Program-made: the position numbers and the translations under genes
The notes under the pieces: generated by a model
Database searches by the model: none
What the model was told of the DNA's origin: nothing
The model's input: the letters and a program-made list of their open reading frames with translations, nothing else
In this document: positions 1 to 64,000 of the stretch, piece by piece
Position numbering within the stretch: position 1 is the first letter of the stretch
How the letters are laid out: each line of letters begins with the position of its first letter
Assembly (NCBI GenBank): GCA_951406725.2
Contig: OX597833.1
Span: 14,508,001-14,572,000 of the forward strand
DNA: 64,000 nucleotides
From: Octopus vulgaris
Lineage: Eukaryota
Direction: 5' to 3'

Positions 1-217
1 CCAAGCGATGTTGGGGGAAAAATACAGATACACAAACATATACACACATACATATATATATATATATATACATACATACGACGGGCTTCTTTCAGTTTCC
101 GTCAACCAAATCCACTCACAAGGCTTTGGTCGGTCCGTGGCTATAGTAGAAGACACTTGCCGAAGGTGCCACGCAGTGGGACCGAACCCAGAACCACGTG
201 GTTGGCAAGCAAGCTTA
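1..217 (-). mobile_element. tRNA-derived SINE family A, partial
   Basis: Reverse complement of the family A body (ccttggcaagtgtcttctactatagcc...gtgagtggatttggt..gacggaaactgaaagaagccc) with internal (AT)/(GT) tract. Confidence 0.85.
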
Positions 218-536
218 TTTGTAATTTAATTTTCGATTCCATTATAATATTGATTTTAGGGATTCTGTTGTATTCGCAAAATCCTTTGTCCTTTACAAAA
301 TCTTTCAATAGTAGAGAAACCTCCACTTTTTTCCGGATATATCCCTGGCTTTTCTGCCATCGACTATAGAAATATTAAAATACGGATGCGACTATCAGCA
401 TTTTTTTTCTATTATCGAAGGCACCACATGATTGTATAACTATATATCCTTGATCGTTAATCCATGGATATATTCAATGTTTATTTTAAATATACCCTAT
501 GTATATTTAATGTATATTTTAAATATACCCAGACAA

Positions 537-934
537 AGGAGTGGCTGTGTGGTAAGTAGCTTGCTTGCCTACCAGATGGTTCCGGGTTCAGATCCAACGC
601 GTGGCACTTTGACCAAGTGTCTTGTACTATAGCCTCGGGCCGACCAAAGCCTTGTGAGTAGATTTGGTGGACAGAAACCGTAAGGAGCCTGTCGTGTATA
701 TGTATATATATGTGAGTGTTTGTGTGTCTGTGTATGTCCCCCCAACATCGCTTGACAAACGATGCTGGTGTGTTCATGACCCCCGTAACGTGTGCGTCCC
801 CGTAACGTAGCAGTTCGGCAAAAGAGACCGATAGTACTAGGCTTACAAAGAATAAGTCATGGGGTCGATTTGCTCTACTAAAGGCGGTGCTCCAGCATGG
901 TCGCAGTCAAATGACTGAAACAAGTAAAAGAGTA
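537..934 (+). mobile_element. tRNA-derived SINE family A
   Basis: Head ggagtggctgtgtggtaag (box A) and ggttcagatcc (box B), internal microsatellite, tail gcagtcaaatgactgaaacaagtaaaagagta. Confidence 0.9.
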
Positions 935-1349
935 TGTATTTATTTCCAATATATGGATTTATGAACGCAACGAGATGTTTTTAGATTCTGTCTTCAAATT
1001 TCGTTGAGGTCGACTTTTCATTTTACTCTTTCGGTGCCTGTAAAATATATACACGATTGACATAATCGCCTTACTCTTTACTCCTAAAGAAATTGCTGGA
1101 CGTGTGCCAAAATTTGAAATCAAATATATAAATTCATTATATTTTCAAGTTCCTTTAATTAGCTGTCTGTACATATCATTGCAGTATCGCTGTAATTCTA
1201 ATTTCATTCAGATTTCGTCTGTTAACACGTCTTCAAATATTTTGACAAAAACAATATTATGTGAGAAATATATTACAAGAAATGTATCATTCCTGTAATT
1301 AATATTACCTGCTTATTCAGTTTACAAATCGCATTTGCTATGATAATTT

Positions 1350-1620
1350 TGTTGTGTCTGGGGAGAGTCATTTTCTTTTTGTACCTTATAATGTAACACA
1401 CTCACCGGTGAAATTTCCACTTATTTCTTATTTTTATTTTCCTAAAATTTTCGTTGTGTCTTGCAACCTTTTCAATAGTCTTGAGTCAAGACTATTGAAA
1501 AGGTTGCAAGACGCAACAAAAAATTTAGGAATATATAAAAAAGAAATAAATGGAAATTTCACCGGTGAGTGTGTTACATTATAAGGCACAAAAAGAAAAT
1601 GACTCTCCCCAGACACAACA
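1350..1620. repeat. 271-bp near-perfect palindrome, Penelope-like inverted terminal segment
   Basis: Arms 1350-1484 and 1486-1620 are reverse complements around one G at 1485 (cttga g tcaag), with a few mismatches. Confidence 0.95.
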
Positions 1621-2677
1621 GAATATGCTTCAACACACGAACTCATATAAAGAATCTTACAAGTCAAATCTAAAAACGAATTATGATAATTTTGATGTAA
1701 AGCTATTGACAACTCTGTTGTACATATTTGAATTCTTGTTTCAGTTTTCAATATTTTTTTTCAACGGTGTACACCAACATTATAGTATTCATACTACTGT
1801 CCACGTAGTGTTGTGCACAAAGGAATTACTTCTACATACTCCACTGTGAACCTCTAATTACGAGAAAACCATCAAGTAAATACGTGATATGGAGAATGTA
1901 ATGTATTTATTTCGCCATGAAGCTGGGCTTTATTTCCCAATGTCCCTTCCTACTAGCTGTACATAAATATATACATCACTATAGTGTTACTCTGGATTTG
2001 ATTATTTTCGCATGTATGGAAGCTTCGAGTTAATCGCTTTGACAAATGTAATAGTTTCGTTATAAAGGTGAACCTGTTATTGCTATAATCACTGTAATAG
2101 TTCACTTCCGTGGGATATTTTCAAATCCAATTTCTACTAGCTATTTTCGGTGATTCTATTATTTTTGTGCAGTGTTTTTCTGAGCAAATGCGTCGTAATT
2201 TTACCGTTGCTACTGAGATTGCTCGCTGTATATTACATGCTTTATATGTACTGATATATTTAAACCTTGGAAATAATGAAATCAATTTCGTTGTTGTTTT
2301 AGTCACAAAAGCCTCCACCGTCCATAGACTCCACCATACATCCCACTCCTAGGAACACGATCACTACTGGGGAATATACAGAAACACATTTTGTTTACTT
2401 CAGTATGAAGCTTATTTTCGTATTATTCGTTATTATATATCACCATATTATAACTCTAACCCTGATATTTTCAGTTTTATGAAACTACCTCGGAATCGAT
2501 TTGTGCAGAATAAGTGTTATTTGCAATATCTGCGAAATGTATATTGTTAAGATAAATTTAACACAATATTTCGGTAGAGTATTTTAAACACCAATCTTTC
2601 GATTCTTTCGTAGAAAGGAACTGGATTGTAGATTTTTACAATGAACATCAAATGTATAGGGAGTGGCTGTGTGGATA

Positions 2678-2868
2678 TAGGCGTAGGAGTAGCTGTTTGG
2701 TAAGTAACTTGCTTACCAACGACATGGTTCCGGGTTCACTCCCACTGCGCGGCACCTTGGGCAGATGTCTTCAACTATAGCTTCGGACCAACCAAAGCCT
2801 TGTGAGTGGATTTGGTAGACGGAAACTGAAAGAAGTCCGTCGTATATATGTGTATGTATATATGTATT

Positions 2869-2922
<54 letters not shown>

Positions 2923-3137
2923 TGTGACTGTGTTTCTCCCCCACCAACATCGCTTGACAACCGATGCTGGTGTGTTTACGTCCCCGTAACATAGCAGTTC
3001 GGCAAAAGAGGATGATCGAATAAGTACTAGGCTTACAAAGAATAAATCCTGGGGTCGATTTCCTCGCCTAAAAGCAGTGCTCCAGCATGGCTGCAGTCAA
3101 AATGACTGAAACAAATAAAAGAGTAATAGAGTAAAAG
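2678..3137 (+). mobile_element. tRNA-derived SINE family A
   Basis: Full head/body/tail match to other copies; short duplicated head just upstream. Confidence 0.9.
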
Positions 3138-3211
3138 AGTATTTGTGTTCTTGATATTTATCCTTTTTTTTTTCATAAGGTAACGAATAGGTAAAATTGT
3201 TTGTACCCCAG

Positions 3212-3495
3212 ACAAAATGATTAGCGGTATTTCATCTGTCTTTAAGTTCTGAGGTCAAATTCCACCGATGTCGACTTTACCTTTAATCCCTTCGGACTCG
3301 ATAAAAATAAATACCAGTTAAGCCCCGGAGTCGATGGAATCTACTAATTTCCTTCTCCGAAATTTCTGGATTTGTGTCAAAATTTGAAACCGATATTAAT
3401 TCTTGTTCATTGTGGCAGAATCGTTAGCACAACAGGCAAAATGCTTAGCGGTGTTTCATCCATTTTTACATTTTGAGTTCAAATTCTGCCGAGGC
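3212..3495 (+). mobile_element. SINE family C (Meta/MESC-like domain) fragments
   Basis: ttctgaggtcaaattcc..gtcgactttacctttaatcccttcggactcgataaaataaataccag, plus a second head at ~3410. Confidence 0.7.
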
Positions 3496-3499
3496 CCAA

Positions 3500-4440
3500 A
3501 TTGGCTTTTATTGTTCTTGATATGTTATTATTTTTATATATATTGATAGTTATAAGTTATGACAGTTATTAATTATGATATCCATTTATTTAGAATGATT
3601 TATTATTATTTTTATAAAGGGATGTAATGTATTACATATAATTTAATTTGAGAATTAATTTTGTTAGACAATACATTATTTAATAATTAGGTGGTATATT
3701 CATCAAGTAGTATTACATTGAAGTAAATTAGTTTATATGTTAATTGATATTTTGGTCAACTATATTATTGAGTGATATATTAAATCTATAGACACTACAT
3801 ATATATTAATTATATAGTTAGTTTATATAATGGGTGTATATTTGAACCATTTCTTATTTTTTATTCCAGTATTTATGCCTTGTACTAGAATTGTGTATAT
3901 TAATTAATTTTAAGGTTTTTAGTATTGATTGCTTAATGGGTATTAGACTGTATTTGGATGTTTATTAAATAAATACATTAATTGATAATTTGATTTAATG
4001 TATATAGTTTAAAGTGTTGTATTTAATTTTCAGTTAATGCATACTTTGTATCTGATATATATATATATATATATATATAGATAGATATACATATTAAAGA
4101 ATATATTTATATCTTAAAAGATTATTTACGTATATTTATTAATTAATTATTTTATTATTGTAGTTATTTTGAACCTGATGAGTGGCTATATTTATATTGA
4201 AGTGATTTTACTACTACTACTACTGATATTTTTACTATAATCATTTCTTAAGTATAGCCACGTAACACGTGTCGTTATTGTACCAAATATACACGTTTTA
4301 TTTATTATTTTGCACATTACTTACTCATTAGTAGATTTTTTATATTATACTTAATATTTCTATTATATGTAATTTTCTAGATGGTGTAATTAAAATTTTC
4401 ATTTAGAAATGATAAAAGGTGTTTTTTTTTTCTCATTTAT

Positions 4441-4445
<5 letters not shown>
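3500..4445 (+). mobile_element. AT-rich Penelope-like terminal region with hammerhead motif
   Basis: Contains a hammerhead at 4172-4276 and ends in (TA)n; its 3' part has an inverted homologue at ~35320-35475. Confidence 0.55.
4172..4276 (+). ncRNA. Type I hammerhead ribozyme motif, one core mutation
   Basis: AAC-CTGATGA-GTGGCTATA(long loop)TATAGCCAC-GTAAC-ACGT-GTC-GTT; stems I, II and III pair, GAAA box reads GTAA. Confidence 0.75.
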
Positions 4446-4531
<86 letters not shown>

Positions 4532-4963
4532 GCGGCAGAATTAACGTCCTTTTTCCATTTAATATCTTTTATAATATATAAATGTTTAAGTAATTTTTTA
4601 TTGATAAAAAATCTATTGCATTACTTAAAGAAACGAATAGTAAACTGATAAAAAAATCGCTGAAGTTTTATATATATATATATATTTATATATCCTCGTA
4701 GTTTTATTTGCTGTGAACCAGTAGGCGTTTCTTTGCAAAGAATATTACTTGGAATTAGCCCGAAACATTTCCATGGTTATTGTGAGCGGTGGCTAATTTC
4801 TCTGAGTTGATTATAATCTAATTTTCGATGTTAATTACGTGATTAATTAATTCCTTCGTGATTACTTGCAAAATCTTTGACAAGCAAAACGAGTGTCATT
4901 ATCATCCTGATGATTTGCATGTTTGTGTAGGCGTGTGACTTAGGGCATACGTTATTCAACGCG

Positions 4964-5348
4964 TGGAGGCGCAATGGCCCAGTGGTTAGGGCAGCGGACT
5001 CGTGGTCGTAGGATCGCGGTTTCGATTCCCAGACCGGGCGTTGTGAGTGTTTATTGAGCGAAAACACCTAAAGCTCTACGAGGCTTCGGCAGGGGATGGT
5101 GGTGATCCCTGCTGTACTCTTTCACCACAACTTTCTCTCACTCTTACTTCCTGTTTCTGTTGTACCTGTATTTCAAAGGGCCGGCCTTGTCACTCTCTGT
5201 GTCACGCTGAATATCCCCGGGAACTACGTTAAGGGTACACGTGTCTGTGGAGTGCTCAGCCACTTACACGTTAATTTCACGAGCAGGCTGTTCCGTTGAT
5301 CGGATCAACCGGAACCCTCATCGTCGTAACCGACGGAGTGCTTCCTTC
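4964..5348 (+). mobile_element. tRNA-derived SINE family B, tail 1
   Basis: Head ggaggcgcaatggcccagtggttagggcagcg...ggtttcgattccc; tail gtcgtaaccgacggagtgcttcc; flanking direct repeat tattcaac. Confidence 0.9.
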
Positions 5349-5359
5349 CTATTCAACTC

Positions 5360-5620
5360 ACGATCGTAAAGTCACGGAGACACCTTATGTCCTCGAGCAA
5401 GGCATTTCATTTCACGTTGATCCAGTCTAGAAAGCTAGCAAAAATAGTAAGATGAGATTTACTTGTAATTCAAAGAACCAACGTTGTTACATTCAGTGTC
5501 ACGCTGAATCTCCCTCAGAACTACGTTACGAATACGCATGTCTGTGGGGCACTCAGCCATTTGCACACTAAATTTCAACAGTCGCCTGCTTCATTGATTG
5601 AATCACTTTGAACACACCCC
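5360..5620 (+). mobile_element. Degenerate SINE, CORE-like body plus tail 1
   Basis: ctcgagcaaggcatttcatttcacgttgatccagtc (like family E body) followed by gtcacgctgaatctccctcagaactacgtt (tail 1). Confidence 0.6.
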
Positions 5621-6311
5621 GTATTAACGATGAAATACCAATACTTGTTTTTTCCTTTTGACTGTTTGGCAAATCCTTCAGTCTTGGTGTATCGAGGTGC
5701 ATTAAAACTGCAAATTACATATGGGAGGTTTCGTAATCTTGCTGGCGAAAGTATAACGTCACCGTATACTTCCATGTATGTCTGAGGTTAGGAAAGTAAT
5801 CGCGGTGCCCAGATAGAATATACAATACACTACGCCATTTTATTAAAACAGAATATAACGAAATGTTAGTGCCAAGTAGTGTTTCGGCAAAAGCAAAATT
5901 TGGGTCAGTTAAAATGTGTTTGCGACATATTTCAGTTGCTAAAAGGCAAATTTACTGCACACAGTCAGCTCCATATGTCCATATGCGTAGGTACGTACTT
6001 AAGTATATATGCATATATTATATAAACATGTATGTTTTATGATTGAATGAATCTATAATATATATATATATATATATATAGCTTATGACGAAACCATGGT
6101 ATGCTTTGCTTTCTGACTTTTTAATCATCTCATAATAATGACTTTTCTGACTTTTATTCCTACCTCAGTTCATCTAATTGTATATATCTGTCGTTACCTT
6201 TCATAAAGAGCCTTTTCTGTTTTTATTTACAATGTGCTTTTTTGTTGATCTTTCTTATTTTCCCCTTACATTTCCACGTGTATTTTATATTTTCTTTTTG
6301 TAGCATATTTC

Positions 6312-6385
<74 letters not shown>

Positions 6386-6887
6386 GCGCAGGAGTGGCTG
6401 TGTGGTAAGTAGCGTGGAGAAAATATACCTCGTATGGTAAAAACGTGTGTAAATAAAGTGCGTGTTTTCACAACTTTTTACTACAGGAGAAATATCTTCT
6501 CCTCGGTAAACTGCAGGGAATTTGCCTCTGAGTCACTTGAAATATGTCACAAGAATATATGGCAAGTAACCTGAAATTTCTGAATACACATTACTATATG
6601 TACGCGCAAGGATGTATCTGACTCATACACTCTTCACTCCCCTGACATTTGTTCATTACCGCATATGCTTTATACGCACTTTTGACAAGTTGTGGTGCAC
6701 CTGAGCACTGTATACAAAAATTTCATTATTATTATTTTAATATATTTTCGACAGTTTCTTTGAATTGTATGGAATCACATGATTCTATTGGTGTTCTAAG
6801 CCAGAGTTTAATCCACTTTGTGTTCTTGCATTAATGGCGTTCAGAAACGCTATATGTATAACATGACTGTTAAATATCTATTCCTAT

Positions 6888-7053
6888 AGGCGCAGAAGTG
6901 GCTATGTGGTAAGTAGCTTGCTAACCAACCACATAGTTCCGGGTTCAGTCCCACTGCGTGGCACCTTGGGTAAGTGTCTTCTGCTATAGCCCCGGGCCGA
7001 CCAATCTTTTGTGAGTGGATTTGGTAGACGGAAACTGAAAGAAGCCTGTCATA

Positions 7054-7094
<41 letters not shown>

Positions 7095-7345
7095 GTGTGT
7101 GTATATATGTGTGTGTGTGTGTGTGTGTATGTGTTTGTGTGTCTGTGTTTGTCTCCCTAGCATTGCTTGACAACCGATGCTGGTGTGTTTACGTCTCCGT
7201 CACTTAGCGGTTCGGCAAAAGATACCGATAGAATAAGTACTGGGCTTACAAAGAATAAGTCCCGGGGTCGATTTGCTCGACTAAAGGTGGTGCTCCAGCA
7301 TGGCCGCAGTCAAATGACTGAAACAAGTAAAAGAGAGTAAAAGAG
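6888..7345 (+). mobile_element. tRNA-derived SINE family A
   Basis: Full-length match to family. Confidence 0.9.
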
Positions 7346-7807
7346 GTAGCATATTATTTGTGAAAATTCACTTAAACGGAAATTAGCTTCGGTTATTTGA
7401 ATGTTTGATAAAATGTTTGCAAGGAAAACGAGGGATATTGGGGTTAATACCTTATAGCGTTGGTTTGTCTAGCAACGTATATGTAATTAGAAATGCGAAA
7501 TCTCAAATTAATTTATCTGTAAAATTGTAGAGGAGGATGTCAAGTTTCCATCTCTTTATTAATGAATTTCCAAATAAAGAAGAAATATCGCTGAACATAG
7601 GGTTTATATTATGAATTTTTAATGTTAAGCCTAATAGAATTTTGATGTTTTGAAGCGATGCAGCCTGTCAGCTCGGTACATCAATGCAGTAGTTACGTAC
7701 GTATGTACGTACATATGTATATATGTATATATGCATGTATGTATTTATGTATGTATATATGTATGTATGTATTTATGTATGTATATATGTATATAAGCAT
7801 GTATCTT

Positions 7808-7979
7808 AGGCGCAGGAGTGGCTGTGGGGTAAGAGGCTTGCTTACCAACCACATATTTCTGGGTTCAGTCCCACTGCGTGGCATCTTGGGCAAGTGTCTT
7901 CTGCTATAGCCTCGGGCCGACCAATGCCTTGTGAGTGGATTTGGTAGACGGAAACTGGAAGAAGCCCGTCGTATATATG

Positions 7980-8020
<41 letters not shown>

Positions 8021-8252
8021 ATGTGTGTGTGTGTGTATGTTTGCGTGTCTGTGTTTGTCCTGTGTTTGCTTGACAACCGATGCTGGTGTGTTTACGTCCC
8101 CGTCACTTAGCGCTTCGGCAAAAGAGACCGATAGAATAAGCACTAGGCTTACAAAGAATAAGTCCCGGGGTCGATTTGCTCGACTAAAGGCGGTGCTCCA
8201 GCATGGCCGCAGTCAAATGACTGAAACAAGTAAAAGAGTAAAGAGAGAGTAA
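7808..8252 (+). mobile_element. tRNA-derived SINE family A
   Basis: Full-length match; flanked by direct repeat taagcatgtatct. Confidence 0.9.
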
Positions 8253-8354
8253 GCATGTATCTATTTACGTATGTATGTATATATATATATATATATGTAT
8301 GTATTTATGCATGTATGTATGTTTATATGATTGAATGAATATATATATCATATA

Positions 8355-8810
8355 TACAACTAATGTAGGATAAAATTTTTTTCGGGAAAAAAATTTTATC
8401 AATGGCCAGCATATCAAAAAATACATTTACAGGTTAACTTTATAGATAATTTACAAGATAAGGGCAAAATAAAAATTCTAATGCCAAATATGCCGAAAAA
8501 AAGCCAAAAATTGTCAATAACCATTATAGTTTATGCGTCTCGAAACAAACCGATAGAAATTTTAAAAAAATTCGTTATTGCCGTATTGGTCCAATTTCGG
8601 GGTTAATTCACAAGAAATTTTCCCCTCTTCAGCGGCAAATACGCGATATATAAGTGAAATACTTACTCATACCCATGGAAAAACAATCACTAAAAAAGTC
8701 CCAACGACTGAAACTGGTACTAAAATGTTTTTTCTAAAATTATTTTAGCATTTTCTATATTGACTTTTTTTCCCCATATATATCAACTCGTGTGTTCCTC
8801 TTCAACCTTC
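8355..8810 (-). mobile_element. Hammerhead-bearing Penelope-like non-autonomous repeat, copy 1
   Basis: Homologous to 37110-37420; both abut (TA)-rich tracts; contains hammerhead. Confidence 0.7.
8578..8638 (-). ncRNA. Type I hammerhead ribozyme, intact core
   Basis: Minus strand reads TTGCCG-CTGAAGA-GGGG(19-nt loop)CCCC-GAAA-TTG-GAC-CAA-TA-CGGCAA; all three stems pair and both core boxes are canonical. Confidence 0.85.
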
Positions 8811-8821
8811 TATATATATAT

Positions 8822-9250
<429 letters not shown>

Positions 9251-9289
9251 CGCAGGAGTGGCTGTGTGGTAAGTAACTTGCTGACTCCC

Positions 9290-9670
9290 AGCCTGACCCC
9301 TTCACATTCCTTCGTGTGGCCGAACATCTTCTGTCCCTTAAATGCTTCTCGTTCGCGGAGGAATTTCACCAACAGCTCTCGGGAATTGCCAGGAGTATGG
9401 GAATAGGCCTCCAACTATCCGAACCTGATCGATGGATCGGTTGAGTCAATTCTATGGTCCCACTCCCGTAATATGCCGTCGTCATATCGTTGCTTGTATC
9501 GGCGCGATCTCCCTTTCCCGCGAGCAACTAGACGCCTTCCTCTCTTTTGTCCAATCCTTCCATCCTGTCCTTGGATTCTCCTGCCCTACCTCTAACTCTT
9601 CCGTCGAATTTCTCGACATTTCTGTCAGCATACACCACCACTCCGCTCTCACTATTTCCATCCACTAAAA
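9290..9670 (+). pseudogene. Penelope-like reverse transcriptase fragment
   Basis: Translates as [30 protein letters not shown], then RRHIVACIG (decayed RYIDD), EQLDAFLSFVQSFHPVLGFS..SNSSVEFLDISVSI..LTISIH; matches PLE RT motifs FHP.LKFT, V.FLD, TSIHYK; frameshifted. Confidence 0.8.
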
Positions 9671-9675
9671 GATGC

Positions 9676-9752
9676 CCAGTGAGCACATGGCGTAGTGGTT
9701 ATGAGCGCTGGCTACAAACACAAAAATTCCGAGTTCGACTGCAGGCAGTGAT

Positions 9753-9814
<62 letters not shown>

Positions 9815-9867
9815 CGATGATGATGATCATAATAATAATAATAATAATAATAAAAACGATGATGATG

Positions 9868-9928
<61 letters not shown>

Positions 9929-9939
9929 CGATGATGATG

Positions 9940-10038
<99 letters not shown>

Positions 10039-10084
10039 TAATAATAATAACAATAGCAATAACAATAACAACAACAATAGCAAT

Positions 10085-10149
<65 letters not shown>

Positions 10150-10330
10150 GCAACAACATCGGAAAATACCTTAGGAATGAGAACCCAGGTTCAAAGTTTC
10201 CCCAAGACACCTGATAATGGCTGGAGGATATATCAGCCGAAACGTTGTGTTAACAACAAACAAGATGAGGACAAATATCTATCAAATGTAAATAATGTAA
10301 ATACTGTACGTAATTCCTCATCTCTTAAAT
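9676..10330 (+). mobile_element. Composite tRNA-head/(AAT)n/hammerhead element, copy 1
   Basis: tggcgtagtggtt (box A), gagttcgact (box B), ~390 bp (AAT)n, ccttaggaatgagaacccaggttc, hammerhead-like motif, tail aatgtaaataatgtaaat. Confidence 0.8.
10207..10250 (+). ncRNA. Minimal hammerhead motif, degenerate
   Basis: ACAC-CTGATAAT-GGCTG(loop)CAGCC-GAAACGTT-GTGT; palindromic AACGTT stem III; core reads CTGATAA. Confidence 0.65.
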
Positions 10331-10384
10331 ATATGAATATATTCAGCTGCAATATATCTATAAAGTATAATTTGACTGCACAAA

Positions 10385-10720
10385 TACACACACACAAACA
10401 CACACATACATACACACACATCGCACACACAAACACAAACACACACACACACCAAAATATTTCGAGACTTTTGCTATAACAGCGGAGCAAAAGTAAGGAA
10501 ACTGAAGGCGCTTGGCGAAGCTTGTTTACGAACCTTGTCGCACACATATCACACACACACACACATACACACGCACACACAAACACAAACACACACAAAC
10601 ACACACACACGCACACAAACACACTCACACATACACTCAAACACACACACAAACACAAACACACACACTCACACACACACACACACACACGCTCACAAAC
10701 ACACACGCATACACACACAA

Positions 10721-10751
<31 letters not shown>

Positions 10752-10850
10752 AACACACACACATACACTCAAACACACACACACACAAACACAAACACGC
10801 ACACTCACACACACACGCTCACAAACACACACACTCTCACACACACACAC
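10385..10850. repeat. Imperfect (CA)n microsatellite
   Basis: Direct inspection. Confidence 0.9.
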
Positions 10851-10905
10851 AAAATTATAACGTTCGAGCTCACCTTCGTTATTTATAGGTATGCTTGTAA
10901 GTGAT

Positions 10906-11286
10906 GGAAGCACTCCGTCGGTTACGACGATGAGGGTTCCGGTTGATCCGACCAACGGAACAGCCTGCTCATGAAATTAACGTGTAAGTGGCTGAGCACT
11001 CCACAGACACGTGTACCCTTAACGTAGTTCTCGGGGATATTCAGCGTGACACAGAGAGTGACAAGGCCGGCCCTTTGAAATACAGGTACAACAGAAACAG
11101 GAAGTAAGAGTGAGAGAAAGTTGTGGTGAAAGAGTACAGCAGGGATCACCACCATCCCCTGCCGGAGCGTCGTGGAGCTTTAGGTGTTTTCGCTCAATAA
11201 ACACTCACAACGCCCGGTCTGGGAATCGAAACCGCGATCCTACGACCGCGAGTCCGCTGCCCTAACCACTGGGTCATTGCGCCTCC
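10906..11286 (-). mobile_element. SINE family B, tail 1
   Basis: Full-length reverse complement; TSD gcttgtaagt. Confidence 0.9.
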
Positions 11287-11309
11287 GCTTGTAAGTAAAG
11301 TGTGTATAA

Positions 11310-11580
11310 TGTAGTCTTCTCAGAATGAAGATCAGGCTTCAGCCGATCGGTATCTCCTTTGTTGTGTCGAAGAAAATTGGAACTTTTGAGAGCTGTCATA
11401 AGAGGTGACGAATCGTGGATCTAAGGATATAACCTCTAAATAAAGGCTTCATCGACGTCGATGACATCCAAGCAACTGTGACGAGGTAGCAGCTTGCTAT
11501 TCCACAAAAAAGAGTTCCAGGAATGTTTCAACAGCGGAAACGATGCTTCACAATAAGTGTTCTGCCTAGAAGATGATTAA
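11310..11580 (+). pseudogene. Decayed mariner transposase
   Basis: VIRGDESWI*GYN (ITGDESW.YGYD motif) and FIDVDDIQATVTR..AIP..EFQECF; TIR-like ttttgaacagacctcgta at ~12179-12196. Confidence 0.7.
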
Positions 11581-11594
11581 ATGCCGAATTTAAA

Positions 11595-12075
11595 GTCGCT
11601 GCTCTGAGCTGAAACTACAGGGAGAAAAAATCACTATTTAAGCAATGATTTACGTTCCCAGTTCAAATTCCGCCGAGGTCGACTTTGCCTTTCATCCTTT
11701 CGTGGTTGATAAATTAAGTACCAGTTGCGTACTGGGGTCGATCTAATTGACTGATCCTCTTCCACAAAATTTCGGACCTTGTGCCTAGTGTAGAAAAGAA
11801 TATTTAAGCAATGATATCCATGTGTATTATTTATAGACAAGAAGACACGCTTGAAAATGAAATTCAAAAAGCATGTTTAAAAATACAATTCAAACAGCCT
11901 GTTGAAACATATCCTTTAGAACCTCGAGATGCGATCTATTGTTAACAGTTATTTGATCATAGATGTATCGGACACATAAGCATTCAAGAGCGTAATATAG
12001 TCTCAAGAATATCTTGATATAACGTAGGTTTTTTTTTTTAATTAGATCATCATAGATGTATTGAACACGTTAGCC
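11595..12075 (+). repeat. Left arm of ~480-bp inverted duplication
   Basis: Reverse complement of 13479-13957; contains a family C SINE piece with TSD tatttaagcaatgat. Confidence 0.95.
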
Positions 12076-13049
12076 TCGAGATGCGATCTATTGTTAACAG
12101 TTATTTGATCATAGATGCATCGGACACAAGCATTTAAGAGCGTTAAAATTTTCATTTTAAAGTATCAATACCGACCCCTTTTGAACAGACCTCGTATATA
12201 CAGATATGATAAAAACTATCAAAGGCTAAAGAAGAAAGAGCAATGATAAACTTTGAATGAGGTAAACAAATTTATGAGGTGAAGAAAATGTATAATGAAC
12301 TTCTCGTAACAACCTCGTTGAAGGTAATACAAGGAACAATCCTAAAGGATGCTACAAAACTCAATAATATAGGAGCAAAGCAATTAACAGTGGCCATTAG
12401 AATGCATGAGTGGATTGAACGTTTTAGACTTCTGGTCATTTTAAAAATTATTAATGCATGCTTATTAATCTAATCAAAATCACATTAGATCGGCATGGTA
12501 AGGTTATCGTTAACGCGCTTAATGAGAAAACTAAACGGCCCACTATCTTCCCTTCTAGGAAAACACTCGTTCCGTAACATATTAGTTCAATGATTTACAT
12601 AATAAACGCAGCTGCAAGTTTATTCATTTGACATCATTGACTTTATCCCTTGTACATTTGATGCCCTTTTAATGGAAGATGTACAATTTGCACACAAATA
12701 TGCAACTATTCCAATTCTACACAGTTATATCATTTTGCATACCAGAAAATTCATTCTGTATTTCCATGATGGTTTCTAGATAAATCTTAATAGATCTGAA
12801 ATAGTAATCATTTATATGGATCGTTGTGAAGGAGCCGAAGAGTCTAAATTTTAAGGGATTATATCTTAAAGAACCTGCTATCTCAGTTTAACTTTATGAT
12901 TATAGGGTTACAGCGATTTTATTGTAATCTACAATAAAAATGGCTACTAATTTGTCCGACTTCGTAAAGATTTACTTAATGGTTTTAGAACATTTTTTTA
13001 GTCATAAATATTAGGATAGTTATGGGTAGAAGCAACAGTTATATTTTTT

Positions 13050-13240
13050 TTTGCTGGATTCGCAAGAGGGACCGCCATTGGCTATGGATATTATCCAACA
13101 TTCTTGTCTTTAGTCAACTCCTCTCGTTGGCTCGATCTTAAGAACCTGCATTGCGATTGTCTCCTGTGACATTTTAATCATATGTCCGTTGTACCGGAGC
13201 TCTGACCTCTCAATGTGAATAAATAGCATTCTTGATCCGC
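13050..13240 (-). pseudogene. RTE-type LINE ORF C-terminal relic
   Basis: LFIHIERSELRYNGHMIKMSQE..AMQVL..PT, then KTRMLDNI; resembles the RTE LRW.GH..RM / RP..RW.D tail. Confidence 0.55.
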
Positions 13241-13478
13241 TGAGGAAAAAAAGAAGCTACCATAAGTTCAATAAAGAAAGGGTTCGAAAGAATAAGCATA
13301 CAACATCGACCGATTCGCGTGTTGACGAGTGACGATTTCAGATTGCAAAATATGAGCTGAGGAAATTAAAAGCATAGTATTTTTTGAGAGTTCGACATTT
13401 CCCGTTTATTTCTGATTTCTATGCCCCGATGTTTATAATTAGAATTAATGTACATAACACTTCCTTACACATTACATT

Positions 13479-13957
13479 GGCTAACGTGTTCAATACATCT
13501 ATGATGATCTAATTAAAAAAAAAAACGTACGTTATATCAAGATATTCTTGAGACTATATTACGCTCTTGAATGCTTATGTGTCCGATACATCTATGATCA
13601 AATAACTGTTAACGATAGATCGCATCTCGAGGTTCTAAAGAATGTGTTTCAACAGGCTGTTTGAATTGTATTTTTAAACATGCTTTTTGAATTTTATTTT
13701 GAAGCGTGTCTTCTTGTCTATAAATGATACACATAGATATCATTGCTTAAATATTTTTTTCTACACTCGGCACAAGGCCCGAAATTTTGTGGAAGAGGAT
13801 CAGTCAATTAGATCGACCCCAGTACGCAACTGGTACTTAATTTATCAACCACGAAAGGATGAAAGGCAAAGTCGACCTCGGCAGAATTTTAATTGGGAAC
13901 GTAAATCATTGCCCAAATAGTGATTTTTTTTCTGTAATTTCAGCTCAGAGCTGCGAC
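13479..13957 (-). repeat. Right arm of ~480-bp inverted duplication
   Basis: Reverse complement of 11595-12075; ORFs 11634-11867(-) and 13687-13920(+) are near-identical. Confidence 0.95.
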
Positions 13958-14083
13958 CATGCTGATGCACCTCCGTTAAAAAGGGATGAAAGACAAATTC
14001 ATTTAATAATGCTCTGAATTTGTCCCAGTTACACCACGCTCTACCAACTCTCCGCCGTAGTGATATCTCGTAGTGGGAAAGTA

Positions 14084-14453
14084 GGAGGCGCAATGGCCCA
14101 GTGGTTAGGGGCAGCGGACTCGCGGTCGTAGGATCGCGGTTTCGATTCCCAGGCCGGGCGTTGTGAGTGTTTATTGAGCGAAAACACCTAAAGCTCCACG
14201 AGGCTTCGGCAGGGGATGGTGGTGATCCCTGCTGTACTCTTTCACCACAACTTTCTCTCACTCTTACTTCCTGTTTCTCTTGTACCTGTATTTCAAAGGG
14301 CCGGCCTTGTCACTCTCTGTGTCACGCTGAATATCCCCGAGAACTGCGTTAAGGGTACACGTGTCTGTGGAGTGCTCAGCCACTTACACGTTAATTTCAC
14401 GAGCAGGCTGTTCCGTTGATTCGGATCAACCGGAACCCTCATCGTCGTAACCG
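14084..14453 (+). mobile_element. SINE family B, tail 1, 3'-clipped
   Basis: Family match; flanked by a 28-bp direct repeat ccgccgtagtgatatctcgtagtgggaa. Confidence 0.9.
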
Positions 14454-15086
14454 CCGTAGTGATATCTCGTAGTGGGAATGTAAAATTTATTTTCATTCTT
14501 TAGCCATTTTCCTTTTGCTACGTACATATCAGATGGGAGTCGTTAGAATCTAAGCAGACAAGATGACTATAGTTTCAATCTGAAATTTTATCTGTTCTAA
14601 TTTATGAGAGTGAGAAATAAATGGAAACCTTTAGTGCTCATGTGTTTCCTTCGCCTGAATGCATCTGTGTTTATGTCCTTTTTATCTTTTCCGTGTGAGA
14701 AGTACTTGTTTTATAACACAGATTTCAGGAACGTGCTTTCTGTTACGGTGTAACTGGAGAAGAGCTTAATTTAGTCGTAAGATCTGTCTCAAATCGTTCG
14801 TCCAAATATAATGTCTTTAATCTGAACGCAATTTCATGTTACTGGAGATCAATTGAAAGAGACAGGGACATGACAGTGACTGAAATCTCTACACTGGTGT
14901 AATTAAAAAAAAGTATAAAAAGCCAATTTGTGGTATGGCTGTTTGTATGCTGTAAATTTTAGATATATCGATGTGATCTTACTATTTCTACCATAATAAA
15001 CAACCATGAGCAAGACTTTGTAACGATTTTCTTCCTTTGTCATGGTGGTCCAACGAGGAACCCTTTCTTTTAAACATCTGATCACA

Positions 15087-15515
15087 GTCGCATGTGTAGC
15101 TGTGTGGTGAGAAGCTTGCTTCACAACCACATGGTTCGGGGTCAGTTCTACTGCGGGCATCTTGGGCAAGTGTATTCTACTATAGCCTCGAGCGGACCAA
15201 AGCCTTGTGAGTGGATTTGGTAGACGAAAACTGAAATAAGCCTGTCGAATATCTCTATGTATATGTGCATGTGTGTATGTGTTTATGCATGCCTTTGCAT
15301 CTATGTTTTTTTACCCACCACCGCTTGAAAACCAGTGTTGGTTTGTTTACGTCTCCGGCCTTGTTACAAGCGACCAATAAAATTAGTACAAAACTTTAAA
15401 GACAAAAAAAAAAAAGACCGAAGTTCTTGGGTCGATTCATTCGACTGAAGGTTCTACAAGGCAGTGCCCCAGCAGAGCCGCAGTCAAAAAACTAAAACAA
15501 ACAAAACATAAAAAA
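15087..15515 (+). mobile_element. Old SINE family A
   Basis: Diverged match to family A. Confidence 0.8.
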
Positions 15516-15732
15516 GGTAAACGATGCTAGATCAAAGTCTGTGAAAGAACTGACTTCTATTTCTAGCAGGTGGAACGAACAATTTGAAATCTCCGCATGT
15601 TCTCTCGAGTATTGCCGAGGTTACAGATGTTGTTTTTCCCTGTTTTGTTTTAAATATTAAAGCGATTATCCTTAGCCTTTTTTCTCATTACCGTAATGTT
15701 GTTGTTTCAATATGATTGTATCTAATGTGCTT

Positions 15733-16107
15733 GGAGGTGAAATGGCCTAATGATTAGGGCAGCGGATTCACGGTGGTAGGATCGTGGTTTCGATTCCCAG
15801 ACGCTGTGAATGTTTATTGAGCGAAAACACCTAAAAGCTCCACGAGGCTCCGGCAAGGTGTGAGGGGTAGCGAACCCTACTGTACTCTTTCACCACAACT
15901 TTCTCTCACTCTTTATTTCTGTTGTACCTTTATTTCAAAGTGCCAACCTTGTCAATCTTTGTGTCACACTGAATCTCCCCGAGAACTACATTAAGGGTAC
16001 ACGCCTCTGTAGAAAGCTCAGTCACTTGCCCATTAATTTCTCGAGCTGGCTGTTCCGTCGATCGGATCAACTGGAACCCTCGTCGTCGTAACCGACCGAG
16101 TACCACG
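15733..16107 (+). mobile_element. Old SINE family B, tail 1
   Basis: Diverged match to family B. Confidence 0.8.
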
Positions 16108-16384
16108 TAATGTTATGTATTTTCATATTCATTTAATGATTATTTGTTCTGTACGAGAACAAGTTCCTGCAATTGTTATATGATTTATTAATTCTGCTGA
16201 TTCTGTTCATGATGGTTTAGATCCTGCCAGAATCTTTTTCATGATTTTCCGTTAACGTTATTGTGTCTTAGCAGACAAATATAAAGATATTCTTTGGGAA
16301 ATGCTAATGATTTCTTTTGCGAAGGTATATCATGTGTTATTAGGTGTTAATCTTCAATTAATGTAATGCGGCATGAAGAATATT

Positions 16385-16862
16385 TGTGGATAGGGAGAGA
16401 GAGAGAGAGAGAAATAGAGACTGGGTGAGAGAGAAAGAAAGAGGAGAAGATAGGGAGAAGAAATGGAACAAGGGAGATGAGAGGGTTAGATGTAGCATAG
16501 AAGAGAGAAAGATGGAGTGGGAGAGGAGAGTGAGATTAGTACAAAGAGAAAGAGAGAGAGAAAGGGTGAGAAAGGGTGAGAGATGAAAATAACAAAAACA
16601 CGCAGCGAGAGAGAGAGAGAGAGAGAGAGTAAGAAATATATGGGAGTTGCACCAGCAGAGAAAGAAAAAGAGAGAGATGGGAGTAGCACTTTCACAGAGA
16701 GAGAGAGGGTTGAAATAAAACCAAAAGGAGAGAGAAAGAAAGGGAAAACGACAGAGAGAGAGGATGGATAACCGAATAAAAGAGAGTGAGGGAGAGAAAG
16801 AATAGCAGAAACAGAGAGAGAGAGATGGAGAGAGAGAGAATAGAGAAACAGAGATAGGAATA
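16385..16862. repeat. GA-rich polypurine low-complexity tract
   Basis: Direct inspection. Confidence 0.85.
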
Positions 16863-17051
16863 GGCGCAGCAATTTTGTAGAAGCTGGTAGAAAGTACATT
16901 CGACTTCAAACAAGAAACGTGGATATCCACCAGTTATAATTGAAAAATTCTAGACTGTTATTGTTGAAGCATTGAAAATGCTGTTTGTATGCATAAAAAT
17001 AAGCATTTGAAGTGAAATATGGGAAGGAATACAAAGGAGAATGCAGATATA

Positions 17052-17367
17052 TCATAAAATAGGTGATCGTCTCAAATGATGACGACTTTTGATGAGTGGA
17101 AACTGGTGTGGTAGAAGTTGATAGGCGGGAATGGGATATTCCTCTGCTCTGGAGACCAACATAGTCATTTTTGTTGTCATCGTCGTCATCATTGTCATCA
17201 TCGTCACCATCTTAAGCATTAGCATAATCATCATCGCATTCATCGTCATTATCACCGTTATCATCATTGTGATCATCGCCATCAGTATCGACATCATCGT
17301 CATCACCATCATCGTCATCTTCACCAACATCATCATCGTCGTCATCATCATCATCATCATCATCATT

Positions 17368-17419
<52 letters not shown>

Positions 17420-17432
17420 ACACCATCATCAC

Positions 17433-17466
<34 letters not shown>

Positions 17467-17610
17467 GTTATAGTTACCATTGTCGTCATCGTCGTCATCA
17501 TCATCATCATCATTATTATCATCATCTTATCATCATCTTATCATCATCTTACCACCATCATCATCATCATCCTCATCACCATCACTATCACCATCACAAT
17601 TACCACCATC
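17052..17610 (+). repeat. ~110-bp unique segment plus (CAT)n tract, copy 1 of a local duplication
   Basis: Matches 19418-19745, including imperfections in the microsatellite. Confidence 0.85.
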
Positions 17611-17799
17611 TTCTTCAGGGGTGAATGAACTTTACATATATCTTGACTTTTGTGGTGTACCATTTTATCACTGTTACTATCCTAATGCACACTTGAATTC
17701 ATTATGAAATCAAATAAATCTTTATGTTGCAATCACGATAAGGACACCTGCTGATCAAGATTTATCGACATTAGACTGCAAAGAGTATCCATTAAGTCA

Positions 17800-18700
17800 T
17801 ATTCTTCGCGGTTAACGAAATGGAGGTGAGCTTCGAAAGAACACCCCCTTTCACCCAGCAACTCGTACTTGAAATTCTTCCAACATCATCAACTTCCGTA
17901 TGTATTAAAGTTTCTCTATGAGACTCTACAATCTTGGTCCTATCGTCCATGAATTCTTCAAAATCTACATAAGGTGCAGGAGTGGCTGTGTGGTAAGTAG
18001 CTTGTTTACCAACCACATGGTTCCGAGTTCAGTTCCACTGCGTGGCATCTTGGGCAAGTGTCTTCTGCTATAGCCCCGGGCCGACCAAAGCCTTGTGAGT
18101 GGATTTGGTAGACGGAAACTGAAAGAAGCCTGTCGTATATATGTATATATATATATATGTATATATATATGTATATATGTGTATGTGTGTGTGTTTGTGT
18201 GTGTGTTTGTCCCACTAGCATTGCTTGACAACCGATGCTGGTGTGTTTACGTCCCCGTCACTTAGCGGTTCGGCAAAAGCGACCGATAGAATGAGTGCTG
18301 GGCTTACAAAGAATAAGTCCCGGGGTCGATTTGCTCGACTAAAAGGCGGTGCTCCAGCATGGCCGCAGTCAAATGACTGAAACAAGTAAAAGAGTAAAAG
18401 AGAGAGTAAATTGCCCAAAATCACAATATCTTAGTTAACTTAAAGTAGAATTTTTCCTTTTTTAGCAAAAAAAAGTAAGAAATGCTGTCTGGCCAAATGT
18501 TTTTCCAAGCGTCTTCTATAGCGTTACTTCACCTGTAGTGTGTGTATTATCCATAGCATTCATAATTTTGAACATTTTCCAGAAGCCAGCGGCTGTAGTT
18601 TTCTGTTTACTATTAGATGCTTTTGTGAGTATTGTCAAAGTTTTACTTAGATCATACACCTTGAAGTTAACTACCAAACCTTGATACTTTGCCTGGAGCG
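17800..18700 (-). pseudogene. Tigger/pogo-type transposase C-terminal relic, split by a SINE
   Basis: LQAKYQGLVVNFKVYDLSKTL..GFWKMFKIMNAMDN..GEV (cf. LQPMDQGVIANFKAYYL..EFWK.FNI) continuing YVDFEEFMDD..ESHRETL. Confidence 0.7.
17971..18408 (+). mobile_element. SINE family A
   Basis: Full-length match. Confidence 0.9.
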
Positions 18701-18794
18701 ACTAAGTTGCGTTTCTTTTATTCTTATTTGAATTTCTGTCTGATGTATGATACATAGTGAAACACTGACAAGAAATGAAAAAAGCTAACATATA

Positions 18795-18799
<5 letters not shown>

Positions 18800-18864
<65 letters not shown>

Positions 18865-18907
18865 TGAGTGAGTGTGTGTGTGTGAGTGAGTGAGTGTGTG
18901 TGAGTGA

Positions 18908-18946
<39 letters not shown>

Positions 18947-18975
18947 TGTGTGTGTGTGAGTGTGTGTGAGTGTGT

Positions 18976-19014
<39 letters not shown>

Positions 19015-19029
19015 TGAGTGAGTGTGTGT

Positions 19030-19078
<49 letters not shown>

Positions 19079-19113
19079 TGAGTGAGTGAGTGAGTGAGTG
19101 AGTGAGTGAGTGA

Positions 19114-19157
<44 letters not shown>
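18800..19157. repeat. (GT)n/(GAGT)n microsatellite
   Basis: Direct inspection. Confidence 0.95.
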
Positions 19158-19160
<3 letters not shown>

Positions 19161-19417
19161 TTCGTTTTGAGTGATAATCAATGTTGCGCCAAACATTGCT
19201 ATTCAATAAGTGAATACAAATATCGTAAAAAGCCTAATAGTAATAAATGTTTGAAATATTCAAGACAGACGATGTCTTCAACTTTTGCGTTAAGATTAAC
19301 GAAAATAAATAATACATTCTCCTATAGTCACAGGAGCTGAAACTTTGGAAGTCCGATAACATCGAACCCGGTAATAAACCGGTACTTATTTTATTGACTG
19401 CGGTCTTTCATTCGACG

Positions 19418-19689
19418 CTATAAGATAGGTGATCGTCTGAAATGATGACGACTTTTGGAGAGTGGAAACTGGTGTGGTAGAAGTTGATAGGCGGGAATGG
19501 GATATTCATCTGCTCTGGAGACCAGCATAGTCATCTTCGTTGTCGTCGTCGTCATTATTGTCATCATCGTCACCATCGTAAACATTAGCATAATCATCAT
19601 CGCATTCATCATCATTATCATCGTTATCATCATTGTGATCATCGCCATCTGTATCGACATCATCTTCAACTCCACCATCGTCGTCGTCG

Positions 19690-19731
<42 letters not shown>

Positions 19732-19745
19732 GCACCATCGTTATC
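19418..19745 (+). repeat. Copy 2 of the unique+(CAT)n duplication
   Basis: Matches 17052-17340. Confidence 0.85.
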
Positions 19746-19751
19746 GTTAAC

Positions 19752-20700
19752 ATGAAGAGAAAGGAATTCACATTATATCACTTTCAAGCTGAAAGTTGTT
19801 GAAGAGGTGACGTCGCATTCGAATCGAGCTGCAGAAAGAGAATTTGGGGTCTCAGAAAGATAGTCAGAGATTGGCGTTTGAGAGAGGAGTAAATGAAATC
19901 CGTTGACCTTAAATCCTTAAAGAAAATTAGGATAGGAATGAGCCCCAATGAGATGGAGATTATTTTGAGAGATTGGATGACTGAACTACGCACGAATGGA
20001 CTGCGGGCTGTTCAAGTGAATAAAGAACGTGGCATATCCGACTTTAAAGTATCCCCTGGCTAGTGTATGAGGTTTATAAAACGCCACCATCTTACGCTAA
20101 GACAAAGAACTCATATCGCACAGAAATTACCCGCCGACGTAGGGAGCAAAATTGATCCCGATCCCTTCTATCGGTATGTAATAGACCTACGAAGGAACCA
20201 CGAGTTTGCTTTGGAAGGAATTGGTAATATGGACAAGACACCTCTTTTGTTTCGATATGGTTGGAACTCAGACAGTAGATGTTAAGGGGAAAACACAATT
20301 TCAGTAAAAACTACGGGGAGTTACAAGGCCCACTTCACCGCAATTTTGGCTTGTATGGCTAAAGGTACGAAACCTACCACGGCTGTTATTGCAAAAGAAA
20401 GAATCTCCCAAAAGTGATGTTTCCGAAGAGCATAGTGGTGATATGTGTAGGTGGAGGAGCATAGCAGGTGAATGTGTGGGTGGATGAAACCACGTTGACG
20501 AACTGGTTAAACGACTTGTGGTTCAAATGCGCAGGGGCTATACTTAATTGAAAGTCGCTTCTTGTATGGGATATGTTCGGGGATCATTTGATCGACAGCA
20601 TAAACAATTGATTAAAGGAACGTCGTACTTACCAAGCTGTGATTCCTGGTGGATGTACATCTGTGCTTCAGCCACCCGACAAACATTTCTATTAAGCGAA
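19752..20700 (+). pseudogene. pogo-family (POGK-like) transposase pseudogene
   Basis: FKLKVVEEV..SNRAAEREFGVSE..VRDWR (Brinker-type HTH), RFIKRHHLTLRQRTHIAQKLP (CENP-B HTH), IGNMDKTPL, KTTG..KAHFTAILAC, SLLVWDMF..HL, VIPGGCTSVLQP; many stops and frameshifts. Confidence 0.9.
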
Positions 20701-21001
20701 TAAAAATGGAAAAAAAAAGGAATGAACTGAACGTTATGATGGGCACAGAAATGTATCAACTTGACGCACGGTGAATTGAAAGAGTTTGAAGCTTCGAGCC
20801 AAGCTCCTCGTAGGAAAGTGAAAAGTCCAAAGATGTGTAGTTGCATTGCTGAAGTGACCGTGCATGTTTCAAGTTCGGTCTAATAAATACACTCAAAGAC
20901 TTTGGGCAGCGGGAGAATATAGTAAAAAATGCCTGCATAAAGTTCCACGTGATGGTACTGAACCCAGAACCAAGACTTTGGGGAACAAAGTTTTTACACA
21001 T

Positions 21002-21306
21002 TTGTTGTTTGTTCCTTCTTGAGCTACGCCTGGCTCATAAGGGCCGGTTTCCCGGTTTCCTTGGCGTATAGGTTCCCCACTTAGACGGGACGCCGGTCAG
21101 TCGCAGGTGAGCTGCTAGATGCAGGAGGACAGAATGAGAGAAATTTGTGGCGAAAGAGTCAGCAGAAGTTCGCCTTACCTTCTGCCGGAGCCGCGTGGAG
21201 CTTAGGTGTTTCGCTCATAAACACACACATCGCTCTATCTGAGATTCGAACAAGCGATCCCTCGACCGCGAATCCGCTGCACTAACCACTAGGCCAAGTG
21301 CCTCTA
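21002..21306 (-). mobile_element. SINE family D (tRNA head, V-like domain)
   Basis: Matches 43465-43771 and 53880-54555; contains cctgcga..gaccggcgtcccgtc. Confidence 0.85.
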
Positions 21307-21973
21307 CTTTTTACACATTTGCATCTATCTAAAACGAAATAACCACCATGAAATATAGTTATAGTGAAACGTAGCCGCACATCCATTCATATGAAGGGAT
21401 GTTTTCGTAATAGTGACAGACCAAAATATTTTGAAGGTTTCTACTTTTTTGTTTTCATGCAAAAATAACAATTTGAATTGTTGTCCGGAAAAAAGTTGCA
21501 AAAACGTTTACATAACATGATGGCCTTGAGTAAATAGAATAACACCATATAACTTATCTAAGTATGTAATCAACAAGTTGATTCTCAGAGCAATGCATGA
21601 TAGTTCAACTAAATGAAGAAGAGCATAACTAAAAAAATAAAAAATAAACAGTCAACAAGTGAAAGTGAATTTAATATGTATGAAATATATTACGTTTGAT
21701 ATATGATAAACATAATATTATAAGATAAAATTAATGAGATTAATAAAGGCGATAGAGGAAAAAAGATTACAATTCGGAATATTATTTACAAAATACATAC
21801 TGTTTGCACCGCTGAAAAAATAAACATGGCTAATAATAAAGAGATATGTTTAAATGACGTTATTCTTAACGTGGTGGTGTCAGTTAAGAAGCGGGTAGGC
21901 GGGTACGCTGCACGTTGTTATTTACTACGCTCTACAGGGGTATTAAATCAACAAGTGTTTGAATTATAAGAAA

Positions 21974-22371
21974 CTAGCAGTATCGCCCGGCGTTGCTCGG
22001 GTTTGTAAGGGAAATAACTATAAAGCATTTTTAGAGAGTTATAGCCAAAAAATAGCAAAAAAATGCATTAAAAATGGGAAAAAAATGATGGTAAATTTTT
22101 TTTTAAATCGTTGACTCATCGTAGACATTTTTAGAGAGTTACTTCCCTTATATAATAGCGAAAAAAGTGCATTAAAATGGGAAAAAATGATGGTAAATTA
22201 TTTTTAAAATCGTAGACTTATCGTAGACGCGCGCTAATACCCAGAAGGGCTCGATATGAATCACGACTATAAGATACCCGGTTTTGGTTAAACTGCACCG
22301 CAAAATGTGGGAGTAGTTAGGAATCTAAATCGCAGGAGACAGACACACAACTTCACTTTTATATATAAAGA
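21974..22371 (-). mobile_element. Non-autonomous Helitron
   Basis: Minus strand 5' TC(tttatatataaa) and 3' hairpin cccgagcaacgccggg + CTAG; inserted A|T with no TSD; empty site visible in unit 2 (~26275-26295). Confidence 0.9.
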
Positions 22372-22437
22372 TGAAATATTTTTAGAACAACAATATAACA
22401 TGCATGTTTGCGCTACATTCTTCATATATATATATAT

Positions 22438-22708
22438 ATCACGTGATCACGTGACCGACCAGACCATCAGATGTTGCTACACATCGCTGGTCACAATGCG
22501 TTCGCATTGTTTTAGCCTTCGATTGACGCCACCTCGCTGGCTAAGCGAGCAGGCCAACAGAAGAAAGAGTGGTGAAAGGGTACAACAGGGGTCGCCACCA
22601 ACCCCTGCCGGAGTCTCGTGGAGCTTTTGGGTGTTTTCGCTCAATAAACACTCACAACGCCCGGTCTGGGAATCGAAACCGCGAAACCACTGGGCCATTG
22701 CGCCTCTA
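22438..22708 (-). mobile_element. SINE family B head with tail 2
   Basis: Matches 8822-9129; tail sits in (TA)n. Confidence 0.85.
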
Positions 22709-22711
22709 CAC

Positions 22712-22836
<125 letters not shown>

Positions 22837-23003
22837 AAGGGGCAGGCAAGAGGTTACTTAGCCACATACCGAAAAATTAGAAATAGCAGTCAAAGTCTGT
22901 TTATTTCTACTTTCTGCAAATAAGACTCCACATACAACATATCCATGTAATTCACATATGTAAAACAGAAGGGAAGAATAACGAAAGCAAAGTCTGGTGT
23001 TAT

Positions 23004-23057
23004 TTACGGACGCGTTTCTGGATTAGAATTATAAATTCATATCCTTTATCCGCGTAA
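23004..23057 (-). ncRNA. Degenerate type I hammerhead motif
   Basis: TTACG-CGGATAA-AGGAT(loop)ATCCA-GAAAC-GC-GTC-CGTAA on the minus strand. Confidence 0.55.
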
Positions 23058-23516
23058 CTCTCCACTCGGATAGATTTCTCAAATGCTACACATACCTCCG
23101 ATTCGCGAGCAAGCTTCGTCGGAATAGTGGAAGATAGCTAGCATAGGCCAAATCTATATAGACGAATGAATTCGTACTTTCCCTCCAAACTTTTACCATG
23201 TGCGTCGCAAAAATAGTTCCTTAGATATATTTACAAGCAATTGAAAAATAGGATAAAATCTTTATAAGAATTTATCAAGTAGTTAGCGTGAAAAGATCTT
23301 ATGAGGGAAAAATCCATCAATTATTCCTCTTAAATATATTTATTTATATTAAGGGCATTACTATACATAAATGTCTCACGCTCGGAGGGACTCTTAAAGT
23401 CAGAACTACCATAATATATGAATAAAATAATATATATATTTCTATATATATAGTATATATATAAATATATTAAAGTGAGGGTACAATATACGCATCATTG
23501 CTTGTACATATATATA

Positions 23517-23547
<31 letters not shown>

Positions 23548-23555
<8 letters not shown>

Positions 23556-23664
23556 ATCACGTGACCGACCAGACCATCAGATGTAGTTACACATCGCTGG
23601 TCACAATGCGTTCGCATTGTTTTAGCCTTCGAACGACGCCACCCCGCTGGCTAAGCGAGCAGGC

Positions 23665-23665
<1 letters not shown>
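23548..23665 (-). mobile_element. 5'-truncated SINE, tail 2 only
   Basis: Tail 2 sequence with (TA)n on both sides. Confidence 0.85.
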
Positions 23666-23706
<41 letters not shown>

Positions 23707-24729
23707 GCATACATATATATATATATATATGTATATATATACATATACATAGAGAGAGAGAGACAGAAAGAGATGCACACACACATACACACACGCAAAC
23801 ACACACACATACACACAACACACACACACATATACATGTATCTGTGCGTAAGTACATGCATATATACGTATGTGTGTACGTGTGTGTATGTACCTTTGTG
23901 TCTTTGCGTCTCTCAGTGTATGCGTGCTTGAACTTTTGCGATGCATGCTTTTACTAGGAACAATATATTTAAACAAATAACAAATGCGTAGAAGAAACCA
24001 TGATATCAACATTAAAAAAAAATACATTGGACACATGAGTAAATACTTTGGAATGTCAAAGCATTATTTATTATAACGTGTCATGAAAATGAATTGAAGT
24101 AAATTAGAAATTGTAAAAGTAAGGTGGCGGGAAATAGCAACAGAAATTACTGAGGATAATATAATCGAATGAAAAAGTGAAGCGCGTTGTTTATTTGGCA
24201 AGAATTATTGTGCATGAGAACAAGTAAACAGTTCGCTGAGGAGTTTGATAAATATGATGTGATTTATTTCAGACGGTGGTTGCTATGAGTTGGTGTCAAA
24301 CATCGGCAAATAACGTCATCTTGACGAAGATCTATCTTGAAGAAGATTAGGGCAGACAGTGACTGGATATGGCTGAAAAAGCACGATCGAAGGAACATGA
24401 GTGGAGAGACCATAATTCTGAAATGCGCTTGGGGTGGAGTACATCTGTCGAAAAAGTTGGTGTGGGACTCATATCAGCGAGTGGGGGCAGGCGGTGCACT
24501 GTAATGCTGTCGAGATATACTGGGCATACCCGATATACTGGACCTCTCGCCTGATGACTCCTGATTCCCACTGGCGTCTGGTATGCGGAGTTTTCGACCT
24601 ATTGCATCTGTTTCCAACTCTTTGCAAGTCTTAAATGTAGTGTAATTAATTGTGTTGGATAGGAATTTCTATCTTATTAAGTAATTGATTCGATAAAGTA
24701 AATATATAGAGAACTACACTTGGACTTGT

Positions 24730-24985
24730 GGAGGCGCGTGGTTTAATGTTTAGGGTGTCAGCACCATGACCATAAGATTGTGGTTTCGATTCCTGGACTG
24801 GTCGACGCGTTGCGTTCTTGAGTAAAACACCACATTTCAGGTTGCTCCAGTCCACTCAGCTGGCAAAAATTTGAAACGCTTCGATGGACTGGCGTCCCGT
24901 CCAGCTGGGGAGCACATACGCCATAGAAACCGGGAAACTGGGCCCATGAGCCTGGGTAGGCTTTAAAAGGGCGCATTTATTTAAT
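24730..24985 (+). mobile_element. SINE family E (tRNA head, CORE-like body, V-like domain, tail 3)
   Basis: ttcttgagtaaaacac..gttgctccagtccactcagctggcaaaaa, gatggactggcgtcccgtccag, tail aaagggcgcatttattt; absent from duplication unit 2. Confidence 0.8.
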
Positions 24986-25340
24986 TTAATTACACTTAGA
25001 TTTAGGTTTAAAAATCCTTAATGAAATTACCGCAGGCATGAGAATGTGGTGAAGAAGCTGGCTTAGCACTAATTGCAATTTTTTTCATATTCTTTAGCTT
25101 TGCCAGGTGTTTTAGAAGTTGAAATAATATATAGCATTTAAATTTTCTTCATATGTGAATTATTTTGGAAATTAGGATAAATATTTCGAAAAGTCCCAAA
25201 TAGGTATCGTTGAAAAAAAAAATTATCCTTTTACATTCAAATACAATGGTCAATATTTTAGATGTTTTATGGAAAGTATCTTATGAAATGTGGATGTATA
25301 TGAATGATATAGATGGGAAATGCAAAAAACAAAACAAAAT

Positions 25341-25750
25341 AAATTCCGCCGTGGTCGTCTTTGCCTGTCATCCTTTTGGGGTCGAAAAACCTCCCAAAAT
25401 ATTTCCGGTGTTGTGCCTAGAGTAGAAAACAATATATTTGGTACACTTGTTCAAATTCCGCTGATGTCGACTTTGCCTTTCATCTTTTCGGGGTGAATAA
25501 ATTAAGTACCAGTTGTGTATTGGGGTCGATTTAATCGACTGGCGCACCTCTCCAAAAATTTCCGGTCTTGTGCCTAGAGTAGAAAACAATATATTTGGTA
25601 CACTTGTTCAAATTCCGCTGATGTCGACTTTGCCTTTCATCCTTTCGGGTTCGCTAAATTAAGTACCAGTTTTGTACTGGGGTCGATCTAATCTCCAAAC
25701 ATTTCGGGCCTTGTGCCTAGAGTAGAAAAATACATATTTCGTACACTTGT
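25341..25750 (+). mobile_element. Tandem array of three family C SINE fragments
   Basis: Each unit ends gtgcctagagtagaaaa plus flank tatatttggtacacttgt. Confidence 0.85.
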
Positions 25751-26335
25751 ACTTATTGATTTTCAGGAAAAAAGTAACAGTTTAAACTGTTGCACGGAAA
25801 AATTGCTAAAGGTATATATATATTATGATGGCCTTGAATAATGTAGAATAATATAAAATAACTTATCTAAGTATGTAATCAACAGGTTGATTCTCAGAGG
25901 GATGTATAATAGATCAACCAAAGGAATAAGAACGTAAGTAAAAGAAAAAAAGAAGAAAAAAAACAGTCAACAAGTGAAAGCGAATTTAATGTGTGAAATC
26001 TATTACGTTTGATATATGATAAATTTAATATTATATAAGATAACGTTAATGTGATTAATAAAAGGCGATAGAGAAAAAAATTACAATTTAGAATATTATG
26101 TACAAAATATATATTTGCGTCGCTGAACAAAAACATGGATATAGTAATAAAGGGATGTGCTTAAATGATGTCATACTTAACGAGGTGGCGCCAGGTAAGT
26201 AATAGGCTGGTGGGTAAGGTGCACGTTGTTATTTACAACGCTTTACAGAGGTAGTAAAATCAACAGGTTTTTGAATTATAGCAAATTAAATATTTTTAAA
26301 AACAACAATATAACTTACATGTATGCGCTCCATTC

Positions 26336-26392
<57 letters not shown>

Positions 26393-26543
26393 TTATATAT
26401 ATATTTATATATGTATATATACGTATATATATATATATGTATATATGTATATATAAATATATATTTATATATGCATATATATTTATATATGCATATATAT
26501 ATATATGTATATATATATATATGCATATATATATATATGTATA

Positions 26544-26607
<64 letters not shown>

Positions 26608-26778
26608 CTTGCAAAAGGATGTGTGGCGTTCGATCATATAATAATAAAATAATATATAAATATATGAATATATTACAAGCATATATGTACACACCTACAT
26701 CTATATGTATACATATAGATGTAGGTATGTACATATATGTATGTATATATGCATATATTTATATATTATTCTATTATT

Positions 26779-26821
<43 letters not shown>

Positions 26822-27439
26822 GTATATACACATATTTCGTGTGTGTTAAACATACCATTGTTGTTCGTTTACTCGCCTCTGCTATTGCTATATTTTAGGT
26901 ATTTAAACAACATATACACATATCCACACTCACACACACACACACACACATATATAAATACGCATGAATGTATATACATGTATCTGTGTGTAAGTATATG
27001 CATATAGGTGTATCAGTGTTTTTATAACGGTGAGTGCACATGTGTGTCTGTGCGTCTCTCAGTATATGGGTGGTCGTATGTTTGCGATATAAAATTTTAC
27101 TGGGAGCAATTTATATATAAGCAAATGCGTTGAAGAAACCATGGTATCTAAATATAAATAAAACGTGTAAAAATGAGTAAATACCGTGCAATATGAACCA
27201 TTTATATATTATAACGTATCATTAAAATGAACTGAAATGAAGTAGAAATAAAAGAATGGCGGAAATAGGAACAGAAATTATTGAAGATGAATAAAATTGG
27301 ATGAAAAAATATAACGCGTTATTTATTTTGCAAGGATTATTGCAAGGATTACGTAAACAGTATACAGAGGAGTTTAATAAATAAGATGTAATTTATTTCA
27401 GACGGTGGTTGGTATCAATTGGTGTCCAGCATCGGCAAA

Positions 27440-28058
27440 TCTCTCTCTATATAAAGCTGAAGTTGTCTGAGTATGGCAGGTTTGGTAGCCTTCAACTAAT
27501 GCTATCTCCTCCGAGACCCTGCGGCGCAAGTTGACCAAAATTGAGAGTATGATAGACGAAGGCTTGCTCTTCCTTCCATAGAAGAAGAAGAAATTCAAAT
27601 CGGACCATGTGAACACCAAAAATTATTTAGATCAAAAAGGTGCTTTTTTTCTATGAAAATCCCTATTTTTGCTATTTTTTGACAGCTGTGTCGCCATTTT
27701 TCGGTGTAGTTCAACCAGAGAAATGTTCACTTAAAGAGAATAACAAGCTACATAATACAAAATTTTTACTTTTCAAAAATTAGTTAGTTAGTTAGTTAGT
27801 TAATTTGGCTCAAAAGCAAATAGCAAGGCCATGTAGGGGGACATGGAGTTAAGTACAGGGTGGTGTTCATGTAAAGAGTTCAGGCCACTTGAGGTCCAGG
27901 GAGGCTTTGAACAAAGCGGTCGTCGGCATCTTCACCATCTCGTCTGGCAGCTTGTTCCGCGGATCCGCAACCCGGACGGAGAAAGCTCCTCTCCTTCTTT
28001 AGAATTACAATTCTAAAGGGTCGAAACAAACCCGAGCAACGCCGGACGATACGGCTAG
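27440..28058 (+). mobile_element. Non-autonomous Helitron with nested LINE fragment
   Basis: A|TC(tctctctatataaag)...cccgagcaacgccggacgatacggCTAG|T; empty site in unit 1 (catcggcaaataac, 24301-24314). Confidence 0.9.
27781..27998 (-). mobile_element. CR1-type LINE 3' end
   Basis: RRRGAFSVRVADPRNKLPDEMVKMPTTALFKASLDLKWPELFT* (CR1 ORF2 end FS.RV...WN.LP..FK..LD), short UTR and (TAAC)n tail. Confidence 0.85.
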
Positions 28059-28373
28059 TAAATGTAATGTTGAAGAAGATCCAGGTGATAGTTAGAGGAG
28101 ACAGCAACCGGATATGGCTGAAACAGCATAGTGGAGCATGAGTGGAAATATCATAATCCGGAAAGGAATTCCCTTCAGTGGGTGAGGGCCGGCGGTGAAC
28201 TGTAAAGCCATCGAGATGAAGGCTCCGAGATGGTGCGCCTCTCTCCTGAATGCGGAGTTTTCGACCGATTGCATCTGCTTTAGCAAGCTGTTTCCAAGTC
28301 TCTGCAGACTTAAATGTAACGTAATTAATTGTGTGTTGAATAGGAATTTCTATCTTAATAAAATAATTAATTA

Positions 28374-28962
28374 AGGCAGCGAGCTGGCAGAAACGTTAGC
28401 ACGCCGGGCGAAATGCTTAGCAGCATTTCGTCTGCCGCTACGTTCTGAGTTCAAATTCCGTCGAGGTCGAATTTGCTTTTCAGCCTTTCGGGGTCGATAA
28501 ATTAAGTACCAGTTACGCACTGGGGTCGATATAATCGACTTAATCCGTTTATCTGTCCTTGTTTGTCCCGTTTGTGTTTAGCCCCTTGTGGGTAGTAAAG
28601 AAATAGAAATAGGTATTTCGTCTGCCGTTACGTTCTGAGTTCAAATTCCGCCGAGGTCGACTTTGTCTTTCATCCTTTCGGGTCGATAAATTGAGTACCA
28701 GTTACGCAGTGGGATCGATATAATTGATTTAATCCGATTGTCTGACCTTGTTTGTCCTCTCTTTGTTTAGTCCCTTCTGGTTAGTAAAGAAATAAGTATT
28801 TCGTCTGCCGCTACGTTTTGAGTTCAAATTCAGCAGAGGTCGAATTTGCCTTTCAACCTTTCAGAGTCGATAAATTAAGTACCAGTTGCGTACTGAGGTC
28901 GATGTAATCGACTGCCCTCCCTCCCCCAAAATTTCGGGCCTTGTGACTTGAGTAGAAAAGAA
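28374..28962 (+). mobile_element. Family C SINE trimer
   Basis: One head (ggcagcgagctggcagaaacgttagc) plus three bodies with ttcatcctttcggg(g)tcgataaatt(a/g)agtaccag; one TSD pair taaa(a/g)taatt(a/g)atta. Confidence 0.9.
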
Positions 28963-29736
28963 TAAAGTAATTGATTAGATAAAGTTTATATATCGAGAAC
29001 TGCACTTGAATCCATTAACTGCCAAACATTTTATACATATTCTTTTGGCTTTACCTGGTTTCTTACGAGTTAAGATAATATACAGCATTAAAATTTTCTT
29101 TATATGTGGATTACTTTGGAGATTATGATAATTTTTTCGAAAAGTCGTATATTGGGAACGCTGAAAAAAAAGTATATTTATCCTTTTCAATTTAATTGCA
29201 ATAATAAGTATTATTTTTTTTGAAACTATAGTATCAAATGCGAATGTGCATGATATGAATAAATGATAGAGATAGAAAATGCAAAAAAAAAATGGAAAAA
29301 TGGAAAAACGTTTTTCGAACATTCAATGTATTTGAAGTTCAAATTTTGCGATCTATGAGATAAAACAGCCTATAAAAGTAGCCAGAGCTAATAATTACAA
29401 ATTTTAACTATTAATATTGTTGAATACGCCTCTGCAAATGCAATGCACATAAGAAATTCACTTTAAATACAACGAACAACTGGCAGTGAGATTGTTTTTT
29501 AACAGATCCCCAGATGTGGAACATGGCAGTCAATGGGTAAATGAAATAGGTGCTGGAATGTGAGTGTTGTGCAGAAGCTGGTTTAGCTACCATGTGGCTT
29601 TGAGTTTAGTCCTGCTGCGTGGTCCCTTGGACAAGTGTTGATGTCATCTCTACAGATTTTCTGTAAAAGATATACCGAGGACTGATTCTGTTACGACATT
29701 TCGTAACCGAGACGAAGACAACAAAAGGTGTGATGG

Positions 29737-29828
<92 letters not shown>

Positions 29829-30532
29829 TACCTGTCTGCTTATCTGTTTATCTATATGTCAGTATATCTGTTTGTCTACCTAATTAACTATACATACATA
29901 CGTACGTACATACATACGTACGTACATACATGCGTAGTACGTACACGCGCACTCACACACTCATTTAAGCCAACAGGTTTTGGGGTCTGACTATACGCTA
30001 TAAAGTTAAACCCTTTATGGACGGGAAATCCATGGTAATCCTATAAACCAGCCTTTCCCATTAAAATACACACACACAAACATATGTAAGTATATGCTCG
30101 CAGGTATGTACTTACGCACGCATACCTACGCATGTTCGTTTACCTGTGAATATTCCAATGCTTTTATATTTCCTCTAGCATAAATAGCTTGGATTGTGCT
30201 TTTATTCACTTGCAGTTCTGTGATCAGTTAAAATAATGTACAATTGCTTAGGATCTTCATGACCTTTATTTATGTAAAATTTCATTTATTTATTGTTGTT
30301 AATCACACATTGTTCAGAATTGAATACAAAGTCACAAAAGGCTTGCTGCGAAACTTTGCTTACGGCATTCTTTCAATTCAGATTCTTGCAATGCTGTGCT
30401 ACCTTTTCGTTTCCCGGATAATGAAAACAGATTTGCCTCAGGCGATACTTGATGCCTGAACACACGAATTGAGAACGTATAACGAAATATATTTTACGAG
30501 GCACCGATTAGAATTCCAGATAATGCAATTGC

Positions 30533-31352
<820 letters not shown>

Positions 31353-31399
31353 GTACATGCGCTCACACACACACTTATTGAAACACACATACACACACT

Positions 31400-31960
31400 C
31401 AGAGTGCGATGTAAATAATGACTAACATCTTTTATTAATAAACTTTTTATTGAGAGAAAAAAATTCCAGTTCTTTAAAAAAACAACAAGACCTTTCATGA
31501 TTCAAAAAAACAAACTATTTAACGTGTTCAAAATGCTTCTCATCGTGTTTAATTATACGCTGAAACCTACAATTAACACTTCTAAAAACCATTTGATAAT
31601 TTCAATGTTAATTTCAGAAATTGCTTGTGTTTATTCAGAAATTGTTTCCGCTTTAAGCTTGTAAACAACATCTTTCAGTACACCCAATAAGCAAAAGTCA
31701 AGTGGCGCTAGATTTGGTGAACGTGATAGCCACTCATATTGCTCCATGTAGTCCTATTCCCAACCGCTCCAAATTTACACTTAACCATTTCCGAACGCTT
31801 AACCCATATTAGGGTAGTGCGCCATCTGATGGAAAGGAAATGTCATTCTTATTTCTAGGTCTCGATCAGAATTCAGTTTTTAGCATATGCAGATAATATT
31901 CATTAACTATACTCTCAATTAATATCGGTCTTATTATACTCGTTGAGGAAATGAAGGTCC
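31400..31960 (-). pseudogene. Decayed DD41D (rosa-like) Tc1/mariner transposase C-terminus
   Basis: SVRKWLSVN..GIGLHGA.EWLSRSPNLAPLDFCLLGVLKDVVYK (cf. WPPRSPDLTPLDFFLWG.LKD.VY). Confidence 0.75.
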
Positions 31961-32095
31961 AAGCACTCACTCTTGGTAGGTTAACATTTTTTTCACACGG
32001 TAACATGCGGGTTAACATCATGTCAGTACACACAGTTACAGCGACTCATGTGGTCATTCAGTTTGAACACAATATCGTATCAAGAAAAATTATAT

Positions 32096-32137
<42 letters not shown>

Positions 32138-32279
32138 GCACACATACACACGCACACACACACATACATACACACACAGACATAGACACGTACGCATATA
32201 TATATATTTATACACACACACAGACACACTCACAAATATATATAGACATGTACATATGAACACACACATAAACCTATCT

Positions 32280-32319
<40 letters not shown>

Positions 32320-32324
<5 letters not shown>

Positions 32325-32535
32325 TAATCCAAACATGGAAATACAAAGAGAAAACACAACAACGCGAGGACGTGGAACAAATATAGTATTATTGGACGCT
32401 CAGGAAGGAAGGGAAGAAGGAGGGTTTAACGCTTCGAGCGGAGCTCTTCGTCGGAAACATAGGAGAAAGAAAGATCCAGAGAAGGGAAGACAGAGGGAAA
32501 AAAATCGCCAACGGTACACACGCGGTCACATTTCG
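32320..32535 (-). mobile_element. Short hammerhead-like repeat, copy 1
   Basis: Matches 54843-55050; minus strand GTTT-CCGACGAA-GAGC-TCC-GCTC-GAAGCGTT-AAAC at 32424-32458; ends in (TA)n. Confidence 0.7.
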
Positions 32536-32760
32536 AATGTGAAATATATATATGCATACATGTACATGTATACACGCACACGCACGCATCTACGCACAAA
32601 GACACTGAGATACAGAGACATACATATGCACATCATTCACACGATGAATTATATTTTTGTATATCTATATCTAAATGTATGTATGCATGCAGCTATCTAT
32701 CTCTCTTTCGCTGTCTCGCTATATATATATACATATACACATACATACATATATATAATA

Positions 32761-32792
<32 letters not shown>

Positions 32793-33067
32793 CATAGATT
32801 CACACGCATGTACACTTATACTCACACAGAGACAATATAAATCTGCCCAAACTGCTGATTTCGCTTAATATGTGAGACATTACTTTTTCACAGATGTGTT
32901 CGGCAACTTTTCAATAATAAAATGATGGTTAACGACGGACGGTAACAACCTGGGAAATCTTGCAGGCAATGCGCTTCGTTATCTTTTCGCTAATCACACA
33001 GACATCTTCCTATGAACAGTTTCATCTATAAGAAATAGTTTCCATTTCATTCTTTCTTTCCTCTATG

Positions 33068-33142
<75 letters not shown>

Positions 33143-33171
33143 CACATATATATATACATATATATACACAC

Positions 33172-33237
<66 letters not shown>

Positions 33238-33572
33238 ACAAATTAATGAATAAAATATATGTATATATACATATATGTACGTACCTACATCTACAAGTAT
33301 ATATACATGCATATGTGGGTACAGGACACCAAATAAAACGTTGAACACAATGACAAACGAAAACGTAAACACAAAATCAAGGAAATGGACATTTCAGGAG
33401 TAACGTGGTCCGGGGGTTGTCCGAGGAAATGAGGAAAATGAAAGTAGATGGAAATAGCACTAAAGGAAATATCAGTGAGAAATCAAATGAGGAAGGTGAT
33501 CTTGGGCCTCATACACAAAAAGGTTCGTTTAAGAAAATCTGTATGGCCCTCAACATTGTGAGTCACATTATA

Positions 33573-34085
33573 TCTATATATATAAAACTGTAGTTGTGTG
33601 AGTGTCTGTCCCCTTCGATTTAGATTCCTAACTACTCCCACATTTTGCGGTGCAGTTTAACCAAATTCGGGTATCTTATAGTCGTGATTCATATCGAGCC
33701 CGTCTGAGTATTAGCGCGCGTCTACGATGAGTCTACGATTTAAAAAATAATTTAACATCATTTTTTATTCCATTTTAATGCATAATTTTTCGTGTGTCGA
33801 TGGCGGCGGAGTTGGCGTCCATGGTCACACCTGCACCTGTTTGCTTCTCCCCCTTCTTCCCTCCCACGTGAAGCTGTGGGGAAGGGAGTGCAAGGAAATC
33901 AACGTCGTAAAGCGTTGTCAAGGAGACCAGCGTTCTTTTAGAACAACGACTTCATGGCTTGAAGACACCAAAACAGAAATGGCTAAGAAAGCCCGAATTG
34001 GCATCTATAAGGGAAGTAACTCTCTAAAAATGATTATATAGTTATTTCCCTTACAAACCCGAGCAACGCCGGGCGATACTGCTAG
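33573..34085 (+). mobile_element. Non-autonomous Helitron
   Basis: A|TC(tatatatataaaac)...cccgagcaacgccgggcgatactgCTAG|T; 5' part homologous to 21974-22371. Confidence 0.9.
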
Positions 34086-34086
34086 T

Positions 34087-34340
34087 AATCTATAAAAAAT
34101 GTTAGTTATAAAAAGGACCCATGAATAATAATCTATGAAATGTAATCTGTATAGGTGTTCTATAAACGGTTATCCATAAAATGTAATCTATAAGGCGATA
34201 ATCGTAAGAGATATTCGTAAAGGTTATCGAATAAGGGGTAATATATAAATGTGGTCCATAAAGGGTAGATCATTAAACGGGGCCTATAAAACGAAAATCC
34301 ACAAAGAGAGCCAATAAAAACAGTTCATAAAATCATAAAT
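34087..34340 (+). repeat. Cryptic ~14-bp degenerate minisatellite
   Basis: Units such as aatctatgaaatgt, tatccataaaatgt, aatctataaggcgat, ggtccataaagggt. Confidence 0.6.
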
Positions 34341-35504
34341 CTTCAAAGGCGTTTCGTATTGAATTCTGCCGCTCAATTCAAACTGACTAAATGATCTCAT
34401 GATTGATCTAACGTACCTTATGCGTAATATTCTTGGATAAATATAATATCTGAAAATTCTCTAATTACGTTTTCTTTGTCATTTTCTATCTCAGGTATTT
34501 CATTTATCTTTCTGATGTAAGTTTTCGCAAATATTTTGTTGGCCATTTTTAATATTTTTGAATTCAGTGAAATTGCTATGTATTCTTTATTTAAATATGA
34601 AAATGGGGTGTATATGCACACAAGTATTTAAGTATTTCTTACGTGGGGTAACGATATAAATGATCACTCGAGAGGTATAATTGTCATATTTTAATTGTCA
34701 TATTTGTGAATCGGGGTAAGAAGAAAAGAATCTCATAAAACTTAACACAAATTGAAAATATGAATTTCACGTCTCGTTTCGAATGTTACTGATTGTTGAG
34801 GTTAAGCAGAAAGAAATACTTTTAGAATCAATTCCAAAATAGAAGTGTTCTTATGGAACAAAAGATCAAATATTGATATGAGAAGTGAGACATATAATAG
34901 GTGCTCCGAGAAAGAAAAACCCAATACATTAGTAACTCGAACGTATAGTTCCTAGAGAGAGAAATCCATTCGGTACTGAATATGGAATCCAACAGTGATA
35001 GCCTCTCATCTGATCGCCTGATTTAATTTAGTGAGGATTTGAATATTACTATTTATTTTGTTGAGGGTTCTTGGTGATTGATTTTTCGTTACAGAAATCG
35101 TAGTTGGATAATGTTGACATTTACAAACTTCGTGAAAAGCAGTTTTCGCCAGTTTGTGGAGGCACAGGGTAAAGACTGAGGGTGTACTCACGAATCCTTG
35201 TAGCATAGTAGTCAGAAAATTTTGTTCCTAGCAATCCAATTGGGCATTCATTCTTTTGAAATAAGAGCTTCATTTGCACACCTGTTACCATAAATATGAA
35301 TTACAAAGGTATATATATATGTATATATAAATTAGAAAAAACACCTTTTATCAATTCACGAATGAAATAATTAAATAATACGATATAGAAAAAAATTAAA
35401 TATAATATATTAACACATACGAATAATTAAGTAATGTACAAAATGATAAATAAAATGTATATAATTGGTAAATTATATACTTCAAACTGGGATAACATAT
35501 ATAT

Positions 35505-35670
35505 ATATACGACGTGCTCCTTTCAGTTTACTTCTACCAAATACACTCACAAGATTGGTCGGTCTGAGGCTATAGTAGAAAATGCTTGCGCAAGGTGCCA
35601 TACAGTGGGACTGAACCCGGGACCATGTGGTTCGGAAGCAAGCTTCTTACTACATAGCCACGCCTGCGCC
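35505..35670 (-). mobile_element. SINE family A, 5' half
   Basis: Reverse complement of family A head and body. Confidence 0.8.
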
Positions 35671-36583
35671 ATAGACAAAACCGTTTCTTTTAGTCTAGTT
35701 CTGTTGTTGTTACTATCTCTACCGTTCATTTCTTAATTGTTGATCTAAATTTTATATTCCCCGCTCACCGGTTTCAATGTTCAAGCAGTGCATCGTCCTT
35801 GTTGCGCAATTATTTTTCTTGGTGTCGTTATTGTAAATGCATTTTCTCTTTACCTCACTTTAGATCGCAAATCCATCTACAGCAGAAGGTGTTCCTGTCC
35901 ATTCCCTTTTATTGCCTCTTTTAGTCTATCGGGGAATCCAATATCCATTGTGAAATTCCATTGGTAAGAATATAGATAGAACCGGAATCTAAACAAGTTT
36001 AGAAGATCAAACGCCTCAAAGGAAATATCTCATTCTTACGTCTGATGCCATTGATAATACTTCTCATAATTTGTTAAATGTAAAGGCAATTGTTGTGGTT
36101 ACCATCTTTTTCTTGAAGCTCTGTTCTTGCAGATGCATATGAATAAAGTTATATGATTTCTTGTAACTATTTCAGTGGTCTTGCTCTATAAATGTTCGTA
36201 CGGCAGTCCTTTTATTTGTAGTTGTCATTGATGGTCTCAATGCTGTTATCCCGGTTTGTGCGAATGCTACAAATATTTCAGTTCTAGTATTCCTGTGATT
36301 GGCATCGTTTTATTATACACATATGCACAGAGCTTCTCTCATGCGTTCATTACAACTGTTGTAAAGTTAGATGAGGTTTTATCCTTCACCTGATGATAAA
36401 AGCTCGCCAAGAAGTTTCAATGTGGAATGACAAAGTGAAATGGAGAGTGGCTGAGAGAGCAAGGGAGATAGAGTCATATATATATATGTATATAAAGAGA
36501 ATTAAAGAATGTTGGAGGAAGAAAACAGTACAGAATAGAGTCGCATATACGCACACACACAAGCAAATATATATATGTATATG

Positions 36584-36653
<70 letters not shown>

Positions 36654-37060
36654 TTTTTAAATTTGCTTAGGGGAAATGTTTTGAATATGTAAACGAAAGT
36701 TCTATTCCATTATGACGGCCACAGTCTAATGATGCTTATTGGTGAACCAGTTTTTTGATGTTGCATCGAGCTGTACCGATATAATGCAGGATAAATATAA
36801 GAATAATAACAATAATCCTTGGATGGAATTTTTAACCATTTAATGCATCCTTATGCACGTACCCACACACCCCATGATTCTTAAGATCAGAGTCCGTATT
36901 GCTGGGATGATTATAGTGTAATCTGTGGACATCGGATCGATCATCTTCATGGATTCATTTCTTCTGGCGATATAACATTAAAGCATGTTTGCCAGAAGGA
37001 TGTTTATCCCTTTTTGTCGAGTGCGAAGGTTGGTTGAGTAATAACTCAATCAGCTTTCGC

Positions 37061-37109
<49 letters not shown>

Positions 37110-37113
<4 letters not shown>

Positions 37114-37415
37114 ACTAATGTAGGATAACATTTTTTTCGAAAAAGATTTTATCAATGGCCAGCATATCAAAAAATACCTTTAACGGTTAAATTTATAAAA
37201 TAAGGGCAAAATAAAAATTCTAATGCCAAATATGCCAAAAAAAAAAGACAAAATTGTCAATAACCATTATAATTTATGCGTCTCGAAACAAGCCGATAGA
37301 AATTTCTACGAAATCCGTTATTACCGTATTGGTCCCAATTTTGGGGTTAATTTATAAGAATTTTCCCCTCTTCAGCGATAAATATGTAAGACATAAATGA
37401 AATACTTACTCATAC

Positions 37416-37420
<5 letters not shown>
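37110..37420 (-). mobile_element. Hammerhead-bearing Penelope-like repeat, copy 2
   Basis: Homologous to 8355-8680; hammerhead at ~37321-37381 has GAAA changed to AAAA; (TA)n on both sides. Confidence 0.75.
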
Positions 37421-37452
<32 letters not shown>

Positions 37453-37937
37453 TATATGCGACTCTACTCTGTACTATTTTCTTCCTCAATACTTCTTTAA
37501 TTCTCTTTTTCTCTCCTCCCTCTTTCACCATTTTCTATATCTCTCTCTATTCTCGTCTTTCTATTTTTTCTCTCTCTCTCTCTCTTCTATCTTTCGTCTT
37601 TTCAAAGAAAATATTTCTCCCAACCCTTCACTATTTTCCTCTCGTTTTGGTCTAACGAACCTCCATGTTTTTTTTTCGTTCGGTTTCCTTATATGTTTCT
37701 ACTTCCTGTTTTGGTTCCCACCTTTCACCCTCCATAAATCCTAAATTTTATTTTAGAATTTATGGTAACAACTCTCTTTGTAAACACCTATTGTCACTGA
37801 AGAGTAGACAGACAGCCGACAACTGATGAACGTTCGTTTCTCTTTATTTACTTGTTCTGTTTTCCATTTTTTCTCTCGTTGCTTACGTATTTCACTCGTT
37901 TATCTACACATTTCATGTTGTTTACGCAGTTGGTGAC

Positions 37938-37997
<60 letters not shown>

Positions 37998-38023
37998 CAT
38001 TATTATTAGTATTATTATTATTA

Positions 38024-38069
<46 letters not shown>

Positions 38070-38107
38070 TATTATCATTATTATTATCATTATTATTATT
38101 ATTATTA

Positions 38108-38150
<43 letters not shown>

Positions 38151-38178
38151 CATTATTATCATTATTATTATCATTATT

Positions 38179-38221
<43 letters not shown>

Positions 38222-38222
<1 letters not shown>

Positions 38223-38755
38223 CATTGAGTGAGAGAGCAGTTCATGCCATCAAAGTGACACTGGGGTAAAATATACGAAGCCCAATATACCCATCATGAC
38301 TACCCGTCTGATAAAGGTACACCAGGCACATGCATCACAACTATATGTGCGCGACATGATGATCTCATATCAAGATAAACAGCACATGACCTTGCAGGTG
38401 GGGCGCAGTTAGAATTTTCTTCAGGTTGAGTAGCCCATCCCGCTCAAACAGTCCCTGAATAAGGGTTGTTTAAGGATGTTGAAAAAGAACCACCCATGTT
38501 TCCAGAGGTGAACTATTCAAACCCCAAAGAATCCCTCTCAACACATGGCTATGATGCTCCCCCACTACTTCTGCTCGTGATCAGAGATGCACATATCGTC
38601 AGCCACTAAGGGACATGCTCAACTGGTTAAGGTCAAACAACTGACAAGCAAATCTGTGGTATTGAGCAGAATATTTGCTGTAGCCCATCTTTTATACCAA
38701 GACAAAACAATGTACATGATAACACTTCCAATCAGTTAAGATCAGAAGCCATGAG
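38222..38755 (-). mobile_element. Probable LINE 3' UTR inserted in (ATT)n, Dong/R4-like
   Basis: ~530 bp of complex sequence with (ATT)n on both sides; Dong-group R4 elements are known to target (TAA)n; no ORF to confirm. Confidence 0.55.
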
Positions 38756-38762
38756 ATTATTA

Positions 38763-38814
<52 letters not shown>

Positions 38815-40220
38815 AAAGTAGAAATAGAAGAATATATTTGCCATTTAACTTCCATACCCGGAGACTATTCTTACAGTCGACTTTCCGGACCGGAACCGTC
38901 TCTCTCAGATGATGGATTTGGAGTTAAAATTCCGGATTTATCTGAGCCATACTTGAAGGATATCTATACCACTCCTGTATAAGCGATCTTAAGCACCCGT
39001 TTAAACATTCACTTTGTCTCTCTCATTACACGGTGTATGTATGCTTGCATGCATGCATGTATGTATGTACGTATGTATGTATGTACGCATGCATGTATAT
39101 ATGTGTGTATGTGTGTGTGTGTGTGTGCTTGTGTGTGTATATGTGTATGCCATAAAAGAAAAAGAATGATAATTTATATTTCTACATAACTTTATGCGTA
39201 TGTACAACACTTTCAAATGCTCAAATGACTTAGGGGACTCTTTCATCGTTATACATCTCGTATGCGTAACCAATTAAAAAAAACTAAACAATTATTCGTC
39301 TAATTAATGAATTAATTATCCCTGAACCATTCCCTCGATATCGTAATGTTATGGTGATGTCTTTTTGCATATTTTTTTAACAAACATTTTCGGAAGAATT
39401 TTTCTAAGTAATAGACATATACACTTACCGCCTTCCATTTATCGTATAGTTACTAAATTCTGAGCCTTGGGTTGTCAGGTTATCAACATATAGTCGAGTG
39501 TATTTTGTTTTTCTGCGAGAACAAAGTCTGAAGAAAATTACTAAAATTTCAAACATTTATTTGCTGGTCAAACTATGAACGGATAATAGTTTAATTTAAG
39601 TAGGGAAAGATGAAACAGTGTAGTTTAACTGGATATATAATATTTTCATGTAAAATTAATTAGTTAATTAACCGGATCTCTAGTCCATTCCGTAAATAGG
39701 TTTACTACAGTTAAAATGAGTTCAATTAAATAGAATTAAATAAACTTAATTTTTCTTTAACGATATTTTATAGCTGTATTTAGTATCAAATCCTCACCCA
39801 AAAAGCTGACAATGGTTAAATTGTGACAATATATTAGAAACTATCATCCGACGGTTTGAAGTATCTTACATTTGTCGACAGTGTCAAGGATCAAATTGCT
39901 TCGGATTTCGATGCGGTCGTCTGGGAATACGCTCGAGATACGTACAGTACGCATTTTTTAAATGTGGTCTAATCCAACGAAATCTTTTTCCTTCGGCAGC
40001 ATACCATATTTCTCGACTAGGACATCAGCTTGTTGTTTGAGACATGTCGACATATTGTGATAGAAAACTGAACTGCGTAACATTCAAAATTCCTTGAATG
40101 CCGAGGTCGCTCATGATAGTGATAAAGCTCTGAAAGAACATTGAAGAGGAGTTATTTCGATGTTATACCTTTATCGGATTCAATGAATTTGTAAGTTATC
40201 TTTTCCTTCCCAGTACTGGA

Positions 40221-40606
40221 TGGAAGCACTCCGTCGGTTACGACGATGAGTGTTCCGGTTGATCCGAATCAACGGAACAGCCTGCTCGTGAAATTAACGT
40301 GTAAGTGGCTAAGCACTCCACAGACACGTGTACCCTTAACGTAGTTCTCGGGGATATTCAGCGTGACACAGAGAGTGACAAGGCCGGCCCCTTGAAATAC
40401 AGGTACAACAGAAACAGAAAGTAAGTGTGAGAGAGAAAGTTGTGGTGAAAGAGTACAGCAGGGATCACCACCACCCCCTGCCGGAGCCTCGTGGAGCTTT
40501 AGGTGTTTTCGCTCAATAAACACTCACAACGCCCGGTCTGGGAATCGAAACCGCGATCCTACGACCGAGAGTCCGCTGCCCTAACCACTGGGCCATTGCG
40601 CCTCCA
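40221..40606 (-). mobile_element. SINE family B, tail 1
   Basis: Full length; TSD cttcccagtact. Confidence 0.9.
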
Positions 40607-41039
40607 CTTCCCAGTACTATGGTATCATTCAATAATGTTTGTACCACCGTTGTGTACTGGTGCATTTAAGTCTGGAAAAATTTAATATTAAATATGTGGC
40701 CCTTAACAAAGACGTGGGTGTCGAATATCAATACGATCCTTGCGACCTTCTAGCTTCAACTAAGTGAAACCTCCCTTGCTTCAGTGTTCATACAGTACCA
40801 TTCAATACGAGTTTTCTTGTAAGCTATCGTTCATACTGTTTATCAGTCTTATGTCGCATTCAGGGTTGTTTGTTTAATATACGTCTTTTTGATTTAACTA
40901 TAAGAATGTGTTTACAAGAAGAGTGTCTGTAAAATGTCATGTAATCGTTCAATGTTCTTGGAAAAGATCTGTAGTAGGGCAGCAGGTGTGTTTTTTATTT
41001 AAATATGATAATTAACTCTGTTCCAACGTTATCTCAGTA

Positions 41040-41356
41040 ATTTATTTATTTATGCGCCCTTTTCAAGCCTAGCCAGGCTCATGGGCTAGGTTTCCCGGTT
41101 TCTGTGGCATATGTGTTCCACCCAGCTAGACGAGATGCCAGTCCATCGCAGCGTTACTCAAGAAACAGGAAGAAAGAGTGAGAGAGAGTTGGGGTGAAAG
41201 AGTACAACAAGGGTCGCCACCACATCCTGCCGGAGTATCGTGGAGCTTTTAGGTGTTTTCGCTCTATAAACACCCACAACGTCCGGTCTGGGAATCGAAA
41301 TCGCGATCTTCCGACCGCAATTCCGCTGCCCTAACCACTGGGCCATTGCGCTTCCA
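41040..41356 (-). mobile_element. SINE family B head with V-like domain and tail 3
   Basis: Family B head, ctgcgatggactggc, tail aaaagggcgcataaataaat. Confidence 0.85.
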
Positions 41357-42045
41357 CATCTCAGTAATACATACGATGAAATACTTTCGTGAGTCAAATA
41401 TTTCTGCGGATGTACTTGTGGCTTATTTGATGCAATGAGGCTTCCGGCACATCCACGTGGATATACTTTACGTTTTATTTTTCTAAAATGCATCGTACAG
41501 GTTTTCATAGATGGCGTTGGGATGCCCTACGTCACACAGAAAAGCAGATACCAATCAATTTTCAAATGTATGTTCTTCGTATATAATTGGGGCCCAGTAT
41601 ATTCTTCGTCCACAGAAACGACCCAGAAGCGTGTGGACCGATTCCGCAAACATTTATGAAAACGAATACATTCTCAATATATATTTATGACTTTAAATAT
41701 TTTATTCATATCAGCAATCAGCAGAGAGATGTACAAAGGCATTACCTGAAATTGTTTGAAAACATCTCAATTGTATATAAGCTTAAATCTGACAGTTTAA
41801 TGGGTGACTAAGTTTTCAAAAGTCATTTGGAAATTCAGAAAAATTATTTAACGAAATTAAATAAAGATACAATTTAACACTGTACGAGAATTGGCTCTAT
41901 TTATCAGCAACTAGAATTCGCTAGAATACTGACTCTAAAAGATAATCTGATTCGCATGATTGAACGAGCTTTGCTACCTAATAAGGATTATCAAAAAGGG
42001 ATGTGACACATGAGGTAATTCACCGTCATGGAAATAGTGACACAT

Positions 42046-42432
42046 AGGCGCAGGAGTGACTGTGTGGTAAGTAGCTTGTTTACCAACCACATGGTTCCGG
42101 GTTCAGTCCCACTGCATGGCACCCACCTTGCCAACCAAAGCATTGTGAGTGGATTTGGTAGACGGAAACTGAAAGAAGCCTGTCGTATATATGTATATAT
42201 ATATATATATATGCGTGTGTGTGTTTGTCCCCCTAGCATTGCTTGACAACCGATGCTGGTGTGTTTATGTCCCCGTTACTTAGCGGTTCGGCAAAAACAG
42301 ACCGATAGAATAAGTACTGGGCTTACAAAGAATAAGTCCCGGGGTCGATTTGCTCGATTAAAAGGCGGTGCTCCAGCATTGCCGCAGTCAAACGACTGAA
42401 ACAAGTAAAAGAGTAAAAGAGTAAAGAGTAAA
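42046..42432 (+). mobile_element. SINE family A
   Basis: Family match with internal deletion. Confidence 0.9.
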
Positions 42433-42786
42433 TACAAATACCAAAGTTTGCCTAAACTCATTGAGAAGTCTTTTCTTCCATTTGTTCATCTGTCTAGATG
42501 TTTACTTGTCTTTTATCCCTCTCGCTCATTCCCTTCCTCTGTCTCTCAATCACTTTCTTTCTATCTCTTTCTTTCTCACTCTCTCTCTTTCTATTTTTAT
42601 ATGTATTTGCACGTACGTGTGCCTGTGTGTGTAGCCGCAACTGATGCATCTTGTAACCCCTTAAACAGTTGCAGCTTTTAAGACCGTTTATTGTAGAAAT
42701 GAGATCATTAGATAAAACTTAGTGATCATTCAATCAATGTTTCATTGCCTGTAGATATAATCATGTATTAAAAGTATTAAAAACAG

Positions 42787-42819
<33 letters not shown>

Positions 42820-42824
<5 letters not shown>

Positions 42825-43106
42825 CGTGATCACCGTGACCGACTTGGCTATCAGATGTTGCTACACATCGCTGGTCACAATGCGCTTCACATTGTTTTAG
42901 CCTTCAAATGACGCCACCCCGCTGGCTAAGCGAGCAGGCCAACGGAAGAAAGAGTGAGAGAAAGTTGTGGCGAAAGAGGACACCCCCTGCCGGAGCCTCG
43001 TGGAACTTTTAGGTGTTTTCGCTAAATAAACACTCATAACGGCCGGTCTATGAATAGAAACCGCGATCCTATAACCGTGAGTCGGCTTCCCTAATTACTG
43101 GGCCAT
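42820..43106 (-). mobile_element. SINE family B head with tail 2
   Basis: Matches 8822-9129; (TA)n on both sides. Confidence 0.85.
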
Positions 43107-43464
43107 ATATATATATATTCTAAAGTATATATTCATGTATACATGCTTAGATGTATACATACATACGTGTGAGTGTGTGTTACGATACGCCTGTAATGTT
43201 GACTGTTCAAGAAGTAGTTTTATTCAGATACATGTAAGAAATAAATCTACTTCGTATTTAAATATGCTCAGAATATAGACCACGGGCTAACCTGTAGTAA
43301 TTAACGAAGGGAAACTTTTGTTAGATATAAAAACGTAGATTCGCCATAAATAATCAATTGGGCCGTTATTGAATATATGTTTAATACGAGACGCTATGAG
43401 CTCTGGTGATTTATGGATTAAAACTTTATTGAACGAATTGTGTGTTTATGCGTACGTGTGCATG

Positions 43465-43771
43465 TTGTTTGTTTGTTCCTTCTCGAGCCATGCCTGGCTC
43501 ATAAGGGCCGGTTTCCAGGTTTCTTGGCGTATAGCTTCCCCACCTGGACGGGACGACGGTCCGTCGCAGGTGAGCTGCAAGATGTAGAAGGAAAGAGTGA
43601 GAGAAAGTTATGACGAAAGAGTCAGCAGAAGTTCGCCATTACCTACTGGCCGGAGAAGCGTGGGGATTAAGTGTTTCGCTCATAAACACACACATCGCCC
43701 GGTCTGAGATTAGAACCCGCGATCGCTAGACCGCGAGTCCGCTGCTCTAACCACAAGGCCATGTGCCTCCA
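43465..43771 (-). mobile_element. SINE family D
   Basis: Matches 21002-21306; flanking repeat acgtgtgcatgt. Confidence 0.85.
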
Positions 43772-43802
43772 CACGTGTGCATGTGTGTGTGTGTGTGTGT
43801 GA

Positions 43803-43891
<89 letters not shown>

Positions 43892-44230
43892 CGTTGAGGT
43901 GATACTTTAATCTATATGCAATTTTAGTTAATAATCTCCAGATATCAAAAATTATGATAATGTTAGTTTATGATTGATACTATTGCCAAATTGTCAATGA
44001 GTTGTATTACAGTCCAGACATTTTAAAGAAATATATTATAAAATTTGTTGTTTCATTTTATGCATAGAGATTAATTGCAGTTATAAAATCGTGAAAAGAA
44101 AAAAAAATATTATTCAGGTGATAATAAGAGTTTTGCGTAAGATTAATATCATTTAATAATCTAATATGAATTAATCAACGTTCTAAGTTACATTTCATAG
44201 CAGTACACGTCAGAATTAGTATAGAATACT

Positions 44231-44669
44231 AATTCTACTATATGGCTCAGAACCAATTCTACTATATGGCTCAGAAACCTAGACGTTATCAAAGAAGCTT
44301 GAGAGGCTGTTGGATGGAACCTACACTCGCCTCCTTATGAGAGCTCAAAATCTCTCGTGGAAGCGCCATCCAACCAAAATGCAAATATATGGGAAACTAC
44401 CACCTGTGTCATCTCTTGTGAAAGGTAGGAGAGTCCAGTTTGCTGGACATTGTTGTAGAGCTGAAAAAGAAGTAATTTCTACTCTTCTCCTCTGGAAGCC
44501 ATCTACTCGCAATACCAGAGGGCGCACACTCTCCTACCCTGATGTAATCTCCAGGGATACAGGCATCCAGCAACAGGACCTCCGTAATGCCATGATGGAC
44601 CATGAAGTCTGGCGTAGCATGGTAAATTCCATTGTCTCGACCACGGTCGAACAATGATGATGATGAATG
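44231..44669 (+). mobile_element. 5'-truncated RTE-type LINE
   Basis: ILLYGSET*TL..LDGTYTRLL..VQFAGHC.R..LLLWKP..RGR..WR; (TGA)n tail; TSD atagaatac; 22-bp duplication at the 5' junction. Confidence 0.9.
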
Positions 44670-44839
44670 ATAGAATACATTTCATTACTTCCATGCTGAA
44701 ATAAATAAAAGATTTAAATTTATTGAACTTGAAATTAAAACGCAACTATGGAGAAAGAGAGCTATCAATTTTTCAGCAAAAATGTTGCTTAAGGTTATCC
44801 TACTAAAGATAATAGGATTTTAAATGTAACAAACAAATA

Positions 44840-44963
44840 CAAGGGGTAAACGAAAAGTCTTGAGCCTCAGAAAAACAAAACATGGTACAAGTCTTCTGAT
44901 GAAGGTACAAGACTCCGAGGCTCAACGGCCTTGAAGGCTCAAAACTTTTTATACACCCCTCAT
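44840..44963. mobile_element. Short mariner-type MITE
   Basis: Imperfect TIRs aggggt..aaaagtcttgagcct / aggctcaaaacttttt..acccct, flanked by TA. Confidence 0.65.
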
Positions 44964-45040
44964 ATTAAGATCGTGTTCTAGACTCTAAATGTTACATATA
45001 ACTAACAGTACAAGTGTTTCCTATGGTAAACTAGGACCAG

Positions 45041-45112
<72 letters not shown>

Positions 45113-45170
45113 AATCTAACAATCAATCTATCTATCTATCTATCTATCTATCTCTCTATCTATCTCTCTA

Positions 45171-45266
<96 letters not shown>

Positions 45267-45444
45267 AATCTATCTATCTGTGTAACTATGATGGACTCGC
45301 CCGTCGTTAAACGACTTGTGAGGGTTCGACAATTTATCAAACAACCACGTAAATATATATATATATATTTATTTATTATATTTATGCATGCACACACCCA
45401 CACACACTCAAACACAATATATATATATATATATATACATATTT

Positions 45445-45608
45445 ATGACAGGCTTCTTTCAGTTTCTGTCTACCAAACCCATTCACAAGGCTTTCGTCGG
45501 CTCGAGGCTATAGTAGAAGACACCTGCTCAAGGTGGCACGCAGTGGGACTGAACCCGGAACCATGTGGTTGGTAAGCAAGTCACTTACCACACAGCCACT
45601 CCTGCGCC
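45445..45608 (-). mobile_element. SINE family A, 5' half
   Basis: Reverse complement of family A. Confidence 0.85.
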
Positions 45609-45617
45609 TTGATGTAT

Positions 45618-45685
<68 letters not shown>

Positions 45686-45706
45686 ATATATATATATACA
45701 TATACA

Positions 45707-45771
<65 letters not shown>

Positions 45772-46319
45772 CATATATATATACACACGCACACATATAT
45801 ACATACATACATACATACATACATACATACATACATACATACATACATACATACACAAGTATATGTGTGTATATATGTGCGTGTATCAGGAATTATCTTG
45901 AATTATATTCAGTTTCAAGAAGATTAATATCTGTAGTGATTTATTATATTAAGCGAAATAAGACCACAACGATAACGGTAAAACAACAGACATTAAACTT
46001 ATCCTGACTGAATAGTAAATCACAGTATTTATTATTTTGCTTCAGGATAAGTTATTAAATAGATTATGTGATTATCCGTCAAGAATAACGTAGTTTAAAA
46101 AATAATATACTTCTACTGTGCGTAGAACGTGATGTATCTATATGATGTAACTGTATCAAATCGTAAGGGGTAAATTCAGCATATTTTATTGAAAATAGAT
46201 TGATATAATAGTAATACGAGAGTATATCGAGAATATATACACTTTTTAATGCAGTTTATTAAAACAATATCACGAGTTAAACAATCATGTAATTCTATAT
46301 GATTTCTATATATAAAGGT

Positions 46320-46545
46320 GTGGAGGTTCAATGGCCCAGTGGTTAGGGCAGCGGACTCGCGGTCGGAGGATCGCGGTTTCGATTCCCAGAATCGTTGTGT
46401 GTGTTTATTGAGCGAAAGCACATAAAAGCTCCACTAGGCTCCGGCAGGGGGGTGGGGGTGGCGACCCCTGTTGTACTCTTTCACCCCAACTTTCTCTCAT
46501 TCTCTCTTCCCGTTTCTTGAGTAAGGTTGCGATGGACTGGCGTCA
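46320..46545 (+). mobile_element. SINE family B head with V-like domain, 3'-truncated
   Basis: Family B head; ends at gcgatggactggcgtc. Confidence 0.8.
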
Positions 46546-47089
46546 ATGATAGTCAAAAGAGGCAAGACTGGACTATATGCAGGATATCCCAGCAACTCGA
46601 AACTCAATCTTTCAATGGTTTCAATGTGGGCGCGTATTCCCGTGCAACAATAACACTTGCTTTGGCAATACACATCGCTGAATTTCCTACTTCAGTTTGT
46701 TTACTAGCATTTCACTGTAGCTTAAACTGGTGACTGTAGATAACTTTTCCAGATAGTACACCAGTACAGGTCTTTTGGAGTTCCATAAAATAATTAGCCT
46801 CACATTTCCTGCAGAAGGCTCGGTCTTGAGTTCCTTTTTTGCGGGGTGATTCTAGGCTCTATACTCTGCTTTTGGAATTCTAGCTCAAAGTGGTGAACTA
46901 AGTTTGGTATCTGGGGAATGCAAGAAAAGTAAGTCAAGGTCTTTTTTTTAATGTTCACAATGAAGGGCGCCTATACTTCAAGAATGTTTTTTTTCTGTTT
47001 GAAATAAGTAGTAAATTATTAAAGAGCATACATTAATTATTAAGTGTATCGAAATTAACCTAGAATATAATTAAAATACTATGTGAAAT

Positions 47090-48225
47090 TGCATTTCAAA
47101 ACACGACACGTAGAGCGATCATTATTTTCAGAACAAACTAATAGAAATATCTCGAGTTTTAAAATTTGCCAGATCTTTCGTTTACATAGTTTGTAAGGCG
47201 CTAGAGACTGAAGATGGAAAAGGTTTCCCCAATATCAAAGCATGAAAAGCATTCTAAACGCTCTGAAATCACCAGAACACCTGAATTTATCCAGCAAGTT
47301 CAACAAACCATTGATTACAATGCCAGAAAGTCCATGAGGTAAATTGCAAAAGATCTCCATGTGCCAGTAGGAACATTCAGAAATGTTGTCCACGAAGATA
47401 TCAGTTATAAATCTTATATGATGAGGAAAGGTTTGTTTGTCCGAAAAAGCAAAAGAAAATCACTACATCAGATCTAAAAGACACTTAAACAAACTGAAAA
47501 ATCCAGCAGAAATTGATTTTGTTTTGCTCAAGTGCGAAAAATATTCGACCAAGATCAAAAAGTTGACAGAAAAAATGACAGGTGCTTGTGTGCAGAGACT
47601 TCTGAAGTTCCAAGTGTTGTGCACACAAAAGTTCCTGCAACTGTCATGGTTTTAGGAGTTGGCAGTAATGAAGGATATGTGATGCCTCCTTACTACTTAC
47701 CACAAGGTCTTAGAGTTGACTCTGCCACCTACCTTGAGGTCCTGGAAAATAATTGCTAATCCCCGGATAGACAGTGTATGCAATGGAAGGCCATATGTGT
47801 TTCAGTAAGACTCTGCACTATCACATATAGCTCTAGTAACACAGGAATGGATGGCTGAATGGATGATCACATAGCTGCTAAAATTTTGCCTCCTAATTCC
47901 CCAGATCTCAATCCATTGGACTATTACACGTAGAGCGTTGTTGAGAGAGAGGTCAAAGAACACGCCCAGAGTACGAAAGATTCTATGAAATGTTCCATAT
48001 TCAGAGTAATTTCTAAAAGGAATTAGGGCCACTTGATTCGAGCATGTAGATGATTTAGATCTCATACAGAAGCAGTTGTTGAAACTGAAGGTGGCTTTAT
48101 TGAATAACATTATAGAAAAGAAGGTTTATTTTTATCCTCATAGTATTTTTAATAAATACAGTTATTATATATCTGTTTTTTTTTAATAAACATAAACCGC
48201 TCCTCAAATATCTTGCGTATTCTGC
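47090..48225 (+). pseudogene. DD37D (maT-type) Tc1/mariner transposase pseudogene
   Basis: RTPEFIQQV..KSMR*IAKDLHV..VHEDISYKSY; KIFDQDQK..RKNDR..TKVPATVMVLGVGSNEGYVMPP; PYVFQ*DSA.SH; PPNSPDLNPLDYY; RAC..FR...EAVVETEGGFIE*. Confidence 0.9.
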
Positions 48226-48614
48226 ATTTAATCAATTGTAGTTAAAAACATAGAATTTCTGATCATAGCTAATCGTGTATAGCACCATAAGTGTTCGTCA
48301 GTATAACTGCAAAATTTATTTGTGTAGTACGAAGATATATCGATTTGGTGGGATTAATCATCTATTAAAAAACATATCTTTCATGATATACAATAATAAA
48401 TATAACCATATAATTTTTGCATTTATTGTAACTGAATGGAATAAACAGGAACATATTGAATAATTATATTTCCAGAAAATTTATGCTTACGAATATTCTA
48501 TAATTAGAATAGTATAGATAACTAAAATTAATTTTGCTTGCTAACAAAAATGATTATCTACAGAACCAATATTATACAATGATGTGCTCATAAAATATTT
48601 AAAAAAACAAACAG

Positions 48615-48670
<56 letters not shown>

Positions 48671-48828
48671 TAAATTAGAGATAAAACCACTATTAGGCAA
48701 ATCAAACAGTGAAAAACATAAACCAAAACATAGAAATAAAAATAATTAATATAATATACAAAATATATAAAATACAAAATTTAAAATTTAAATTATTTAA
48801 ATTTAAAGTTAAAAATTTAAAATTATTA

Positions 48829-48873
<45 letters not shown>

Positions 48874-48986
48874 ATTTTTATTTTTTTAATATTTATTTAT
48901 TTATTTAATAATTATAAAAAGTATATATAACTATCAAAAAGTATTAAGAGTTTAATATAAGATAAAAACTATATATATATATATAT

Positions 48987-49385
48987 TTCTTTCTTGGCCA
49001 CAGGGGGGCTAAACATAGAGGGGACAAACAAGGACACACGAAAGGATTAAATCAATTACATCGACCCCAGTGCGCAACTTCTACTTGTTTAATCGACCCC
49101 CGAAAGGATGAAAGGCAAAGTCGACCTCGGCGGAAATTGAACTCAGAGCACAAAGACAGACGAAATGCCTTTTTCTTGAACTCAGACGAAATGCCTTTTC
49201 TTGAACTCAGACGTAATACCTGTTTCTTTACTACCCACAGTGCGTAACTGGTACTTATTTAATCGACCCCGAAAGGATGAAAGGCAAAGTCGACCTCGGC
49301 GGAATTTGAACTCAGAACGTAGCGGCAGATGAATTACCGCTAAGCATTATGGCCGGTGTGCTAACGTTTCTGCCAGCTCGGCGCC
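48987..49385 (-). mobile_element. Family C SINE dimer
   Basis: Two bodies and one head; internal 21-bp tandem duplication. Confidence 0.85.
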
Positions 49386-49512
49386 TTTATACATAGAAAA
49401 GTACAATTGCCGTTATTAATAGTATTAATATGGAAATAATAACGTGGCTAGGAAGTTCACACCGTTACAGGCGCAGTATAAGGTAAATTTAGATTCAGTA
49501 GGGTATATAATA

Positions 49513-49690
49513 AAATAAATGCGCCCTTTTAAAACGTAGCCAGACTCATGGGCCCGGTTTCCCGGTTTCAATGGCGTATGTGTTCCGCAGCTGGACGGGA
49601 CGTCAGTACATCGCAGAGTTACTCATTTTTGCCAGCTGAGTGGACTAGAGCAACGTGAAATGAAGTGTTTTGCTCAAGAACATAACGCAT
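49513..49690 (-). mobile_element. SINE family E, 5'-truncated
   Basis: Matches 24730-24985. Confidence 0.8.
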
Positions 49691-49977
49691 CGAGCCTTAT
49701 GCCTAGAATTGAAATGAATATATTTAGAGGATAGAAGGTTCTATCTTTGCAAAGATCACGGTAGGGAATATTTCAATGATCAGGAATAATTCTCTTTTCT
49801 TCTGGAGTACCTCACGAACCTAATAGAGACTGAGGCACTGCTAATTTAACTGCCACTATCCTTTCGTTCCTCACTATTTAAGCAGATGGATGCAGACGCG
49901 TCTGATATGTTCAAGTTCCAACGAAACTGTAAATTGCGTGAAACTGAGTCAAACGCTTATTAAATTATATATATATA

Positions 49978-50085
49978 TAATCAAAATAAGCAACAAGGAT
50001 ATCCAGAGGTATATTATCAAAATAAGCAACAAGGATATATATATAATCAAAATAAGCAACAAGGATATCCAGAGGTATATTATAT
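49978..50085 (+). repeat. Short tandem repeat, three copies
   Basis: atcaaaataagcaacaaggatat(ccagaggtatatt) x3. Confidence 0.9.
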
Positions 50086-50199
50086 AGATAATACCATACT
50101 AAATTCTGGTGTCTTTAACTTAAGTACGATATTCAACTGAATCTACATTTTTACTGAACTTATACACACATATATATATGTGTGTGTGTGTGTGTATGT

Positions 50200-50243
<44 letters not shown>

Positions 50244-50488
50244 ATTTGTATATTAAGGCTACCATTTGTTTCATGTTAAGAACATATCTTAATACCGTAA
50301 CAGATCTTCAAGCGGATCTCATGGGGAAATGGAGTTCGTCTACATTTTGGATGACGAATACCATTTCTCCATCTGATCAGCTTGAACAATTGTTAAGCCA
50401 TTAAGATATTTTATCAACAAGAAACCAATGGTAGACATAGTACACAAATACATAAATTTTAAGCAACGATACAGTATTGAACATTGTT

Positions 50489-50532
<44 letters not shown>

Positions 50533-51035
50533 GCATACATACACAGCCCCCCTCCCACATATATATATGATATATATCTAACATACAAGATAAAGTCCTC
50601 ATGTTTTGAAATTGTCTTGTCTTCCCGACAATACAACGTAAACAGAAGCCCCTTATCTCGAGTGAATTTAACCGTGATCCTTCTACATAACACTTAATTT
50701 GTCTATCTTCCGCATATAATCTCTATGGTGTAGTTGATTAATTGAAAAATTTAATGGTGTGAAACTAAACTTTATTTCTCCTACATTCCGTCACTTTCCC
50801 TGCAATGCCTATGGCCGGAGTGAAAATGAATACTTGACCGCACAATTTGTAACTTACAATTTATCATCAAACCTCTATACAATTCCAAAGGTCAGCCAGC
50901 ATATAAACATTAATAACTGCCCATCAACCCTTCCGATATTACTCTCCGATAAGACTTAATATTCCCCTCTCCCTTGCCTTTTCTTTTCTTGCCTTCTTTT
51001 CCCATTAACTATTTACCGTGCTTACTCAAATTTTC

Positions 51036-51489
51036 AACGGATTTTCTCAAATATTCTGAACAATTGGTCACCAATACCACACCTGAATATTAGAAACCAT
51101 TATCATTGCCCTTTTAGCTCAGGTGTTTTTTAGAACACCTAGAATCTTGCATGAGTAGAGGGCTTGCTACTTGTACCCCAAGACACAATACTATTTCTCC
51201 TCTTCAAGTATCTAGTACTTGTCTGATAATCTTAGCTGTACATTATTTACATTATTTACATCAACGGATTTTCTCAAATATTCTGAACAATTGGTCACCA
51301 ATGCCACAGCTGAATATTAGAAACCATTATCATTGCCCTTTTAGCTCAGGTGTTTTTTAGAACACCTAGAATCTTGCATGAGTAGAGGGCTTGCTATTTG
51401 TAGCCTACGGCACAATGCTATTTCTCCTCTTCAAGTATCTAGTTCTTGTCTGATAATCCTAGCTGTACATTATTTACATTATTTACATT
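51036..51489 (+). repeat. ~227-bp tandem duplication
   Basis: 51036-51262 matches 51263-51489. Confidence 0.95.
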
Positions 51490-52141
51490 TGACGGATATT
51501 TGTCCTTATCTTGTTTGTTGTTAACACAACGTTTCCGCTGATATACCCTCGGGCCTTTATCAGGTGTCTTGGGCAAATGTCGAACCTGGGTTCTCATTCC
51601 CAAGGTATTTTTCAATGTTATTATTACTATTATTGTGGAGGCGCAATGGCCCAGTGGTTAGGGCAGCGGGCTCGCGGTCGTAGGATCGCGGTTTCGATTC
51701 CCAGACCAGGCATTGTGAGTGTTTATTGAGCGAAAACACCTAAAAGCTCCACGAGGCTCCGACAGGGGATGGTGGTGAACCCTGCTGTACTCTTTCACCA
51801 CAACTTTCTCTCACTCTTACTTCCTGTTTCTGTTGTACCTGTATTTCAAAGGGCCGGCCTTGTCACTCTCTGTGTCACCGAGAACTACGTTAAGGGTACA
51901 CGTGTCTGTGGAGTGCTCAGCCACTTGCACGTTAATTTCATGAGCAAGCTGTTCCGTTGATCGTATCAGCTGGGACCCTCATCGTCGCAACCGACGGAGT
52001 GCTCCTACTATTATTATTATTATTATTATCATTATTATCATTATTATTATTATTAGTAAGGTCACTGCCTGGAATCGAGCTCGGCATCTTGGGGGTGATT
52101 AGTAGCCCGCGCTCTTAACCATTTCGCCATATGCCCGTGGG
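51466..52141 (-). mobile_element. Composite tRNA-head/(AAT)n/hammerhead element, copy 2, split by a SINE
   Basis: Head at 52058-52141; hammerhead-like ACAC-CTGATAAA-GGCCC..CAGCG-GAAACGTT-GTGT at 51524-51567; same tail as copy 1. Confidence 0.8.
51636..52006 (+). mobile_element. SINE family B, tail 1, nested
   Basis: Family match inside the (ATT)n tract. Confidence 0.9.
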
Positions 52142-52396
52142 TTTTTTCTTTTTTTTTAAATGGTTTTTATACAGGATTGTATGACAAAAAATTAAATATT
52201 TCCTTCCTTTCACCTTCCTCTTTTTTTTATTTGTTTTGTGAATGATTTTATAATGGTCAATAAAATAAAGGAATATAAATAATATCTTTTTTAATGCCGG
52301 CAGAAAAATATATAAATAAAAAAACCACACCCAAAATTTATTTCATCTTGGTGGTGGAATAAGCAGTGAAATATCTTGAAAATAAGGAAGAAAAAG

Positions 52397-52570
52397 TATA
52401 TGGCGTAGTGGTTAAGAGCGCGAGCTACTAATCCCAAAATTCCGCGATCGATTCCAGGCAGTGACCTGAATAATAATACTAATAATAATAATAATAGAAA
52501 AAATAATAATAACAACCTCTAAAAATGCCTTAGGAATGAGAACCCTTGTTCGAAATCTGCCAACATCTAC
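52397..52570 (+). mobile_element. Composite tRNA-head/(AAT)n element, copy 3, truncated before the hammerhead
   Basis: tggcgtagtggttaagagcgcgagctactaa..tcgattccaggcagtgacctga(aat)n..ccttaggaatgagaaccc. Confidence 0.8.
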
Positions 52571-52760
52571 CCGCAGATAAAAATTACTGTAGGTTATCAG
52601 CAATTTTCTTATTTGCTTTTTGTTTCTTTTCTATCTACTTCCTCAACGTTTTTTCCTTTGCATATTTATTTCGGCACTGCACTTAAAGATTGGTAAGAAT
52701 TTTGAATGTTTTGCAGTGAGGATATTTACACCACTAATTTTGGATTTTAATATTTTCCTA

Positions 52761-53076
52761 GAATGGTTGTATACTGTCAATCTAACAAGAACGTGACAGT
52801 AGGGGGTACACCACCGCTGTATAGCCCTAGGAAGCATCGAACGCCTCCTGATGGCTTTGACACATTTTTCCCTGTGTCCTTATATACATATACGAAGGGG
52901 AGACAAACACCCCCGGCCGCCGGAACTGCATCTAGGGACACCGTGTTTCAGGATCGTTGTCCGAGGGAAAAATGTGTCAAAGCCATCAGGAGACGTTCGA
53001 TGCTTCCTAGGGCTATACAGCGGTGGTGTACCCCCTACTGTCACGTTCTTGTTAGATTGACAGTATACAACCATTC
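52761..53076. mobile_element. Young MITE with 113-bp TIRs
   Basis: 52761-52873 and 52964-53076 are reverse complements with one mismatch; TA on both flanks. Confidence 0.92.
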
Positions 53077-53879
53077 TATCGCCCCACCACCGTACATGTC
53101 TCTACGAGAGATTTAGAAATTCAATATTTCTTATAATATTTTCCTAATCCTTCAGAAATATTGTGTTCTACTTTCACTTTCAATGCTTTATCCTTTACAC
53201 TGTCAGCTTTCACGACGTCCATATATTCATTCCTACCCATTATCCCCGCCGAGCTTCCGTATCTCACCCGGTGAACATATTCAATCATTTATTCCTTCAC
53301 TTTTATGGTATTTCTTTTTCCTCCTTAACAAAGATTCCACACTTAGAAATGCCATATTCATTTCTGACGTCACTGATAAACACACTCACGGAATTGACAA
53401 TGATCGGAGATTCCTTTCAATTCTTACCGTAGAACTGAAGTCATCTACCGTTTGTAAATAGATATTACGTTAGGTATAAACATGCACACATTTTAAACGT
53501 TGACATTTAATTCGAACTTTCCTCAAGTAATCGTATCCAACTGCCGTGAAGAGCAAATGTTTGTCACAATCAAACATGATAGAAATATCAATAATGGTGG
53601 CACTTGATAGAAATGATCGGGTGGAATAATTATTTAATATAATAATGAAGAACAAATAAGATTTGCTTAAGGCTGTTTGCGTTTAAAATATTATTAATGA
53701 GATTACATACACAGTATGAACAATTTGTGTAGGGCAGTTAAATGTCCATGAAATTGTTCGTATTAATATAATACTAGTATATAATTAAACTTTTAGAAAT
53801 ATCTAAATTAGAAAATGAGCAAATTTTATCCACGATACTTCCTTAAAGCTAGCTGTGAGGCGAGAGACTTCTTTTACAG

Positions 53880-54555
53880 CAATGTAGGTGTATAATGGAT
53901 ATAGTGGTTCGAATCTCAAACCGGGTGATAATGGTGTGTTTATGAGCGAAAAACCTGAGCTCCACGTGGCCCGGCAGAAGGCAATGGCGAACTTCTGCTG
54001 ACTCTTTCGCCATAACTTTCTCTCACTGGAGGCGCAATGGCCCAGTGGTTTGGGCAGCGAACTCGCGGTCGGAGGATCGCGGTTTCGATTCCCAGACCGG
54101 GCATTGTGAGTTTTTATTGAGCGAAAACACCTAAAGCTCCACGAGGCTCCGGCAGGGGATGGTGGTGATCCCTGCTGTACTCTTTCACCACAACTTTCTC
54201 TCGCTCTTTCTTCCTGTTTCTCTTGTACCTGTATTTCAAAGGGCTAGCCTTGTCACTCTCTGTGTCACGCTGAATCTCCTCCAGAACTACGTTAAGGGTA
54301 CACGTGTCTGTGGAGTGCTCAGCCACTTGCACGTTAATATCACGAGCAAGCTGTTCCGTTGATCGTATCAGCTGGGACCCTCATCGTCGCAACCGACGGA
54401 GTGCTCCTAACTTTTTCTCACTCTTTCCTCTTCTATCTAGCATCTCACATGCGACGGACCGGCGTCGATTCCACGTGGGGAACCTATACACTAATGATAC
54501 CGGAAAACCGGCCCTTCTGACCCAGGCATGGCTGGAGAAGGAACACACAACAACA
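53880..54555 (+). mobile_element. SINE family D, split by a family B SINE
   Basis: Halves 53880-54027 and 54408-54555. Confidence 0.8.
54028..54408 (+). mobile_element. SINE family B, tail 1, nested
   Basis: TSD taacttt(c/t)tctcact. Confidence 0.9.
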
Positions 54556-54842
54556 AAACACACACACACGCATATATGTGGCTTTATGGAGATCGTGGTT
54601 TCAGTCCCTTGACCGTGTGGTGCGTTGTGTTTCTGAGTAAAACATTTAATCTCCCCTTGCTCTGCGATCACTTCAACACCTGACTGTGGTACACAGTGCA
54701 CCTGTCCAGGTAACGTCGGGAGCGAACTAATGTACAACACATACATTTGATCACCATTAAACAAATGATTTCCAGGTAGTTCGGCAAAAGGCTGAACACA
54801 TATACGTTGTCTTCGACGGGACACTCCATTGTATATATATAT

Positions 54843-55050
54843 AGTTAATCCAAACAAGAAGGTACAAAAAGAATACAACAACGCGAGGACGTGGAACAAA
54901 TATAGTATTATTGGACGCGCAGGAAAGAAGGAAAGAAGGAGGGTTTAACGTTTCGAGCGGAGCTCTTCGTCGGAAACATAGGAGAAGGAAAGATCCAGAG
55001 AAGGGAAGACAGAGGAAAAAAATCGCCAACGGTACACACGAGATCACACA
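54843..55050 (-). mobile_element. Short hammerhead-like repeat, copy 2
   Basis: GTTT-CCGACGAA-GAGC-TCC-GCTC-GAAACGTT-AAAC at 54943-54977; ends in (TA)n. Confidence 0.7.
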
Positions 55051-55059
55051 TATATATAT

Positions 55060-55435
55060 GTGTGTGGTAAGTAGCTTGCTTATCAACCACATGGTACTGG
55101 GTTCAGTCCCACTGCGTGGCATCTTGGGCAAGTGTCTTCTGCTATAGCCTCGGGCCGACCAAAGCCTTGTGAGTGGATTTGGTAGACGGAAATAGAAAGA
55201 AGCCCGTCGTATATATGTATATATATGCATATGTGTGTGTGCGTGTATGTTTGTGTTTGTCCCCCTAGCATTTCTTGACAACCGATGATGGTGTGTTTAT
55301 GTCCCCGTAACTTAGCGGTTCGGCAAAAGAGATCGATAGAATAAGTACTGGGCTTACAAAGAATAAGTCCCGGGGTTGAGTTGCTCGATTAAAGGCGGTG
55401 CTCCAGCACTGCCGCAGTCAAATGACTGAAAAAAA
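55060..55435 (+). mobile_element. SINE family A
   Basis: Family match. Confidence 0.9.
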
Positions 55436-55475
55436 GTTTTTAAAAAATATATATATATATGTACTGTATATATAT

Positions 55476-55915
55476 CACGGCTTGGACAAAATGATGGAAA
55501 CACCTTAAATTTCAAACAAATTTATTATAATATGAGGTAGAACCGCCTTGGGCAATAATTACACCTTGAATTCTATGAGGTATGATCTCGTAAAAATTTT
55601 GAATTGTTTCTGAAGGAATTTTTGTCCATTCTACAGCTAAAACAGTCTCCGGTTCTTGGAGTGATTATGGTGGAGGATATCGACTCTTTATTTGTTTTTT
55701 CTTTTCTTACAAATGCACCATAAATGTTCAATAATATTGATATCTGGGGACTGTGTTAACCAGATAAGATGTTCAACTTCACTAGAATGTTCCTCGTGTC
55801 GTTCAGTAACAATTTTAACTGTGGGAATTGATGCATTATCATCCTGAAAGATTGCGTTTCCATCCGGAAACAGTTCCGCAACCATAGGACAAATTTGATC
55901 AGATAAAATGCTTAG
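55476..55915 (-). pseudogene. Tc1 (DD34E) transposase C-terminal relic with terminal repeat
   Basis: IFQDDNASI.T..W.TQSPDINIIEHLW; TIR-like cacggcttggacaaaatgatggaaaca next to a TA run. Confidence 0.85.
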
Positions 55916-55949
55916 TCTTGACTATAAATTCTGCCATGAAGGGAAACTT

Positions 55950-56195
55950 TTGGCTCCGGCAGGGAGTGGTGGCGAACCCTGCTGTATTCTTTTATCACAA
56001 CTTTCTCTCACTCTTTCTTCCTGTTTCTGCTGTACCTGTATTTCAAAGGGCCAGCCTTGTCACACACTGTGTTACGCTGAATCTCCCCGAGAACTACGTT
56101 AATGGTACACGTGTCTGTAGAGTGCTCAGCCACTTGCACGTTAATTTCACGAGCAGGCTGTTCCGACCCTCGTTGTTGTAACCGACGGAGTACCA
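55950..56195 (+). mobile_element. SINE family B, tail 1, 5'-truncated
   Basis: Family match. Confidence 0.85.
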
Positions 56196-56790
56196 CAACA
56201 ATTGACAATATTGAGGCGTGTCCTTTTTACTTGGGTATATTTAAACTAAATTGATATCGGCAGCACATGGTATAATTTCGAAAATCGTGTGTAAGTAAAT
56301 ATTTCCTCTATAGTTGATATTTATAGTGCAGGGTTATAGAATTATAAAGAGCTAAATTTATATTAGATAGTTCGCAAAATTTCATAAAACGAGTAAAAAT
56401 GAGAGCTTTGTTTATGTGAAATTGCTTGGGTGAAATTCGTATTTCAATTAGTGATTTATAGCTTTTAATTACTTCAAAATAATTAGATATAAAACTTATT
56501 TACACCATAAAAACTGTTTCGCTATTTGTTAGAATAATCAATCCATGTTTAATGAAATTTAATAACAAATTATATGGTTTATATTTTCGCAGATGCAATA
56601 AATAGGAAGAATATAGGGTACATCTTAAATTTAATGCATATACGTGTCTCGCATACAGGTATATAACACAAATTATGATTTAGAACAGGATTATTGCTGT
56701 TAATATACAATAATTTCACAAAAAGACTTCTCTTGGCTATACGTTGAAAGGTTTATCATTAAGTTAAATATTGCTATACAATATTACGAA

Positions 56791-56791
<1 letters not shown>

Positions 56792-56827
<36 letters not shown>

Positions 56828-57094
56828 TTATATAAATATATATATATATATCTTTATATAAATATATATATATATCTTTATATAAAATATATATATATAT
56901 ATCTTTATATAAATATATATATATATATCTTTATATAAATATATATATATATCTTTATATAAATATATATATATATATCTTTATATAAATATATATATAT
57001 ATATCTTTATATAAATATATATATATATTATATATATATTATTATATATTTATATAATAATATATATTATATATAATATATATATATATATCTT

Positions 57095-57143
<49 letters not shown>

Positions 57144-57170
57144 TTATATAAATATATATATATACATATA
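56792..57170. repeat. (TA)n-based minisatellite with tctttatataaa units
   Basis: About ten repeats of (at)n-ctttatataaat. Confidence 0.9.
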
Positions 57171-57171
57171 T

Positions 57172-57414
57172 ATCAGTCGCCAAGATAGATCGTTAACCAC
57201 ACACATTCTTTTCTCATTTAATATATATATATACAAAAAAAAAAAAAAAACCCAACACACACAAACAAAAAAGTTTTTCTGTGTCCCTCTCTGTAGAAGC
57301 CACACACAGCGTAGGCTCGAAACGTAAAAGACTTTTCTATTCCTGAGCGTTATACTAATACATCTGCCATTTTGTACACCACCTGTCTTAGTCTTTTGTT
57401 TTTTTCGTAAACTT

Positions 57415-57420
<6 letters not shown>
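57172..57420 (+). mobile_element. Short hammerhead-like repeat, another family, copy 1
   Basis: Inverted homologue of 63140-63330; ctgtagaag..agcgtaggctc-gaaacgta-aaag; (TA)n flanks. Confidence 0.65.
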
Positions 57421-57504
<84 letters not shown>

Positions 57505-57513
57505 GATATATAG

Positions 57514-57617
<104 letters not shown>

Positions 57618-58832
57618 CATATATATATATATGTACACATATATAAAATAATATATATATGTATATATAAATATATGCATGTGTATGTTTGTATATATAA
57701 ATGTATAAAATCTATATAAAATGTAATGTAGTATATCATAATATGTTTGCGTATCTGTGTGTATATGCCCATATATATGTGTGTGTTTCTGTTAATGAAA
57801 TCCTTCAAAAACAGGACATAAGCCTGTTCAATTCTGAGCAAATGCTTTAAACTTGGTGATTTATACAGAGAGATGCACGTAAAACGAGTAAATATTGAAA
57901 GATCCTTGAATTTTATAGTGTTGCATCAAGTCAATAATACGATGCATACACGTTTCATGTCGTTACTGAGAGAAATGAATAGAAATGAATAGAAATGAAA
58001 AAAGAAATAAACTGTTGTGTATAGAATTGAAGGTAATATTTAATTAAATAAAAACAACATATAATATCAAATTAGAGGGGAATTGTGAGAAAATGAATAC
58101 ATTCTTGATATAAGCTATGTTATAAATATTTATACGTAACGATAGAGTGTTATTAAAATAAATAGGATATGACCGTTGCCGTTTTGAATAAGGCTTAGAA
58201 AATGAGTTGGACATGGCACGTTGTATAGAGGTATAAATTAAATATATTTTTATATCGGATTCGCTTTATCTTTTACAGGGATGTAATATATGTAATATGT
58301 ATATGCTTGAGAACAATTACGTTTCATATAATATATTTTACATTAAATAATATATTGATATATTTTATGTGTGGACTTTGTTACCAGATATATATGCGTA
58401 TACGCTACATATTTTGGTATGTAATGAGAGGTATATAATATAATATAATATAAAAAATGAGAATATAAGATATGATGTATACATATTGGAATATATTATT
58501 GAATCTAAAGTATTATAATTTAACATTGCGGTAGAAATAAAAAAAAAAGGTAAGAAGATATGTAAAACGAGTTGAAATAAAAAGAACGTGGGATGCTACA
58601 TGTTCGAAGAAGGAAGCGCAAGATATCACGTGACCCGAAATTAATTATGAAGTTAGAGAACATGGAATTAATTCAGGTAGCGGAAGTTAAGAAAGAAATA
58701 GTAGTTAACTATAACAACAGTAAAATATATATAAGGGAATGTTGTCAAAATTCCAAAGTCTTGTTGTATCGCGTTTCTCATACATACGGCAGACATTTTG
58801 AATAAATCGTGTGGTTCGCAAGATATTTACGC

Positions 58833-59513
58833 ATGTATGTATGTATGTATGTATGTATGTATGTATGTATGTATGTATGTATGTATGCATGTATGTATGT
58901 ATATATGTACGTATGTATGTACGTATTTATGTATGTATGTATGTATGTATGTATGTATGTATTTATGTATGTATGTATGTATGTATTTATGTATGTATGT
59001 ATGTATTTATGTATGTATGTATTTATGTTTGTATGTATGTATGTATTTATGTATTTATGTATGTATGTCATTGTTTAATTTCATTTCAAGATTTCTTGCC
59101 AATAAAGAAAGAACCGGTTTCTCACCTAGATCCAATACTCCTTCACTGGAATTTCAACATCAACAACAGTCGTTCAAGTATTTGGACCTGGAAATCTCTA
59201 TTTCCAGCGACTTCGAGGGCCTCCTCCCAGTGGTGTCGGGTGTCAACGAAGAGCCCTCGACTACAACAAGACGACCAAAGTTTTTTTCTTTCTTCCAAGG
59301 CCTGGGGTCTCCCGCCCCCTAAGCCCTAGACCATCACCTAATCACCCTTACCCGTCTTGTTGCTTAACAACAACAGCAACAACAACAACAGGGTATTTTT
59401 GTTTGTATATATATGTATGTATGCAGATTTGTACGTTATGTATATATGTATGTATGTATGTATGTTTGTATGTATATATGTATGTATATATGTATGTATG
59501 TATATATGTAATG

Positions 59514-59575
<62 letters not shown>

Positions 59576-59623
59576 TGTATGTATGTATGTATGTATGTAT
59601 GTATGTATATGTATGTATGTATG

Positions 59624-59655
<32 letters not shown>

Positions 59656-59866
59656 TGTATGTATGTATGTATGTATGTATGCATGTATGTATGTATGTAT
59701 GTATATATGTATGTATGTATGTAATGTATGTATGTATGTATGTATGTATGTATGTATGTATGTATGCAGTATGTATGTATGTATGTATGTGTGTATGTAT
59801 GTATGTATGTATGTATGTATGTATGTATGTATGTATGTATGTATGCATGCATGTATGTATGTATGT
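58833..59866. repeat. (ATGT)n microsatellites around a complex insert
   Basis: Tracts 58833-59068 and 59403-59866; insert ~59169-59390 ends in (AAC)n with direct repeat caacaacag. Confidence 0.85.
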
Positions 59867-59867
59867 A

Positions 59868-60087
59868 CAAGTGGTTGCTGAAAAGTTCCAGGCTTTAGGT
59901 AAAAGAAAATACAGGGGGATCAGATAATTATGATTTTATTCAACATATTCCCGTCTCAGATCCGCATCCCTATCGTAGGGGTCCTGCAGTTTTTTTCTAA
60001 GCCTATAAAAGAACTTGGAAGATTGAGCTTCCAATCAGGGCTTTCGCGATACCCTTTATAGCCTGGAACTTTTCAACACCCCCCTCT
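59868..60087. mobile_element. Mariner-type MITE
   Basis: Imperfect TIRs gctgaaaagttccaggct / agcctggaacttttcaac, flanked by TA. Confidence 0.75.
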
Positions 60088-60114
60088 TATGTATGTATGT
60101 AAGTATGTATATCA

Positions 60115-60667
60115 GGTCACTTTCGAGTGCTGCTGGTAACATGCAACTCAGTACAACCTGTTGCATTGTCGGGTCGTCGGCGACTAAACCAGCAACCCCA
60201 CCAAGCTTGCTTTGTGAGGTGGGGTGTGCTTATTGGACACCCTGCGGGATGAAAAACAAAACCCGTCAAAGGACGGAGGAACTCTTGAGAGTCAACGTCC
60301 ATCCAATAAATGTGTTAAGGCTGTATCATGCGCGGGGACATAGAAATAATCGGACTGAATACCTGATCGCGCGGTTAAACCATTGGGAGTGAAGGACTCC
60401 TAGCCTTTGTTAGGGCATCCTTCTAGGAGAAGGTAACTCACATAACTGGGATAACTTCGACATAAAACCTGCGGTTCAGTGGTTACCGATGATGTTTACT
60501 TGTTCTTCTTTTCGGATTATGACTGCTGTTGCTTAGTGAGTGGGATTGACTCAGTGCACAGCCTTTCCTCACTATAAAAAAATCTTCTTGCACAGGCATT
60601 GCACGATAACAACATTGATTAAGCTTCGTGCAATGGCCATACTCGATAACGATGGAGCAGCCACCAT
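60115..60667 (+). mobile_element. Probable RTE-like LINE 5' UTR with decayed HDV-like fold
   Basis: GC-richer block inside (ATGT)n; gggcatccttctaggagaaggtaactc resembles an RTE 5' UTR motif; HDV-like element order at 60115-60192. Confidence 0.5.
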
Positions 60668-62687
60668 GCATGTATGTATGTATATGTTGGTATTTTAAAA
60701 ATTTTTAATGGAATTCAAGTCGGTTACTAAAAACCTGACGAGAATTTAAAACAGTTCTCATGTTTGTAAGTTTATAATTGAGCCAGTGTGTGCATATATG
60801 TACATGAATGCACCTGTATTTATGTTCTGAATATTTCTTTATCAACTATACGAGAAATATAGTCTTCCTATAATTTTTACTTTATGTACCGGAAGCGCAG
60901 TTTAAACCGTGTTAAAATGACGCTATTTTAAATAATCATATTGTTAGTGGAAATCGCGAGCGGCAAATGTTCCATAAATTTCGCAGTGATAATTTGAAAC
61001 GAAATACGAGCAGCTGTAATAAGAAATATTTCACAAATGGGTCTATAAAATATATTGCTCCACAAATTACCACCATGGTGCCCATCGGGCATGAATATAT
61101 TAAATCGACTTACATCAAATTTAGCGCTGGAATATAAAATACTGCTACCGAAGTGAAAACACACCGATGCACTATCAGCGACTATTCAAAGAATATCGGT
61201 AATTATTCTTAGATCATTTGATTTCCAAACTTATTTGGAGAGTGCTGTAGATATTCCAGGTGACAGTGGCGACTAAACTACTATGTAGGTGTAAGAGCGA
61301 GAATTCATAGACGTAAGGTACTACATATGTTTCGAATAATGCATTTACCATAAGACAAGTTTCTTTGTTATGAATGTCAGATATTGGTTGTTCTTACTGC
61401 TGATGTTTCTTTAGATTGTCTGTGATGCGGCTCTTAATAATTCTGGACTTGACCCTTATGCAAATGAAACCCATCAATACTTTGTGTCGAGTTTAAAAAT
61501 GTAGAGCTTGTGTCCTCTTCGAAATTGCTTATCAATGATTAAGAAGATTTTGAGAAAAACACATTTGTGTATCACGTTCATACTACATAACGAGACTCTC
61601 ACTTGTGTAGTGGAGCAGTTTTCGCCTTTATATTTATTTCGGTGAATATTACTTTTTGTCTAGATTCTGACTGAGATGCAGCGCTTCGTAACATCAAATG
61701 GGTTTGGAGAACGAAGCTTCATGTAATGATAAAGAAGATATACGTGTCACTATGGTTAAGTATTTGCTGTTATGTACTTGTCATATGAAAAAATGAGACA
61801 GGTGGTTTGATATTGTGGAGATATGTAATGAGAAAACGTTTTTGAATTTCTCATACAACCCTTAAATTAATTCAAGTTTGCAAAGCAGAAAGGTTGCTTT
61901 TGTCTAATTAGTGTTACCTTTTAACTTCGGGGCTTAACAGTTAATATAATTCGATCCAGTAGTAAATACGCCAGCTCTATACAGATCGCTGCAGATGCAA
62001 TTAAATGCAGCCCCCTGATTCGGTTTCGCGGTTCAAAGTCATTATATTTACATACAAAGAAACGGAATCATTTACACACAAAGAAACGGAATCAGATGCA
62101 GGTTGTGAATATTTACTCCTGCATTCTCACCATTAGTTTCTCATAATCGCTTTGTCTTTCGCCGTATCAGTCCCTTCCGTTGCCCACCTTTTGTTCTCGC
62201 AGTTTCCTGCTCTTTCTGTTACCCTCATTCATGCTATATTACCTGGACTAATGAATAACGTGCTGCATTCCAGGAATTAAAGCATGCTATAAAACGTTAA
62301 TACAAATGGTTGCGTTGAAAGGATAACATTCGTAGAGAAACAGTGACAGACACATTTGCAGCATCGATACGAAGGAAAATAACGGTAGTGACAAAATAAA
62401 AAGCGACTATAACTACGGTAGGAGCAAAGGGTAACAAAAACATACAATTTCAAACGCATACAAAATTAATAACAACAGTGACAGCGTTTGCAGTAAGAAT
62501 GAAACGATATCAAATGACATTAACAATAGTATTAATATTTATGACATTTCGAGAGACAAGGAAAAGAGAACGTCAGCATCAATAACTGTCCAAACGACGA
62601 GAGGGTTTCTGTGCGTTGGCTCCACCTGATATTTTACCAAATCGACATAATATGCATTAGCCATCACGCCGCCTTGGCAATAATAAT

Positions 62688-62915
62688 GCGGCGAGCTGGC
62701 AGAAACGTTAGCACGCCGGACGAAATGCGTAGCCGTATTTCGTCTACCGTTACGTTCTGAGTTCAAATTCCGCCGAGGTCGACTTTGCCTTTCATCCATT
62801 CGGGGTCGATAAATTAAGTACCAGTTACGCACTTGAGTCAATGTAATCGACTTAATCCCTTTGTATATCCTTGTTTGTCATCTGTGTTTAGCCCTTTGTG
62901 GGTAGTAAAGAAATA
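62688..62915 (+). mobile_element. SINE family C
   Basis: Full-length monomer with head and Meta/MESC-like domain. Confidence 0.9.
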
Positions 62916-63097
62916 GAAAAGAATAAATAATTCTTTCAAATTTAACAACAAATCCTAAAGTTTTGGTGGAAGACAATATTGGATTCCATGTAACCCAGGA
63001 CTCAGCAGGGACTTATTTTACAGATCCCATGAGCATGAAGTGCAAAGGTTACCGGAATGAAACTTCAAGTCAGAACTTAAAAAATCGGAAGAAATTT

Positions 63098-63139
<42 letters not shown>

Positions 63140-63142
<3 letters not shown>

Positions 63143-63330
63143 GGGAGAATTTACGAAAAAAACAAAAGACGAAGACAGGTGGTGTAGAAAACAGATGTAT
63201 AAGTATAACGCTCAGGAATACAAAAAAGTATTTTACGTTTCGAGCCTACGCTCGCCTACAGAAAGGAACACAGAAAAAACAAGGAGAGAAAAAAATGTGT
63301 GTTGTGGCTAACGATCTGTCATGGCGACTG
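63140..63330 (-). mobile_element. Short hammerhead-like repeat, another family, copy 2
   Basis: Minus strand TTT-CTGTAGGC-GAGC-GTAG-GCTC-GAAACGTA-AAA at ~63231-63264; (TA)n on both sides. Confidence 0.65.
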
Positions 63331-63804
63331 ATATATATATATATCTGGTTTGTAATGTTTTCCGCAGCCATAGCTCAGGGTTTTGTTTATAATCACTGTC
63401 ATGAAACCATTTTGTTAAATGTTTGAATTTTCACCTTTACAAATACTTTAGATTTTGATATTACACTGCACAGGTAGAACAAAATTTAAATTTTGAGTTA
63501 GAAGCAACACTGTAGTGTAAAATCTATTGCATATTGAGTATATGTGTATTGTCAAGGAGCTTTTGGTCATACTATTTCGTCCAGGGAAAATTCTTTGAAA
63601 AATGTAGTGATTGTGCATCAGTATTTTATGTCAGCATGTCGATATTATGCTCCCTGTATATACTTTGGGAGATCGATTTGAATTTGTGTGGAGGCTGAAT
63701 CAAGGATATGGCACTAGTGAGTTAAAATAAGAATCAAATATCTATGTTAGTTGTTTTCGTTCACTACCTCGACCTTTCGTTTCCATTGGATATGAAGTAT
63801 ACTC

Positions 63805-64000
63805 TCTTTCTCTTTTAATTGTTTTAGTCATTTGACTGTGGCCATGCTGGAGCACCGCCTTTAGTCGAACAATTCGACCCCAGGGCTTATTCTTTGTAAG
63901 CCTAGTACTTATTCTATCAGTCTCTTGTGCCGAACCGTTAAGTTACGGGGACGTAAACCAGCATCGGTTGTCATGCGATGTTTGGGAGACAAATATAGAC
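63805..64000 (-). mobile_element. SINE family A, 3' half
   Basis: Reverse complement of family A tail. Confidence 0.85.

What the first reader, a model, noticed from the sequence alone, without database searches (positions are those of the whole stretch)
9676..10330. Composite element: Pol III tRNA head + (AAT)n spacer + minimal hammerhead + tail (three copies)
Seen: the same module order at 9676-10330(+), 51466-52141(-) and, truncated, 52397-52570(+). It comprises a box A/box B tRNA-like head, a variable (AAT)n tract, the linker ccttaggaatgagaacccaggttc, ACAC-CTGATAA(T/A)-stem II-GAAACGTT-GTGT, and the tail (aatgtaaat)n. Established: Schistosoma Sm-alpha joins a tRNA-type promoter to a hammerhead, and minimal hammerheads with palindromic stem III are PLE hallmarks. 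Inference: a SINE/retrozyme hybrid transcribed by Pol III, processed by a ribozyme and mobilised by a PLE rather than a LINE. I do not know of a description in cephalopods. Caveat: both local cores read CTGATAA rather than CTGATGA, so these copies are probably inactive.
Basis: partly seen in the sequence, partly recalled or inferred. Interest (0 to 1): 0.85.

Follow-up and report, generated by a model that had tools for sequence, protein, structure and literature searches.

The report
Penelope retrotransposon carrying a tRNA promoter

Summary
The modules are real, but they are not a free-standing SINE/retrozyme. They are the pseudo-LTR of a Penelope/Poseidon-type retrotransposon. In 29 of 30 endonuclease-selected loci the RT + GIY-YIG ORF runs straight into the head, and the ORF starts inside the linker and reads through the hammerhead. 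The family core is CTGANGA (G8 in 225 of 245 copies); the two window cores are mutants, and copy 3 has no hammerhead. Insertions show PLE hallmarks: two 3' ends and inverted pairs with target duplications. Two things are unusual. The pLTR holds a tRNA-Arg-like box A/B head, and 26 of 30 head-anchored matches begin at it, as SINEs do. The 2.8-kb sense strand has no TTTT Pol III terminator (about 5 expected), unlike related PLEs. Pol III activity is inferred only: RNA-seq gave no support, and a hairpin at the head start is a rival cause of the 5' pile-up. Ribozyme processing is probably dispensable. Verdict: new variant of a known kind.

The parts
9674..9756 (+). Copy 1 tRNA-Arg-like head; box A 9688-9698, box B (mutated) 9733-9742
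   Evidence: sequence; 86% to family head; family head vs 20 tRNA loci, best tRNA-Arg z=7.7
9756..10149 (+). Copy 1 expanded (AAT)n/(AAC)n tract
   Evidence: TRF, 131 copies of period 3
10155..10205 (+). Copy 1 linker; holds the ATG (10177) that opens the PLE ORF in long copies
10206..10251 (+). Copy 1 minimal type I hammerhead: stem I 10206-10210/10247-10251, core 10211-10217 with G8A, stem II 10219-10223/10234-10238, palindromic stem III; predicted cut after 10246
   Evidence: sequence and fold; family core CTGANGA
10252..10332 (+). Copy 1 3' part: 9-nt repeats plus most of the ~30-nt PLE 'tail' (the 5' coding region of the PLE ORF)
52059..52141 (-). Copy 2 tRNA-like head, starting at family position +2
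   Evidence: 90% to family head
52009..52055 (-). Copy 2 (AAT)n tract, 5' part
   Evidence: TRF
51635..52003 (+). Unrelated ~370-nt tRNA-headed SINE inserted in reverse into the (AAT)n tract of copy 2; not part of the element
   Evidence: 15 other full or partial matches in the window, 74-96% identity; AAT on both sides
51465..51620 (-). Copy 2 linker, hammerhead (core starts 51563; G8A and broken stem II) and short-type 3' end without the 30-nt tail
52398..52556 (+). Copy 3: head (from +11), short (AAT)n and linker; no hammerhead, no tail

Best explanation
The window copies are short, decayed insertions of the pseudo-LTR of a Penelope/Poseidon-type retrotransposon whose pLTR contains a captured tRNA-Arg-like box A/B head, and most such short copies likely come from RNA polymerase III transcripts that start at that head. 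Shown: the unit is ORF (RT + GIY-YIG) - stop - about 30 nt - head - (AAT)n - linker with ATG - hammerhead - tail - next ORF; short copies start at the head and end at one of two PLE-type 3' ends; inverted pairs carry target duplications. Inferred: TFIIIC/Pol III fires from the head; from a downstream pLTR or a solo copy this gives a ~300-nt non-coding RNA that the PLE protein binds in its tail region, reverse-transcribes from two internal start sites at nicks on both target strands, and inserts, often as a head-to-head pair. Inferred, weaker: from an upstream pLTR the same promoter can also read the 2.8-kb TTTT-free ORF. The hammerhead is an inherited, dimer- or protein-dependent PLE ribozyme whose cleavage is probably not needed to mobilise the short RNA.
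For: PLE identity: RT motifs and GIY-YIG/CCHH in loci, RVT_1 E=2.8e-10, 818-aa single ORF in the majority sequence of 101 fragments. Head is part of the PLE: 29 of 30 EN-selected loci and 30 of 30 loci anchored just upstream of the head run into it; linker-hammerhead-tail runs into the ORF 5' end in several of 25 loci. ORF through the hammerhead is conserved in an unrelated 861-aa homologue (40% over 82 aa, E=4e-16). PLE insertion signature: 3' ends at about +117-131 and +161/162 from the ATG; head-to-head partner in 35 of 60 loci, 32 of 35 with one long-tail and one short arm; direct repeats >=7 nt outside 17 of 37 pairs vs 5.6% of mismatched pairs; matches PMC11167929 and PMC8557442. Discrete 5' start: 26 of 30 head-anchored matches stop within 8 nt upstream of the anchor, 4 run >=58 nt, none between, while copies past the head extend a median 455 nt; exact 16-base counts 5,290 at the head vs 1,261 just upstream. 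Box A lies 14 nt after the start (sequence). TTTT: 0 in 2,788 nt (P0 0.0065 base shuffle, 0.023 synonymous shuffle); 13 vs 60 expected in 12 long natural copies; two control families in this genome 13 vs 7.6 and 3 vs 2.6; 41 related PLE ORFs >=1.5 kb from other organisms median obs/exp 1.39, and 0 of 50 loci with expectation >=3 have none.
Against: RNA-seq reads of a related organism lie equally on both strands, follow the DNA depth profile and show no pile-up of ends at the head start or the predicted cut (library strandedness and small-RNA recovery unknown). About 10 of the 24 short family starts are hairpin-type junctions at a 5-bp palindrome at +1 (counted by eye), so fold-back contributes to the pile-up. 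Head-anchored and hammerhead-pattern samples come from the first 9 Mb and 4 Mb of one contig, where short copies are enriched. Subfamily variants (core N7, head position 70) occur in both long and short copies, so a separate SINE lineage is not shown. TTTT absence is one lineage: the 12 copies are not independent, a first-order Markov null gives P0 0.074, and GGGG is also absent (significant against no null tested by codon shuffle, P 0.30). 3 copies with an upstream pLTR extend 5' of the upstream head (L151, L154, L158) and only 1 starts at it (L152). The one PLE promoter mapped, in D. virilis, resembles Pol II LINE promoters (PMC2377424).
Confidence: 0.66

Rival explanations
1. All short copies are ordinary 5'-truncated products of a Pol II-transcribed PLE. 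The tRNA-like head is a fossil SINE or tRNA insertion carried in the 3' UTR, and the pile-up at +1 comes from cDNA fold-back at the small palindrome there.
For: Heavy 5' truncation is normal for PLEs and is seen along this ORF; about 10 of 24 starts are hairpin-type; long and short copies share subfamily variants; no strand or end signal in RNA-seq; D. virilis promoter is Pol II-like.
Against: About 14 of 24 starts at +1 to +8 are not hairpin junctions, including copies with no inverted partner; truncation elsewhere is about 0.2% per nt; it does not explain intact boxes A and B at SINE-like spacing or the TTTT-free sense strand.
Confidence: 0.26
2. One reading: an independent SINE/retrozyme hybrid, transcribed by Pol III and cut to unit length by its hammerhead (Sm-alpha-like), mobilised in trans by a PLE.
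For: Head and hammerhead linked in 27 of 30 head-anchored loci; catalytic core conserved, with variation concentrated at the free N7 position; Sm-alpha precedent (review PMC6765202).
Against: Every module also lies in the autonomous PLE; same-strand tandem units in only 1 of 60 loci; no 3' ends at the predicted cut (+70): 255 copies end mostly at +117-131 or +161/162 (which counted only hits of 90 nt or more and so would miss very short ones); cleavage dispensable for PLE insertion in vitro.
Confidence: 0.08

Closest known systems
Penelope/Poseidon-clade PLEs, e.g. Anolis PAc (PMC11167929) and PLE minimal hammerheads (PMC4209133)
   Same: Single RT + C-terminal GIY-YIG ORF, partial-tandem pLTRs, minimal type I hammerhead overlapping the ORF start, two RT start sites giving a 30-40-nt tail, inverted 5'-truncated partner copies.
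   Different: pLTR contains a tRNA-Arg-like box A/B head and (AAT)n; most copies start at that head; sense strand lacks TTTT; ATG lies 34 nt upstream of the core rather than at stem II.
Schistosoma Sm-alpha (known to me through review PMC6765202 and PMC8490949 passages; original paper not read)
   Same: Pol III-type promoter followed by a type I hammerhead in a short dispersed repeat.
   Different: Sm-alpha is described as tandem, with cleavage releasing monomers; here copies are solo or inverted, keep sequence beyond the cut, and the autonomous parent with the same head is present.
TRIMp3 elements Cassandra, Helenus, Ajax (PMC10886601)
   Same: Small-RNA-derived Pol III promoter embedded in a terminal repeat, plausibly by SINE insertion.
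   Different: Those are non-autonomous LTR elements, and the paper argues their autonomous partners must use Pol II; here the promoter-like head sits in the terminal repeat of a protein-coding PLE.
Non-LTR retrozymes (PMC7229834; bioRxiv 10.64898/2026.07.22.740005)
   Same: Non-coding, pLTR-derived, hammerhead-bearing, PLE-mobilised.
   Different: Defined by tandem hammerhead-bearing units and circular RNAs; not met here (1 of 60 loci); no tRNA or Pol III mention in the preprint's main text.
Octopus tRNA SINEs OR1/OR2/OK (Ohshima and Okada 1994; not read, Arg/Lys origin recalled)
   Same: tRNA-derived heads in the same genus; an Arg-like head.
   Different: OR1 is a CORE-SINE (PMC4824008); this element has no such body and ends in a PLE tail. 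Relation of the heads was not tested.

Membership tests
EN+ PLE, Penelope/Poseidon type | Single ORF with RT and C-terminal GIY-YIG endonuclease | tested here: met
   in other genomic copies, not in the window. Pfam does not name the GIY-YIG part; it is read from motifs. Clade name rests on domain order and motifs; no tree was built.
EN+ PLE, Penelope/Poseidon type | Partial-tandem pLTR upstream of the ORF | tested here: met
   (L142, L144, L146, L152, L154, L155, L162 among 25 loci)
EN+ PLE, Penelope/Poseidon type | 30-40-nt tail at one end; inverted 5'-truncated partner | tested here: met
   (32 of 35 pairs asymmetric)
Minimal type I hammerhead | Core CUGANGA...GAAA...UH, stems I and II, palindromic stem III | tested here: met
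   family: G8 225 of 245, stems fold; same architecture with other stem II pairs in related PLEs (12 shown). Window copies fail at G8.
Minimal type I hammerhead | Stem covariation within the family | tested here: inconclusive
   copies are about 7% from one consensus and decay neutrally (CpG loss); no compensatory pairs expected or seen
Minimal type I hammerhead | Self-cleavage | not testable with these tools
   no RNA ends at the predicted site in fragmented RNA-seq, which is weak
tRNA-derived SINE (short form) | tRNA-derived head with boxes A and B | tested here: met
   (tRNA-Arg, z 7.7 and 7.6, among 20 tRNA loci of 6 amino-acid types only); not called by Rfam or ARAGORN
tRNA-derived SINE (short form) | Discrete 5' start at the head; short and non-coding; 3' end shared with an autonomous partner | tested here: met
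tRNA-derived SINE (short form) | Transcription by Pol III | not testable with these tools
   indirect only (start position, TTTT absence); RNA-seq uninformative
tRNA-derived SINE (short form) | Propagation from short master copies independent of the long element | tested here: inconclusive
   variants shared by long and short copies, with frequency skews (P 0.003-0.009) in biased samples
Non-LTR retrozyme | Head-to-tail tandem units each with a hammerhead | tested here: not met
   1 of 60 loci
Non-LTR retrozyme | Abundant circular RNA | not testable with these tools
   no suitable library

The most novel reading that the evidence does not exclude
An autonomous, protein-coding retrotransposon that switched to RNA polymerase III: a Penelope-type element captured a tRNA-Arg promoter in its pLTR, purged every TTTT terminator from its 2.8-kb sense strand, and from the same promoter produces a PLE-mobilised SINE, a snapshot of SINE birth with the parent still attached.
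Probability: 0.38. Interest if true: 0.85.

Novelty: new variant of a known kind. Interest (0 to 1): 0.63.

Why it matters
SINEs are thought to arise when a tRNA-derived promoter lands beside the 3' end of an autonomous retroelement; here parent and short derivative share the head and can be compared directly, and the partner is a PLE rather than a LINE. Protein-coding retrotransposons are assumed to use Pol II (or Pol I co-transcription); PMC10886601 argues Pol III is too poorly processive for autonomous elements. A TTTT-free 2.8-kb ORF behind boxes A and B makes that assumption testable with one reporter construct, and raises the question of how an uncapped RNA with a hammerhead inside its ORF would be translated. 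Practically, roughly 18,000 hammerhead-bearing copies (rough) in an octopus genome are likely split between 'SINE' and 'Penelope' labels in annotations.

Tried and rejected
Rfam and ARAGORN: no tRNA or hammerhead call in the window, 5 family loci, or 38 control loci; the miRNA hits are microsatellites. Intron idea: a 47-nt GT...AG stretch in the tail could join an ATG in the hammerhead core to the ORF, but 0 of 130 copies lacked it and the unspliced frame is conserved in P0154, so it is not needed; the RNA reference did not span that junction. A first junction consensus went out of frame through an alignment slip; natural copies are in frame (4 of 6 shown). Sequencing runs: no RNA holder listed on record; raw RNA of a related organism laid instead, uninformative on start sites. 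DNA for P0154 not found; viral contigs none. Box A/B scan found 0 of 80 related PLE loci, but the pattern fires in 22 of 30 head-anchored loci and only 1 of 12 long copies and many contigs have short flanks, so this is a weak negative. Free dimer folding did not give the hammerhead dimer as minimum-energy form. One row of the alignment (L138) was on the wrong strand and is ignored. PDB holds only distant RTs. Earlier findings: none. Repbase, Dfam and the octopus library deposited with PMC13282606 could not be consulted.

Full report
Observation. Copy 1 (9674-10332, +) has the stated order of head, (AAT)n, linker, hammerhead and tail. Copy 2 (52141-51465, -) has it too, but a different ~370-nt SINE sits inverted in its (AAT)n tract (51635-52003; 15 other full or partial matches in the window). 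Copy 3 (52398-52556, +) stops after the linker and has no hammerhead. The window lies in a 2.8-Gb genome; the closest named protein of the family is from Octopus sinensis, so I infer an octopus. A 34-nt hammerhead pattern has 4,698 exact matches and 0 reversed-control matches; 44 of 173 sampled hammerhead regions match it exactly, giving roughly 18,000 copies (the sample was chosen by similarity, so this may be low).

Hammerhead. Of the first 100 listed matches 67 read CTGATGA, 26 CTGAAGA, 3 CTGACGA and 4 lack G8 (my tally). Over 255 copies G8 is kept in 225 of 245 and the free N7 is T 196, A 42, C 4. Stems I and II fold, with an unpaired base before stem II and a palindromic stem III, as described for PLE minimal hammerheads (PMC4209133, parts 1-2 of 4 read). 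Related PLEs from other organisms show the same core with different stem II pairs (25 of 80 loci have such a motif downstream; 12 shown). Within the family there is only neutral decay, with CpG loss, so covariation cannot be judged. Both window cores are G8A mutants and copy 2 also has a broken stem II. Rfam and ARAGORN call nothing here.

What it belongs to. Two of the first 30 loci had endonuclease-like coding sequence just upstream of the head. Searching with it, 29 of 30 loci run from the ORF end into the head; the other joins ORF to tail without it. All 30 loci anchored on 16 bases just upstream of the head continue into it. [quoted passage not shown] The majority sequence of 101 fragments (median 93% identity) has one ORF of 818 aa from the linker ATG (it lacks about 18 codons near the start that natural copies have). 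That ORF reads through the hammerhead, and an unrelated 861-aa homologue keeps the same N-terminal stretch. So the finding is the pLTR of a Penelope/Poseidon-type element; no ORF sequence lies in the window. The clade name rests on domain order and motifs, not a tree.

Insertion signature. 3' ends cluster at +117-131 and +161/162 from the ATG. 35 of 60 loci have a head-to-head partner and 32 of those 35 pair a long-tail arm with a short arm. Outer flanks share direct repeats of 7 nt or more in 17 of 37 pairs against 5.6% of mismatched pairs, so a pair is one insertion. This fits the in vitro work on the Anolis Poseidon element: both strands nicked and extended, two internal RT starts defining the tail, hammerhead cleavage not needed (PMC11167929, parts 1-2 of 4), and the structures in PMC8557442 (passages). 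Copies keep 50-90 nt beyond the predicted cut, so their template was uncut or re-joined. Same-strand tandem units occur in 1 of 60 loci, against a retrozyme.

The head. It aligns best with two tRNA-Arg loci (z 7.7, 7.6) among 20 tRNA loci of six amino-acid types (not a full tRNA set). Box A starts 14 nt after the element start. 26 of 30 head-anchored matches stop within 8 nt upstream of the anchor, 4 run 58 nt or more into the PLE, none between (two of the 26, L183 and L194, lack a tail and may be another SINE; two are arms of one insertion). Copies that pass the head extend a median 455 nt (some loci look duplicated), about 0.2% stops per nt, so about 2% would be expected in 8 nt. Genome-wide exact counts drop from 5,290 to 1,261 across 25 nt; summed contig depth in two other organisms steps about 3-fold at the same place (rough). 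In the hammerhead-pattern set 22 of 30 loci have a head, all starting at 0 to +22, and none reach the ORF (these come from 4 Mb of one contig). A tail lies downstream of 27 of 30 and 24 of 29 heads in two sets (one miss, L079, has a tail). Against a pure Pol III reading: a 5-bp palindrome sits at +1 and about 10 of 24 starts are fold-back junctions, and subfamily variants are shared by long and short copies.

TTTT. The sense strand has 0 runs of four T in 2,788 nt; expectation 5.0 by base shuffle (P0 0.0065), 2.9 by synonymous shuffle (0.023), 2.7 by first-order Markov (0.074). GGGG is also absent but not significantly under the codon shuffle (P 0.30). Twelve long natural copies have 13 against 60 expected and no five-T run (not independent). 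Controls: another PLE family in this genome 13 vs 7.6, a Dong/R4-like LINE 3 vs 2.6 (one 1.3-kb ORF part of the LINE has 0 vs 0.8); 41 related PLE ORFs of 1.5 kb or more from metagenome contigs 377 vs 258, median ratio 1.39, one of the 41 with none (expected 1.3), and 0 of 50 loci with expectation 3 or more have none. That T4 stops metazoan Pol III is established knowledge, not from a call. This is one lineage, so it is suggestive (about P 0.001-0.05 by null), not proof. Against: 3 copies extend 5' of the upstream head and only 1 starts at it, which needs tandem masters or insertion into the element's own pLTR; the D. virilis promoter is Pol II-like (PMC2377424, passages); and an uncapped RNA is a poor mRNA.

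Expression. No listed holder was on record as RNA. Raw RNA-seq of a related organism covered the element on both strands equally, followed DNA depth and gave no end pile-up at the head or cut site, as expected from copies inside host transcripts. It neither supports nor excludes a germ-line Pol III RNA.

Literature. Ten searches listed no paper on a PLE with a tRNA-derived pLTR or on this octopus element; for most hits I saw only listings. Read in part: PMC13282606 (parts 1-2 of 3; counts SINE and Penelope families, no such description; supplement and deposited library not seen), bioRxiv 10.64898/2026.07.22.740005 (parts 1-2 of 5 and term search; supplements closed), passages of PMC10886601, PMC6765202, PMC8490949, PMC7229834, PMC5680766, PMC4824008, PMC8967140, PMC6962438. 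The Sm-alpha, dimer-cleavage and 1994 octopus SINE papers were not read. Repbase and Dfam were not available, so the family may already carry a name.

Verdict. That this is a PLE pLTR is near certain. That the short copies come from a captured Pol III promoter is likely (about 0.66); that the full element is a Pol III unit is open (about 0.38). New variant of a known kind; interest 0.63.

Noticed in passing
window 51635-52003 (+) and 4963-5342, 10909-11286, 14084-14461, 40225-40607, 54027-54409 and others: A second, abundant ~380-nt tRNA-headed SINE; one copy is nested in the (AAT)n tract of copy 2. Family not named.
   Followed up: partly
L053 1833-3269; L005, L026, L030, L124 upstream of the linker: Dong/R4-like LINEs insert into the (AAT)n tract of this element; the L053 family is very young (99-100% identity in the top 40). 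The label Dong/R4 is from recalled motifs.
   Followed up: partly
L156 2280-2600; L226-L255: A second, older PLE family in the genome with normal TTTT content and no obvious tRNA head at its 3' end.
   Followed up: partly
window 51034-51488: 227-bp tandem duplication that includes the last 24-36 nt of copy 2 and its flank.
   Followed up: no
window 52142-52397: Copies 2 and 3 face head to head across a 256-nt AT-rich spacer; possibly one inverted-pair insertion later interrupted.
   Followed up: no
G000:C1 first 5 Mb: Short head-start copies are dense at the start of contig C1 (23 matches) while ORF-bearing copies are not (1 match).
   Followed up: no
window 1346-1624 and 11595-13957: A 279-nt palindrome and a pair of ~480-nt inverted repeats (96% identity), possibly DNA transposon ends.
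   Followed up: no
window 537-934 and 8 or more other places; 25389-25693; 28425-28913: Two further dispersed SINE-like repeat families, one forming short tandem arrays.
   Followed up: no
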